Source of the DNA: Lama glama
Lineage: Eukaryota
Direction: 5' to 3'
Length of the DNA: 64,000 nt
NCBI GenBank assembly: GCA_028534125.1
Contig: CM052816.1
Coordinates: 21,578,001-21,642,000, forward strand
Shown here: positions 1 to 64,000 of the stretch, one piece after another
Layout of the letters: each line of letters opens with the position of its first letter
Numbering within the stretch: the stretch's first letter is position 1
Notes under the pieces: generated by a model
Seen by the model: only the letters and a program-made list of their open reading frames with translations
The model's database searches: none
What the model was told of the DNA's origin: nothing
Program-made: the position numbers and the translations under genes

Positions 1-2118
1 CCTCTTAGAATTCTTTGTGCAAGGAGACTAGAACCTAATCCCTGGCAACAGGGGCACTCTTAACTGGGAATCCTGCATCTGTGTCTCCTCCTGGAGACTC
101 AGCTGCCCAGTCTCACGATTGAGCCCCTGGGTCACAGAGACCTGTCCCACAGAGGCCTTGTCCCAGTACATTTGGACTCAGTCATGGGCCCTGGGCAGAG
201 AAGGTGGTTATGGGACTGGCAGAACCTGGTCCTTGGACTGGGAAGACTGGCAGCTCTGGGCACCACTCCTCTTAGCTGTTGTGCCCACCACCCTCACTAG
301 GATGCTTACCTCTGCGAGGGTTGATATGGCTGCTGCAGCCCTGTGAAGGTGGAGCTGTTGGTCTCGGGGAGCCAGAGGTGCCTAGGCAGCTCAAGGACTC
401 CTCAACTTTGGTGTATAGGCCGTGTGTGGGGAGCGGGTGTCTGAAGGATTAAGGCGAGTGCTGGCGGCTGCTGTGAGTGGGGAGCCTGGTCTCTGCAGGT
501 TTGCATCTGAGAAAGTGGTGCCGGCCTGTGCGGGTAGCTCGGGTATTTTTCCACCTGCTTTTCTGCCTAATGGCTTCCCTGGCTGCCCGTCATCCCCTCT
601 GCTTCTGCCTATGGAGGTGGGGCTGGGACCTGGTCTGCAGAGGAAGAGGAATGGGTATGGAACAGTAGACTCTTCCACCAAGCCGTCCTATTACCCTTAG
701 GGGTAGTTCGGTCTCTCCCCAGATCATCTGACCAGTCCATTCTGCACCAATCACTATTTTTAATGGAAATTATATATTGGCATTGAACATAAAGTTCACC
801 AAAGTTGTATGTACACGTAAGGCAAGTTGTGGGTCATCATGACCCTCACAGGATTGAGAAAGGAATGTTATATTCTAAGGAGTTACATGGCTGGCACCAG
901 AAGGAGAAAAATGGATCTTTATGGTTGAGTAGGAATTTCTGCCATTGGGGAGGTGTGATTAACACACATGCAGATACACACTAGAGGGGAAGGAGGAGGC
1001 CAAAGATCAGAGAAAACCTTTTATGTTTAAATTTTTTGTTTATCTTAAAATCTGGACTTTTACTTCATCAACCCTAGTCAATGCAGAGTAAGCACAGATC
1101 ACACTATTCTCCGGTAGGAAAGGACTTTAGCCAGTTATTCCCAAATGAGTCTCTAGATTCAAGGCAACCCCAGTCGCAGTTCAAAGAGGTTTGTTGTCTG
1201 TTTTTTTTTTTTTCTTTTCCAGAGCCTGATTCTGAATCTAAACCTCTGGACAATTGGAAATGTACAAGAATAGCCTTGACTTGTTTCTAAGTGAAGAACA
1301 AGGAAGAGAGATGGGCATGTTAAACTCTTTAAAAGGTAATAATTAAATCAACATGATATTGTCTCAGTAATAGAACAGATTAGTGGAATAGAGTCCAATA
1401 ACAAAGATTCTCGCAAAATTATGGGACGTTCTGACCTATCATTAAGAAATTAAACCTCAGAAAAATGCATGAATGGTTTAGAGCAATTCACAGAACACTT
1501 GGAGGGAGACCATTCTGTTGCCCTTGGCTCAGCACTCAACAGCAAACATTACAAATATCTGTTCAATGAATGCTCATCCCTGGTAATCAGAGACATGCTA
1601 ATTAAAGCAACTATATACCGGGTTTTACCTATCAAATTGGCAGAAATGAAAAAGAACTGATAATACCCTGTGAGGAAAGGTGTAGTATCGTGTGGTGATG
1701 GTGAGAGTCTGAATTGATAAATCTTTTATGATCTGTGCTAGTACAAAACTGAAAAGAGCACAAACATACATCACTCGGGGCTCACTAAATAACTAAACTA
1801 GGCTGCTTCCTGTTCTGAGCAAGCTAAGGAGAGGGTAGATGCATGTGACCTGGAGTCCAGGACGAGTCATCGGGTGTTAACAGCCACAATTCACCAACTC
1901 CGATACCATTTCTATTTTTCAAAAGTGCAAGTCTGTATCCTTGTGTGTGCCACCGAGCTGTGAAAGGCTCAAGGCCCCCCACCACGCTGTCACCGCCAGG
2001 CCTCGGAGGAGGAGTGTTTACTTTTTGGCTTTGGAGGAGAGTGTTTTTTCTTTCTAAAATCTTTCTCTCTCCCCCTCTCCCTCTCCCTCTCCCACACACA
2101 TACACACGCACACGTGCG

Positions 2119-2138
2119 TAAGCACCCCCTGGTGGGGA
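2119..2138 (-). promoter_or_regulatory. Putative CTCF site downstream of PDLIM4
   Basis: Minus strand reads CCCCACCAGGGGGTGCTTA, close to the CTCF core CCACCAGGGGGCGC. An E-box CACGTG (2111-2116) and an ETS-like CCGGAAG (2201-2207) lie nearby. Confidence 0.65.
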
Positions 2139-2722
2139 GAGACAGGAAGGGGAAGAAAGGAAAGACTAGAATAGGCAGGGGCCGGGTGGGAAGGAGAAAC
2201 CCGGAAGAGTGAACGCCAAGATTGCCGGCAGGCGGATTCCACCCACTGTCTGGGAGGCAGTCCGAGTGATCTCCACAGTCATATCCCCTGTGGGGCAGTC
2301 CCTGCTGCGGCTGCTAGGGGCCGCCAGCGCTCGTGCTGCTGCACAGATGGAGCCTTTCCTGACTGTGCTAGCCTTTGCCATAGCTTTGTGCACAGTTTCT
2401 CCCCCATGCAGAGCTCTTCGTTCCCACATCCCTTAGTTCTCAGCTGATACCTTTCCTCACTCCACCAAGGTCAAACCCTTTGGCATGATGCCCCTTTACA
2501 GCACCTCATACCTCACCTCCCTATTAATAGAACTGACCTTGTGTTTCGTGTCTGCCATCCACCCAGGCTGTGGCCTCCTTGAGGACAGCACAGCACCTGT
2601 CTTGCTCACTGTTGCACCCAGTGCCTAAGAAAATGCTTGGCACCTAAACACTCGGGAGCCATGGCCTAAACTGGAGGGAGGCAGGCCAGGGCACTGACAC
2701 GGTCGAGGCCAAGCAGAGGGAG

Positions 2723-2728
2723 TTTATT
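2723..2728 (-). terminator. PDLIM4: PDLIM4 polyadenylation signal AATAAA
   Basis: tttatt on + strand, about 87 nt past the TGA stop on the minus strand. Confidence 0.7.
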
Positions 2729-2814
2729 AGGCAGGGCGCAAACACATTATTTACACGGGCCGTGCAGGGACATTAAAAGAAGCAGAGGTGGGGACAGGAG
2801 GTTTCGGGAGCGGC

Positions 2815-3019
2815 TCAGACGAGTTCCACCTTGGCATTGGGGTACACGGCCACCACATCGTAGCCCTCCGGCGGCTTCACGCGCGCCTTGGCATGGCTCT
2901 CACAGTAGAGCCGCTCGTCCAGAAAGAAGTAACCGCGCTGCTTGAGGTTCAGGCCGCAGTCGCTGCACATGAAGCACTCGGGGTGGTAGAGCTTGTCCCG
3001 TGCCTTGACGATGGTGCCC
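2815..3019 (-). CDS. PDLIM4: PDLIM4 exon 7 (C-terminal part of LIM domain, stop codon)
   Basis: cccatcag acceptor; encodes (V)[67 protein letters not shown]; 205 nt. Confidence 0.97.
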
Positions 3020-3157
3020 CTGATGGGAGACAGAAGAGAGCAGCGTCTGGAGCGGACAGATTTGCCAGCAGGCCCTCACCCAGGGCCTTGGGAGCAGTCA
3101 GGAGACTGCTGGAGGGGCTGGGGAAGGCGGGGAGGCACAAGGCAGGGAGGTACTCAC

Positions 3158-3275
3158 ACAATGCCGTGGCCACAGCGCGTGCACTCGGGAAGCCCCTGGA
3201 GGCCACTAAGCGGCGCGCCCAGCTTGCTGGCCGTGGGCTTGAGGTTCCTGGGGCTACCAGGCCCAGGTCGTTCCC
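3158..3275 (-). CDS. PDLIM4: PDLIM4 exon 6 (start of LIM domain)
   Basis: ctctcag acceptor and GTGAGT donor; 118 nt; encodes GERPGPGSPRNLKPTASKLGAPLSGLQGLPECTRCGHGIV. Confidence 0.96.
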
Positions 3276-3610
3276 CTGAGAGCCAGAGCACGATTGGTAT
3301 GAGCCCGGTGTGGAAGTCAGAAAAGGGAAAAACTTCACTTCAGTGGAATGTGGGGCTGGGCCCTGATTACAGAGCTACCGCCACAGAGACTGGGAAGGAG
3401 GGTGAGAGGGGTGAGGTGAGGGGCCGCGACAGGGGTGGAGTGGGAATCAGAAAGCACCTGCGCACTGAGGAGTGTGGGAACGCTCCCAGGACACGGGGAG
3501 AAGCTAATTGCCAGGAGGGGGGCCATGGGGTCGCCAAGGCATGTCTGGGGCAGGTTAGGGGGTGCCACTGGTACCTCAGGGAGTGGGAAGGCAGGTGGGT
3601 AAAGCCTTAC

Positions 3611-3774
3611 CGCCCTCGCCGGCCTCTAGTATGCCCTGCAAGTAGCGGAAGGAGCCTGACTGCTTGGGCGCCGCAGCCATGGGCTCGGCAGGCTCCTGGA
3701 GCATCCTGTACACCTCTGAACCCAGGTCGACTCCGCAGTCACGGCTCCGCGGAAGGCCTCTGGCTGGGTCGTTG
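3611..3774 (-). CDS. PDLIM4: PDLIM4 exon 5
   Basis: tctcccccag acceptor and GTAAGG donor; 164 nt; encodes SNDPARGLPRSRDCGVDLGSEVYRMLQEPAEPMAAAPKQSGSFRYLQGILEAGEG. Confidence 0.96.
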
Positions 3775-3978
3775 CTGGGGGAGAGAGACGCACGAAGGGG
3801 CAGAGTTGCAGAACCAGCCTTCACTCTGCCAGCTCAGGGGTCTGCTGGGGTTTCATGGGTCAGCTGAGACCCAAGGATCAAGTGTGAGGGGTCAGTATGG
3901 GACCTGGTGTGAGATTCGAGGGATTAGGGATTAAGAAGGGACCCAGGTACGGCTTCAAAGGCTATGCCTCTGTACTAC

Positions 3979-4160
3979 CTGTGGGGTGGAGACACATGCA
4001 GGTTGCTCATCTGGGCCAGTAAGGTAGCCTCACTGCTGCTGCCATTGTGAGGGACTGGGAGGCGAGGTGGCTGCCCGTAAGGAGATCCCAGGGCTGGTCT
4101 GCCATCTTCTGGTCCAGTCCCGGTGGCTGAGGGCCGCCTGCTGGTTGCTGGACTGCCATC
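3979..4160 (-). CDS. PDLIM4: PDLIM4 exon 4
   Basis: ctctcctag acceptor and GTAGTA donor; 182 nt; encodes DGSPATSRRPSATGTGPEDGRPALGSPYGQPPRLPVPHNGSSSEATLLAQMSNLHVSPPH; frame is continuous with both neighbouring exons. Confidence 0.93.
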
Positions 4161-7100
4161 CTAGGAGAGAGTGGGGCCTGAGGCGCTGGGAGACCCTCTG
4201 GCGTAGGGTCTCTGGCCATTCCTTGTACACCCACCCAGGCCTTCTTGGATGTTGGTTGTCTCCCCTTGTTCTGGCATCTCTGGGCTATGTTATCCAGCCA
4301 GGGAATGAATCTGTAGGGAAAGGCTGAGTTTTGAGCCCGGTTCAACCCCTGCAGAAATAAGAAATGCTCATAGAAAGTCAGACACAAAAATCTGAGTGCC
4401 TAAGACTCACCCTTGGCTCAAGAACCATGTGATGGTTCTTACTACTAGTGCCTGTGAGGAATGGTGTTGGGGAAGGACCATCCCAAGAAGCTTTTTAAGG
4501 CCAGGATTTCTGGAGCAGAGAGTGTGGCTTCCTTGCAGAGATGATCCTGGTGTCAAGCCTTCTTACCTGCCAGAATGGTGCTAGGTGCTGGATGGGCCCA
4601 GGGCTGGGAACACAAAAAAGGAACTCCTGCTCTGCAGCCAGTGAGGGTCATCAGTCATTGTGTCCCAAGGCCCTTTGGTGGGGGCAGACTGAGGTTTAAG
4701 GCTGCTATTGTGAGGTCATCTCCCCCCAGGCTGGTGTTTTTGCCCCCATCTCCTGCTTCCAGGCCAAAATGGGTGCCCTTCTGTAGACACAGCAGACGAG
4801 GGGCAGAGGCTGTGCCGTGGCTCAAGGCTCCCCACTTCGTAGCCAGCCCCTGGCTGAAACATTTGGGCCTGAATAGCCCATGGGAAGAGGGCAGTACCTT
4901 TGTGGGTGTGGATCTAAATGGGGACTAGGGATCTCCTTCCCTGCAGACTCCAGGGCCTTGTTGTCCCTAGCTTGCAGGCACACAGGCATGTACACTCTCA
5001 CAAGTACATTTACAGCCATACCTATGCATGAAGGCAACACACGTGCATCAGCCAGTCCACCTACATACACCTAATCTTACAGACACATTTACATATACTT
5101 GGAGCCAGTGCTTGTCACACTTGGGATGACCATGGTGGCCTCCATGGCTGGGACAAGGTTGGTGGCCAGAGTACCCTGCTGTTGCTGCTTTCTGCAGGCT
5201 CTGAGTGGGGTGGGAGCATGGGGAATGGGCAGACCAGCAGCTGAATAAGGGTGGTGCCCCTGCTCTCCCACCCCAACAGACAAAGGAGAAGGTCTCTCAC
5301 TGCCCAGGTGGGCCCCCATCAATGAGGCAACAGCAGCAGAAAAACCCTTATCCCCACAGGGCCCAAGAAAAGACCCTGAGAAATCCGAGCACTCTCGCAC
5401 ATGTCTGCAGGGCAGGCAGGCAGGCAGGCAGATCTGGCCTGGCCTCTAATGGGGACCAGATGGGCCATGGGCCGTGGGGGCAGGGCTGGGCCCCTTACAG
5501 AGGAGGCTTCAACAGGAAGGGGGAGTCAGGGAGAACCTGGAGAAAGGAGGCCTTCACTCACTCCCACCCAGCAGGGTGTGAGACTCTATTGCAGAGTCAT
5601 CAGAGCCACTGCCCCTCCCATGGCCACCCATGCAGCAGCCTCTCTAGGTCTGAACTCAGTGGTTAAGACACATGTGGCAACCTCAGCCTTGTTTGCATCC
5701 CAGCTCTATCAGTCACTCACTGAGTAAGTCACCTCACCTCTCTGAACCTCAGTTTCTTCGTCTGTGAAATGGAGAACATGGTTTCTATATCAAGTTCCTT
5801 GGGATAAAATGAGACAGTTGCATACAAAGCACTTACCATAGTAACTGGCACAGAGCAAGTGCTCATTGGATGAATGGCTGTCATGAGCATTCCTGAGCCC
5901 CTATTCCTGCATTTTCCCTCTTCAGGTGTGTAGTGGTACACCTAGTACCATGTGCTCCTTGTGTCTGAGTACCTGCCAGCTGCTGATTTGATTGTTGAAG
6001 CCTCAGTGTGTTCGTCAGCAGAATGAGGGTAACTGTCAGCTTGTTCATCAGCTCCCACATGACTATAGTCAGAATCTAGGACACTCCCACAGAGATGGGC
6101 ACCAAATCCAGGTGAGCAGGTGACAGCTCCCAAAGGCTGAGCTCCAACTCTCTGCTGGCCTGGAGAGGACAGGCTGAGCCTGCACTGCCTGCTCCACCTG
6201 GCTTGCCTTAACCCATCACCTGGTTCTCAGCTCAGATGCCACTCTCTTCAGGAAAACTTTCCTGATCACCCTCCTTCCTCCATTCTGGGCTGTGTTCCCA
6301 CATAAGGCCCGACAGAAGGAGTCTCCTATGACCCTATATGGAAGGTGGGCCTGAAGCCCCATTTGGCACACATCTTACTTGGTGGGGAGTGCCAGGGTAC
6401 TTTGTGCTGGTATAAAGGCCAGCTGTGGTTCTCACCTCCTCCAATGACTCTAGCTGGGCCCATCCCCCTCCTGTATGCAGGCAGAGGATGGGAGCAGTAT
6501 GGGGACAATGGGCCCTGTGTCTGTGTTACTGAGGACACGGCCCTACAGGGGCTGGATGGGGGTGTTTCTGTCACCACCCATGGAGCTCATCACCTTTTAA
6601 GTACAAAAGGGGGACAGCAGCTGAGGGGCTGCCCTGTTGCTTGTGGAAAATTCCTCCACTTCCAGCCTGAGCCACCAGCAGCCTGATCCTCCAGGAGGTC
6701 AATGAGGGCAAGTGTGAGGGCAGGGGGAGGTGCTCTCTAGGCCCCAGCCCCCCCAGGCCCACTGCCCCAGAGCCTCTCCTGGAGGACTCAGCAGACCTGA
6801 GCTTCAAATTCCAAAGCTCAGGCTCCCTTGTCCTATCCATCTGGGCACTCGTACATGAAAACTAGGACTCACACATGAGCTGGAAGCCTGCGCTCTGTTG
6901 CTCCCATCTGTCTGGACCATGCCAAGCCTGGTCAACTTGTCTATGTCCCCCAGACCCCATCCCCATGGGCTACCAGAATAAGCTTCCAAGACACAGTTGT
7001 GGCCACAAATCTCTGCAAGAACAGCTGAGGTCCTGTGTAGAGGAAACTGAGGGCCTCTTTGTGGCCCTACCCCATTGTCTCCACCCTCACCTCTGCCTCT

Positions 7101-8358
7101 CACCCCCTGGGACTTCTCTTTCCTCTGAACCTATGGTGCACAATTTCACCTCTGGGCTTGTGTGTGCTTCCTGGTATACTTTATCTCTCTATGCCCCTTT
7201 GCCTGCCTTATTATTTCCAGGCCTTCAGGTCTTGGTTTGGATATCCTCTCCTCTAGGAAGCCCTCTCTGACTCCTTGGTTGAATCATTTGCCTAATCTAG
7301 ACTCCTTTGACCCCTGGCTTCTGCCATCTCAGAACTGCTAAGTGCCTCTCACCTTCCAGAGCAGGCCCTCCTTGCATGTGATAAGCACCTGGCCTCAGGG
7401 GTGCCAGCAAAGGCAAATAGGGAACAAATTTCAGAGCAAGATGGGAATTAGGGTAGATGGCAAGGGAGAGGCCATAGCAGATCCTTCCCTCTCATATAGC
7501 GAAGACTCCATGAGAGAGAGTGGACACAAGTAGGCCCAGGAAGCCATGGTCCCACATGCTGGGTCCCAAGTTCTGGCTCCATCACAGACCATTTGTCCTT
7601 GCCCCCACTTTGTGGACCAGAGATACTGAGTTTACTCTGGATACCTCAGCATGCCCACTTGGCTATCTCTCAAGCCCATGGCAAAATGAGGCCCTAAAGC
7701 AGCCTGGCCCCCATCATGCTCCTTGAGGACAGCACTGTAGCTGTGACTCCTGTCATATACAGACTGAGCAGGCAGGACAGCAGCCAGAGGTCTGCTAGCT
7801 GCAATCACAGGATGGCCAGGAGAAAACTTTAACCTTGGATAAGGCAAGATAGTGCCTTATATTATAAGGTTGGCTCTGGCCACCTAGGTTCCCAAGGCTA
7901 AGATGTGACAAAAGAGTGTCCCGTAGCCTAAGACCACCACAGCCTATGGTTGCCCCCCAATCCACCCACAAGCTTGGTGAGCTTGCCCCCACCCGTACCC
8001 ACAAGCCTGATGGCTTCCTACTGGTTGGCATCACTGGGCAACAGAGTGAAACCCAGCTGGGTGGGTACTAGCCCTGGGCCAAGGCTAGCCCAGTCCCCGC
8101 TCACCACAGGCACCTGTGTCCCAGAATCCAGGACTTCTGGAGTACAGACAGAGCCCCCAGCAGGTACATATCACCTGGGAGCACTGGATGGGGCATGGGC
8201 ATTGCCCAGAGAAGCTTTCAGTTTCAATCTCTGGCCTGGGCATCTGGGAGCCACAGTGAGGACATCCAATGCAGTTAAACCTGTGGACTAGGCCTGGCCC
8301 CTTTGCCCTGAGCTTGCTCTGAGCCAGGCCAAGCCAGACAGGTGGTATCTGTACATAC

Positions 8359-8440
8359 CTGGACCTCAGGGTCGATGTGGCTCCTGTGTGCATGAGCCTT
8401 GCCGTCCTCTGGGGTACTGGGCCAACTCCTGCCTTCAGGC
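8359..8440 (-). CDS. PDLIM4: PDLIM4 exon 3
   Basis: ctgtcacag acceptor and GTATGT donor; 82 nt; encodes (R)PEGRSWPSTPEDGKAHAHRSHIDPEVQ. Confidence 0.94.
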
Positions 8441-11400
8441 CTGTGACAGGAATTAGGATGGTCAGAAATCTCTGCTTACTAGCCCACCATGCCTGGAAAC
8501 TAGGACCAAGAGGGTCCTGGGGTCTGGGCCCAGGGCCACCCAGGACCAGGCTTCGTAACTGCATGAATAAGGATACCGCCCAACTCCTTCCTCTGCACTA
8601 GAGTGGTGGCTGTTGCGGCAAGGAGACACAACTCTAGATCTGCCACCCGCCTGGTGAGGGCTGTGCATCTCTTCCCCACCTGCTGCTCCTTCCCTCTCTG
8701 GTCTGGCTTCTAGAGAGGATTCAGCAGAATCCCTGCAGCTTCCCCACTCTTCCACCCTCTCTGTGGCCTACGGAAGCTCCGCATAAAGAGGGCCCAGCTC
8801 ACGGCAGGACAAGCCAGGCCTTACACACTGATAAGCTAGAAGCCCATCCACTCATCCCTCTTCCATCCACCATCTCTGGCCGGGCCTGCGAGTCAGGCAT
8901 CTGTGGGCTCCGAGGGAGGTGGAATGGAGGCTCTGAGCGGTGCGCCTCCCCTCCTGCTGCTGCCGGCAGAGTCATCACCAGTGTCTGCCCAGCCCAGATG
9001 GGAAGCAGGCCATTAGGAAATTCCTGCTTCGCCATAGAAACCAAAAGCCAAACACCACTCAGGAGGGAGAAAAACATCATAAACCTGCCATAAGCAGGGC
9101 AGGCGGGGCCAAGAGGCTACAGGCCTGGGGCCCCGTCCTGCCACTGAGTAGTCCTGTGAGAAGGCAGGCCAGGAGGGTGCGTGGTCCCTGGATTGGCGGG
9201 TGGGTGTGAGTGAGACTGGTTAGACCAAAGGGGAATAATGTCCCCACTCTACCCCAAAGGGCTTCCTGGGTCTTCTTGGGGTCTCACCACTTCACTAGCA
9301 GCTCAACCCTGCTCCTCTCCACCACTCAGCAGAGGATTTTAACAATCTTACTACACCTGTAGGCCACACTCACTATGCAGTTCCTCACCCTTGCCCATTC
9401 CTTGGTCCCCTGCAGGCTATCCCTCTCCTCTACAGCCTTCTGGAGGCCTGTGGTACTATGGCTCTGCTGTCCCACCCCTACTGGCATCTGGTTCCAGCCC
9501 CCTCAGCCAGGCTCCCAAGTGATTGCCCTAACTTAAAGCTCTAACTGCGGCCTCTATCCACCCAGAACTCTTCTGGGATAAACCTAGGACACCTCATGTA
9601 GCTATCTGGCCTTATACTTCCTTGAAGTTCTGCCCAAAAGGAAAGTACAAGGTCAGAGGGTACAAAGTACCTAGAGCCATGAGAGTGGCCCAAGGCATCA
9701 GATCAGAATGAAGGGCTTATTCACGAGTCAACCTGTACCCCTAGGTTTCCACTTCAGGATGGGCAGGTGGCTCCAACTGCCATCTTGAAGCCCACCAAAG
9801 GGTAGGATGTACAGATGCATCTTGTGCCACATGTAGTGGGTGACAGGGACCCCACCACAGGCCCCAGGGTTGGAGTTGATGCCAGGAAGGTCCTGGGCCT
9901 ACAGAACATGCCCAGAAATTGTGGGTTAGCTTGGATTGCTGGATACCTGGCTTTGAGTTCCAGACAAAGTACGTGTGCCAGGGAAGCTGGGCCTTTACTT
10001 CACTTTTCATCCTGAGAAGAAGTCTGTGGAGGATTAGAGCTCTTTGTACGCAGGTAGGGAAGCTGGCCTGGGCAGAGCTCTGGGGGTGCTGACACAGAGT
10101 ACCTCCCTCCAACTAGCTTACCAGGCTTCCATAGAGACCATGGTGTGGGGTGGTCTTTGGGGCCCAGGCATAAGTCCTGGCATAGCATGCAGGATGTAGA
10201 GCAGGGTCAGAGGCCTTGCAGTTGAGAAGGTACCCAAGAGAAGAGATGCTGGCCCAGAAGGTCAAGGTGCCCTTGTGTCTTGATCCCCTAGAATCTGCAT
10301 GTGTGAGAATTAGGGATAGGGGCCTGGAGGACAGGACCCCAGTTTTCATCCTGACTGAGCAGTCCTTGTATGTCATCATCACTCAATCCCAGATCACAAA
10401 ACAGTCCCTATTTTGAAGTTGAGGAAGCTAAGGGCTCTGAGATTAAATTACTCACGGGAGGACAACACAGTTCTCTAGTGCAGAGCTGGGATTAGAACCC
10501 AGATCTGATAGGAAAGAATGAGCTTCTCACCTGCTCCATGGCCAGGCAACATTTGGGGGCCAAAACAACCCGAGTGGAACAGGTCAGTGGGCCCTTGGCT
10601 CCGTCCATGCCTGGCTTGGAACAAATGACCAGGAAAGGAAGGAAGGAAGGGGGACCTCCACCCTACCCCCACCACCCTCCCATGACATCATTCTCCCTGC
10701 AGATCTCCTGACTCAGGGCCCCTGTGAACCTCCCCTGCCCTCTGCCCCACTACTACCAGGGCTTCCCTTGTTCAGCCACGCAAAGTCAAGGCTGGAGGTG
10801 AGTCAGGGCCCAGGAACCAGGCCAAGCTGGGTGGACCCAGAGGCTGCTCGTGGGCAGAGCAGTGCTGATGTTTCCCCAGCCAGCTTATACCTGTCTCAGA
10901 GAGAGTGATGAATGTGATTCTGCTTTATGGAAAAGGAAGCCCAGGCTCATAGAGGTCATTTGGTCTACCTAAGATCGCATAGAGCCTGGAAGAGGGCCAG
11001 CTCTGCTAAACTCCCGGGCCAGGGCCTCCTCACTGTGAGCCAGGTGGAGTGTATAAGGCCTTGGACTTGCAGCTGGGCCCACTCAGCGCCGAGAGCAGAG
11101 TCAGGGGTCCTGACTCTGACCCAGACCTGGGCCAGACACAAATGCAGGCTACTTCAGAAGCCTTCCCACAGTTTAATGACTTAGAGCCATTGGATTACCT
11201 CCTGTCCTGCCGGCTCTAAGGTCTGGTTGGCCGTGCTGTGGTTTGGGGGAAGATTCGCCCACACACATCCCAGGGGGTCATGGAAAGTCCCTGTTAACAG
11301 TGAACGCGGCAGAGCTGAGCAGTTATATCTGACTTCTCTGGATCCAGGCAAGATGGGGGCAGGGATATTCCTCTGAGCCAGGACCCAGCCAATTGCCATC

Positions 11401-12193
11401 AGTCTGAGGATGGCTGAAGATGCTCCAGGTACACCTTCAATCCTGGACTATGTACAGGGCATAGACAGGGCTTTGTGACTTCCAGTCCTCCCCTTCATAC
11501 TGGGCTGTGTAACACTGCACAGTTCATGGCATCAGATTTAAGCTGGGCAGAGGCATGGGCCATACAGAGTGGGGACAGTTGAGGCAGGCAGCTGTGGTGC
11601 TGGTAGGAGTGGTCAGCAGCCAAGGAGAGGAAGTGGCATCTTTGGGAGTGAGAGAGACTCAAGGTCAAATTCTACTTCCTCATGGCCTTGTGTGTGACTC
11701 TAAGACCCCTCTAAGGTTTCGGAGCCTCAGTCATCTCATGTGTAGACTATATTAGGTTTTACCTTATCAAGTTAGTTTGAGTGTTAAACAAAATGTTAAA
11801 CAAGAAACTTCTCTGAACTGGTCATCAAGCTGGTCACTCAGGGGTGGGAAAAGGACTGAAATCGTACACCCTTCACCCTTTCCGAGGCCACCCATGGTCT
11901 TATTTCAGCCCTGACTTCGGGCTGCCTATCCCCTGCCATAAGTCCCCCAACACAGTTCCAGCCCCGAGTTAAAAGGGGGCTTCTTCTCAAGCCACCTGCA
12001 TCTCCAAACAGTGCCTGCGAAGCCCCCATAAAAGTGCTACTCCATACGACTGGGGTGCCAGGAAGCTGACGCAGAGAGGCCATGTGAGGCTCAGCTCACC
12101 CAGGATGCAGGCCACCCATCACTTTTCCTCCCCTAACCACCCTCCACCCTGCCATCATCCTGGCCCAGTCTCTCCTATATGCATAGGGCATAC

Positions 12194-12345
12194 CTGCTCA
12201 CAGAGAGTGTGAGGTGGTCATTGCAGCCCTTGATGCGGTTCTGCGCCTCCAGGTGTGTCATGAGCTCTGTGCTCTCACCATTGATGGCCTGAATCAGGTC
12301 TCCAGGGCACAGAGCAGCCAATGCAGCCTTGCTGCCAGCATGGAC
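12194..12345 (-). CDS. PDLIM4: PDLIM4 exon 2 (PDZ domain)
   Basis: tccacag acceptor and GTATGC donor; 152 nt; encodes VHAGSKAALAALCPGDLIQAINGESTELMTHLEAQNRIKGCNDHLTLSVS. Confidence 0.97.
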
Positions 12346-15300
12346 CTGTGGACGGACAAGCCAGATGGCTGGGTATTGGTCATTATGTGGCCTTGCTGCA
12401 GGCTCTGCTCTAGACCCCTTCCAACCTCAAAACCTGGCAAAGGTGGCCCTGATGCCAGCGTGACCTGTGAGTGGGCAAGCTACAGGACTGGCTGACTTCC
12501 CACATGGGCTTGCTGGAGCCTCTGCTCTAAACACTCCCAACTCCAGCACCTGGAAGTCTGGTGGGATATGAGTGCATATGAGAGGGGCTTCCTCTGGGCT
12601 GAGACAGGTGGGGTGTCACTCTTGTAGCCTGTATACATAACCCAGGTCATGCAAGGGACACATAGGGTCATGTGCTCTCAAGTATATACAGAGTGTGGAC
12701 ATGCCACATATACCCTGCACTGCCCCTTGACCTGACATTCAAACCCTTAGCAACCTTGTCTTCCTCCCTGTTTCCTCTCATCCCCAACCCCCATATTCAC
12801 CTCCACCCACTCACACTCTATCCAGACTATCCGAATGTCCAGGGGATACTCACTCACTCAGGTAAATATCTCTCACCTCCACACTTATGCAGATGCTGTT
12901 TCCTCTACCTGAAACACTCTTTCCTGACTACCAGCTTACTCCTCCTCATCCTTCAGGTCTCAGGCTCTCAGCAGAGGCCATTTCCCCTGGGAGCCTCTCC
13001 CTTGGGGTCCACAGTATCCTGTGTACCCCCTTTACCACTCTGCTTCCCTAACATTGTTAGTGCCTCACTCTGTGTCACCACCTCTCCCAGGCAAGTCAAG
13101 GGCCATCTACTTCTAGCTGCCAATCTGCATTCCCAGGTCACAATTTTACCTCCCCTTCCTCTGCAGGACAGGCACTCATGCCACCCCAGTGCCACTACTG
13201 ACCTCAGAGTGTCCACATCTGGAGACTCTAATGCCAGTTCCTTGATGTGGGCCACATGAGGGTGGGGATAGGCTCACAGGAGGCCTGAGTAAGCATCCCA
13301 GGGGAATTCTGGCAACAGGGCATTCTTTACCCTGTCCCTGGTCCCAGCACAGCCCTTGGAAAGAGACTTCAGGCACCCTCATTCTTACCCAGCCTCTCTG
13401 GTGGTACCCAGCTGTAGCTCAAGAGCTCTCAGTGACACTGTCCCTACCGGGGTGGGAGTTCCTGGAAACCTAGCCAGGCTCAGCTTAGCCAGTTCTCTGT
13501 AATGAGTAGACAACACTGAGGTGCTGGCAGCTACTTGGCTGTAGTCCTGGTGTGGGCACTGCCAAGCTGACGTGCCCTGAAATAGGCAGCACCAAGGAAT
13601 GTTCTTCTGGAGCATGATACCCTCAGCCAACCAGCCCAGCATTAATGTTCACTTATAGGACATGGCTACCTACACAGGCCTGTCCTCCTGGGGGAGGCAC
13701 ACACTTGGCACCATCCCACCCTTCCCTCAAGGTCTTGCTCCAGGTCCCCTCTCCTTCATGGATTCCTGCTCTGTGACATGGTGTGGGCCCTGTGCTTTAG
13801 TTATAACTAGCTCATGGCAACCTCTTAACCATCTAGTGAGACAGAGGCTTGTTCTCATCCCGATTTACAGATGAAGAAAGAGAGGCTTGGGGGAAGGGAC
13901 ACCTTGCCCCAGTCCCCATGCAGGAGAGGAGTCTTTTTCTTCAGGGGGGTGGCTAGCTGCTGGATGATTCAGCCAGCACAAGGGGTACATTCAGGCCCCT
14001 GTGGGTGGAGGAAGTTCTTGAAAGCAGGGGTGGCTGGGACTCTGCCAGCTCTGCTAGCTGTGCTAGTTCTGGTCAGAGAGGGCATGGGGCCAGGAAACCA
14101 TGACTCTCCCAACTGCCTTTATATGCATTGTCTCAGTAATTCTCAAGCAAGCAAGCCTATTTCCTAGATAAGGAAACTGAGGGCCAGAGAAGTGCAGAAG
14201 GACACTCATTGATAAACAGTAGAGTTAGGATTTCAATCCAGGCCCGGGTGATTTTCTAAAAAAAGGGAGTGAGGGGAAAAGAGAGTGTCCCAGGTAGAAG
14301 GATCAGCATGTATAACGGCTCATCTGGGAGTGAGAGTAAAAGCAGGCTCCTGTGGCCAAAGCATCAATGATGAGGAGAGAGTGGAAAAGATGAAATCAGA
14401 GAAGAAGCAGGGACCAGATCTGGGGGCCTTGTAGGCCCAGATGAGAAGCTGGCATTTCTCCTGGGTGGTTGGCAACCATGGAGGAGTCTAAACAGGGAAA
14501 TCATGGACAGAGCTGAATTCAGGCTGATCCTTCTGGCTGCTGAGTGCAGGTTAAACAGACTGAAGAGAGAGGGAAGCAGAGAGGTCAGCTGGGAGGCTGG
14601 GCCATGAACCAGTCCCCTCACCTACAGCAGCTACATTCCCAGCCCCTGCGTCACTCTGCCCAGCCTAGATGCTGAGGTGGGCTGAGGGCCACAAAGTCGG
14701 GTGCCATGTGGTCCTGTACAGTTGTACAGGCACCAGACAGGCCTGGCTTCCCATCCCTGCTCTGCTTCTCTGGATACATTACCTTAGCCTCTCTGAGCCT
14801 CAGTGTCCCTATTCCATAATGTGAGGCCAGAGGGAGTCCTTTCTTTTAAAGGCTGTTGTGAGGACTTCTTGAGATAATCAGAGCAAAAAGTGCTGACAGG
14901 GAGTTGGGCACAGAACTAGTGGTGCTCATTCCAAGCACCAGTTTCTGGGGACCTGGTAGCAACACCATTAGGATGGGCCTGGAATGCTGTGGATGCTGGG
15001 GCAAGGCCAGTGCTCATTACAGTCTGTGGGGAAGGGATCCTGGAAAGTGTTCTTGGGGGTTCCCTGGGGCTTTGTGGGCCAAGGTTGCCCAGCCCCAGGT
15101 CTTTCAGGCAGCCAGCCTCCTCTCTGTCTGAGTATGGCTGTCCCTACTGGGTGGGGGAAGCCCCGTAAGCATGGGAGGGGTTAGACCTTGAGCCCCCTGG
15201 GTGAGGACACTCCCACACACCGTCAGTGTCTGTAGGCCTGCCCTTGATGTACCTGCTAGGCAAGCTGTGGCCTGTGCCTCCCCAGCCCCATAAATCTCCT

Positions 15301-15692
15301 AGAATCCCACCCAAACACAGGCTCAGCCATCCTGGCTCCTCGGGCCTGAGCTGATGCTGCGTGTCTTTAGGGGACTACAGGGGTGGGGGGATTCTTCCTG
15401 GCAAACTCTTTCCCAGCCTGCCTGCCTGCCAGGGGCCTGCATCTTGATCAGCTCCAAACAAGGCTGCCACTGCTGCTGCTGCTGCTGTGACGTGTGGAGG
15501 CCTTCCCTAGGCGGACAGGCAGCCGCGTGGGCAACAGATGTCTCTGCTCCCTGCCGCCTGCGGCCGTCAGCCGCCGCCACTGAGCCTGTCAGCGGCCTCA
15601 CGCCCAGGGTGCCTGGCCTGCTGGCTGGCCTAGCACCCCCACTAGCCTGTCTTGGTGGACACACAGCATAACACACAGGCAGACACAGATAG

Positions 15693-15711
15693 GTGCGCGC
15701 ATACGCACGCG

Positions 15712-15752
<41 letters not shown>
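15693..15752. repeat. (CG/CA)-mixed plus (CA)n alternating purine-pyrimidine microsatellite
   Basis: gtgcgcgcatacgcacgcgcacgc followed by (ac)18; 60 bp of unbroken alternation. Confidence 0.95.
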
Positions 15753-15754
<2 letters not shown>

Positions 15755-16929
15755 CAGCAGGGCTCCCTCAGGGAAGTGGGAGATGAAAGACTCCCGGAGG
15801 TGTTGAAGGCCCACCTCACTCAGCCCTAGGGACCTAGTGGCCGTGGGGTGAGGGCAGATGTGGGAATCCTCCCAGGACAGCTGGGCCTGCCTGTCACCCT
15901 GGCCCCCAGAAATGGGATTCCATGATTCCATGCTCCCAAGACTTGGAAAGAAATCTCTGAAAGCACAGCCAGCTTGGTCCAACCCCAAGGCAAGAGGTAG
16001 TGGAAGGGTGAGGGAAAGTGTTCTCCGTTCCCCTGACACAGGGCCCTGAACACCAGAGCAGCCTATGTTGGTGCAAGAGATGGCTCCAGGTCCCCTCCTC
16101 TCTTCCCTTCAGACTAGGAGCCCCTAAAGGCAGGGTCTGGGTTCTCTCATCTTCCATTCTCCAGGCTGAGACCCCCAGCAGCAGAGTCTGAGTCCCCTCT
16201 TCTGGTCCTTCAAATTAAGCGACCCCAAGGCTAGGACAGGATCTTGTCTTTCCAGATTGGACACCCCCTCTGACAAGGCCCAAGTCGTCTCCTCTGCTCC
16301 TCTGTCCTCCTCAGACTAGCCACCGCCCAGGGTTGTGCCCCATCCTCTTCCTCCTCTGTCCTAAGCGTGGGGCAGTGCTTGACACTGGAACCTTGAGGAA
16401 CTGGGCTGAGGCTATCCTAGCCCCTGGTCTGTGTCTTGGGTGGTGGGGTAGGGGGAGTCTCACGACTGCATCATCAAGTCTTCCCTCCCCCTGGAAGCCA
16501 AAAATTCCTCCTGGTTGCTTCCTTTTAGGATGACTGAGGTCACGGATGAGAGACTGACCAAAACCAGAGTGGGGAAGTGGATGGATCTCTCTTTTTTCAG
16601 TTTCAGAGAGGACTCCAGACCTCCTTGGGGTCGCCCAGCACTGCTGACAGAGACCCTTGATAGAGGAAGGGGTCTCTCAGTCATTTTGCCCTAAATCTTA
16701 AGGGTGGGTTTAGTCTGAGCAGCATTTCTGGGCCTCTGTATATCTGTCCAGACCCCTGGCCCATGACTACGGTCCTTCCCTGGCCTGCTGTGAGTCCCCC
16801 CAAATTAGGCCAGCAGGGAGGCTGATGTGTGAACTCTTGAGGGGGATCCTCCCAGGGATAGGGCAGGCAGGCCCGGAGGGAGTAGGGAGGGGGTTGGAGC
16901 GGTGCTGCTCAGCCTGGAAGCCTCCTCTA

Positions 16930-17620
16930 CAGCCTGTGGGTCACCGAGGCCAACCCTTGGCCTTCGAGCTTCCGGGACGTCGGGGATTCGGGTCCCAGGT
17001 GGACCGCAAGGACGGGGTCTTAAATCCAGGACCTCCCCTCCACCCCGTGGCAGCCGGACTCACCCGCGAGATGGTGAGGGGTACGCTGAAGTCCCGGCCG
17101 CCCACCAGGCGGAAGCCCCAGGGCGAAGGGCCGCGCAGGGTCACAGAGTGGGGCATCTCAGGCCGGAGCCGCAGCCGGAGCTTGAGCCGGACACTAAGGA
17201 ACAGCCGCCGCCGCCGCCGCCGCCTGGATGCCGCGCGCCGCGCCCCGCCCCCGGCCCGCCCGCCCCTGTACCCCCCTCCGCCCGGCCCCCGCCCCCGCTC
17301 CCCGCGCGCCGGGATTGGCCCCGCGGTGGACCCGACCCTCCCACTTCGGGGGCTCTGAGGGCCCGCCCCTCAGCCCCTGCTGCCTGCAGCCCAGCACCCC
17401 CACGGGGTTCTGAGAGACCCCCGGGCTGGGAGGGCCCCGACGTCCGGAATCCTGCCTCGGCCTCCGCTTTGCCCGCCGCGGACGCAGGCTGGCTGCGGAA
17501 GCTCAAGCCTGGCCCTTTGAAGTCGCTTCTACAGGGCGGCGCCCCAGCCTGGGGGAGGACTAGGGGGCAGAAGCAGCCCAGATGGGGGATGGGGCCGCGC
17601 CTTGCCCAGAAACCTCCTCT
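16930..17620. promoter_or_regulatory. PDLIM4: PDLIM4 CpG-island promoter
   Basis: Very high GC and CpG density around exon 1; several GC boxes at 17241-17300; CCAAT box on the minus strand (attgg 17314-17318); (GCC)7 at 17204-17224. Confidence 0.9.
17064..17156 (-). CDS. PDLIM4: PDLIM4 exon 1 coding part (PDZ N-terminus)
   Basis: ATG at 17156; encodes [37 protein letters not shown] donor; 93 nt. The seven exons sum to 996 nt = 331 aa plus stop. Confidence 0.97.
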
Positions 17621-20600
17621 AGGTCCTGGCAGGCAAACCTGCGCCCCACCCCTCGGTGCAAAGAGTCCTCTGAATAGTGAGCACTGATGGGGAGCCCTGG
17701 GCCTGAGCAGGCCTGGGCCAGCGACACAGACCCAGGATGACAGCGGGCAGCGGGAAGTATAGAAGTGGAAGCAAAAAGCTACCCAACCTCATTCGGGGAG
17801 GCCAGGACGGCTGTGTGAAAGAGGAGGCCCCTGACTTGAGTTTAGAAGCAAGGGGCCCTGTCTTGTCCTTCCAGATGTAACTGCTTCCCCAGGACGCTCA
17901 GGCCTTCTCCAGCTGCCCCCTCCTCCCTCCCAGGCCATCTCCCTGCGTGAGTGGCCCCCTTTCTTCCTTCCTTGCCAGGAGCTTTGTTTCCCCAGAATAC
18001 CTGGAAAAAGAGCAGCCAGGGTGGCTGGGATAGTGGCCCGTGCTACGTGTGAGGGACGTTAAATATCTAAGGAGAGTGTAATTATGGGCAGCCCTTCACT
18101 TGGGGCCCTCCATGGTCTTCTCTCCACTCTAAACCATCGTCTTCCAGGAACATCCCTGAAAAGCCTTTGCTGGTGCCATGGCCCCATCCATCTCTCTCTG
18201 GCTCTCCTGGATACTTTGGTCTGGCCACATCAGGGCAGCACTGTTTGCTGTTCTACACTCTGAGGAGGTCCCTAATTTAGTCATTCTTGACAACTCTGTG
18301 CCCTCTTGGCCAAGTTCTGCTAAGGATGCTGCCCTTGGGAGGCTTATAGGTTGTGGAGTAAGATGCATCTATGGGGTCTGTAATACCCCAAGAAGGAAGA
18401 TGCTTGAGAAGCACAAACTTAGGGTAGTCCAAGGAAGTGGGGATGCCCTTCAGGATGGAACATGGGTGCCTCTGGAAAGGGGCATGGTGCTGTCTATTCA
18501 GCTGGCAGAGAAACATGGGTGGTGGGTGTGGCAGTTGGGGGGGATGTTTGTGTGTGGAGGAGATGGTGTCCAGACAGCACCCAACTGGGCTCCCAACACT
18601 GGTGAGAGAGGAAGTTTATGCTCAGTTCCACAGAGACTGGGTCCAACATGGACAGAGTGGAAGGGCTAGCAGGAGAGCTGGTTGCTGGATGGTCTCTCAG
18701 GGGCCTTTAGGTCAGAGACTTCCCAGGACTTGGACCCCACTGAATGATGTGGAGTTTGGGGGCAACTATCACTATCACTGACTGTCCAAGGATTAGGTGT
18801 TCAGCATGGCTGGGTGGTCAGATGCTTCAACGAAACTCCAAGAGCTGTAGTAAATGTAAATTGTGCAGAGCTTTGTTGGGGGGGGGGACGTGGGGCCTCA
18901 GGAGTCTGTGGAAGTTCCTACCTAAGGCATCCCATAGTGGATTCCTGAAACTCCTCCTTAGACATGGCTTCCTTCTCCCAACTTATCCACCCCTAGGGAC
19001 TGTCAACCACCTCCCCCCACCAATCCTGAAATCCCTTCACTGTCTTCCTGTTTACTTCTATTTGTGGGGAGCGTATCAGCCCCCTCCAGAAGTGATACTC
19101 CTGAGTATGACTTTCCTAGCTCTTCAGCATCTGGGCATTGTAATCTTTCTCTGAAGGCTTCTCTCACCGGACTGAAGACAGGGGTGAGGTGGGGAGTGGC
19201 TCTTCTAGAATCCGGTGTGTAAACTTTCCCATTTCATGGTGTAGTTTCTGGGGTAGTTCTAGGGTCCAGGCCAGTCATCCCCCACTGTGGGTCCTTGATG
19301 GCATCCCTGACTTGAGAGGCCCACAGCTGATGGCACCCTCTCACTGGACACAGGTCTGGGCTGGGCTGTGCTCCTGGAGACTGGAAGCAGCTCTTCTTAG
19401 GGGCCACACAGTTGTCTTACTCCTGAGACAATCTGCGCCCTGGACAGCAAGTTAGCAAGCTGCTTCCAACCCATCCCCTGTACTCCCTCCAGGAAGCTCT
19501 CAGAATTTCCTTTTCATACTTGATGCCCTTGTTCCGGGGGAATTGCTGTATTGCTGAATCCCCAACATGGTGGAGCATCAAGTCATGGGACAATTACAGG
19601 GTCTGGAAGCCCTCTCCAAGGTGGGGATGGGGGAAGCTGGGTCATGCCTCAGTTCTGCCATAGTGGCCTTCACTTGTTTACTGTACACCCCACCAGACAT
19701 CTGTGCTGCTGGATATAACCAGACTGCTCACTTCATGTGTTCTTTACTCATTCAGCAAAAACATATTGAATACTTTCCTTATGCCATGGCCTGTACCTAC
19801 CCAGGGCTGAGATAGAGGCACCATGGAGACAGTGACTGTGTGTATTTTATTTATTTATGTTTCTCCAGCACCCACAGAGAGTCTGGCACACAAAGGGTGT
19901 TCAAAAACACTTGTTATTGACATTATTATTACTGTTATGGCAACTATTATCTCAGCTCACCTCTTAGGTTCAGCCCAGGGAGAGGCAGAGAGGACATGAG
20001 GGAGCCGGGGAGAGGGGGGACTTCTGCTCCTGCTGCCTTGGAGGCACACCCAGTGGCCGTGTCCTTTAGGGCTGTCCCAAGTAGCTCAGGGCAGTATGCC
20101 CAGGGCTGCTGTGTGCAGCCAGTTCAGTCCAAGGTCAGGAGAAACCACAATACTTTTTCCTTACCGGACTGGCATGCTCCAGAAGGAACAGATACCCTTG
20201 GGAGATGCCCTTGAGACTGAGCCTAGGATGAAGGAGAGGGAAGGGCTGGGACAGGAACAACCTCAGGCTGAGGGTAAGGCCAAGCCAGGGGACTGCCCAG
20301 ATTTAGAAGCAGCCCTGGGTGGGGTGTATAGTGAACTGCTAGATCAGCCAGATCCTGTGAGATGCTGGGGGTGGCCAGAGAGTGTAGACCCTGACCTGCT
20401 CCAACCTGGCCCAGTGGACACAAGTTTCTGGGTAGAGTCTCTTCCATTCAGGCCAAAACATCCCTCCTTGAAGGCCCAGCTTCCTCCCTTCAGCACATAG
20501 CCTGGATTCCAAGGGGATCTGAATCTTGATGGAGCAGTTCCTCTTCATGGGATGCCCACTCCACAGTACTGGCCACTCCAGGACCCCAGAGGGTAGCTAA

Positions 20601-23600
20601 AATAAAACCTGAGGAGCCCCCATTTCAGTGTAGCCTATGTGGCCCAGCTCCAGGTCTCATGGTGTCTGACCGCTGTGGGGTCTGCTCTCCCAGAGGCCTC
20701 CTGCTCAAGGCTAGGAGCCTGGGAGTCTGTAGGATGGAGAGAAGAGCAATCTGTGGCAGGGCTGGATGGGGAGGGGCTGTGTGGACCTTCTGCAGGGCCG
20801 GGACTTGGCCCTACAGTGATAGAGAGCAAGGTGGGCCTAGGCAGGGTTTGAGGGGCTCTGGAAGGCGTGGAGGCTGCCAGGGACATAGGGCACAGGCAAC
20901 ATCCAAAAGGAAAGTCTGGGATGTTATAGCCTTTGAGGCAGGTTGAGGGCTGATGCCTCACATTTCCTGGGATGACAGGACTCAGTCAAGGAGGCAACAA
21001 ATCTGGCCTTTGAGCTGTGTTTGGTGTAGCAGAACACACAGGGGAGAGCGTGCCTGTGACAAAAGGAGTTTCCCAGCTCTAGTTTTGTGCCATCTGATCT
21101 CTCAGCAAACACTTATTGAGTGCCTGCTGTGTGTAGCCTAGACCTGATTAACTAGACTTGGAGGTATGGTGGGGACTCCCCACATTGCCACGCCTTCTCT
21201 GGGAGCTAAGAGGCTAGAGGCTCTAGAGGGAACAATTCTCTCAAGGTCCAAACAGGGACAAGGCTGATTCTGACAATTGGAGCCTAGTTACTGGCCCTGA
21301 GCCAGATTCCAGGGCAGACAGAAAAGCAGAACCAGATCTCATTAGGAAACTGAGTCCTGGGAAGGCTGAGTGACCGCCCCAAGTTCACATAGCTCCTAAG
21401 GGATTGATCTGGGGTTTAGACCCTGCGTTGGTGATGTACTGCCATGCCCCTTGCACTAGGCACTAGATGTGTCTCAGTCATATGTGCAGTCTCCAACTGC
21501 AGCCCGTCAGTCTTGCTTTGTCTCTGTTTTCACAGAGAAAACCTGTCTGCTCTGGGACCCAACAAAGGGGCTGCCAGGCAGCAGGGTTGGGGCAGGTTTA
21601 CCCAGCTGGGCCCAGGGAGGCCCCAGCCCTGAGGCCTGGGAGTGGAGGGTGTTGGAAGGAGTGGAGGAAAGCAGCAGACAGGTGGGAGAGCCAGAGGCAG
21701 CTCAGCCAAGCCCAGGCAGGGAAGTGACAGAACAGGCCGTCAGAGGTGGCAATGAGGCCCATGTGATTGAGTGCTGTGCTAATGGGGCCTCAAGACTGCT
21801 GCTTACAAGGGCACCATGGTCTCGTCCCTGCCTCAAGGACATCCCCATGTTTACTCTCCCTCCCACTTCTCATTCTGGCCAGAGGGTTCAGGCAGCCTGC
21901 CCTAGACCACCCAGCCTCTGCTCACACCAAATGCCTCAGTTCTACCTGTGGCCCCAAAATAAAAGTCCAGCCCAGGAGTTTTCAAGTTTCCAGCTTCCCC
22001 TGGTAGTTGGAGGCTTCTGTTAGCCAGCCACACCTGTCCCTGCGCAGAGAAGGTGCCTCTTTTACAAATCAGCTTCTCCAGGCAGAACAGTAGAGGGATC
22101 CGGGAGCAACTGGACTGTGTGCTTGCTCTGTTCCCTGGTCAGTCTTGGCCCTGGCCTGACTGTCATGCTCTGGCATAAGCAGGGGTGCAGGATCCGTCCC
22201 TTCTCAGCTCAGGGACAGAGACATGGCTATCAGGTGCAGGGAAGGCTCTACCACAACTGCAGGGATGACAAAGAGGAAACAGGGTGCAGCCCAGGGATCT
22301 AATTACTGGGGCTTCTGAGACACACAGCACTATTCATCTGTCAGCTTAGTACTCACTGCCTGGGCCTGGACTCCTGGTATGCCCTGCCCCAGTCCACACT
22401 TCCACAAACACTCACATTTAGCAGTGACCTAGCCAGGACATTCTGGTCTCTTGGCTGAGGACCGGCCTCCTCTTGCTGACCTCTAGAGCTGACAGTCAGG
22501 CCACTCAGAGAGAGCTGGAGACATCCAGGCCACTTCCATGTTTCTAGACTCTCAGTAAAATAATAATGGAAGAAATGTGAAAATAGTATTTTAAGAATCA
22601 TGGCATATGTTATTTACACTTTTGTGCATTTATGCAACAAATATTGTGGAGAGCGTTCTGTGTGTCAGGCACTGTTTTAGGCCAGAGTATTGAACAGGTG
22701 AATGTTGGTAACACATATACAAAATGTTCAGCCTCACTTGGAGATAACCTCAAAGATTTCAGTTCCAGGCTTCCTTGCCCTTCTTCTCAGGATGAACCTT
22801 CCCAGCCCTTGTCCCCCATAATTTTCTCACTGGGATAGATTTGGCCTCTGTCCCTTGCTCCCAAGGGGTCATAGGAACCATGATGAGATTGGTGAAGACG
22901 GCGAAGGCTTCCTCAGGAGTCCTGGGAACATAGGTCTGTCTCCAGCCTGTCTTCCCAACCCCATCCTTTCTATCTCTAATGGCCGCCCTCTCCCCTATGG
23001 CACCAGCAACTTCACTCACAGACTGGTCTTGGTGAAGTGCCCTGCCCAGTGGTGCCCAGCACTGCCAAGCGGTGCCTGTGGTGCCTCTAGTGGCTGAGTC
23101 ACAGGCTGGCAGGAACTGCTCAGGCTGACCTCACCTCCGGGTCTGGCTACAGGACACCCCAGCTGTGGCCACCTGGTGTGAGCCTGGCCGCCCATGTTGC
23201 TGGGAGAGTGTGGCAGAGCTGTGCCACCAGAATGCAGCAGATGCCAGCTGGCGCTGCGGTGTGGGAATCCAGGTGCAGGGGGCCACAGGGATTAGAGCAG
23301 GAAGAGCCAGATACAAGCTTGCAAGGGTGAAACTGGGCTGAGTCTGCTCCAGGCCCATGGGGTGAATGGGCTGGAGCAGGACCCATGAGTCAGCCTCATG
23401 TTCTGGGTGGCTATTTTTTGGCTCCCAAGAATCTTCAAAAAATCCTTTCCTACTTACTTTCCCTCCCAAGGCTTTCCCTCTTACTTACTTTCCCTCCCAA
23501 GTTCACTGTAGACCCAGACTCAGCAGTGGGAAGTGGGCAGAGCCCTCAGTGTTGGTTGGGGGGAGCTCCTCACACCCTACATCTCTTATACCCGCCCACA

Positions 23601-24179
23601 AGGGAAAGAGTGTGTTTGTGACTTGAGCCCCCACTGAGAGGACACCTGATCGGATTGTTTCTGCCTGTGAGATCATCAGACTTGTGGGAAGGCAGCCTTG
23701 CCTGAGGAATGAGGGAGGGAGGTCTTGGGGGTGAAGGGATGCCTCTACCACATGAGAAGCCAGGATTGCTCCAAGAGAATGTATAATAAGCATTCTGTGC
23801 ACTGACAGTTAAACAAGAACTGCCTCACCTCAGGGGAGAGGAACAGAAGATGGCGGGTCTGGACTAGATGTGCTCTGTGCTGGAATGGGCCCTGCCCAGG
23901 ACTCTGGGACTCGAAGGCCCTGAGGAGTAGCTGCATCTAGGATTAAAACAGGCTAACCACAAGGAGCTGTGACATTGGGCATTCAAGCATGAAGCATTGT
24001 TGGCCCAGAGAAGAGCACAAGCATTCCTCTCAGAGGCTGTGGTGTTCCAGAGCCAGAGCAAGATGGAGAGCTTCCACAATTATTGTGCAGATCTATTTAT
24101 TATTCTAAGACCACGGCAGCCCCCCTACAAAGAAAGATCCATTTAATTTGTGAACATAACAAAGTGGCTTCTATTGTGT

Positions 24180-25560
24180 GTTAAAGTAGTTACCCACATG
24201 GGAATTTTTCTGGGATTGCAAGCTTGATTTAACAGTATAAAATCCATTGATGAATAGATTAAAGAGAAAAAAAGGAACACTGTGATCATTTCAAAAGGCA
24301 TTTGATAAAATTCATCAGCCATTAACAGTAAAAAGTTGGAAAATCTTGAAGAGAAGGACGCATTCTTAACATTTTAAATAACATGTACTGGAAACCAAAT
24401 GCCAATATTGGGCATAAGACCCTGAAATTCCCATTAATATCAGGACCCAAGCAACGTCCCTTTCAGTCTATTATGCAGTGTTGCTTTGGAGGTCCCCACT
24501 AGGACAGTAGGGTGAAAAAAAAGAAATAATGAATAAGTAAAATAATAAGTAATGGAAAAAGCAAAATGGTCATTGTTGGCAAATGTTACGGTTTTGCCTT
24601 CATAAAATCCAGGAGAATCAACTGAAAACTATTATGACCAGTAGGGGGATCCAGTCAGATGAAGCAGAATGAGGTATATTCATATCTGTATACAGATTTT
24701 AATAGCTTTTAAAAGTGTTAAGTCACAACTAACTTAAAAATGTGATATAAACAATTTACCATTCACAGTAACAGTGACACGAGAAATACTGAGAAACTCA
24801 CTTAGAACACATGGAAGGCATATAAGATTTGCATGTAGGATAAATACAAAAGAAGACAAAATAAATAGAGGCATATGTCATGTTCCTGGAAAATGGAATA
24901 TTTAAGTTTATTAATTGATAAATTTAATGCAATTCCAATGGAAATTAATTTGGGTGAAGGGAAATGGCGAGATGATTCTAGGATCAACTGAAAGAGTAAA
25001 TAAGGACAAAAACCAGAAATTTGTCCAATAGGCATTAAAATATGTGATAAAGCTGAAGTCATTAAGAGTGTGGTGGCAGTACAGGAAAAGACAAATATGT
25101 CAGTGGAACAGAAGAGTTCATAGCATGTGGTAAAGGATACATCTTAATTCAGAGGTTAAATAGCTTATTCAAAAAATCATGTTGGGGCCATTTTTTATCT
25201 ATACAAAAATGTATGGTTATAATCCTATACACTTCTCCATACTATAAAATGACTTCCAAATTGATTCACAAACTATGTTTCAATATTTCCAATATAAGTG
25301 TTTTCATTAAACTGCTCATATACTCAAATACAAAAAGGGCTGATAGAAAATGTAGATAAATATTTTATAATAAACATCCTTTTCATCAAGATAAATACTT
25401 TAAATATGTCTTTCTGTTACATGTAGATAAAAAAAATCAAAGAACTGTACTGTAAGCTATTGATATTTGTTGCTGGTGATAGTGTTTCAGGACATTTACA
25501 TTTTCTAGGTTACATATTTCTACAGTGTTTTAATTTTATATAAGTAAACTTGTATTTGTA
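24180..25560 (+). mobile_element. Ancient L1 (L1M-type) ORF2/3' fragments
   Basis: A-rich strand with recognisable L1 ORF2 phrases (aaggcatttgataaaattca, catgttcctggaaaatgga, ataaatttaatgcaattccaat); no intact ORF; bounds approximate. Confidence 0.7.
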
Positions 25561-25599
25561 ACTAGAAAGATAGAGATAATAAAAAGGAAAATAAAGACA

Positions 25600-27560
25600 A
25601 GGAGAAGAGGATAAACACTGCTTCTTATGCAATGTAAAAACCTTACAATAACATACTTCCTTTTACCCCTCCCTTTCTTTGTGCCGGTGTAGTTGTACGT
25701 TTACTTCTACAAATACCATAAATTCTGTAATGAATAGCTGTTATTTTTACTTTAAACAGTCAGTTGTCTCTGAAATAATGTAAGAAACAAGAAAACATGT
25801 TTTATACTTACTTGTAATATTACGATTCTTTCTTCCTTTGTTTACAGCCAAATTACCATCAGGTATCCTCTCCCCTCAGCCTTAAAAACTTCCTCTAGCA
25901 TTTCCAGTAGTTCAGGTCCACTGGTGATGAGTTCTTTCAGCTTTTTTTTTTTTGTCTAAAAATTTTTGAATTTCTCATTTCTTTTTTAAAAGATAATTGC
26001 TCTGGATATAGAATTAGAGGGGTTTTTTTTATATCTTATTCAATATATCATTTCATGTTTCCATGTTTTCTGGCTTATATTACTTCTGATGACAGGTAAA
26101 TGGTCATTCTTATTATCGTTATTCCTAGTGTAACATGTTTGTGCTCCTTCACTGTTTTTAAGATGTTCTGTTCTGTTTTAAGATATTTGATTATGATGTG
26201 CGTGGATTTGGTTTCCTTGTATTTATCCTGCTTGGGGTTTTGTAATCCTAAACTTCTTGTGATGGACAGTTAATAATTTTCGAAGTCAATTTAGAATTTC
26301 AGTCACTATTTTTTTAAATAAAGTTTTGCCTCAATCTCTTTCTTTCCTTTCCTTCTGGGAATTCAATTTTATATATACTAGACTGCTGAATATTGTTGCA
26401 AGGTCACTTCACTGAGACTGTGTTCATTTCTTCTTCTTCAGTCCTTTTTGTTCCTATGTTTCCATTTGGATAGTTTCTATCAACTTCAAGTTCATTGAAC
26501 TTTTCTTCTTCAGTGTCCAGTCTGCTCTTAAGACCGCCTCATAAAATTTTCATTTTATGTATTATATTTTGCAGCTCTAGAATTTCCTTTTAGTTCTTTT
26601 TTACAGTTTCCATTTCTCTGCTATTACGGCCCATCTGTACATTTATTATGTCCATCTTACCGGTTAGAGTTCTCAAACATATTTATAATAGTTGTTTTAA
26701 AGTCCTTATCTGCTAATTTCAACATCTGTGTTACCTTTGGATCTGTTTCTATTCATTATTGATTCTCCTGGTTATGGGTCATATTTTCCTGTTTCTTCAT
26801 ATGTCTGGTAATATTTGATTGTATGTTGGGAATTGTGGATGGGATATTGTTGACAGTCTGGATTATGCTCTTCTTTGCAGAGTGTTGTTTGTTTCATTAA
26901 GCAGTAAATTTACTACAGGCTTGATCTGGATCCTTTTGAGGCTTGATTTTAAGTTTTGTTAGGGCAGATGTAAAGTAACATATCCTATATGGCTAGAGTA
27001 ATCCTATTCCTAAGGTATGGACTTCCTAAGATTTTAATTAAATGTTCAGGGTGTTCAGCAAGGTCTTTCCTCTCTGGCTGGCCAGAACAGGTCTCAGCAC
27101 TGTGTAACCTTGGGAATCCCCATTTAGTTTACAGACTCAAAGTTTTTAATCAGGCCTTGAAGAGTCTTTCCCTGCACATGTGCAACTTAGACAAAGCCTC
27201 AAAGGTACCTCTGCATATTTATAGAGCTCCTTCTCCATGCAGCTCTCTTCTCCTTGATACCCTGCCCCCCAGATTCAACCACCTCAGTATCCTCTATCTC
27301 TGATTTCTGTTTCCTCCTCTCAGTGAGACCATTGCTCTGTTTGGGCTCTACTTCCCTATGCCATAGTTTGGAAAATGCCCTAGGTAAAGAGCTTTAGAGA
27401 ATGTGGAATTCACTTTGCGTGTTTCCTTTCTCTCAGGGATGAAAGCTATTTGATGTCCAATGCCTGTAATCAGTTGCTACAAATGTTTTATCTAGTTTTA
27501 CAGTTGTTTACAGTGAAGAAGTAAGTTTATTACCAATTACTCATTCATGGTTGGAATCCA
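25600..27560 (-). mobile_element. Ancient L1M 5'UTR/ORF1 region, antisense
   Basis: T-rich strand with phrases typical of antisense L1M ORF1 (gctctggatatagaatt, ttgcagctctagaatttcc, ctgctaatttcaacatctg); bounds approximate. Confidence 0.7.
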
Positions 27561-27734
27561 CTAAAATTTTAAAAGAAGAAAGGAAGGGAAAGGGAAATAG
27601 GGAGCCCTAATTCAGAATGTGGATCTGATGCCACAGGTATCTAAGAATCTAAGCTTTCACAGAAAGCATCTGGGCCAGTGGGGCCCATCCCTTTCTAGTA
27701 TTTTCTAATCTGGCATCAGTTTTAGACTGAATAA

Positions 27735-28600
27735 AACCTCCAGTTCTGGCCATGGAAGGTTGTATCAGACTAATCCTCCTGCCAAAATTGCAAAAAACAA
27801 GAATTTGAGGGATTGGAGAACAGCCAATACAGGTAAGAGCTGAAGGATTATGATCCTTGAAAAAAGGGAATAATGTGTAGTGAGTTCCACACTTACCCTG
27901 GCTTTTCCCCCTGAAATTATTTCCCACATTGCTGCACAGAGCAACTGGAGCTCTCAGACATTGCTGCTGGGAGTGTAATTTTGTGTAATCACCTAAAAAA
28001 ATGGTTAGAAGTAAATATTGTAGCTAAATATATGCATATCTTATGACCTAGCAATTCCATTTCTTGATTTATATTCCACATAAATGAATGTTTATTTCCA
28101 CTAAGAGACATGTGCAAACATATACAAAGCAGTTTTATTTAAAATAACTAAAAACTAGAAACAGTTCAAATGTTCACCAACAATAGAATGGATAAATTGT
28201 GGTATATTCAAACTATGGAATACCACACAGCAATGAAATGAAATGATGTACTACTGAAAACAACAAGATAGATTGTTATCACAGCCAGAATGTTGAGTTT
28301 AGGAAGCAGACATAAAACTATATAGAGTATAATTCTACTTCTATAAAATTTGAAATCTGACAAAAATGGTCAAAGGTGAAAGAAGAAAGAGTAGTGGTCA
28401 ATTTGGGGAGGTTTTATTGGCTATGATGGGGAACAAGGGAGCCTTTTGGTATAGTGGACATATACCAAATGGTGGTATATACCAAATACTAGGTGGTGGT
28501 TACATGAATGTATGTGTATGTAAAACACATTGAGCTATATATTAAGATATGTATATTTTTCTGTATGTTAAGTATATCTTAATAAGAAGTTTTAAAATAA
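27735..28600 (+). mobile_element. Ancient L1M 5' end stub followed by L1 3'UTR fragment
   Basis: 27735-27960 is homologous to the reverse complement of the L1 5' end at about 27350-27560; 27980-28600 has L1 3' phrases (atgacctagcaattcca, aatggataaattgtggtatattca). Confidence 0.65.
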
Positions 28601-29243
28601 AATTTTAAATGCCACTGGCTGCCCATGCCATTCTACCCCTGCTGGTAGGGGGTCTGTGAAGTTCAAGCAGGAGATACTGGCTTTCCAGTGGGTGGAATGA
28701 GGCCTGCCTGGCCACCACACGCCTCCATGTGAATTAGCCATCCTCCCACCCCAGCCCTTGCTCTTTCTCTCTCCCAGATCTCCAGTCCTCCGCCTGGCTG
28801 ACTACTCGGAGAGACCCAAACCGCAGCCCCTCACCTGACCACTCAGCAGGTGAGATGCCTCTTCTGCAGTTTCTCTCAGCCCCTGGGATTCACCATCAGT
28901 TTCCTCATCTGTGTCCCTGCTCCCCCACCACAACCTCTGCAAAACAAAACAAAAACAAATCAAAAAAACCCCATAAGCTCTGTCAGGGCAGGGATTCTGT
29001 CAGACTCATGCTGTCTGTGTCCCTGGGTACTGAGGACTGGGAACAGAGTGGGTGTCAGCAAATATTTATTGACTGAACGTGGGAAGTGAGAGTGCAGAGG
29101 GTGTAGAGGCCTTGGGTTGAGTGATCTAATGTGAAAGCCCTTCTAGAGCTGAGGGGCTGGCTGCTCCTCAGTATGGCCAGCGCAGCTCAGAGACAGTCCT
29201 GAGGCTAGATAGGACACTGAGCCAGTCCCTCAAGTGTAGGCTG

Positions 29244-29336
29244 CTTCCCCAAAGTCCACTTCCTCCCTCTGGCAGGTCTTTTCTTGGTAACTTCCCCAAA
29301 GTCCACTTCCTCCCTCTGGCCAGTCTTTTCTTGGTA
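29244..29336. repeat. 47-bp tandem duplication (2 copies)
   Basis: cttccccaaagtccacttcctccctctggc(ag/ca)gtcttttcttggta at 29244 and 29291; 2 mismatches in 46 bp. Confidence 0.95.
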
Positions 29337-32300
29337 CTCCGCATTGGTTGAACCCAGGGCAGGAGCACCTGTTGGTGTCACCTGTGCAGGTCAGCAGCCA
29401 GGGGCACAGAGCAGGGGAGGGGAGAGAGACTGGGATCTGAAGGAGCAAGCGGAAGCTGTCCATCTGACACAGATGATGTCTGTCAAGAGTTAGGTTACAC
29501 TTGTTACAGGGTGAATGCTCTATCCATTAGCTGCCCTGTTGCAGGAGCAGTTTAGAACATCAGAGGCACCCAGATGTGGACTGCCCATTCCAGCTCCTTT
29601 GGCCCCTCTACTCAAAGGGCTCCTCTCAACAGGAGCCATGTCAGTGGCCTCCCTCATCTCCTTACCTAACTTCACTGCACTACTGGCCCTTGGTTTTTCT
29701 TTAGTCGTGCTGGCTTCTATGATCTGAGGCTCCCCAAAGGCTGCAAGCCAACTAACTGGATGTGAAGGTACCTGGTTACCCATGGCTGAGTAAGGGGTTT
29801 GGGACCCTCCCAACACCTTTCCTGTCTTTCCTACCACTGGAGGTCCCAGCAGTGGAGTCCTTATGGCCTGGAAAACACTTCTATCTGCCATAGTTGCTCA
29901 TGCTTATGCTGCTCCAGGCAAAGATCCCAGCTAAACTTTGGCAGGTTGGAGGGGTAGGGCATGGGCTCAAGACCAGAGGAGCTTTTTGAGCAAGACTGGG
30001 ACCGCTTCTTTAACTGGGTGGCCCATGGTGGGCTCCATGCACCCTCTGCTGGCCATCCTCAGTTTTGCAGATGTAGCTCTCTGGGCAGGACCAGAGCCAT
30101 AGAATTCTCTCAGTTTTGAGGCCCCGTGCATCTTTGCCCCAAGAACACAGATAACTGCTGGTGTCCCAGGATGGAACAAAGAGAAAATTGCAGATCATGG
30201 TGAAGGCAGGGGGTCAGCCTGGCCTAGAGCTGTTGGGTGACTGTTAGGGTGAGAGAGTAATGCTTGCCCCCAGGACTGCTGACACACGATAATGTCTGAT
30301 GGCCCAGATACCCTTCACCACCTGGATCACTCACTCTTTAGCCAGGGAGATGCCCTCTCCAAGCCATCCCTGCTCCTCTTGGGAGTATGATTCCTATAGA
30401 TGATGGAGGTGAGTGTCTTTCTGATTCTAAGCCTCAATTGACTGGTTCAGGGTCAGGGACAAAGTCAGATTCTGGTTTAGTTAACATTAAATTTAGTTAA
30501 ATGTTATTGGTTTAGTTAAAATTAACATTAAGTTGTGAGAGAGAGTCAAGGTTATGAGCAGAGCTGAGTACAGAGCACAGAACCTCCTCCTCCTCATATG
30601 AGAGGTCACAAGCTTGTGCATGTACGCACGTTCCTATGTGCACATGTGCATGTGTGTCAAGTGGGTAAGGATCCTCCCACAAAAGGCTGTGGCCAAGTCA
30701 TTCTGTTTCTCAGCACTAGAGGCACAGGTGTCATCAAACTTCTCACAGGTTCATGCAAATGTTGGAAACAGGAAAAAATTTAGAAAACTACAAAAAGAAT
30801 ATAAATACTAAGTGTTAGCAAATGTAACTTTATGTCATGGAAACTAGAACTCAACTCAACCATGTTCTTACTGGGTCAGTAAAAATGTACTTATGTGGGA
30901 AGCCGGTTTATTGGAGTATGTTTGATGTGGTGTGGAGCAGTCAGGGCCTCCAGCAGAATAAGTGTCCTGGCTTCCCTTTGGTGGGTCAGAGTCCTGGGCA
31001 GTGTCCTTTCAGGACAGAGGACAGGGCTCAGCAGCAAGTTCAGATGACAGTGTCTACTCAAGGGGCAGGGGAAGAGTCAGAGCCCCAACCAGAGCTGATA
31101 CCAGCAGGGCAGTTGAGGACAGAAGAGAGCCTACAGGAGGGGATGGGGTCCTCAAAGCCTCAGCCACATAGGTGACTCAGGCTCCTGTGGTGATGAGGGC
31201 GTAGATGTACCAAGTCCTATGGCAATTTTGTACAAATCAGGAAAGAATATCACATTTGAAATTGACTTTATTTCCATCTACTAGTAAGTTGTAATGAATA
31301 TGCAAATCTACAATGTCTGCGCTGTGAATGGAGCCCCAGTCTTGTGCAGTACAGAATTTGCACAACTTGACTGGGCTAGGGTCACTCACAGATGGATTGA
31401 CTGGCAACCATCTCCCTCCAGAAAGGATATAAGGCGCCTCAGAAGCATGCATCAGTATAGCAGAAGAGCATTCATGTAAAACTAGGAAGGGGAAGTGAGG
31501 CCAGGGAGAGGAAGGGTGGTCTTAGCGAGTTAGTGCCAAGACCATCATTAACTGGGTGGTTACCTTATAAAGGAAGGAGCCTCAAGATTGAAGAAACCAG
31601 ATGCTGTGATTAGGACTCCTTGTCAGCCTGAAACCCTGAAGGGTGCTGATGTGTTCTCTGGAGGTAGCCAGCTGGAGCCCCATTCTTGTGTGGTCTAGGT
31701 GCTGCCACTGATTTCCTTTACCAGGGCCTGCTCTGGGGTGACAGGCCTGAGGGAGCCAAGGGTGAAAAGACCTCATTCTGGATGTGAAGCTGGGTCTCAT
31801 CCTGAAGAGGGAGTTCAGAATGGGGAGTAGAGCATTTAATAATTTGTTGAACGAATGAGTAAGTGAAAGCACACAGCCCTCCTGTTCTACCTCCTTATTC
31901 ATTCTTAACTATATCCACTTCTCTCTCTCTGCATTGCCATTCCCAAGTTCAAGTCACCATCAGCTGTCATCTAGACTTTGCACCAGCCCCCTCCCCAGTC
32001 ACCTCCAGGCTCTGCTCCTCCTTCTCCTCCTCCCCCACAGTAAGCAGACGGGGGTGCTCTCCCTGGATCCTAAATGGAATGGTGCTCCTCCCTGGCCTTC
32101 ACTCTGGGGTGGCTGCTCCCTGCCCTCAGCATCACATCCAAACCTGTTTCGTGGCCCTTGAGGTCTCAGGTGATCTGTCCCTGGGACCACTGCAGCCTTG
32201 CCTGTCATTTCTCCCTCACTCTCTGCTCTACTGGCTTCCTGACATTTTGACAAGGACTGAAAAAAATAGTAAAACCACTGAACTTTCAGCCTTTTAAACA

Positions 32301-32912
32301 GTAGCAAAGTCAGATGTCCAATAGCTATCCCCAGCCCTCACATAATCCTCACACATCCCTAATCCCTTCCCAGCCTCCATTTGAGCTCAAGACTCAGTGA
32401 GGAGGGCTGGAGTGGGGATGGGCTATTTTTAAAGGTATACTTTACACTGTATGCATCAAAATATGAGGATTGGTAAATACCATACCTAACTAACTCCTAG
32501 CCCTCTGGCCATTTGTACTAGCCCAGAAGTTTCTTGCCCAGGCAGGAAGTGGGAAGGGTGTGGTGAGGAGGGAAGCTCTCTACCCTGAGGACCTGCTCTG
32601 GATCTGCTGGATAATTATAGCTCCCAGAGGCCCTGGATGCCTCTCTCCACCATGTAATGACAGCCCAGCTTGTTCTGGCTTTGAGGTCTCTGGCTGCAGG
32701 GGTCCTTGGGGGAGGCAGATGAGAGGGAATATGTAGTCATTCTATGGGTGTGCCTCATCTTTTGCATGTACCAAGCAGGCACTCTGTGGGGACACACTTG
32801 GCCCTGTCCAGGGCTGGCACCGCGGGTCCCTGGATATTCTGCCAGATTCGTACCCTTCCCCAGGTTGTAAGGCCAGACTAACTAGGAGGCCCTATTTCTG
32901 AAGCAGTAAGGC

Positions 32913-32930
32913 CACCACTAGGTGGCCCCA
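32913..32930 (+). promoter_or_regulatory. Putative CTCF site (forward)
   Basis: CACCACTAGGTGGCCCCA matches the CTCF core CCACTAGGTGGC. Confidence 0.55.
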
Positions 32931-33754
32931 CTCAAGCTATACCACCCACCCTCTCTCCCAAGCCTTGAGTCAAAGTGCTGGTCAGTTGGGATACACCCGG
33001 TCTTTTCTCAGTCCCTAAAGGGAGGAACCTGGAGGGGAGGATTGGTCCCAGGGTCCAGTGGACAGCTGTATGTGACTGTGCTGAAGGGTACAGATGTGTG
33101 GCAACATGTACAATACACTGTGCAACATTGGTTGATCCCGGGAGCCCTGCTCTGGGGAATTTTGTGGAGGGACAAGGTGCTCATAAGCCCTGGCCAGGTT
33201 TCCAACTGCTGTAGTGGTTGCCAGGCCTTGCAAGAGTAATCAGAAGTCAGGGTGGCCTCAGAGCCAGGCAGTAGGACTTGCCCCCTTCCCCTTCCCCAGG
33301 GCAGGGCTCACAGGTGAGTAGGGGAAGGCAGGGGCAGAGCAAACTGAGGAGGCCTCCATTTAGAAGGAAGGGCTGCACTCCACCAGCCCTACCATTCATC
33401 CAGTTACCTGTCCACCCTGCACAGGTATTTTTGCCAACCCTTCTGGAGATATGCCAGATCCTTCTCTTGGGATAGAGGTGGTAGGCAAACAATTCTAGGC
33501 AGCTTTGAGGAGCCATCAGCCGGGGAATCTCACTTAGGGATAGGGGGTAGGGCCTCATTTGGCAATGCCTCTGGCCAAGCTGGGGTCAAAGGTGGAAGTC
33601 CATACCTGATCTGGAGACTGAGGAGGGTCTCTAAGACTGGGACCAGGAAGGCAGCACTTCCTATCAGAAGCCTTTACCAGCTGGAAAGGGCTGGGCCTGG
33701 ATAAGTTTGCTGTGTGAGTCTGTTCAACTGCCAGTTTTCCCACTAGACCCTTTG

Positions 33755-33891
33755 TTTTTTTTGTGGGGGGGGGCATGGTGGTGGTAATTAGGTTTGTTTA
33801 TTTGTTTATTTAAATGGAGGTACTGGGGATTGAACCCAGGACCTTGTGCATGCTAGGCATACACTCTACCATTGAGCTACACTCTGCCCCC
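33755..33891 (-). mobile_element. tRNA-derived SINE (camelid-type)
   Basis: Minus strand has an A box (tagctcaatggtagag), a B box (gggttcaatccc) and an (aaat/aaac)n tail; direct repeat agaccctttg at 33745-33754 and 33899-33908. Confidence 0.85.
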
Positions 33892-34974
33892 TGGACAGAG
33901 ACCCTTTGATCTTCACAGTCCCTGAATACTTAGCACTTAGAATAGGATAGAGCCATTACCAGATGTGGCTTTGTTTACACAATAGATTTGGGGAAAAAGG
34001 AATGTGACATGGCTGTTGAGTCACTAAGTGACCCAGAATGGGTGTTCTTAGTGAGGTCTGCTGGAGGCCACAGTGAGGGATGACCATTCATTCATTCATG
34101 TATTTTTCATGTATTTTTCTTCCCCATCCCCTGTCTAGGTCCTGGGTGCCAGGCCTTATGCTAGAGGTACAGTGATAAACAGGACAGAAGCAGCCCCATC
34201 CCCAGGAAGGCGCCGTGGTGAAGGAAGTAGACATGATAGTCAGATGGCTTAAGTGGAATTCATCCATAAGGAGCAGTAGGGCCTATGCAGGGACCTGGGT
34301 CAGCCTGGGTCCAGAGAAGGCTTTCAGAGAATACAACATTTTGGAGTGTTCTGGCCAGAAGAATGACACAATCAAAGGCCAGGGACCTAAAAAATGCCAG
34401 GGATGCTGGAGCATCAAGTTTGAGGCTGCATATAAGAGAGGCCATCAGAGCTGGATAAAGGGTATTGGCAGCGTTGGTGTGATGTGTGTCTATCCTGGTG
34501 GCAGAAACACCTCGAGAAGTTCTATACATGAAAACAACATGATCAGAATCACACTGTTAAAAGATCACTCTGCTTGTGGAATGGACTAAGGATAGAAGGA
34601 GCTGAGTGGAAGCTGTGGGCCATGATGGATTGTCCAAGTGGGAGGTGGAGGTGTCCTGACTTTGGGCTGTGGTTACAGGAATGGAGATAGGTAAATGGAC
34701 TGAGAGATCTACAGGGATGTGGGGGGGACATGGTGGGGAAGAAAGTGGGAATGACCGGGAGAATTTGATTCTGTTTCCTGAGATATGGGAAATGCTGGAG
34801 CAGCAGCAGTTTGGGTGGTGTGGGTTAGGATGTGGGGAGATAATGAGTTCATTCATCAAGTGGCCACAAAGAAAAGGCTACGTGGGTCTGGAGTGGACCT
34901 TGGCTGGAGATTCGTAAGTAAGAGTCAAAGATTTATAAGGGGCCCAGTAACCCCTGAAGGGCATTAGGGTCAGG

Positions 34975-35175
34975 TGTACTGGGTTGAATGGTGGCCCCCA
35001 GAAAGATATGTCTAAGTCCTAATGCTTGGACATTGTGAATGTGATCTTATTTAGAAAAAAGAACTTGCAGATGTAATTAAGAATCATGAGGTGAGAGCAT
35101 CCTGATTACTCAGGTGGGCCCTAAATCCAATGATAAGGATCCTTATATAGAAGAGGAACAGATGCAGACACATAG
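34975..35175 (+). mobile_element. MaLR LTR fragment (MLT1-like)
   Basis: Begins TG with typical MLT1 5' phrases (gggttgaatggtggccccc, gaatgtgatcttattt, gcagatgtaattaag, gggccctaaatccaatga). Confidence 0.75.
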
Positions 35176-35269
35176 GAATGAGTGGGGTCCAGGTCTCTGA
35201 GGCCCTGTAGAGGCCTTAGTCAGGCCTTGGCTACCCGTGTATGGAGCAAGGCATTAAGGAGATACCCAT

Positions 35270-36760
35270 TCCTTCATGTAGTCATGAACTATTTATTGAG
35301 TTCAGTTCTGGGGTAGCAGCTGACGATATGATGACAGACAAAAACACACATAGTTTACACACTCCCGGAGCTCCCAGGCCAATTGTAGGCAGTGCGGGGG
35401 ACAGACATTAATCGAACAATCATTCAGCTATATCAACTACAGCAAGTGTTAACAAAGCATGTAGGGTATGAGAGGCTGTAATAGGAGGTTCTGACCTGGT
35501 CAAGCATGTGAGGAAAATCCCTCTGGGAGGATCTGAGGGATTTAATCAGGGAGGAGGGAAATTTTTCTAGACAGAAAGAACAGTATGTGCAAAGGCCTGT
35601 GAGTGGAGTGGGGAGGGAGAATGGCCAGTTAGAGGGACTGAGGGAAGGTCAGCATGGCTAGAGAAGTGAGCAGGGGCCAAACCACACAGGGCCTTATAGA
35701 CCATTTTCAGGATTTTTCCTAAGAACAATGCAGTTCACTAAGCTGAGAGTGACAGGTTCAGAACTGCATTCTGAGGAGGTCGCTGGCTGCAGTGTGGAGA
35801 AGGGACAGGGAAAACAAGAATGGAGGGGAACAGCCAACCAGGAACTGTTGCAATCATTCAAACAAAAGAGTATGGAGAGAAATGGGTGGATTAGAGAGAG
35901 ATTCAGATGGTAGAACTGAATGGATGTGGGAGAAGGAAGGATAGTGTCGGGGGGCAGGGCACAGGGAGGTGCTGAGTGGTTAGGTAACTGGTGGGGGTGG
36001 TGCTCCCTCAGTGAAGTAGAGAATATGGGAGATATGGTGGGGGGAAGGCGAGAGAGTTGGGCATGTTGTAATTGAGGTGCCTGTGGACAGTCAAGTGGAG
36101 ATGTAGACTCAGCAGCCAGTTATATGAGTCCGGAGCTCACGAGAGAGGACAACAGTAGAGAGAGAAATTTATGAGTCATCTGCATATAGGAAGAAATTAT
36201 AGAAAGAGGAAAGGAAAGAGGAAAGGCCTGAACTCTGAGGAACCTCCAACCTTTACTGACTAATGGGGAGAGAGGGAGAGGAGGATGTACTGGAGGCAAA
36301 GATGCTTGGGCAGAGGTGGCCAGAGAAAATGGTGGCAACCAAGGGAAATGAGTATTTCAGGGAGACAGTGGTCAAACGCTGCTGGGGTGTCAGATGGTGC
36401 TAGGGGGTTGGCAAATGAGGACAGAAGAGTGGCTGTTGAATTTAGAGACTTGGAGGTTATAGAGAGTTTGCTGAGTTCTGGTTTGGTGTTGTCAGGGATC
36501 CAGAAGGCCCACTACAGAGGCTGAGTAGTGAGAGAGAGGTGAAGACAAGGAGACTGCTCTTTGAGGGAATTTTGCTGTAGTTGAGAAGGAGAGAGACACT
36601 GCAGTAGTTGGTGGAGTCTAATGAGGGTTTGTTTCCATAGTAGAGGCCTGAACATATTTATAGGTTAAGGGATGGATCCATTTGAGAGGAGGAAGTTCAA
36701 CATTCAAGACAGAGAAGGGATGATCCACAGGGCAAGCTTCTGAGAAGAGGGAGAGAATGG
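35270..36760. mobile_element. L2 LINE fragments
   Basis: Purine-rich degenerate L2-like phrases (tttattgag, gaacagtatgtgcaaaggcc, gaggtgcctgtggaca...aagtggagatg); bounds approximate. Similar L2/MIR debris is scattered through the window. Confidence 0.6.
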
Positions 36761-37416
36761 GAGAACCTGGGCAGACAGAGGGAGGCTCCATGGCATAACA
36801 GGATGTAGCAGATGCAGGAAGATTTCTGTTTGGTTTTAGTTGAACTCTGGTGGAGGTCAGCTGGTGGCTGAGGAAGGCCAGGAGAGTGGCTCATTCTGTG
36901 CTTTATGTGTGTTGTGTATATTTCTGTGTGACTGTGGCTTCCCTGGGTCTGGGCTGCCAGCCTGGACAGTGTGCCATAGGGAATATCCCTTGCACTGGTA
37001 TGGGCGGAGGTTGGACACCTCCCACTCTGGGCTAGCTCTCTGATGAGATTCTCAGACCAGTTTCCCCTCATTCATGACCAGGAAGGTTCACAGAGCAGGC
37101 GTGGGAAACTGCTTGGCAGCCAGGGCCTTCTCTAGCCCAGATTGAGGTTTGCAGCATCGTGCCTTCATTCCCTCCCAGACTGGATTGGCTGAATGAGGTG
37201 ACCACTGGTTTTGGCCCGGGTTGTATGGAAGGGCTTGGGCAAAACAAAGTTAGCCCCAATGTGCCCCTCTCCCCCAGTCTTTGATGGAGTCCCTTCTAAT
37301 CAACCCATTCACCCACACATACATCACCAGGAGTGCCTGACCCAGCTGCTGGGTTCAGTGGCAATCCCTTTGGGAGCCTGGCCCTGGGAGTGGATCCCAG
37401 GTCCCTAGTCTTCTTC

Positions 37417-37490
37417 TTCTTTTTTTTCTTTTTTTAACATTTTTTATTGATTTATAATCATTTTACAATGTTGTGTCAAATCCCAGTGTT
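37417..37490 (-). mobile_element. Severely 5'-truncated young L1 (3' end plus poly(A)) with 19-bp TSD
   Basis: Perfect direct repeat caggtccctagtcttcttc at 37398-37416 and 37491-37509; minus-strand insert ends ...tataaatcAATAAAaaatgtt plus an A-rich tail. Confidence 0.85.
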
Positions 37491-37649
37491 CAGGTCCCTA
37501 GTCTTCTTCAAGGTCTTCTCCACTGTCCCCACCCCTGATAATCCAGCTCCTGGGCCGGGTAACCCCACCCCCGGTAACCTGATGGTGGAGATGTTGGGGA
37601 GGGGGCAGTAGGAGCCCATATATACGGCAGGACCACCGAGGAAATGGGC

Positions 37650-38520
37650 TTGAGATGGGGTCCGGGGGCCGCTCCTCGTACAGCACCGGCGCCAGGATCG
37701 GGTCCTGGGCCCGTGTCCAGCCGCCCTGGGAGGAGGGCGGGCGGAGTCCCACAGGTGGGAGCGCGAGAGGGGAGGCGGGCGAGGCGTACGTGCGGCGAGG
37801 GGCGGGCGGCATGAAGGGCGCGGGCGGTCGGCGCCCGCCTGGCCCGGGGCCCGCTCCCGGCTCCCGCGCGGGCCGGCGGCCTGGGCCTTCCCGGGGGGCG
37901 CTGGCGGTGGCGACCCCCGGCCGGGGCTGTCGGGGCGCGGAGCCAGGGGCCGGGCGGGCGGGGGACGGAAGGCAGGGACGTGGCAGCGGCTCAAGCGGGC
38001 GGAGCCGGGCCGCGGCGGGAGGCGGGGCCGCCGAGGGGGGAGGCGCCGAGCGGGCCGGGTGCCGCCGCGGGAGGTTCTGGAAACGCCGGGAGCGGCGCGT
38101 GTCCCGGTGAGCGTCCTGCCCGCCCGGCCGCCGGGTCCGCCTCGGGGCTCGGGCGCGGGCCGGGGTCGCCGGGCCGAGCGTTGTGCCCGCGCGGGGCAGC
38201 GAGTTGGGCGCCGGGGGTCGCGCCGCCTGCCGCTCGCCACGCTGTCCCGGCCGCAAGCCCGCGCCCTCCGCCCAGTTTCTACAGGCGTGTGGGTTCCTGT
38301 CCCGCCGCTGCGTTCCCTCCCCGAGCTCTCGGCGGTGAGGTCAGCGGCGCCCTTCCTGCCGGTCCCCTCGGCGGCCGCGAGGGGCCGGGCGGGGCGGGGA
38401 GCTTGGCCGCTCAGCATGTCAGGCTCCCGGGAAGGGGCGGCCTGGCCCAGGGCTGCCAGAGGTTGGAGGCGGAGGCGGGGGCATCGGGCAGGCCCTGAGG
38501 GGCCGCTTAGTTTTGGAGGG
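37650..38520. promoter_or_regulatory. P4HA2: P4HA2 CpG-island promoter with hypoxia-response elements
   Basis: Dense CpG and GC boxes; TACGTGC at 37787-37793 and ACGTG at 37978-37982 (RCGTG HIF core); P4HA2 is an established HIF-1 target. Confidence 0.88.
37990..38106 (+). other. P4HA2: P4HA2 non-coding exon 1 (start approximate)
   Basis: Ends ...ggaggttctggaaacgccgggagcggcgcgtgtcccg|GTGAGC within the CpG island; resembles the human 5'UTR as I recall it; the TSS cannot be fixed from sequence. Confidence 0.65.
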
Positions 38521-41500
38521 TCCGCCTTCCTCCCTCCAAAGGGCTAGGAGACTGTGGCCTTGGCCCCGCAGGGTCTAGCTTGGTGCCCGTTAAGTCTGGC
38601 TGTTGGATGAGAAAATTGTTCTGTTTTTTGTGGGATTTTTCTCCCTCCAGACACCCTTTTCAAATCTGCGTGGATTTGCCTCAAGAGCCGCGGAGTCTTG
38701 TGGTATCTAGTTAACTGATTCAACCAGCGGACCCTCTGTGTGTCAGAAACTGCAAGGAGTTGCTAGCCCAGTGGGGCAGGCGGACTGGAAGACCAGGAGA
38801 GTCCAGGCCCACGGCAGTGTGGTGAGTGCTGTGCTGGAACAGAGGAGCACCAGACTATGGGTACTTGGTACGCGGCAGAATGCTTCAGGTCAGAAGACTT
38901 CCTGGAGGAGGTGACCCATGAGCTAGAGTAGTCCAATGACGTCTAATTCAGACAGAGGAACAGCCTGTGTGAGTGGAAGCAGACCTGGGCACTCTAATGG
39001 AAGCAAGGTGATGGGGGAAGGGCTACTTTGGGGGATAGCTGCCCATGGCCCTGTCCACAAGCTTCAGGTGAGAGGAGAGTGCCTCGTATTTTGCCCTGTA
39101 TGTGGAGGGTGCTCAGTGAACCCTTGCAGCATAGGCATGGATCAGGGCATTTCCTGCTTCAGGACAGAGGCCCCTAGCTTTTTTTTTTCCCCCCTAATCT
39201 GACATCTTTAAGATGGTGTAAAAGAATATTAGAGTCCCTCTCAAGGCTAAGACTAGTGTCTTCTGCTGTGAAGTGACACCTAAGGCTAGTGTTGTTCTTT
39301 GGCCAGAGATCCTGACCCTGAGAGCAACGCTTGGAGGACATCACTTTGTAGCTTATGGCAGTCTCACATGTTCCCAGTTTTGCAGAGAATCACTGTCCAC
39401 TTAAGCATGTATAGAATGATTTTCCAAGATGCTGCTGCTTCTCAGCCTATATCACATCTGGGACAGCAGGTTCCATGATTTAGCTCTCTTTTAAACTAAC
39501 CATGATTTCCTTTGGCTTGTGCTTAAACTGCCCTTGAAGTGTCCAGGGTGCACTCTCTAACTTTGGTTCTGGACCTCAAAGGCCAGCCTGTCTGTTCACT
39601 TCTCCCTACTCTTGAGATGTTTAGACTTTGAATCCTTTTCTTTTAGGGCCTCATTTGCAGAGAGCCAAGCCTGTCCACTGTGTGGCCTAGCCAAAGAAGC
39701 CACGTAGCAAGGATGGAGTGAGTTGGCTGGGGGCCTCATCCCAGAGATGCTGTCATACTGAGCCACCCTTGTTCTCTGAGAGCTCAGCAGGCAGTCGTGG
39801 TGGCGACTAAGCATTGTCTGTGGCTTGTGATGGGCCCTTATGCCCTGTTGAATGCTCTGAAATAGCAAGTCTGGGAGAGTACTTACTTTGCCACTGGTTT
39901 AGCCTGGCCACAACTGATCTCTTTTCATTCCTTGAGTACCTTCTGGGTGCCTGGCTTCTGCTTAGAGTGTGCCTGAGGCTGGAATGAGAGAGGAGGGAGA
40001 GGAGGCAGCAGTGGTGGCACTATCCTTGCCCATGGGTCGTTCATAATCTCGCTGAGATTGCTGCTTCATCCTGGCAGCTGGTCACGTGACAGGGAGGACC
40101 TCATCAGAAGGAGAGACTGTGGGTGCAGCTCTGAGGAATGAGTAAGGTGAAGGAATCTGGGGTCTGCTCATTTCCTGAGAGAACCTCGCTTTTTGACTGC
40201 CCTCCCACAGCCTTGGAAGAGTCTGAGGCTGGATGCAAGACCTTGGCCAATGTGTGGCCACGCTGGCTGATAGTGTGCATTGGGCTGGTGGGTGTGTCCC
40301 TGGCTCCTGGAATCTGTCAAGAGTTTAATTTTATGCAGATGGGGGTTGTCAGGAAAGGCTGTGATGCAGGCATGTGCAAGCCCAGACAGGGTGTTGGAGT
40401 GAGAGTTAAACTTTGAAAAAGTTGCTCAAATCTAGCAATTTTGACTTTTGAAGTGCACCAGAGTGAGACATAAGCGTGTCCTTGAGTAGGGAGGGCTGGT
40501 AGCTCCTGTGGTCTCTGGGGTTTGAGCTGGGGATGTGGAATGAGCAATATAGTGTTTATTCTCAGAAGGAGCAGAGGGGAATGGAAAGTCTGGATTACTC
40601 TTCTTGGAGGCTTAGAAGAGAGTGTTTGTTTAAGAGGTGTCATTGCAGAGCAGAGGAGTAAATGTTTGGGTAGTGAGCTCTCCAGCTTAAATAAGACATG
40701 AGCCTGGTCACAGATCTGCTCTAGACCTTATAGGAAATGCTTGCTAGACTGTAGCCTGCTCTGTACCTGGCACTCCTGAAGGCCCAGGGTGTGGCTGAAA
40801 TCCTGAGGCCCGGTACTTGTAGGAGCTTGGAGTGACCAGGTCAGAGGCATAGAAATATGTGAGATTCTAGAGTATTGTTCCAGCTACCTGTTTTTTCCAG
40901 AAAGCTTTCCTTCCTTGGTGAGCATTAGAGCCAGTGATTGACTAGTTCCAGGGTTATTCCCTGATAGTCAGTGTGCTGCATTACTCTTTCCTGAATTAAT
41001 GTTTCATCTCTTTTAGCAATCCTGGGACATGGAGATTCCCCAGTTTCTGCCTTGTTATCATCTTCACTGTCCTCTAGGCTGGACCTTCCTTCTCTCCAGG
41101 GATCAGCTGGGCAGCTGGCTGCTTCAGGTCTATTGCTGTTCCTCTAGTACCACTGGTGCTTTGACTGGTATAAATTATGTCTAGTGCTGGGTTGCCCACT
41201 GATACCATCATCTCATTTAGTCCTCAAAATAGCCCTATGAGATGTAGGTCCTAATATTATCACCATTACATAGATGGGAAAACTGAGGCTCAAAGAGTCC
41301 CTGTAAATTGTCTAAGGTCCCAAAGCCAGGAAGTGATTTTGAGGCTGAGTTTTAACTCTGGGGCTGTCTGGCCCCAGGGTGGGTGTGCCTGCCTGCTGGA
41401 CTGTACTGCCTTGCCCTGAGCTGGGCACATGTTTATTGTGAGTCCTGTGATATCTGGGGCAGAAGTGACTGCTTACTTGAACTCGAGGCACCATGTTCCT

Positions 41501-41814
41501 GTCTATGTTGCTGTCTGCCTTCTGGTCAGATCCAGACAGGGATATCGGAGGCTACTTTGTGAACCACAATAACGTCCTTGACCTGGGCAGGCCTGCTCTG
41601 CCAGGGCCAAGTGTGGCTCCTCCTCTTGGGAGATCCGTATACTATTAGACAACAAATATTACTAAGTAGTATGTCAGGTATGCAGGAAGCCCTCTCTTGG
41701 CCTCAATTATCTATCTATAGATCTATGTCTGTAATGGAGATGTTTATCTAGTTTACAAGATTTTGGTTAGGATTGGGTCATAGAAATGAAAGATTTTTGG
41801 AAACATGAATAGTG

Positions 41815-42400
41815 GTTATCTTAGCCTAGTTCCCAGAGAACAGAGCCCAAGGCAGAGCTTAAGTCCTTAATGCTTTGTTGGAAGGTACAGTTGCAGGGCA
41901 GCAAGGGTAAGGGAAAAGAAAAGTGAGGAAGAGGAAGGTGAGGTAGAGATAGAGAAGGAGAGGGCAGCAATTACAACGTGGTGCTTTAGCAAGCTGGCCA
42001 GTCTGCACAGAGGTGCACTAGTTGTTTAGCCATGCAGCACATCTCTGGGCAGCTCTACAGAAACTCCGTGCTGAAGAACCGCTTCTCAGTAGAGGCCTGG
42101 AGAGGGGATTTATCTGCTGACGTCCTCTTGTCTCTGTTCTTCATTGGTCAGAGTTGCCTCATGAGGAGTTAAATCCCCCATGCCCACTCCTCAGTTGCAC
42201 TCCCAGGTTCTCCAGCAGCCCCTGAGGAGGCCAGCATGGCACTTGGTTGAAGTCTGGAAGTAGTGGGAGGAGCCAGAGATTTGGGGCCTGCATAGTCTCC
42301 TCTCCTGGGTCTGAAGCAAAGCAAGTGGACATAGGTGAGGCCAGGAGGGTACAAGGTGGTACATTAGATGCATCCAGTATAGTGGTGTGTGGATTTTATC
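41815..42400. mobile_element. ERVL-type LTR remnant (LTR16/LTR33-like)
   Basis: Terminal phrase tcttagcctagttcccagagaacagagcccaaggcagagctt resembles this family; degenerate. Confidence 0.45.
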
Positions 42401-42613
42401 CTTTCTATAGTTCCTTATTAGTTAGTCTTGCCTAGACTGCCAAGTCTTTGACAAGACTATGATTGAAAACCCAGCTTGGCTTTTGCATGTTGAATTTTAC
42501 AGCCTTTTCTGCTACTTCATTGCCTAGTTACTGAAGCAGGAGACTTTGTGGTTTTGATGGTACCCAAGTGGGAAGTACAAGTCAACATTTTCTGGTACCA
42601 GATAGAGAAGATA

Positions 42614-42766
42614 CAGTCAGCCCTCTGTATCCATGAATGTGAAATCTTTGAACACAGAAGACTGACTGTACTATGCCTTTTTATATAAGACACTGAGCAT
42701 CCGTGGATGTTGCTGTCTGCAGTGCCTTTTGGAATCAATACCCTGCAGGTACTTGAGGGACAACTG
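42614..42766. mobile_element. Tigger/MER2-like MITE
   Basis: Imperfect TIRs cagtcagccctc and gagggacaactg, flanked by TA at 42612-42613 and 42767-42768 (Tc1/mariner target duplication). Confidence 0.8.
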
Positions 42767-45700
42767 TAAAGGGATAGGCATTAACATCTAGGCTTTGTCA
42801 GGTTCTCAGTGAATGAGAATTTTTTCATGTGAGATAGTAGTTCAGGATATGAAACCTGGAGTCATGAGATGGGCTGGAGAAGGCAGTAGGGCCAGGTCAC
42901 ACAGAGGCAAAAAGGCCCTTAGGACTGAGGAGTTTGCACTTTACCCAGAGGGCAGTGGAGAGCCTTTGGAGGAGTCTTAGGGGGAGAGAGACCAAGTGGG
43001 CTGCAGTAAGCCGCGCTGGCTATTGTGTAGAAAGGAGTTTGGAGAGAGGTCACATGAAATGAGAGACCAGTGCAGGCAGAGGCTAGTATGACTGCAGGAG
43101 AAAATTAGAGGTGGCTCAGAGCAGAGCTGGGTGATGACTAGGTGTGACATCAGGAAAGGAGAGTACCAGAGACAGAAGCTTGTGGGCTTAAATGAATATC
43201 CATGTGCTTAGGTGGTATGGCCTTCCTGACCCTCTGTACAACGCTTACTGGATTGAGCGCGCAGGTCCTCTTGGCTCTGCCATCCAGAGTTGGCCATACC
43301 ACTGGGAGGCAGGGCCGCTGGGGGGAGCCCTGTTCAGGCAGATTTTACCCCTTAACAGAAGGCAAGCAGCCTCTTGTTCAGAGCCAGGCAAGACCTGTTT
43401 ATTCTCAGCAAACCCATGTTCTGTCTCTAGGCTGTTAAATACATTGTTAAAACTCGAGCTGTTGCATTTGGGTTGCAGCTGGGAGCTTGGCAGAAGTTCC
43501 TGCTAGATGAGGTAAGGGGAGAAGCTAAGGACACTCCTGGTTTGCAGCTGGAAACATCTTTTTGGCCATTTGGCCAGGTTGTAAATGTCCTTTCCAAAGA
43601 GCAGGCTCACTGGGGCCTCCGATTGTATGTCTTGGAATTCCCTTGTGCTTAGAAACAGTGCTGGTTGCCTAGTGGGAGAATCACTGGCCTTGGGGTGTTG
43701 GCAGGCTTTGGAGGACCTCCTGGTGGGGATCCAAACTCAGGCTGCCACAGTGCTTTGGAGTCCAGTTGAGAGAGCCTGCTCTGTTTTCTTTTCATTTCAA
43801 GTATATTCTAAAATATATTTTAAATTTTCCAGAGAACTCCTTGTGGCAAGATTAGAGACTATAAGTAAACATAAGTAGAAAAATAAAATTACTTCACTAA
43901 GATACTAGTAGATTTATGACTCTGTGTACATGTATGCAAATATGTAAGTTTGCATGTATTTAAAATTTTTTTCCTGTAAAATTGAAATCATAGAGTACAT
44001 GTTATTTCGGAGCCTGCTTTTCTCACTCAAAGTAAGCTTTGATCTTCTCTCCCTGCTAATATGAATACAGTATCCATTCTTAACATAATCCATGATATGG
44101 AAGTATTGTAACATCTTTTGTTGTAGTTTCCTGGCATGAGCAAGTCTGTGGTGAAGTATTGTTTATTGGGGGTCTGATATGGGCCAGACTTTTTTCTAAA
44201 CTTGGAATACAGCGCAGACAAAACTCAATATTGGTTTTTCTGCTCAGGCTTGGTGCCGTTTTATTTTCATAAAAGTAGGTTTGACATTGCCCATTTCCAG
44301 GCCTATTCGACATGGGTTTCTGAGGGTTCCTGGGAGGGCTTTTGGCAGCACTGAACACTGGTGGGGGCACTAGGCAGACACGTACACTTCCACCTACTCT
44401 GTCCTAAGCAAGCTCTGGGTATAGACAGGAGATGGGATGGACGGCATGTAGGTGGTTGGCTTTTCCCACACTGTGGGACACAGCCCTTGTTGGAGGCTGC
44501 CTCCTCCCAACCTGACCCTGATTAGATGCCCTTTTGTATACCTCATACAAATTAGTGTTCAGGGGCCCAGGATCAGGAGAAATGGGGTGGGGCTCCAGCG
44601 CATACCTGCTTGGGGTGGCAGTGTGATGGTGGTGGGCTGGGGGCTGCACGAGAGTGTCTGGCTCTCTGGGCCTGCAGGTTGTCCCCTTCCTCCATCAGAG
44701 CAGGACTTCACAGACTCTTGGTAAGCCATTTCCTAGAACCCCATCTGTGATTCTTTGGGGCTCTGCCTCCAGGCTAGGATTCATGGATAGGCTCAGTCTA
44801 AGCCAGATAGCACATTCCAGAGAAGTGACAGCTGGTATTCATGTAATGAAGGAACCTGGCTGCTTTATCGTGAGTAAGGCATGAATCATGAACTGTGTCA
44901 CCAGGGTGATTGGAAAGGAGCAGAGAGGCTTCTCCTTCCCTTGAATTTATTACCTGATCCCTGAAAAGACATGCCACTGCAACTGGTGGCACAACAGGGG
45001 AGAAACCCTGGGACCCCCTACTTCCAGCCGTGGTTGGTCTGGTCTCCTGCTTGGGCTCTGCTCTCCCACCACCCCAGCCTGTCTGGCAGTTGGCTGTTTC
45101 CTCACTGTTCACAGATACAGCCTCCTGGTTCTGGGTTTTTTCTCTTCCTTCCCTTTATACATACAGAAGTGCACTCTTGAGCTGATGAAGCTTCTTGAAG
45201 TACAAGGAGCAGACACTGCCCCTTGTGAAAGCGGCTTGTGTAAGCAAGAACAGAGGCTTTCTGGAATCCCGGGGTGGAGATGCAGTATGCTGAGGCCTGG
45301 GGGCAGACCTGTGGCTGGAATAAGGGGGACCTGGGCTCCACCTTGGGGCCAGGCTAGGCCTGCTCACCTTCTTTCAGTGACTTGCTTTCCTCTGCTGCCT
45401 TAACTGTATAATGATTCTCTTAGCCCATACTCCCTCCCCTGCAGCAGGTTCTGGACTGGAGGATCTTGCCCTGTGTATCTCTGTGCCCCTAACACCTAGG
45501 GCATTGATGGGCATGATACCAGCTCTGCAGACATTTGGCAGGGGATCAACAAATGGGGACTCTCACTTGTTCTCTCTTCTCCCTCATATAGAAACCCATT
45601 TGGGGGTGGGGTTGTGGTTGGCTTCTCTGAGCCTAACCTGGAACCACAGTGGATTGGCATTTCTTCTGAAAGGGTGAGGTGAGGAATAGTGGATGTGACT

Positions 45701-46906
45701 GCATCTCATCAATTATGGCAGTCAAAAAGCTGATGCACTGGCAGCTAAGACTTCGAATTGTCTCAGATAAGGCTTATGTTTTAGAGGAAAGCATTTGTAT
45801 TTCCTTTATTTCCCTTGTTTTCTTTTAGTAAATTTCCAGTGGGGCTTGGCTGAAGTAGAGCAGGAAGAGGAGGGACTGACAGAACTGTCTCAAGTGGGTG
45901 CTCTTCCTCCAGCAGGCTCGGGGCTGGGAGGTGACGTCCTGAGCTTCCATTGTGTACTTGGGTCCACTGCCAGTGGGGCTTGTCCCACGTTGTGCCTGCT
46001 GCCTTCAGACCTGGGTCTGGCTATTTCTAGGTTGATGAGAAGATAACAGCTGGCCTCTGACTCATGTCAGAAGCTCAGCATAAGATGTTGGCCCTGTGTG
46101 GCTAATTCATTTATATTCTGAGTGCCTAGCTCAGTGCCTGGCATATGTGGGTCTTTAGTAAATATTTGTGAGTTGTGTCTCTCCACGAGGACAGTGTCTG
46201 CCGAGGAGCCTCACTACAGGAAGAGCAGTGTCTGCCCAGAGTGCCTGCTCCCCAGCTGCTCTGGCTGCAGCCGGGTGCAGACTGGCAGGGAGCAGTTTTA
46301 TTTCTCTTCTGGCCCGCCATCTGCTGTACACTTTTTTCGGGGTGTGGGTCCCCTGGAACATATTGTATCAAGTTCTCTTTCTTGTCATTGTCTCTCCTAT
46401 ACTTTTCAGTCTTGTGGGTAAGGACGTGTGTTACATCTGGGTCCCCAGAACCTGCCCTGTCCTGGCACATGTGCTCGTAGGAAAAACAGAAGCAGACAAG
46501 CGGTCTGTGAAACAAGGTGGAATGGGCCAGAATCTTAAGACTGACAGACTATTAGAACCAGAGGTGACTGTCCCCCTCAGTTCAGCCTTCCCATGTTGCT
46601 GGTGGTTACCAGAAGTTGAGAGGGCAGAGTCTTCTCCCAAGGGCATTTGGCCTCCCAAAGTAGGGGCCAGAATTAAGCACACATCACTGTACACCCTGGC
46701 TGGCATCTTTCCACTGGTGATCCTGAATATTTTTCTTAGCTTCTGTGTGCTCGGTAAGGATTTAGGCATGTTTGAATGTGTGTGTATATGTGCATATGTC
46801 AACGTGTGTCCTCACCTAAGTCGCTTTTTACCTAAGTTGCTTTTTATCATTGTTGATCCGATGATTATTATCACTGAATGCCTTGCAGACACTGCCTTCT
46901 GTGACC

Positions 46907-46988
46907 ATGAAATTCTGGATGTCCACGTTGCTGGTGGCATGGTTTGGTGTCCTGGGCTGTGTGCGGGCTGAATTCTTCACTTCTATTG
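46907..46988 (+). CDS. P4HA2: P4HA2 exon 2 coding part (signal peptide); exon starts at 46889
   Basis: ccttgcag acceptor, gaccATG start; encodes MKFWMSTLLVAWFGVLGCVRA-EFFTSI(G); GTACGT donor; 82 nt. Confidence 0.95.
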
Positions 46989-47153
46989 GTACGTGCCAAC
47001 AGGACTGTTGTCTACCTGAGCAATCCTTGGCTCAAGTGCCAAGGGATGTCACTGCCTGAGGGCTGTTCTCATTCAGTGTGGGATGGCTTCACCCACTGGT
47101 TTTGACCAGATCTGGAGAGAGTGAGGCTTGCAGAGCTGTTCTTCCTTACTCTT

Positions 47154-47326
47154 TTTTTTAAACAATCTTTTAATTTTTTCTTTCACTTATTTTATTTATT
47201 CTATTTTGGGGAGAAGGTAATTTGTTTGTTTGTTTGTTTATTTATTTATTGAGGAGGTACTGGAGATTGAACCCAGGACCTCATGTATGCTAAGCATGTG
47301 TTCTACCACTTGAGCTATATCCTCCC
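47154..47326 (-). mobile_element. tRNA-derived SINE (camelid-type)
   Basis: Same family as 33755-33891 (atagctcaagtggtaga...ctgggttcaatctcc); degenerate 18-bp TSD ctgttcttccttactctt (47136-47153) and ctgctcttccccactctt (47327-47344). Confidence 0.85.
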
Positions 47327-47784
47327 CTGCTCTTCCCCACTCTTGAGCCCTGATGATCTGGATGTTTTTCCTGTGAGCCAGCTGTCTCAACTGGACCTCC
47401 TTTCTGGCAAGTGCAGGCTGCACATTGCCACCTTTCTCCTGGACCAGAGAGTGGTTTGAACAGAAAAGCCCCCAGGATGTCCATGTCCCAGTGACATGAC
47501 CCAGCTGGGTGACAGTGGGAGAATGCGGTTTGGGGTTCCTTTCTTAAGTAGTCCCCAGTGCACTTAACATCCTCTTAGAGGCTCTGCCTTTCTCTTCCTG
47601 AATCTGGGGGCCAGGACCATAAGAATGCCTCAGACCCCTTTAACTTCAGGTCCCTGTGACCCAAGAGAGCTGACATGCCTGTGGCCCAGGGGACTTGCCT
47701 CTGTGCTGGTGTTCTGTGCCTCAAGGATGAGAGCTGGATGTCCCTCATCGATTTCTTACTGGCCCTTTTTTCTTTCTGTTGCAG

Positions 47785-47881
47785 GGCACATGACGGACCT
47801 GATTTATGCAGAGAAGGACCTGGTGCAGTCCCTGAAGGAGTACATCCTAGTGGAGGAAGCCAAGCTCTCCAAGATTAAGAG
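47785..47881 (+). CDS. P4HA2: P4HA2 exon 3
   Basis: 97 nt; encodes HMTDLIYAEKDLVQSLKEYILVEEAKLSKIK; AG/GT boundaries. Confidence 0.97.
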
Positions 47882-48269
47882 GTGTCTGATGTCCTAAGTC
47901 CCCATACCCACCCTGGGCCAGCCCTCCTGCCCCACTAGGAACCCATTCAGGGTGCCCATAAGAAGAAGCCCTTGAGAGGGCAGTGTGGGCCAGGCCTGGA
48001 GGTTGCTTCATGCCAGTCCTCCAGAGTGGCCAAGTATGTGGGCTAAGGACTTACTGCTTTTTCCTTGCTATTTAAAAGCCTTTTTGCATGTTACTAGGTT
48101 TCCCAGTTCTCATCTAGATTAAGGAGCTGGAAGTATCAGTGGGGAGTTACTGTATTCATTTTTTATTGCCTCTTGATGAAAAAGGTCCTGAATCTTACCA
48201 GGGAAATTACCACAGGTGGAGATTCATGTGAGTGAGTGTGTTAGTCCTCCTTTGTCTCTGGTTCCATAG

Positions 48270-48421
48270 CTGGGCCAACAAAATGGAAGCCCTGACCAGC
48301 AAGTCGGCTGCTGACCCTGAGGGCTACCTGGCCCACCCTGTGAATGCCTATAAACTGGTGAAGCGGCTGAACACAGACTGGCCTGCGCTGGAGGACCTTG
48401 TCCTGCAAGACTCGGCTGCAG
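48270..48421 (+). CDS. P4HA2: P4HA2 exon 4
   Basis: 152 nt; encodes SWANKMEALTSKSAADPEGYLAHPVNAYKLVKRLNTDWPALEDLVLQDSAA. Confidence 0.97.
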
Positions 48422-51041
48422 GTGAGGGAGAGTGAGCAGGTGCTTGGGTGAGCTAGTAAGCCCATGTGCTTGCACCTGGGAAGGCTCTGAGCCTGTCCCA
48501 GATCTGGGTGTTGGTGGGCACATGAAGTGTGTGACATGGAGCCTGCCGGTCACTTGGCTCTCTCTCTTTTCTGTGGGGACCTGGCTATCCTTGCTTTTAA
48601 TATATAATAACAATCAGTTCTTAACTTTTCCCTAGTGTTTTCACTTCCCTTTTCTGGTAGGAACTTTATTCTGATTACATTTTAGTAGCATGTTTTTATA
48701 TAAAAATTGCAATTGAAGCAATTGTATAGGAAAATTACAGTTTTTAATCCAATTGTCTAGTGATAAACACTATTAAAGTTCTAGTCTTTATACACATGTA
48801 TATATAAAAAAGAAAAGGAACCCTACCTATGTACCAGGGGATGCAAATGCACTTGCTCTGAGGGGCCAAAAGAATGAACAAAAGTGAGTTAAGTGGACTG
48901 AATGGCGGGACCGGCACGAGCTAGGGAGCGTGGGCCTCATCTAAATTCACTCCTGCTCATATCTTTTAGAAATAAAACATATCTGTTGGCGGATTTATGA
49001 CATAAGCACATTCTGTTTTCCTGAATTTTTCAGCATCTCTGTATGTTCTTTAAGTGTTCTTCTGGAACATGGTTTTAATGTCTGGACAGTAATATGTCAC
49101 AATGATATAGTGTAAAACTGGTCAAATCAGTGGATGTGGAATTGTATCCAAATCATAAGCGTATCTTACACATATCTTTGTGCCTATCTCTGATTATTTT
49201 CTTAGAATAAATTCCTAGAAGTGGTATTTGCAGGTCAGAATATGAGGTTTTTTTTAAAGCTTTAACTTGCTTTTACTGTAGTAGTACTTTCTATGCTCTA
49301 AAATTTTTCTCTCAGCAGGAGATGGAGGGGCAGGCCTGGAGGAAGGCTCTCCTGACTTCCAGCCTTGGGCCCAGCCCCTCTGGACTCACTGTCTCTTCTC
49401 CCTGAGTTGGGAGTGCTGGTTAACTTCAGACTAGTTGTCTTTCTGACTGAGGCGTTTTTGCCTATGTGGCCAGACTGGGCTGGGCTTGGCTGTGAGCAGG
49501 ATGGCGTCTGGGGAGGGATTGGTGAGCTCAGCCAGGCTGGAGCTGTGCCCAGTGAGCTCACTGCCTCCAGAAGTCATGGCTGCCTCTCCCAGACCCCTGC
49601 CTTCCAGCCTGGGCCTGTAGTCAGAACTGGCTGTTCTGCCTGCACTGTGGGATATTCAGCCTGCCCAGATGACCCTGCTCTCCAATCTTGTTCTGCACCC
49701 CCCACCCCCACCATCACCATCTGGTTCCTTTGGAAAACCTTATAATTAGCTGGAGGGAGATAGGACAGTCCCCGAGAGCAATAGGTTGTTTTCACTTCTT
49801 ACTTACAGAGTTCTTTCCCCCGAAACGGGGGAGGGGAACAGAGAGACATGCTGACAATGCTACTTTCTCTGGGAGCACTTTTTTTCCCCTGGCTTATAAA
49901 CTCTTAGAGTCCCTGACCATACAGCCATGATGAAGACAGGGTTGCAGCTTCTTGGTCCCTGGGTCCCCAGACATAGCTGAAAGTGAGTGTGTGAGCCTGA
50001 GGTTGTGAGAGTAGGCGGCTGTGGGTGTTGCTTCTCTGAGGAAGAGGCCAGAGAAGAAATGGCCTTGGAGTTTCCCTTCCAGTTCTCAGCTCATGGGCAG
50101 AAATGAAGCCTCTGGATCAGCCTGGGAGGGCCTGGCCCTCACCTGGAATCCTGAGATTGCAGGAGGTTTGTGTCTTGCTTTACAGCTAGGACTTGGAGTC
50201 CCAGAACTGCTTCTTTGGCTATTCTGTGGTCCGGGGCTCTCCCAGGCTCCAGGCTGTGTTCTTGAGTACCACACTTGGGGAGCTCATGCCCTATGTCATT
50301 GCAGGCCTGAGTCGGAGCGTACCCTAGTAAACAGCAAGGGTTCAGTAAAGTCTCTCAGGGTGACTGTGCCTGGCTTGTGCAGCCCCACCTCAGTGCTTAG
50401 CCTGGTCAGATGGTCTTCCAGTCCCTAATCTGGGAGTAGGGACAGCACCAAACGCCTCCGTGACTGTCATTATCACCTTTCTGGATGATAAAGGCCAGTG
50501 GTGAGTAAGGAGTAGCCAGCTGGGCTCTCTGAGTTGATCATCTCTGTTCTTGGGCTCTTCAGCCTGAGGTGTGGGCTGGAAGTCTGTGTTTACCTGGCCA
50601 ACCCAGTAATCCTGGATCAAGGTTTTCCATGTGATTCATTTTCTACTGAGTGGTTGGCAAGTTCTCCCTGCATCCTCTCCTGTGTCCCTGTCAGTTACCC
50701 TCACTGTCCTCTGTCCCTTCTGTCTACAGCAGTTACGACTGCATGCTTTGGAGCCAGGACTCCCAGACTCCTCTATGTCAATTAGTGAGTGAGGCCCTTT
50801 CTGTTCAGTTTCAAATGAGCAGCACAGGTAGTCGGTACAGTGAGGAGTAAGGAAGGAGAGGTCTCCGTGGACTGGAGCCACCAGGGAGGGCTTCCTGGAG
50901 GAAGGGGAAATAGCCTCTGAGGGAAGGGGCAGAGAGATTGCACTAGCCAGAGAGACCCTCCGGTGGTGCCTCTCTGGTTCCAGGTGGAATTCTACCCCTG
51001 GACCAAGGGTAACCTTCTGCTCTCACTCTCTCCTTTGGAAG

Positions 51042-51179
51042 GTTTTATTGCTAACCTGTCAGTGCAGCGACAGTTCTTTCCCACTGAGGAGGATGAAACA
51101 GGAGCCGCGAAGGCCTTGATGAGGCTTCAGGACACATACAAACTGGACCCAGACACGATTTCCAAAGGGGAACTTCCAG
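51042..51179 (+). CDS. P4HA2: P4HA2 exon 5
   Basis: 138 nt; AAG acceptor; encodes GFIANLSVQRQFFPTEEDETGAAKALMRLQDTYKLDPDTISKGELP; includes the NLS N-glycosylation sequon. Confidence 0.96.
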
Positions 51180-53933
51180 GTAATTCACCACACTAGGCTC
51201 TGCCTGTCCAGCCTGCGTGTCTACTGCTGTGGCGGAGCCACTGCTGCTGGTGGTCTCCAGCCCCAGGTGAAGCGCTGCCTCCAGCAGTGATTCTCTCTTG
51301 GGTTTCTAGTGGGTGCCAGTCCCTTATTCCCATGACAGCTGCCTTCCCTTAGTCCCTACCCAACCAGCTCCCTCTGGGATTAGCCCAAGCCCTCTCTTTC
51401 ATCTCAGAGAATGCGGAGACTGCTGCTCAGGACCCCCTTGGCCTCTGCCCCCAGGGCACCACTCAGGTCTGTGTACAGACCGCCGTCTGTCCGCAACCTC
51501 AGATTTCTTCTTGCCCAGGACTGATCTCTGGACTCACTGCCCTGTATCCTGTGTGCCCTCAGTTTCAGTCTCTGCCCTTGTTCATTCTGTGTCCACTTCT
51601 CTGGGCTCTTCCCCCTGAGCTCACACATATGCTCTGTTCTTGCTCATTTTACAAACGTAAGGATCAGAGGTCCTTTTGAGTCTCTGCTGCTGATCGATCT
51701 TTTCTCCCTCCTGATTAGGCAGCTGGATAGACTCATCTACACTCTTCCTCCACTTCCTTGGTTCCTGTGTCCTCCTGAACACACAGAGTCTGGCCTCTTT
51801 GCCCTACCCACCGATCTTGGCCCTGCAGGATCACTGGTGGCCTTTGCTGGTAAAGCCATTAGGCAGGTTTCAGGCAGAATGTTCTTTAGCTTTTCGGCAG
51901 CGTTTGGCACATTGTTTGCCCCATTATTTCTGATATTCTCCCTTCCTTTGAATTCTGAGACACTGATCTTGGCTGCTTCTCTTTTGACACCTCTCTCTCT
52001 TTTTGTAACAGGCCCCTTTTCAATTCAACTGATTGTCTTAGTATGTTTATAAGAAGATGTATTGGGGTTTGGGAGCTATTAAAGGCCAATAAACCCCGGC
52101 ATCCAGTTTATTGCTCACCCGTAAGGGCCCTATGGAGGCACAGCAGAGAGAATCTCGGTGTGTTGGCACTGTGTTGTTGAGAGAAGCACAGTGTTGTTGA
52201 CTGGTCAAGGCCTGGAGTCCTGATACTGAGGAGTCCAGTGGGCTGACAGGAGGGAGTGTAGAGTTCTTAATCCTTAGTCAGGCCACAAGGACAGAGAGAG
52301 AAGGCAGCTTGGGGTACCTGCAAGATCTAGTCACCCTGTAGCTATGAGAATCATGGGTGGGAGGAGGGAGCCACAGCCAGGCATTGACCTTTTACATTCA
52401 CTTAATAGACCCCTGCATTTCCTGGAGGGGCAGTGAGGGGTGGAGGGGTGTTATTCGCCAGGATGCCATCCCTACCTCATGTCTCCCTAAGCATCTTCTC
52501 CAACTGAGCCCAGCCGTTTGCATCACTTGATGTATCATCTATACATGGATGACATCTAGATCTGTGTTCTCTGTCAGCGCCTGTGACCTGAGCTTCCAAC
52601 CAGTGCAGGCAAGTGCCTGTGGGCCATCTATACTTGGATGTTCCATGGGCTCCTCAAAATTCATGTCCCAAACTGAAATCCTCATCCCCCTTTGAACTGT
52701 CCATCCTCCTTATCTCCACAAAAATTACACCATCCACTTGCTGCTCTGTGGATTCTCCCTCCCTATAATGTCTTCTGTATTTTGAGGGCCTGACTCCAGC
52801 CTCATGGTCATGTCTTTCTCAACTGGATTATTGAAATATTGTTCTGACTTATTGTGCACCTCCAGCTCACTCCTTAAATTATCCTCCGGGAGCTCTTAAG
52901 CATGTATCTTTTTACATGAGTTTTTGATCACAGTTCTTAACTTTGAGGGCTAAAGCCAAATTCCTCTTACATATGGTGTTTAAGGGCCTACATGGGGCCA
53001 TCTCCCTAGCCTCCTCACCTGTTGTACTAAGCTACACCATTGCTCAGTTCCTCTGCAGAGAGTGTGGGATAAACATCAGTGGGGTTTCAAGTCTGATTGC
53101 CCTTCCACACTCAGCACTCTCTGGGGAGCAGACTTTCCAGTTGGCTTCTGGGATGGATGCTGAGTGTCTGGGACCCATTCTTGACATTCATGGCATCTGT
53201 GAGACGTGTTGCTAATAGCTACTGATATTAACATCCTGGGGGTCATAGCAGACATTTTCATACATCATCTTGTTGAATTCTTGGCACAAGTCCTCTAAAA
53301 TTGATGGTATTACCTCTATTTAGAGATAAAGAGGCTAAAAATCAGAGAGGCTGAGTAACTTGTCCTTAGTCACACAGTTGGTAGGTGCCATAGTGAGGCC
53401 CTCATAGACCTAGCTTTGTCCAGCTCACTCAGCTGTGTTATACTGCCTTCATCAGTGTGAGTTCCCTGGCCTACAGAGCTAGAGGAGATCTGTGGAGGCC
53501 CATGGAGAGTGGATGGGGCCTCAAGGAACCCCTGAAGTTTCTGGTCTTCCTACTAACTCTGTCTTGTGTTTACTCTCCCCAATTTCCTATCCCACATTGT
53601 CTGTTCCTGAGCCGTCAGGGCGAGCAGACCCTGGTCTCTGAAGCAGCCAACCTATTGCAGCAGGGGTTTCATTCTGGACATCCTGGGCATCAGGCAGCAA
53701 GAGCCCACTCTGAGGCAGCTCTTCCATGTCAGCCATGCCTAGATTGCTGTTGACGGGTTTGTAGGGAGACGCCCTTCCTTTCCAGGGAGGATCACAGCCT
53801 AAACCCTGCATCTTACCATAGCCTACACACCACATCTCCTTCTGCATGACTTCTTCATGGTCACTTTCCAGCTCTGAGTCAACAGCAGAGGACCTGTGGT
53901 CAGAGGACCTGCCAAATTGATCCTCAATGAGGC

Positions 53934-53966
53934 CCCACCACCTAGTGGTCAAATTTGGCACTGCAG
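53934..53966 (-). promoter_or_regulatory. Putative CTCF site with upstream module (reverse)
   Basis: Minus strand CTGCAGTGCCAAATTTGACCACTAGGTGGTGG = upstream TGCAG module plus core at the usual spacing. Confidence 0.7.
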
Positions 53967-54518
53967 TCTTGTCTCCTGGGCTCCCTTGGCATCTGTCACA
54001 CCATTTCTGCTACCTCTGGTTCTTCTGCCTCTTGGGAACTTCTCAGTGTTTTTCACTCTATGTCCTTTCTTTGTAGGTCATCTCTGGGGGCCTAGCCTCA
54101 GTCACCTTCTCTATTCTTTCCTCACACTGTTCCTGGAAGTGGTTATCCTCCTCCATATCTTTAACTGCCACCTAAGTTCTATTTTCTACATTCAACTAGT
54201 TTTTCTATCTTCCACACTTAAATGGCCAGATGCCTTGCAAACATCTCCTGTGTGGTGCACGGGACTTTCATACTCTTGAACGCTACTTCTTGGTGGGCTT
54301 CCTGGGCTCCTCCATAACAAAGGCCCCTTCCCTCTTGGGGAAAGGGGAGTCTGAGACTAGGAGATTGGTTGTGCACACCAGCTCAAGGCAGGGCCAGCCT
54401 GGTGTGCTCACTGTACTAAGGCCCTTAGAGGTGTGTGTCTGAAGTGGGACTCTGCTGGGATACTATTTTCCCCTTCCAGAGGCCCAGGCTCCCTCAGTGG
54501 GGGAATCTCTCTTACTAA

Positions 54519-54842
<324 letters not shown>

Positions 54843-56024
54843 TAGCAGGAGAACTGGTCACCCTGCTGGCCCTCTCTGGCCACTATCCAGGGACTGAGCC
54901 AGTCTGACATATAGCTCGGCCAGTGACTAGTGCTTTGCTGTTTTTAGGCCCAGACCAGTTGTCAGCTAGCTCCTTACCCACCTTGCTCCTGGCCTTAGCA
55001 CTTTCCCAGTTGTCAGTGGATCCCCTCAGGCCTGTGATGCCTCTGGCCCTACATGCTCCCTTTTTGAACAGGAATCCAGTGCTGTAGTATATTTGCTGCT
55101 CTGCACAGTGGCGCTTTCACTGCATGAGGAGCAGTTTGAGAGGCAAGCTGTTCTTTCGGGTTGAGGCAGTGACAGTGACCTGACCTGTTAGAGATCTGAG
55201 GTCTAACTAGGGGACTTGCCATGGCATTGGTGATTTCAGCGTCTTGTGGTGTTAGACTGAACGGGATCAAAGGCCCTGTGCTTAAGAACCTATTTGGTCC
55301 ACCTCTTACTAATATATGGGGATATCATAGTCTAGAATTTCACAGACCAGCAATGACTTCCTTTTGCTGCTGCTTTTCATGGGCCTTGAGTCTGAGGCCA
55401 GCTAGCACATGAGTGTCTGCAAGACGGGTATGGGAAGAGAGCTTTGTAGACTCTGTTGTATTAGTAAGAGCCTTGGACAGGGAGTTGGGACATCTGGATT
55501 CCTGTTCTGTATACCCTAACCTTAATCTGTTAATCTGTTGACAACTTTGGGCCTCCGTTTCCTCACCTGAGAGGTGGCACAGTAATCCTACCAAGCCTGC
55601 TCCTTCATGTTGGGAGGCCCGCAGGATGAAGCTGTGGCAGTGGCACATGGCTGTTCTTGTTGCCAGTGTTTCAGCTTGCCTTCTGGCTGTGGCCAGCATG
55701 TGATGTCACCAGTAATGCATGTACTTTAGGGGATGGATGTAACTAAACACAGCCAAGACGGGAGAAGGAGGGAGAACTCTGGACTGCTTCTCTGGACCTG
55801 TGTCCTTGGGACCTCCAGGGAGGCCTGAGAGGAGAGCCGTGCTGGTGGCTAAGTGTCCCCCACTTTGTTGCTCCTTTCTCATCTCTGACCAGAGTTGGAG
55901 GCACCTCTGTTGGTTTTTCTGCTTTGACCAGCGAACCCCGGTTAGGTGCTGCGGAAGGCAGAATGCTGCGTGCAAGTGAGCTGCTGGGAGAGAAAACCGC
56001 TTACAGAATAATTTCTCTAAATGA

Positions 56025-56306
<282 letters not shown>

Positions 56307-57033
56307 TAGACCTTGGACAGGCAGCTCTGGGCAAGATGTTCCTCTCTCTGTAGGTAGTTTCCTCAGTTGTTTGTAGCATCTGCTCAGGTTGACGTGTAGG
56401 GGCCTTCTGAGATATAGGACAGGAGACTGTCTTTCCTGAGGTCCCAGGCAGAGTTTCAATCCTCCAAGTTATTAGTGAGCTCCCCTCTCCACCCCAGCAT
56501 GCCAGCTTCTGCTTGTCTCATAGTTCTGAAGAAAACCATGGGTGGGGATGTGACTTGGGCCCTGAAGGAATTCAGGTCTCTAGCAAAGATGAGGCAGTTG
56601 CTAGAGCTTAGTATGAGGTATCACTGGCCTTTGAAAGCTCTGGGATCCCAGTGTTTCCTCATGGAGGCTGAGGTGTGAAGAAGGCTCTCGGCCTTTTCTG
56701 CATCACTGTCTGCCTGGCTTCCGCACCTGGAAGGGCTTCTTCACCGCCCCAACCCTTCTGACCTACTCACATCTCTTAAGGAAGGGGCCAGGGATTACAC
56801 CCTGCCACAGGACTTGTGAATGTGAGGTATTCTTGGGATACAAAATATTGCATGATTTGTGGGGTGTCATTTCCTGCCGATCAAACTGAGGGGCTTTTGT
56901 TTTCTTCTCTCCTGGGTTAGAAGGGTGTGGCTGCTGGACATGGAGTGTGAGACTAGTGTCTGCAGCCAGCCAGCCTGGCACTGAGGTTTGGGACAGTCAA
57001 TCAGCTCAGGGCCTGTTTCTCTGTGCTCCCCAG

Positions 57034-57210
57034 ACACCTCGAAGGCAGAAGAGGCTTTTCTGTAGGTACCACCATGGCAACAGGACGCCGCAGCTGCTCA
57101 TCGCCCCCTTCAAAGAGGAGGATGAGTGGGACAGCCCACACATCGTCAGGTACTACGATGTCATGTCTGACGAGGAAATCGAGAGGATCAAGGAGATTGC
57201 AAAACCCAAA
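57034..57210 (+). CDS. P4HA2: P4HA2 exon 8
   Basis: 177 nt; encodes TPRRQKRLFCRYHHGNRTPQLLIAPFKEEDEWDSPHIVRYYDVMSDEEIERIKEIAKPK. Confidence 0.97.
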
Positions 57211-58782
57211 GTAGGTGTCTCTGCAGTTCCTCCTCAGGCCACTCATCCCTGGTACCATGGGCAGTTTGGTTGCTTCCCCAGCTGACCTTTGCTGATGTCT
57301 GGCATGAAAGTGCTATCTGGTACTGAGGTATTGCAGGCTCAGTTTGACCTTGTGGGTTCACGGTCCAGTAGGGGAAGAAATGAGGGAGCCAATGTGGACA
57401 GCCAAGTGCTATGACAGAAGGGCACTCTGGGAACAATGCAGGCTCACAGGGAGAAGTGTCAGCTCACCTGGTTGGGGGCTGGTGTGTGGTGAGGTTTTAG
57501 GAAGAATGCCATAGGATACTTCCAAGCTGGGGTCTCTGGAGCTCCTGATTAGGACTGCCAAGGAAGTGACTGACTTGGAGGAGGACAAAAATCTCTTCAA
57601 CACTGAGTCTTCTCATCCAGGAGTAGTCTGGGGCTCTCCATTTATTCATATCTTTAAAATTTTTCTTCATGTAAGTCCTGCATGTTTCTAGTTAAATTTA
57701 TTCCTAGATAGTTTTTTTGTTATTGTAACTTTGCTTTGTTTCTTTTATTATGTTTTTACTGATCACATTATTAAATTAGTTGACTATTATATGCTAAGCT
57801 ATTGATTGTAAAAATATATTTCATAGTAATAGCTACTGTTTCCTGAGTTCTTAAGTGTGGCAGGCCTAAGTCCTTAACATATACTAAGTGCTATGTCTGG
57901 GCAGCAGGCTCTGTCCTTGTCTTCATTTTGCCCACAGGAAGCAGATGTGTGGATCACAGCTAGCTACTGAGCTCACTTGCCCCTCTTGTGGTTTTTAGCT
58001 GATTACCTTGGGCTGTCCAGGTAGTATTAGCAGCTACCTACTAAGCAGGCAGTTATTTTTGGATAACTAAGGAAATAAGTTATCCAAAGGATAAGGAAAA
58101 TTCTGTTTTCTCATTCCTGATAGTTACAGTTCTTTTGTTTTTGTTGTCTTGTTGAGCTGCCCAGAACTTTTGGAGCATTTTTATAATGGGAAAATGTCTT
58201 GTTCTTGAATTTCCTGGAAATTCTTTTGGTATTTCACTGCTAAGTTGGCCGTTGGTTTTATGTATGTGTCATCATGTTGTAAAATTTTTCTTCTATTTCT
58301 AGTTCATAAAAGATTTTCTCCCATTTGACATCTTTCAAAGAGAACTACTACTTGTTGCCATATTCCTACCCTTCTCCTATCACTGGTGATTAGGAGGGAG
58401 GATTTAGCTGGAAATCCTTGATTGCTCTGCTTCTAGTAGAATTGTAGTGGCCTGGAGGCCCAGTGCCTGTGGAGAGATCTAAGATAGGTTCCTGTCCCAG
58501 GCCCTGGACCTCATCTTGGAACAACCTTGGCTTGAGGTACTAGGCCATCATGGGCTCAGAGTCAATTGTTGGTATCATTGATGTGGCTGAGGGAGGGTGT
58601 GGTCATTGTGTGTGTAGAATGGGAACCAGAACTACCCCACCTCCACCTCCACCATCAGCTCCAAAGTCCTCCAGGGAAGAAAACTACTTTCCTGGTTGCC
58701 AGGCAAGAGGGGCACTGTTGTGCCAGAATCTCCTGAAATATTCCTCACTTGTTCCTCAGACCAAAGCACTGAAACATTTCTC

Positions 58783-58806
58783 TGTGTGTGTGTGTGTGTG
58801 TGTGTG
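58783..58806. repeat. (TG)12 microsatellite
   Basis: Read directly from the sequence. Confidence 0.9.
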
Positions 58807-60585
58807 CATGTTGGATGCATGTGTGCACATGGGTGTGACAGGGCAGTGTGGGCAGGGAGGGGAGTGTTGGGAAAACTTGTCTTTGAACAGAAGCCATGCA
58901 AGGAGCCAAACATGTTGGCTGTTACAATCTGACCTCTCCTTTCCGGAGTCTGTAAGGGACAGATGCTATTCTGGCTTTGAAGTAGGGCCCATGAGCTTAA
59001 CTTGGCCTGTGTGGAATGCCTGGCAGCTGCTTGTGGGTCCCTGACCTTCTTTCAGAATAGCTCTGTCTGTCCCTGGGAGCAGAGCACAGCTGCCCAGAGC
59101 CTCCCTGTGGGCGTCAGGCCAGTACTGGCTTAGATGTTTGGATGGGGTCTAGCTGCGGCTGCATTTGTCATCAGGGAGGAACTGTAGATAGGATCTCAGG
59201 GAAGCGCTCTGCTCCGGGTGCACTGCCGTCTTACCAGAATGTGCTGCAGCAGCACAGTGTCCAGGCTGGTGGATCTCACCTCCTGACTGGCCTTCTGGTC
59301 CATCCACTCCTCTCCATCCCTTCTGCCACCTCTTGCCCTGACCTCTGCCGTACATCCTCACTGGCCTCCTTGTTCCTGTTCTGGCAGTTCCTTAGTCAAC
59401 TCTCCATGAGGTGTCAATAGTGATCTTTACTTACATTCAGGTTGTGGTGTCCCATCCCTGTATAAAGCCTTTCCTGTTTCTTATTGGTCACAGGTTGCCT
59501 CCAGCCCAGCCCTTACTTACCTCTTCAGTCTGTTCCTGTAATGGTCCTCTACCTGCCTGCTTACCCTTCCAGTCTCAGCTAAGTGGTTCCCCCTGTAGGA
59601 AACCATTCTTGACCCTGTAGACTGAGTTCCCAAAGACATTGAACTCCCCACCTCCCAGCTCCTACCATGATGTGCTGTGATTACCCAGCTAGTTTTCTGC
59701 CTTTCTCTGTTGACTTAGTTGTTTGAGGGCAGGGACCATGTCTTGGTCACCCAGCATAGTGTCAGGCACACAGTAAGCACTCATCAGGACAGTCCACAGC
59801 TGAAGCACTAGGGGCTGACTCCAGGTGGCAGGTCCTTCCCGGGAGTATCACTGTGCCCATCTGTAGAGACTGGGGCTATGAGGTATGTGATGGTGTGTGT
59901 GTATGAGTATGTGAAGGTGGGTGGGTTCCAAGCAGCAGTTCACTTATTGCAACTTGTGGAGTCCTTTCCTGATCCTATCATCTGACTTTGCCAGGCTCCC
60001 AAGGGAGCGAAAACTGTGCCCCCTGTCTTTGTTCCTTGTAGCAGTGGGAGCCCAGTGTGAGCTGGTGCAGGAGAAGAGTCTTTGGGTAGGCTTCTGGGCA
60101 GAGGAGGCCACTGAAGTTCAGAAGGATGCTGGTAGACTTGTCCACAGTGAGAGGAGCATGCAAGGTTGAGGCTCAGGATTGGCAGCACAGTCTGAATGTG
60201 GGAGCAGCCGAGTGCAGGCAGGGGTGGTACGTGGGCCTGGTGAGGAAGGGGGCTGTCTGGACAGGTGGGTGGATGGACAAAGCAGATTCCATAGGCATAA
60301 TTCTATAGACAGCATGGATCTGGAAGGGAGCAAGGGTGGGAGTGACCCAGAGGGCAGTGTCCAGGGTCTGACAGCAGAGCAGGAATGTGGAGGCCTCAGA
60401 CTCCTGCTCTGACCTGGCTTGCAGGATCAGGGGGCTTTGGCTAGAGTGGTTGCCTGCAGACTGGCAGATCAAGTCCCAGTCTTTCCCTTTCCACACTGGC
60501 CTGACTGGCAGATTTGGTCCCAGCTTTTCCAGGAAAACATTCAAGGCAAAGAATGGTAAGTCTGACCTGTCTTCCTGCCTTCCAG

Positions 60586-60656
60586 CTTGCACGAGCCACT
60601 GTTCGTGATCCCAAGACAGGTGTCCTCACTGTCGCCAGCTACAGAGTTTCCAAAAG
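60586..60656 (+). CDS. P4HA2: P4HA2 exon 9
   Basis: 71 nt; encodes LARATVRDPKTGVLTVASYRVSK(S). Confidence 0.97.
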
Positions 60657-60889
60657 GTTAGCAAAGGTGGTTGTGGTGGTGGTTGGCTGCTCAAGCCTCA
60701 ACTCCAGGGCTTCCCGGTTCCTGCCCCAGGGAGGGTGACTGGGCTTGTCCTCCCTGCTGCCACCTCCCCTACATGGAACCCTCAGCCTGTGTCTCCTGTT
60801 AGTGCTGGCCCTGACTCTGGGGAGAGTGAAGGACCTCAGTGAAGTCTCCTTTCCCCACCTTCCTCTCTCTCCCTCTTGTTTTGCGTTAG

Positions 60890-60989
60890 CTCCTGGCTGG
60901 AGGAAAATGATGACCCTGTTGTGGCTCGAGTGAATCTTCGGATGCAGTACATCACAGGGCTAACAGTAAAGACTGCAGAATTGTTGCAG
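60890..60989 (+). CDS. P4HA2: P4HA2 exon 10 (gene continues beyond the window)
   Basis: 100 nt; encodes SSWLEENDDPVVARVNLRMQYITGLTVKTAELLQ; GTATGG donor. The catalytic HxD exons are not in the window. Confidence 0.96.
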
Positions 60990-61250
60990 GTATGGTTGTG
61001 CTTCCTGGGACCCTGGAGTTGGGAAGGGAGTATTTCTAGCTAGATGGTGTCTCTGGTGCCCAGGGCCAGAGGCTTGCCCAATAAACTATATGACTGCACA
61101 ATGCTATGAATATGGAGTAACCCCACACAGGGAAGCCAGAATTAAGTCTGCCCACTGGCATTCAACAGTTAGCATTCAACAAATATTGACTGAGTATCTT
61201 CTGTGTGTCTAAGAATCATACTAGGAACTAGGGATCATTGGTGAGCATCG

Positions 61251-64000
61251 AAGGCCTGTTCATGTCTTCTTGACTGCAGAAGCTGAAATCCTGAGTTGTT
61301 CCAGGGACACCTCTAAGATCTATAAATATCTTCAGAGGTCATGGTTCTGAGTCATAGAGGTAAAGTGTTCTGTGATATGTTGGTGCAATTGAGAGGCCTG
61401 GGCTGGTTGGCTGGTGAAGGGGGAATACTCCTTTCAAAGTAGCCCCCCTTGGGACCCTGGCTTCTTACTTTTATATCAGAGGTGATTGTAAAGACATAGC
61501 AGCACCATGCTGAAAGTTTTGGGTACAGCTCTTAATATATTCTCTGGTCTGTTGAGTTCAAATCAGCACTGGCCATGCTCCTTTCTGAACATATGAACTT
61601 CTGGGTTCTGCTGTAAAGTGATGACCTGAGACATCACCACAGAAGGTTCACTGGCATTTTTCTCCAATCCTCTGAGTCTGTCTGTTTGGCCAGAGTTTGT
61701 GTCTATTTAAGGATCTCATACTTTACCTTTAGACTTGGACTTTGCGTCTGATCAACCATAGATCTCATTAGAATATTGAACTGAAGATCACTTGGAAAAA
61801 ATTCTCTGAACTTTTGCCTGGACACACCCAAGCAAATCAGTGCTCATCTCCCCTCTCCTCTCCCCATGGCTGTGTCAGCAATCAAAACCAATTTTGAAGG
61901 TTCTCCTTTATGGATTTGTATGAGGTCCACCAGAGTTTTTAGAAACGTGCTGATTATCTTACAGTCTTATGAAAATTTTATATAATTTTTTCAGCTTAAC
62001 TCAGCTAAGTGTTTCATTTGTAGGCCTAATTTTTAATTAAGTTCTTAGGCAAGCACATTAGGAGAAGACTTCTGCCACATCTCCCACTTCCCTCTCATGT
62101 GTGAGAAGAGCCATAGGACTTCATGCCCTGGGTGCATCCTTGTGGGTGTTGTGATTCATATCTTCCTGTTGTTGTTAAGACATCTGCCACTGCTTCCTGC
62201 ACATCAGAGCCAGTGTTAGGACTCTCATGGCCCTTATTGAGGACAATGGCCTGCTTGGTTGCTGATTCCAAACCCTGGACCAAGGAGCTGAGAAGAGTGG
62301 ACAGGACCTGTGCCCCTCTTGCTCTGGTGACTGGCTTCCCGGCTGTACCCTCTGTACCCTTTCTCACATGCAGCCTGAGAAGACAACAGCTTCATGCTTG
62401 GACTAGCTTCTCTGCCACAACCCTGGCTTCATCTTAACTGACCTTTTGTCATGTGGTAGTTGACGACTGAGGACTGAATGCTGCAACTCCTAGTGAAAGG
62501 GCTTTTATGGTCAGAGCTCTTCTGGAAGAGCTGGGCCACAGCTACCAGGAGGCTAAGACAGCGTTGTGGTTTGGTTTCCTTCTGTAGGAACTATCTTGGC
62601 ATTTTCTTTGCCACTGAGTGGTATTGAAAGCTTTGATCCTGCGTATTCTGGGGACAGGAACCTGGGTTTCAGTACCTGTCTCTAAATGTTCATTTTACAT
62701 TCCACACAGTGTGACATATGCCTAGGCACCAGCAATAGCCTCCTTTGCAGGGCCCCAAAGGGAGTGTTACAGGCTTCTGGAAGGGAACTAGTTCTTTTTC
62801 GGCCTGTCAACATTCTTTCATCTCTAGTTGATGTGTTTGCTATAGATCATTCGGAAGAAAGAGCAATTGTGGCTTTCTTGTGAATTGGATGAGGGCCTAT
62901 CTGATAGTGGAGGAGATGCTACAGTGCCAGAATTCTCTAAGATTGAAGACACTCCTGACTCAGTGTCTCAGCCTTCACCAAAAAAGTGATTTCTAACCAC
63001 TTTTTACCCTTCACTTTGACCTCAGTATCATAAATACCCATGTCTTTCAGCGACTGATTCTTCTACTTTTGTAATAAGAAATCTAAAAATGCAAATGAAT
63101 ACCTCCTTCCAGGAATCAGTTTTGATGTACAGTTGCTTAAAAATATGAGTCTGGAGCCTGGAGTTTGCTCATGTGGCGATCCTGATTGCTGCAAATCCAG
63201 AGGTTCCCATGACACTTGCACTATTTGGGGCTGTATTAAATAGCATAGGTACAAATCGCTTCAGCACCATGATTAATGTGAGTCCCCAAACTGTTAAAAG
63301 TTGAGCCAGCTATAACAATGCATCTTCTTTCATTACCCCCAGTAGAGAAAGTTTAAGCAGTCCATCCAGTAAGTGGGAGCGTTGGAAGGCTCTGCAGCCA
63401 TAATAGTCTCCAGCTACAAGCAGTGATCAAATTTCCCTAAGTGCATTGGCACAGTAATCACAGCCATGTTTAAAACTTTCTTAAAGTTCTCAGCTAGAGA
63501 GGGTCCAAAGAAAAGGCATTTGTAATATCACTTCATCAACTGCACTAGCATGTCTCTCCTTAGATGCATCTCCAGCACTAGAGCCATCTTCTGAGCCAGG
63601 CCTCCTGGCACTGTTGACAGGATTTCCAAGTATTTTTGGTGTGGGCCTCATGAAGATCGAAGCAGTGTATGCCAGCATATTTTCATCCACTGATTCTTCG
63701 TGTCACAATTTTTATTTTTGTGGACACTGAAAACCATGCTGCTGAAGTTCTCCACTGCATCATGTTTGATAAAGTTTTGTTTTGTTTTTTTACTCCAACA
63801 GGAATATTTTCTCTCTTGTAAAGTCCACCCTCCCTTTATCTCCCCTTCACGTCCATACGTCTCCATTATTGCTAGCTTTGCAGCATCTCTCACCTGACTG
63901 TTGGAATTGCCGAAAAGGATATACAAAACCAATTTTTTGAGTACTAATAGCCGAACCCCAAAGATGTTTATGGTTTCATTAAGACACAGAGCCATGTGTT
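61251..64000 (-). pseudogene. CLASP2: Processed (intronless) CLASP2 pseudogene, antisense in P4HA2 intron 10; runs off the window end
   Basis: Colinear minus-strand peptides match CLASP2 as I recall it: LFGNSNSQVRDAA, GNPVNSARRPGS, SNCTSKLIPGRRYSFAFLDFLLQ, SGTVASPPLSDR, SQGCGREAS, NTGSDVQEAVAD, FPSDLQFNILMRSMVDQTQSPSLKVK, MTSEDIYRS, QDFSFCSQEDMN. Many stops and frameshifts, no introns. Confidence 0.9.

Follow-up and report, generated by a model that had tools for sequence, protein, structure and literature searches.

At least 2.75 kb at the right end of the window, by which we mean the whole 64,000-nt stretch of Lama glama DNA analysed here, is occupied by a decayed, intron-free copy of CLASP2 coding sequence that lies antisense in an intron of P4HA2 and runs on beyond the last position. 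The copy is likely an ordinary processed pseudogene without function. With a rough probability of 0.6, we suggest that a spliced CLASP2 mRNA was reverse-transcribed, was inserted by L1 in an early placental ancestor, decayed neutrally and later lost its 3' third by deletion. The coordinates of all features are collected in Table 1.

CLASP2 coding sequence on the minus strand of a P4HA2 intron

A six-frame translation of the window revealed CLASP-like text on the minus strand. When we applied a frameshift-aware alignment with alpaca CLASP2 isoform X20 (P0002, XP_031542737.1) as the reference parent, positions 63995-61252 were colinear with residues 147-1194. The 872 aligned codons included 481 identical ones and were interrupted by 16 stops and 29 frameshifts; 154 residues of the parent were deleted and 28 codons were inserted, none of the insertions being longer than 7 codons. 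The alignment was monotonic with a largest step of 24 nt, and 2741 nt were present against 3141 expected, the internal deletions totalling about 400 nt. Its score was 1424, compared with 78 for the plus strand, a mean of 85 and a maximum of 108 for 20 shuffles, and a maximum of 191.5 for 40 other segments of the window. An earlier note on this DNA had described at least 2.75 kb of colinear, intronless and decayed CLASP2 sequence antisense within P4HA2, and the coordinates, the strand, the parent and the host gene were all found as it gave them.

Table 1. Positions of the CLASP2 copy, its parts and the neighbouring features in the window
Feature	Position	Strand	Basis
Likely CLASP2 processed pseudogene, codons ~146-1194	61252..64000, runs beyond window end	-	Frameshift-aware alignment and controls
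End of TOG1, aa 147-201	63830..63995	-	5NR4 match, E 5.9e-13
Stretch of aa ~205-350 with changes common to ORFs of other genomes	63430..63830	-	ORF comparison
TOG2, aa 321-538	62950..63485	-	3WOY match, E 8e-17
Ser/Arg-rich region	62260..62510	-	Alignment to parent
TOG3, aa 894-1075	61580..62060	-	3WOZ match, E 9e-21
Junction at the 3' end of the copy; alignment ends with codon 1194	61248..61270	-	Sequence read directly
Interspersed-repeat relic with TGAATG-type repeats at its end	61165..61248	- (strand of the copy)	In-window matches
P4HA2 exon 10 (ninth coding exon)	60890..60989; donor GT 60990	+	7ZSC match, E 1.7e-14
P4HA2 exon 9, 71 nt	60586..60656	+	Exon reading

The parent of the copy is CLASP2 and not CLASP1. 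A HMMER search of the whole protein library returned 28 proteins, and the best full-length match was alpaca CLASP2 isoform X20. When we searched the solved domains, the TOG1 piece scored 52 bits with CLASP2 and 30.5 bits with CLASP1, the TOG2 piece 65 and 51.4 bits, respectively, and the TOG3 piece 77.7 bits with CLASP2 and no match with CLASP1. In addition, 46 sites are diagnostic against the CLASP1 TOG2 chain P0014, and 26 of them are of the CLASP2 type and 5 of the CLASP1 type in an alignment that was itself made against CLASP2. The preference for CLASP2 that had been voiced from a first reading of the letters is therefore borne out, both by the solved domains and by the top full-length protein.

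The TOG limits in the parent, according to Pfam, are residues 50-201 for TOG1, 321-538 for TOG2 and 894-1075 for TOG3. The end of TOG1, TOG2, the Ser/Arg-rich region and TOG3 are present in the copy as had been proposed, but both SxIP motifs are destroyed (SKIP is replaced by GQLR and SRIP by SQAA). A word-index protein search that started from the TOG1 piece considered 54 candidates and gave no match, and a Pfam search with seven read-through pieces gave a single, sub-threshold TOG match (E 0.053). No tandem repeats were found inside the copy. Separately, about 70 nt at 62650-62720 (minus strand), between the matches to residues 641 and 660, fit the microexon region of the parent poorly and contain a 6-codon insertion; they could represent another exon choice or a small insertion.

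The plus strand carries nine coding exons of P4HA2 between about 46900 and 60989, and our numbering of the last one as exon 10 presumes one non-coding first exon. The end of the copy stands 262 nt from the donor GT of this exon, which agrees with the distance of about 260 bp given before. The copy is thus situated away from its parent locus, inside P4HA2 and near PDLIM4-like exons, as retrocopies are. These exons, the first and last coding exons of a gene that we presume from motifs to be PDLIM4, occupy about 2900-17170 of the minus strand and stand head to head with the island at the P4HA2 promoter. CpG islands were observed at 17001 and 37501-38500. A tRNA-Ala-derived SINE, presumably of the camelid type, occurs twice (33783-33879 and 47216-47325, minus strand, 81% alike), and ARAGORN calls one of the two copies a tRNA-Ala gene. 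A 47-nt tandem duplication with two copies 95% alike lies at 29244-29336. Searching 60990-61400 against Rfam gave a mir-84 match that, with 20.8 bits, stayed below the cut-off of 60 and was rejected as chance.

Loss of introns and of the reading frame

The exon ends of the parent were placed from several sources: an alternative first exon joins at residue 239 (P0173), genomic ORFs enter an intron after residues 288 and 315, isoforms show indels at residues 287, 839, 942 and 1022, and a gene model breaks at residues 641, 689 and 782. The copy crosses the parental intron positions at residues 239, 288, 315, 690, 782, 839, 942 and 1022 without extra DNA. At all 15 positions tested, some of which were guessed, the spacing in the window matched the spliced length to within 1 nt or fell below it. 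No retained parental intron was found at these places and the exon junctions of CLASP2 are crossed gap-free, in agreement with the earlier description of the copy as intronless. It is colinear with the spliced mRNA of its parent, as a processed pseudogene is.

These observations bear on whether the copy might be a duplicate of CLASP2 or CLASP1 made at the level of DNA, or an artefact of assembly. Fourteen runs, none recorded as RNA and carrying six organism labels, contain 95-99% of the sampled words, and nine of the 14 are not marked as a possible source. Nothing was found in favour of a duplicate or an artefact, and the lack of introns, the CLASP2-specific residues and the 14 runs together leave practically no room for either.

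The copy also carries a gap of exactly 63 nt at about 62282 (minus strand), by which residues 783-803 are gone, and the 5' edge of the gap coincides with a parental exon boundary. We take this segment of CLASP2 to be an alternative exon. The template of the copy was likely a CLASP2 isoform that skips this 63-nt exon, and the copy may record an old splice form of the gene. The 8- and 17-residue exons of other CLASP2 isoforms are likewise absent from the copy.

The mismatch was 26% (156/603) at codon position 1 and 27% (207/754) at codon position 2, where the positions were set by the residue of the parent and misplaced frameshifts may inflate the counts. The K2P distance was 0.33-0.34 under three filters, and the longest intact run was 78 codons. 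Since the 120 mammalian CLASP2 entries listed are 98-100% identical, nearly all of the change falls on the branch of the copy, and the equal divergence of positions 1 and 2 indicates that the copy has been under no protein constraint. The frame is disabled and unconstrained, again as in a processed pseudogene.

Counterparts in other genomes, age and transcription

Several observations indicate that the copy shares its ancestry with ORFs from other genomes. First, of the 52 sites at residues 249-300, 22 differ between the window and the parent, and derived residues shared with the window account for 7 of the 17 differences of the human-type ORF P0041, 5 of 23 in the dog ORF P0046, 6 of 24 in P0030 and 6 of 22 in P0015, compared with 1 of 7 in the rabbit control P0026. 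Second, a 10-codon deletion (residues 326-335) is common to the window, P0030, dog P0046 and P0023, which besides the rabbit ORF are all the other compared ORFs that span these residues, and it is absent from rabbit P0026; P0035, P0170, P0171 and P0172 align to the window across the deletion without a gap. Third, the first 12 residues of P0009 cannot be aligned to the parent, whereas 8 of them are identical to the window near residues 205-216 once the frame is shifted, which points to a shared frameshift. Finally, the five copies formed a 99/99 clade in a tree of 11 rows and 59 columns (P0001 and P0023 left out), in which fast-evolving rows can attract each other. The stem of this clade, about 0.33 changes per column, was as long as its end branches (0.14-0.42). 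Based on the shared substitutions, the shared indels and the tree, we suggest that there was one insertion before the split of human, dog and camelids and that the copy had already decayed by then.

An insertion on the placental stem would be more than 100 million years old, a date that we draw from a small sample, and we assume that the dog and human-type copies stand at the same position in P4HA2. Among the sites with a camelid bias, N228 and T579 of the copy are in the majority state, L220 and A635 being exceptions. As one insertion with indels shared across boreoeutherian mammals, the copy could serve as a deep phylogenetic marker. The rabbit control (UniRef100_A0A5F9C4U6) is likewise a decayed, intron-free copy of CLASP2 that has been modelled as a protein, but it does not have the changes that the others share, and its identity to the parent is 70%; judged from its residues, it represents an independent and younger event.

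The string NPANSARK occurs in 3 of the 120 long CLASP entries listed, all of them human. P0011 joins this string to the tail of P0041, and P0018, P0042, P0168 and P0169 join the head of P0041 to the intronic sequence downstream of the human-type exon in P0219 and P0234. Such reciprocal chimeric ORFs would tie P0009 and P0041 to human, and the five chimeras themselves are likely artefacts of short-read assembly that arose from a shared identical stretch. Three 'uncharacterized proteins' of dog and dingo in UniRef (P0016, P0045 and P0046) share a foreign N-terminus of 21 residues and diverge after the part derived from the copy, which suggests splicing of transcripts across the dog copy or faulty gene models there. 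The copy thereby accounts for spurious dog gene models and for chimeric short-read contigs with the parent exon.

An exact 30-nt pattern had no match in metagenome contigs, none of 60 and none of 90 stretches was confirmed as a related locus in viral contigs, and the ESM Atlas gave no usable match for P0030. A metagenome scan with P0009 met at least three loci among 596 stretches, two of them on long contigs, at about 51% identity over 33 residues, which we took as chance.

The human orthologue is presumably already annotated. ENSG00000224431 is presumably a processed pseudogene of CLASP2 that lies antisense in this P4HA2 intron and stops some 260 nt short of the exon, and its clone name is probably AC063976.7 or AC063976.2. 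The human-type ORF shares derived changes with the window and may belong to ENSG00000224431. The locus is probably annotated in human, the earlier hint that it was new is probably wrong, and the finding, if ENSG00000224431 is indeed the orthologue, is already known. ENSG00000224431 appears without a description in a TCGA expression table (PMC12519442), and PMC9641868 lists it in a table of human pseudogenes as developmentally dynamic in testis (R2 0.82). AC063976.2 appears without a description in an expression table (PMC8284828). Our literature search, which covered few subscription journals, found no text that describes this copy, and ENSG00000224431 is absent from the supplements of PMC4140826, PMC11017616, PMC8830042, PMC6278865 and PMC5390679.

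Here, we need to consider whether the copy was kept because an antisense CLASP2-like RNA within the P4HA2 pre-mRNA, or a sense transcript, regulates CLASP2 or P4HA2. The copy persists in several mammalian orders, and the dog and dingo UniRef models splice into its sense strand; together with the testis listing of the presumed orthologue ENSG00000224431, the dog models suggest some transcription. Part of the stretch is contained in four runs recorded as RNA, three of which have about half of the words; these runs may be DNA or pre-mRNA. Another RNA-labelled run, with just 0.06 of the words, is no evidence of transcription. Antisense siRNAs from retrocopies occur in mouse oocytes (PMC5470649). 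Against such a role, the copy shows 27% mismatch and an indel about every 60 nt, and a simple estimate, made for about 73% identity and leaving indels aside, predicts about 1.0 stretch of 21 nt along the entire copy that matches CLASP2 mRNA perfectly, so that the doubt already expressed about regulation was fair. Moreover, the end branches are long in every lineage, as under neutral decay, and persistence of intronic DNA needs no selection. Our search found no evidence for antisense regulation by the copy, and we consider retention for a regulatory function very improbable. The signs of transcription are weak, and the copy is probably not silent everywhere.

The 3' junction and the route of insertion

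The copy ends at codon 1194 of 1526, and codons 1195-1526, the 3' UTR and the poly(A) tail are missing at the 61251 end. Directly against the last CLASP2 codon, on the same strand, stands the interspersed-repeat relic, which by the consensus of such tails is likely an L2 3' tail; the boundary between the two can be placed only to within about 20 nt. Neither strand shows an A-rich cleavage site within 30 nt of the junction, and no stretch of three or more A or T occurs there. A remnant of poly(A), as left by L1 in its retrocopies, is absent from the 3' end, which is compatible with later loss, and our comparison of short direct and inverted repeats showed no terminal duplication. The relic resembles three other short repeats of the window, and with an 89-nt query its best match was marginal, being reached by 1 of 30 shuffles; when a 140-nt query across the junction was used, the relic match (60.5) lay within the shuffle range (maximum 61.5). 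The same tail motif was seen in short relics at 21100-21135 (minus), 22632-22666 (minus) and 29040-29080 (plus), and the 64-kb window holds four such relics in total. No printed consensus of the L2 tail was found in the literature searched.

It has been described that L1 is the maker of therian retrocopies and that truncation normally affects the 5' end of L1 copies and leaves the 3' end intact (PMC5470649). Since the present copy is truncated at its 3' end, a second event must be assumed if L1 made it. In the sequence of events that we propose, L1 proteins would have reverse-transcribed a spliced CLASP2 mRNA and inserted it antisense in the P4HA2 intron of an early placental ancestor, before the human, dog and camelid lineages split. 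The copy would have been dead on arrival and then decayed neutrally, and a later deletion would have taken its 3' third and placed codon 1194 next to an old L2-like relic. Ever since, it would have travelled as a passenger in every P4HA2 pre-mRNA and been removed by splicing together with the intron. We prefer a later deletion onto an old relic because relics of this kind are common and because pieces drop out of old copies, of which the internal deletions of this one are an example. What speaks against an L1 origin is that neither hallmark, poly(A) or target-site duplication, is visible; the 5' end lies beyond the window.

Alternatively, the abutting relic could be the trace of the insertion itself, if an L2 reverse transcriptase had primed on an L2 3' tail and, after copying some 80 nt, had switched templates to spliced CLASP2 mRNA at codon 1194 and so produced a chimera. 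L2 was still active on the placental stem, and the copy is old enough to fall into that time. The relic lies on the strand of the copy, adjoins its last codon and ends in TGAATG-type repeats, and the junction lacks an A-rich L1 cleavage site. Such chimeras have a precedent in platypus, where U6 RNA stands upstream of a short L2 piece with a TGAA tail, flanked by duplications of 1-9 bp (PMC4476161). The same source states that the template switching involved mostly U6 and U6atac and that processed pseudogenes are rare where L2 dominates. Furthermore, the in-window match of the relic is marginal as given above, the L2 label of the relic is tentative, four relics in 64 kb make chance adjacency after a deletion plausible, and the junction is blurred. 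A chimera of this kind seems to us unlikely; in it, the now extinct L2 machinery would have copied a spliced CLASP2 mRNA over more than 2.7 kb, and the product would have been fixed in P4HA2 on the placental stem and passed on to humans, dogs and camelids. If it were true, L2 and not only L1 would have made protein-coding retrocopies in our own ancestry.

Another possibility, which we hold to be still less probable than the L2 chimera, is that we see one inverted arm left by twin priming in an L1-type insertion, or else a copy that was primed internally and landed within an older L2; the 3' arm with its poly(A), or the rest of the L2, would then lie beyond position 64000. The codons that follow 1194 in the parent P0002 (LKRDSKKD) are A-rich. 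An end in the middle of the coding sequence that faces the flank is the expected outcome of twin priming (PMC4476161, Fig. 1 legend). On the other side, an A-rich cleavage site is missing within 30 nt of the junction on both strands, and an inverted arm of at least 2.7 kb would be long. The human P4HA2 intron probably also leaves too little room for a second arm of 3 kb.

Insertion of a spliced mRNA by L1 followed by a deletion thus remains our preferred account. A processed pseudogene as such matters little, as mammals carry thousands of them; a primary junction with the relic would matter more, since mRNA retrocopies of placental mammals are attributed to L1. When compared with known systems, the copy resembles L1-made mammalian retrocopies (PMC5470649) in being an intron-free copy of a spliced mRNA at a foreign locus, disabled and unconstrained; it differs from them in the lack of a visible poly(A) tail and target-site duplication, in its truncation at the 3' rather than the 5' end, and in its great age. 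With the U6-L2 chimeras of platypus and lizard (PMC4476161), it shares an RNA copy directly upstream of a same-strand L2 3' piece, if the relic is one, with a TGAA-type tail, whereas the partner here is a multi-kilobase mRNA, the host is a placental mammal, and no flanking duplication was seen.
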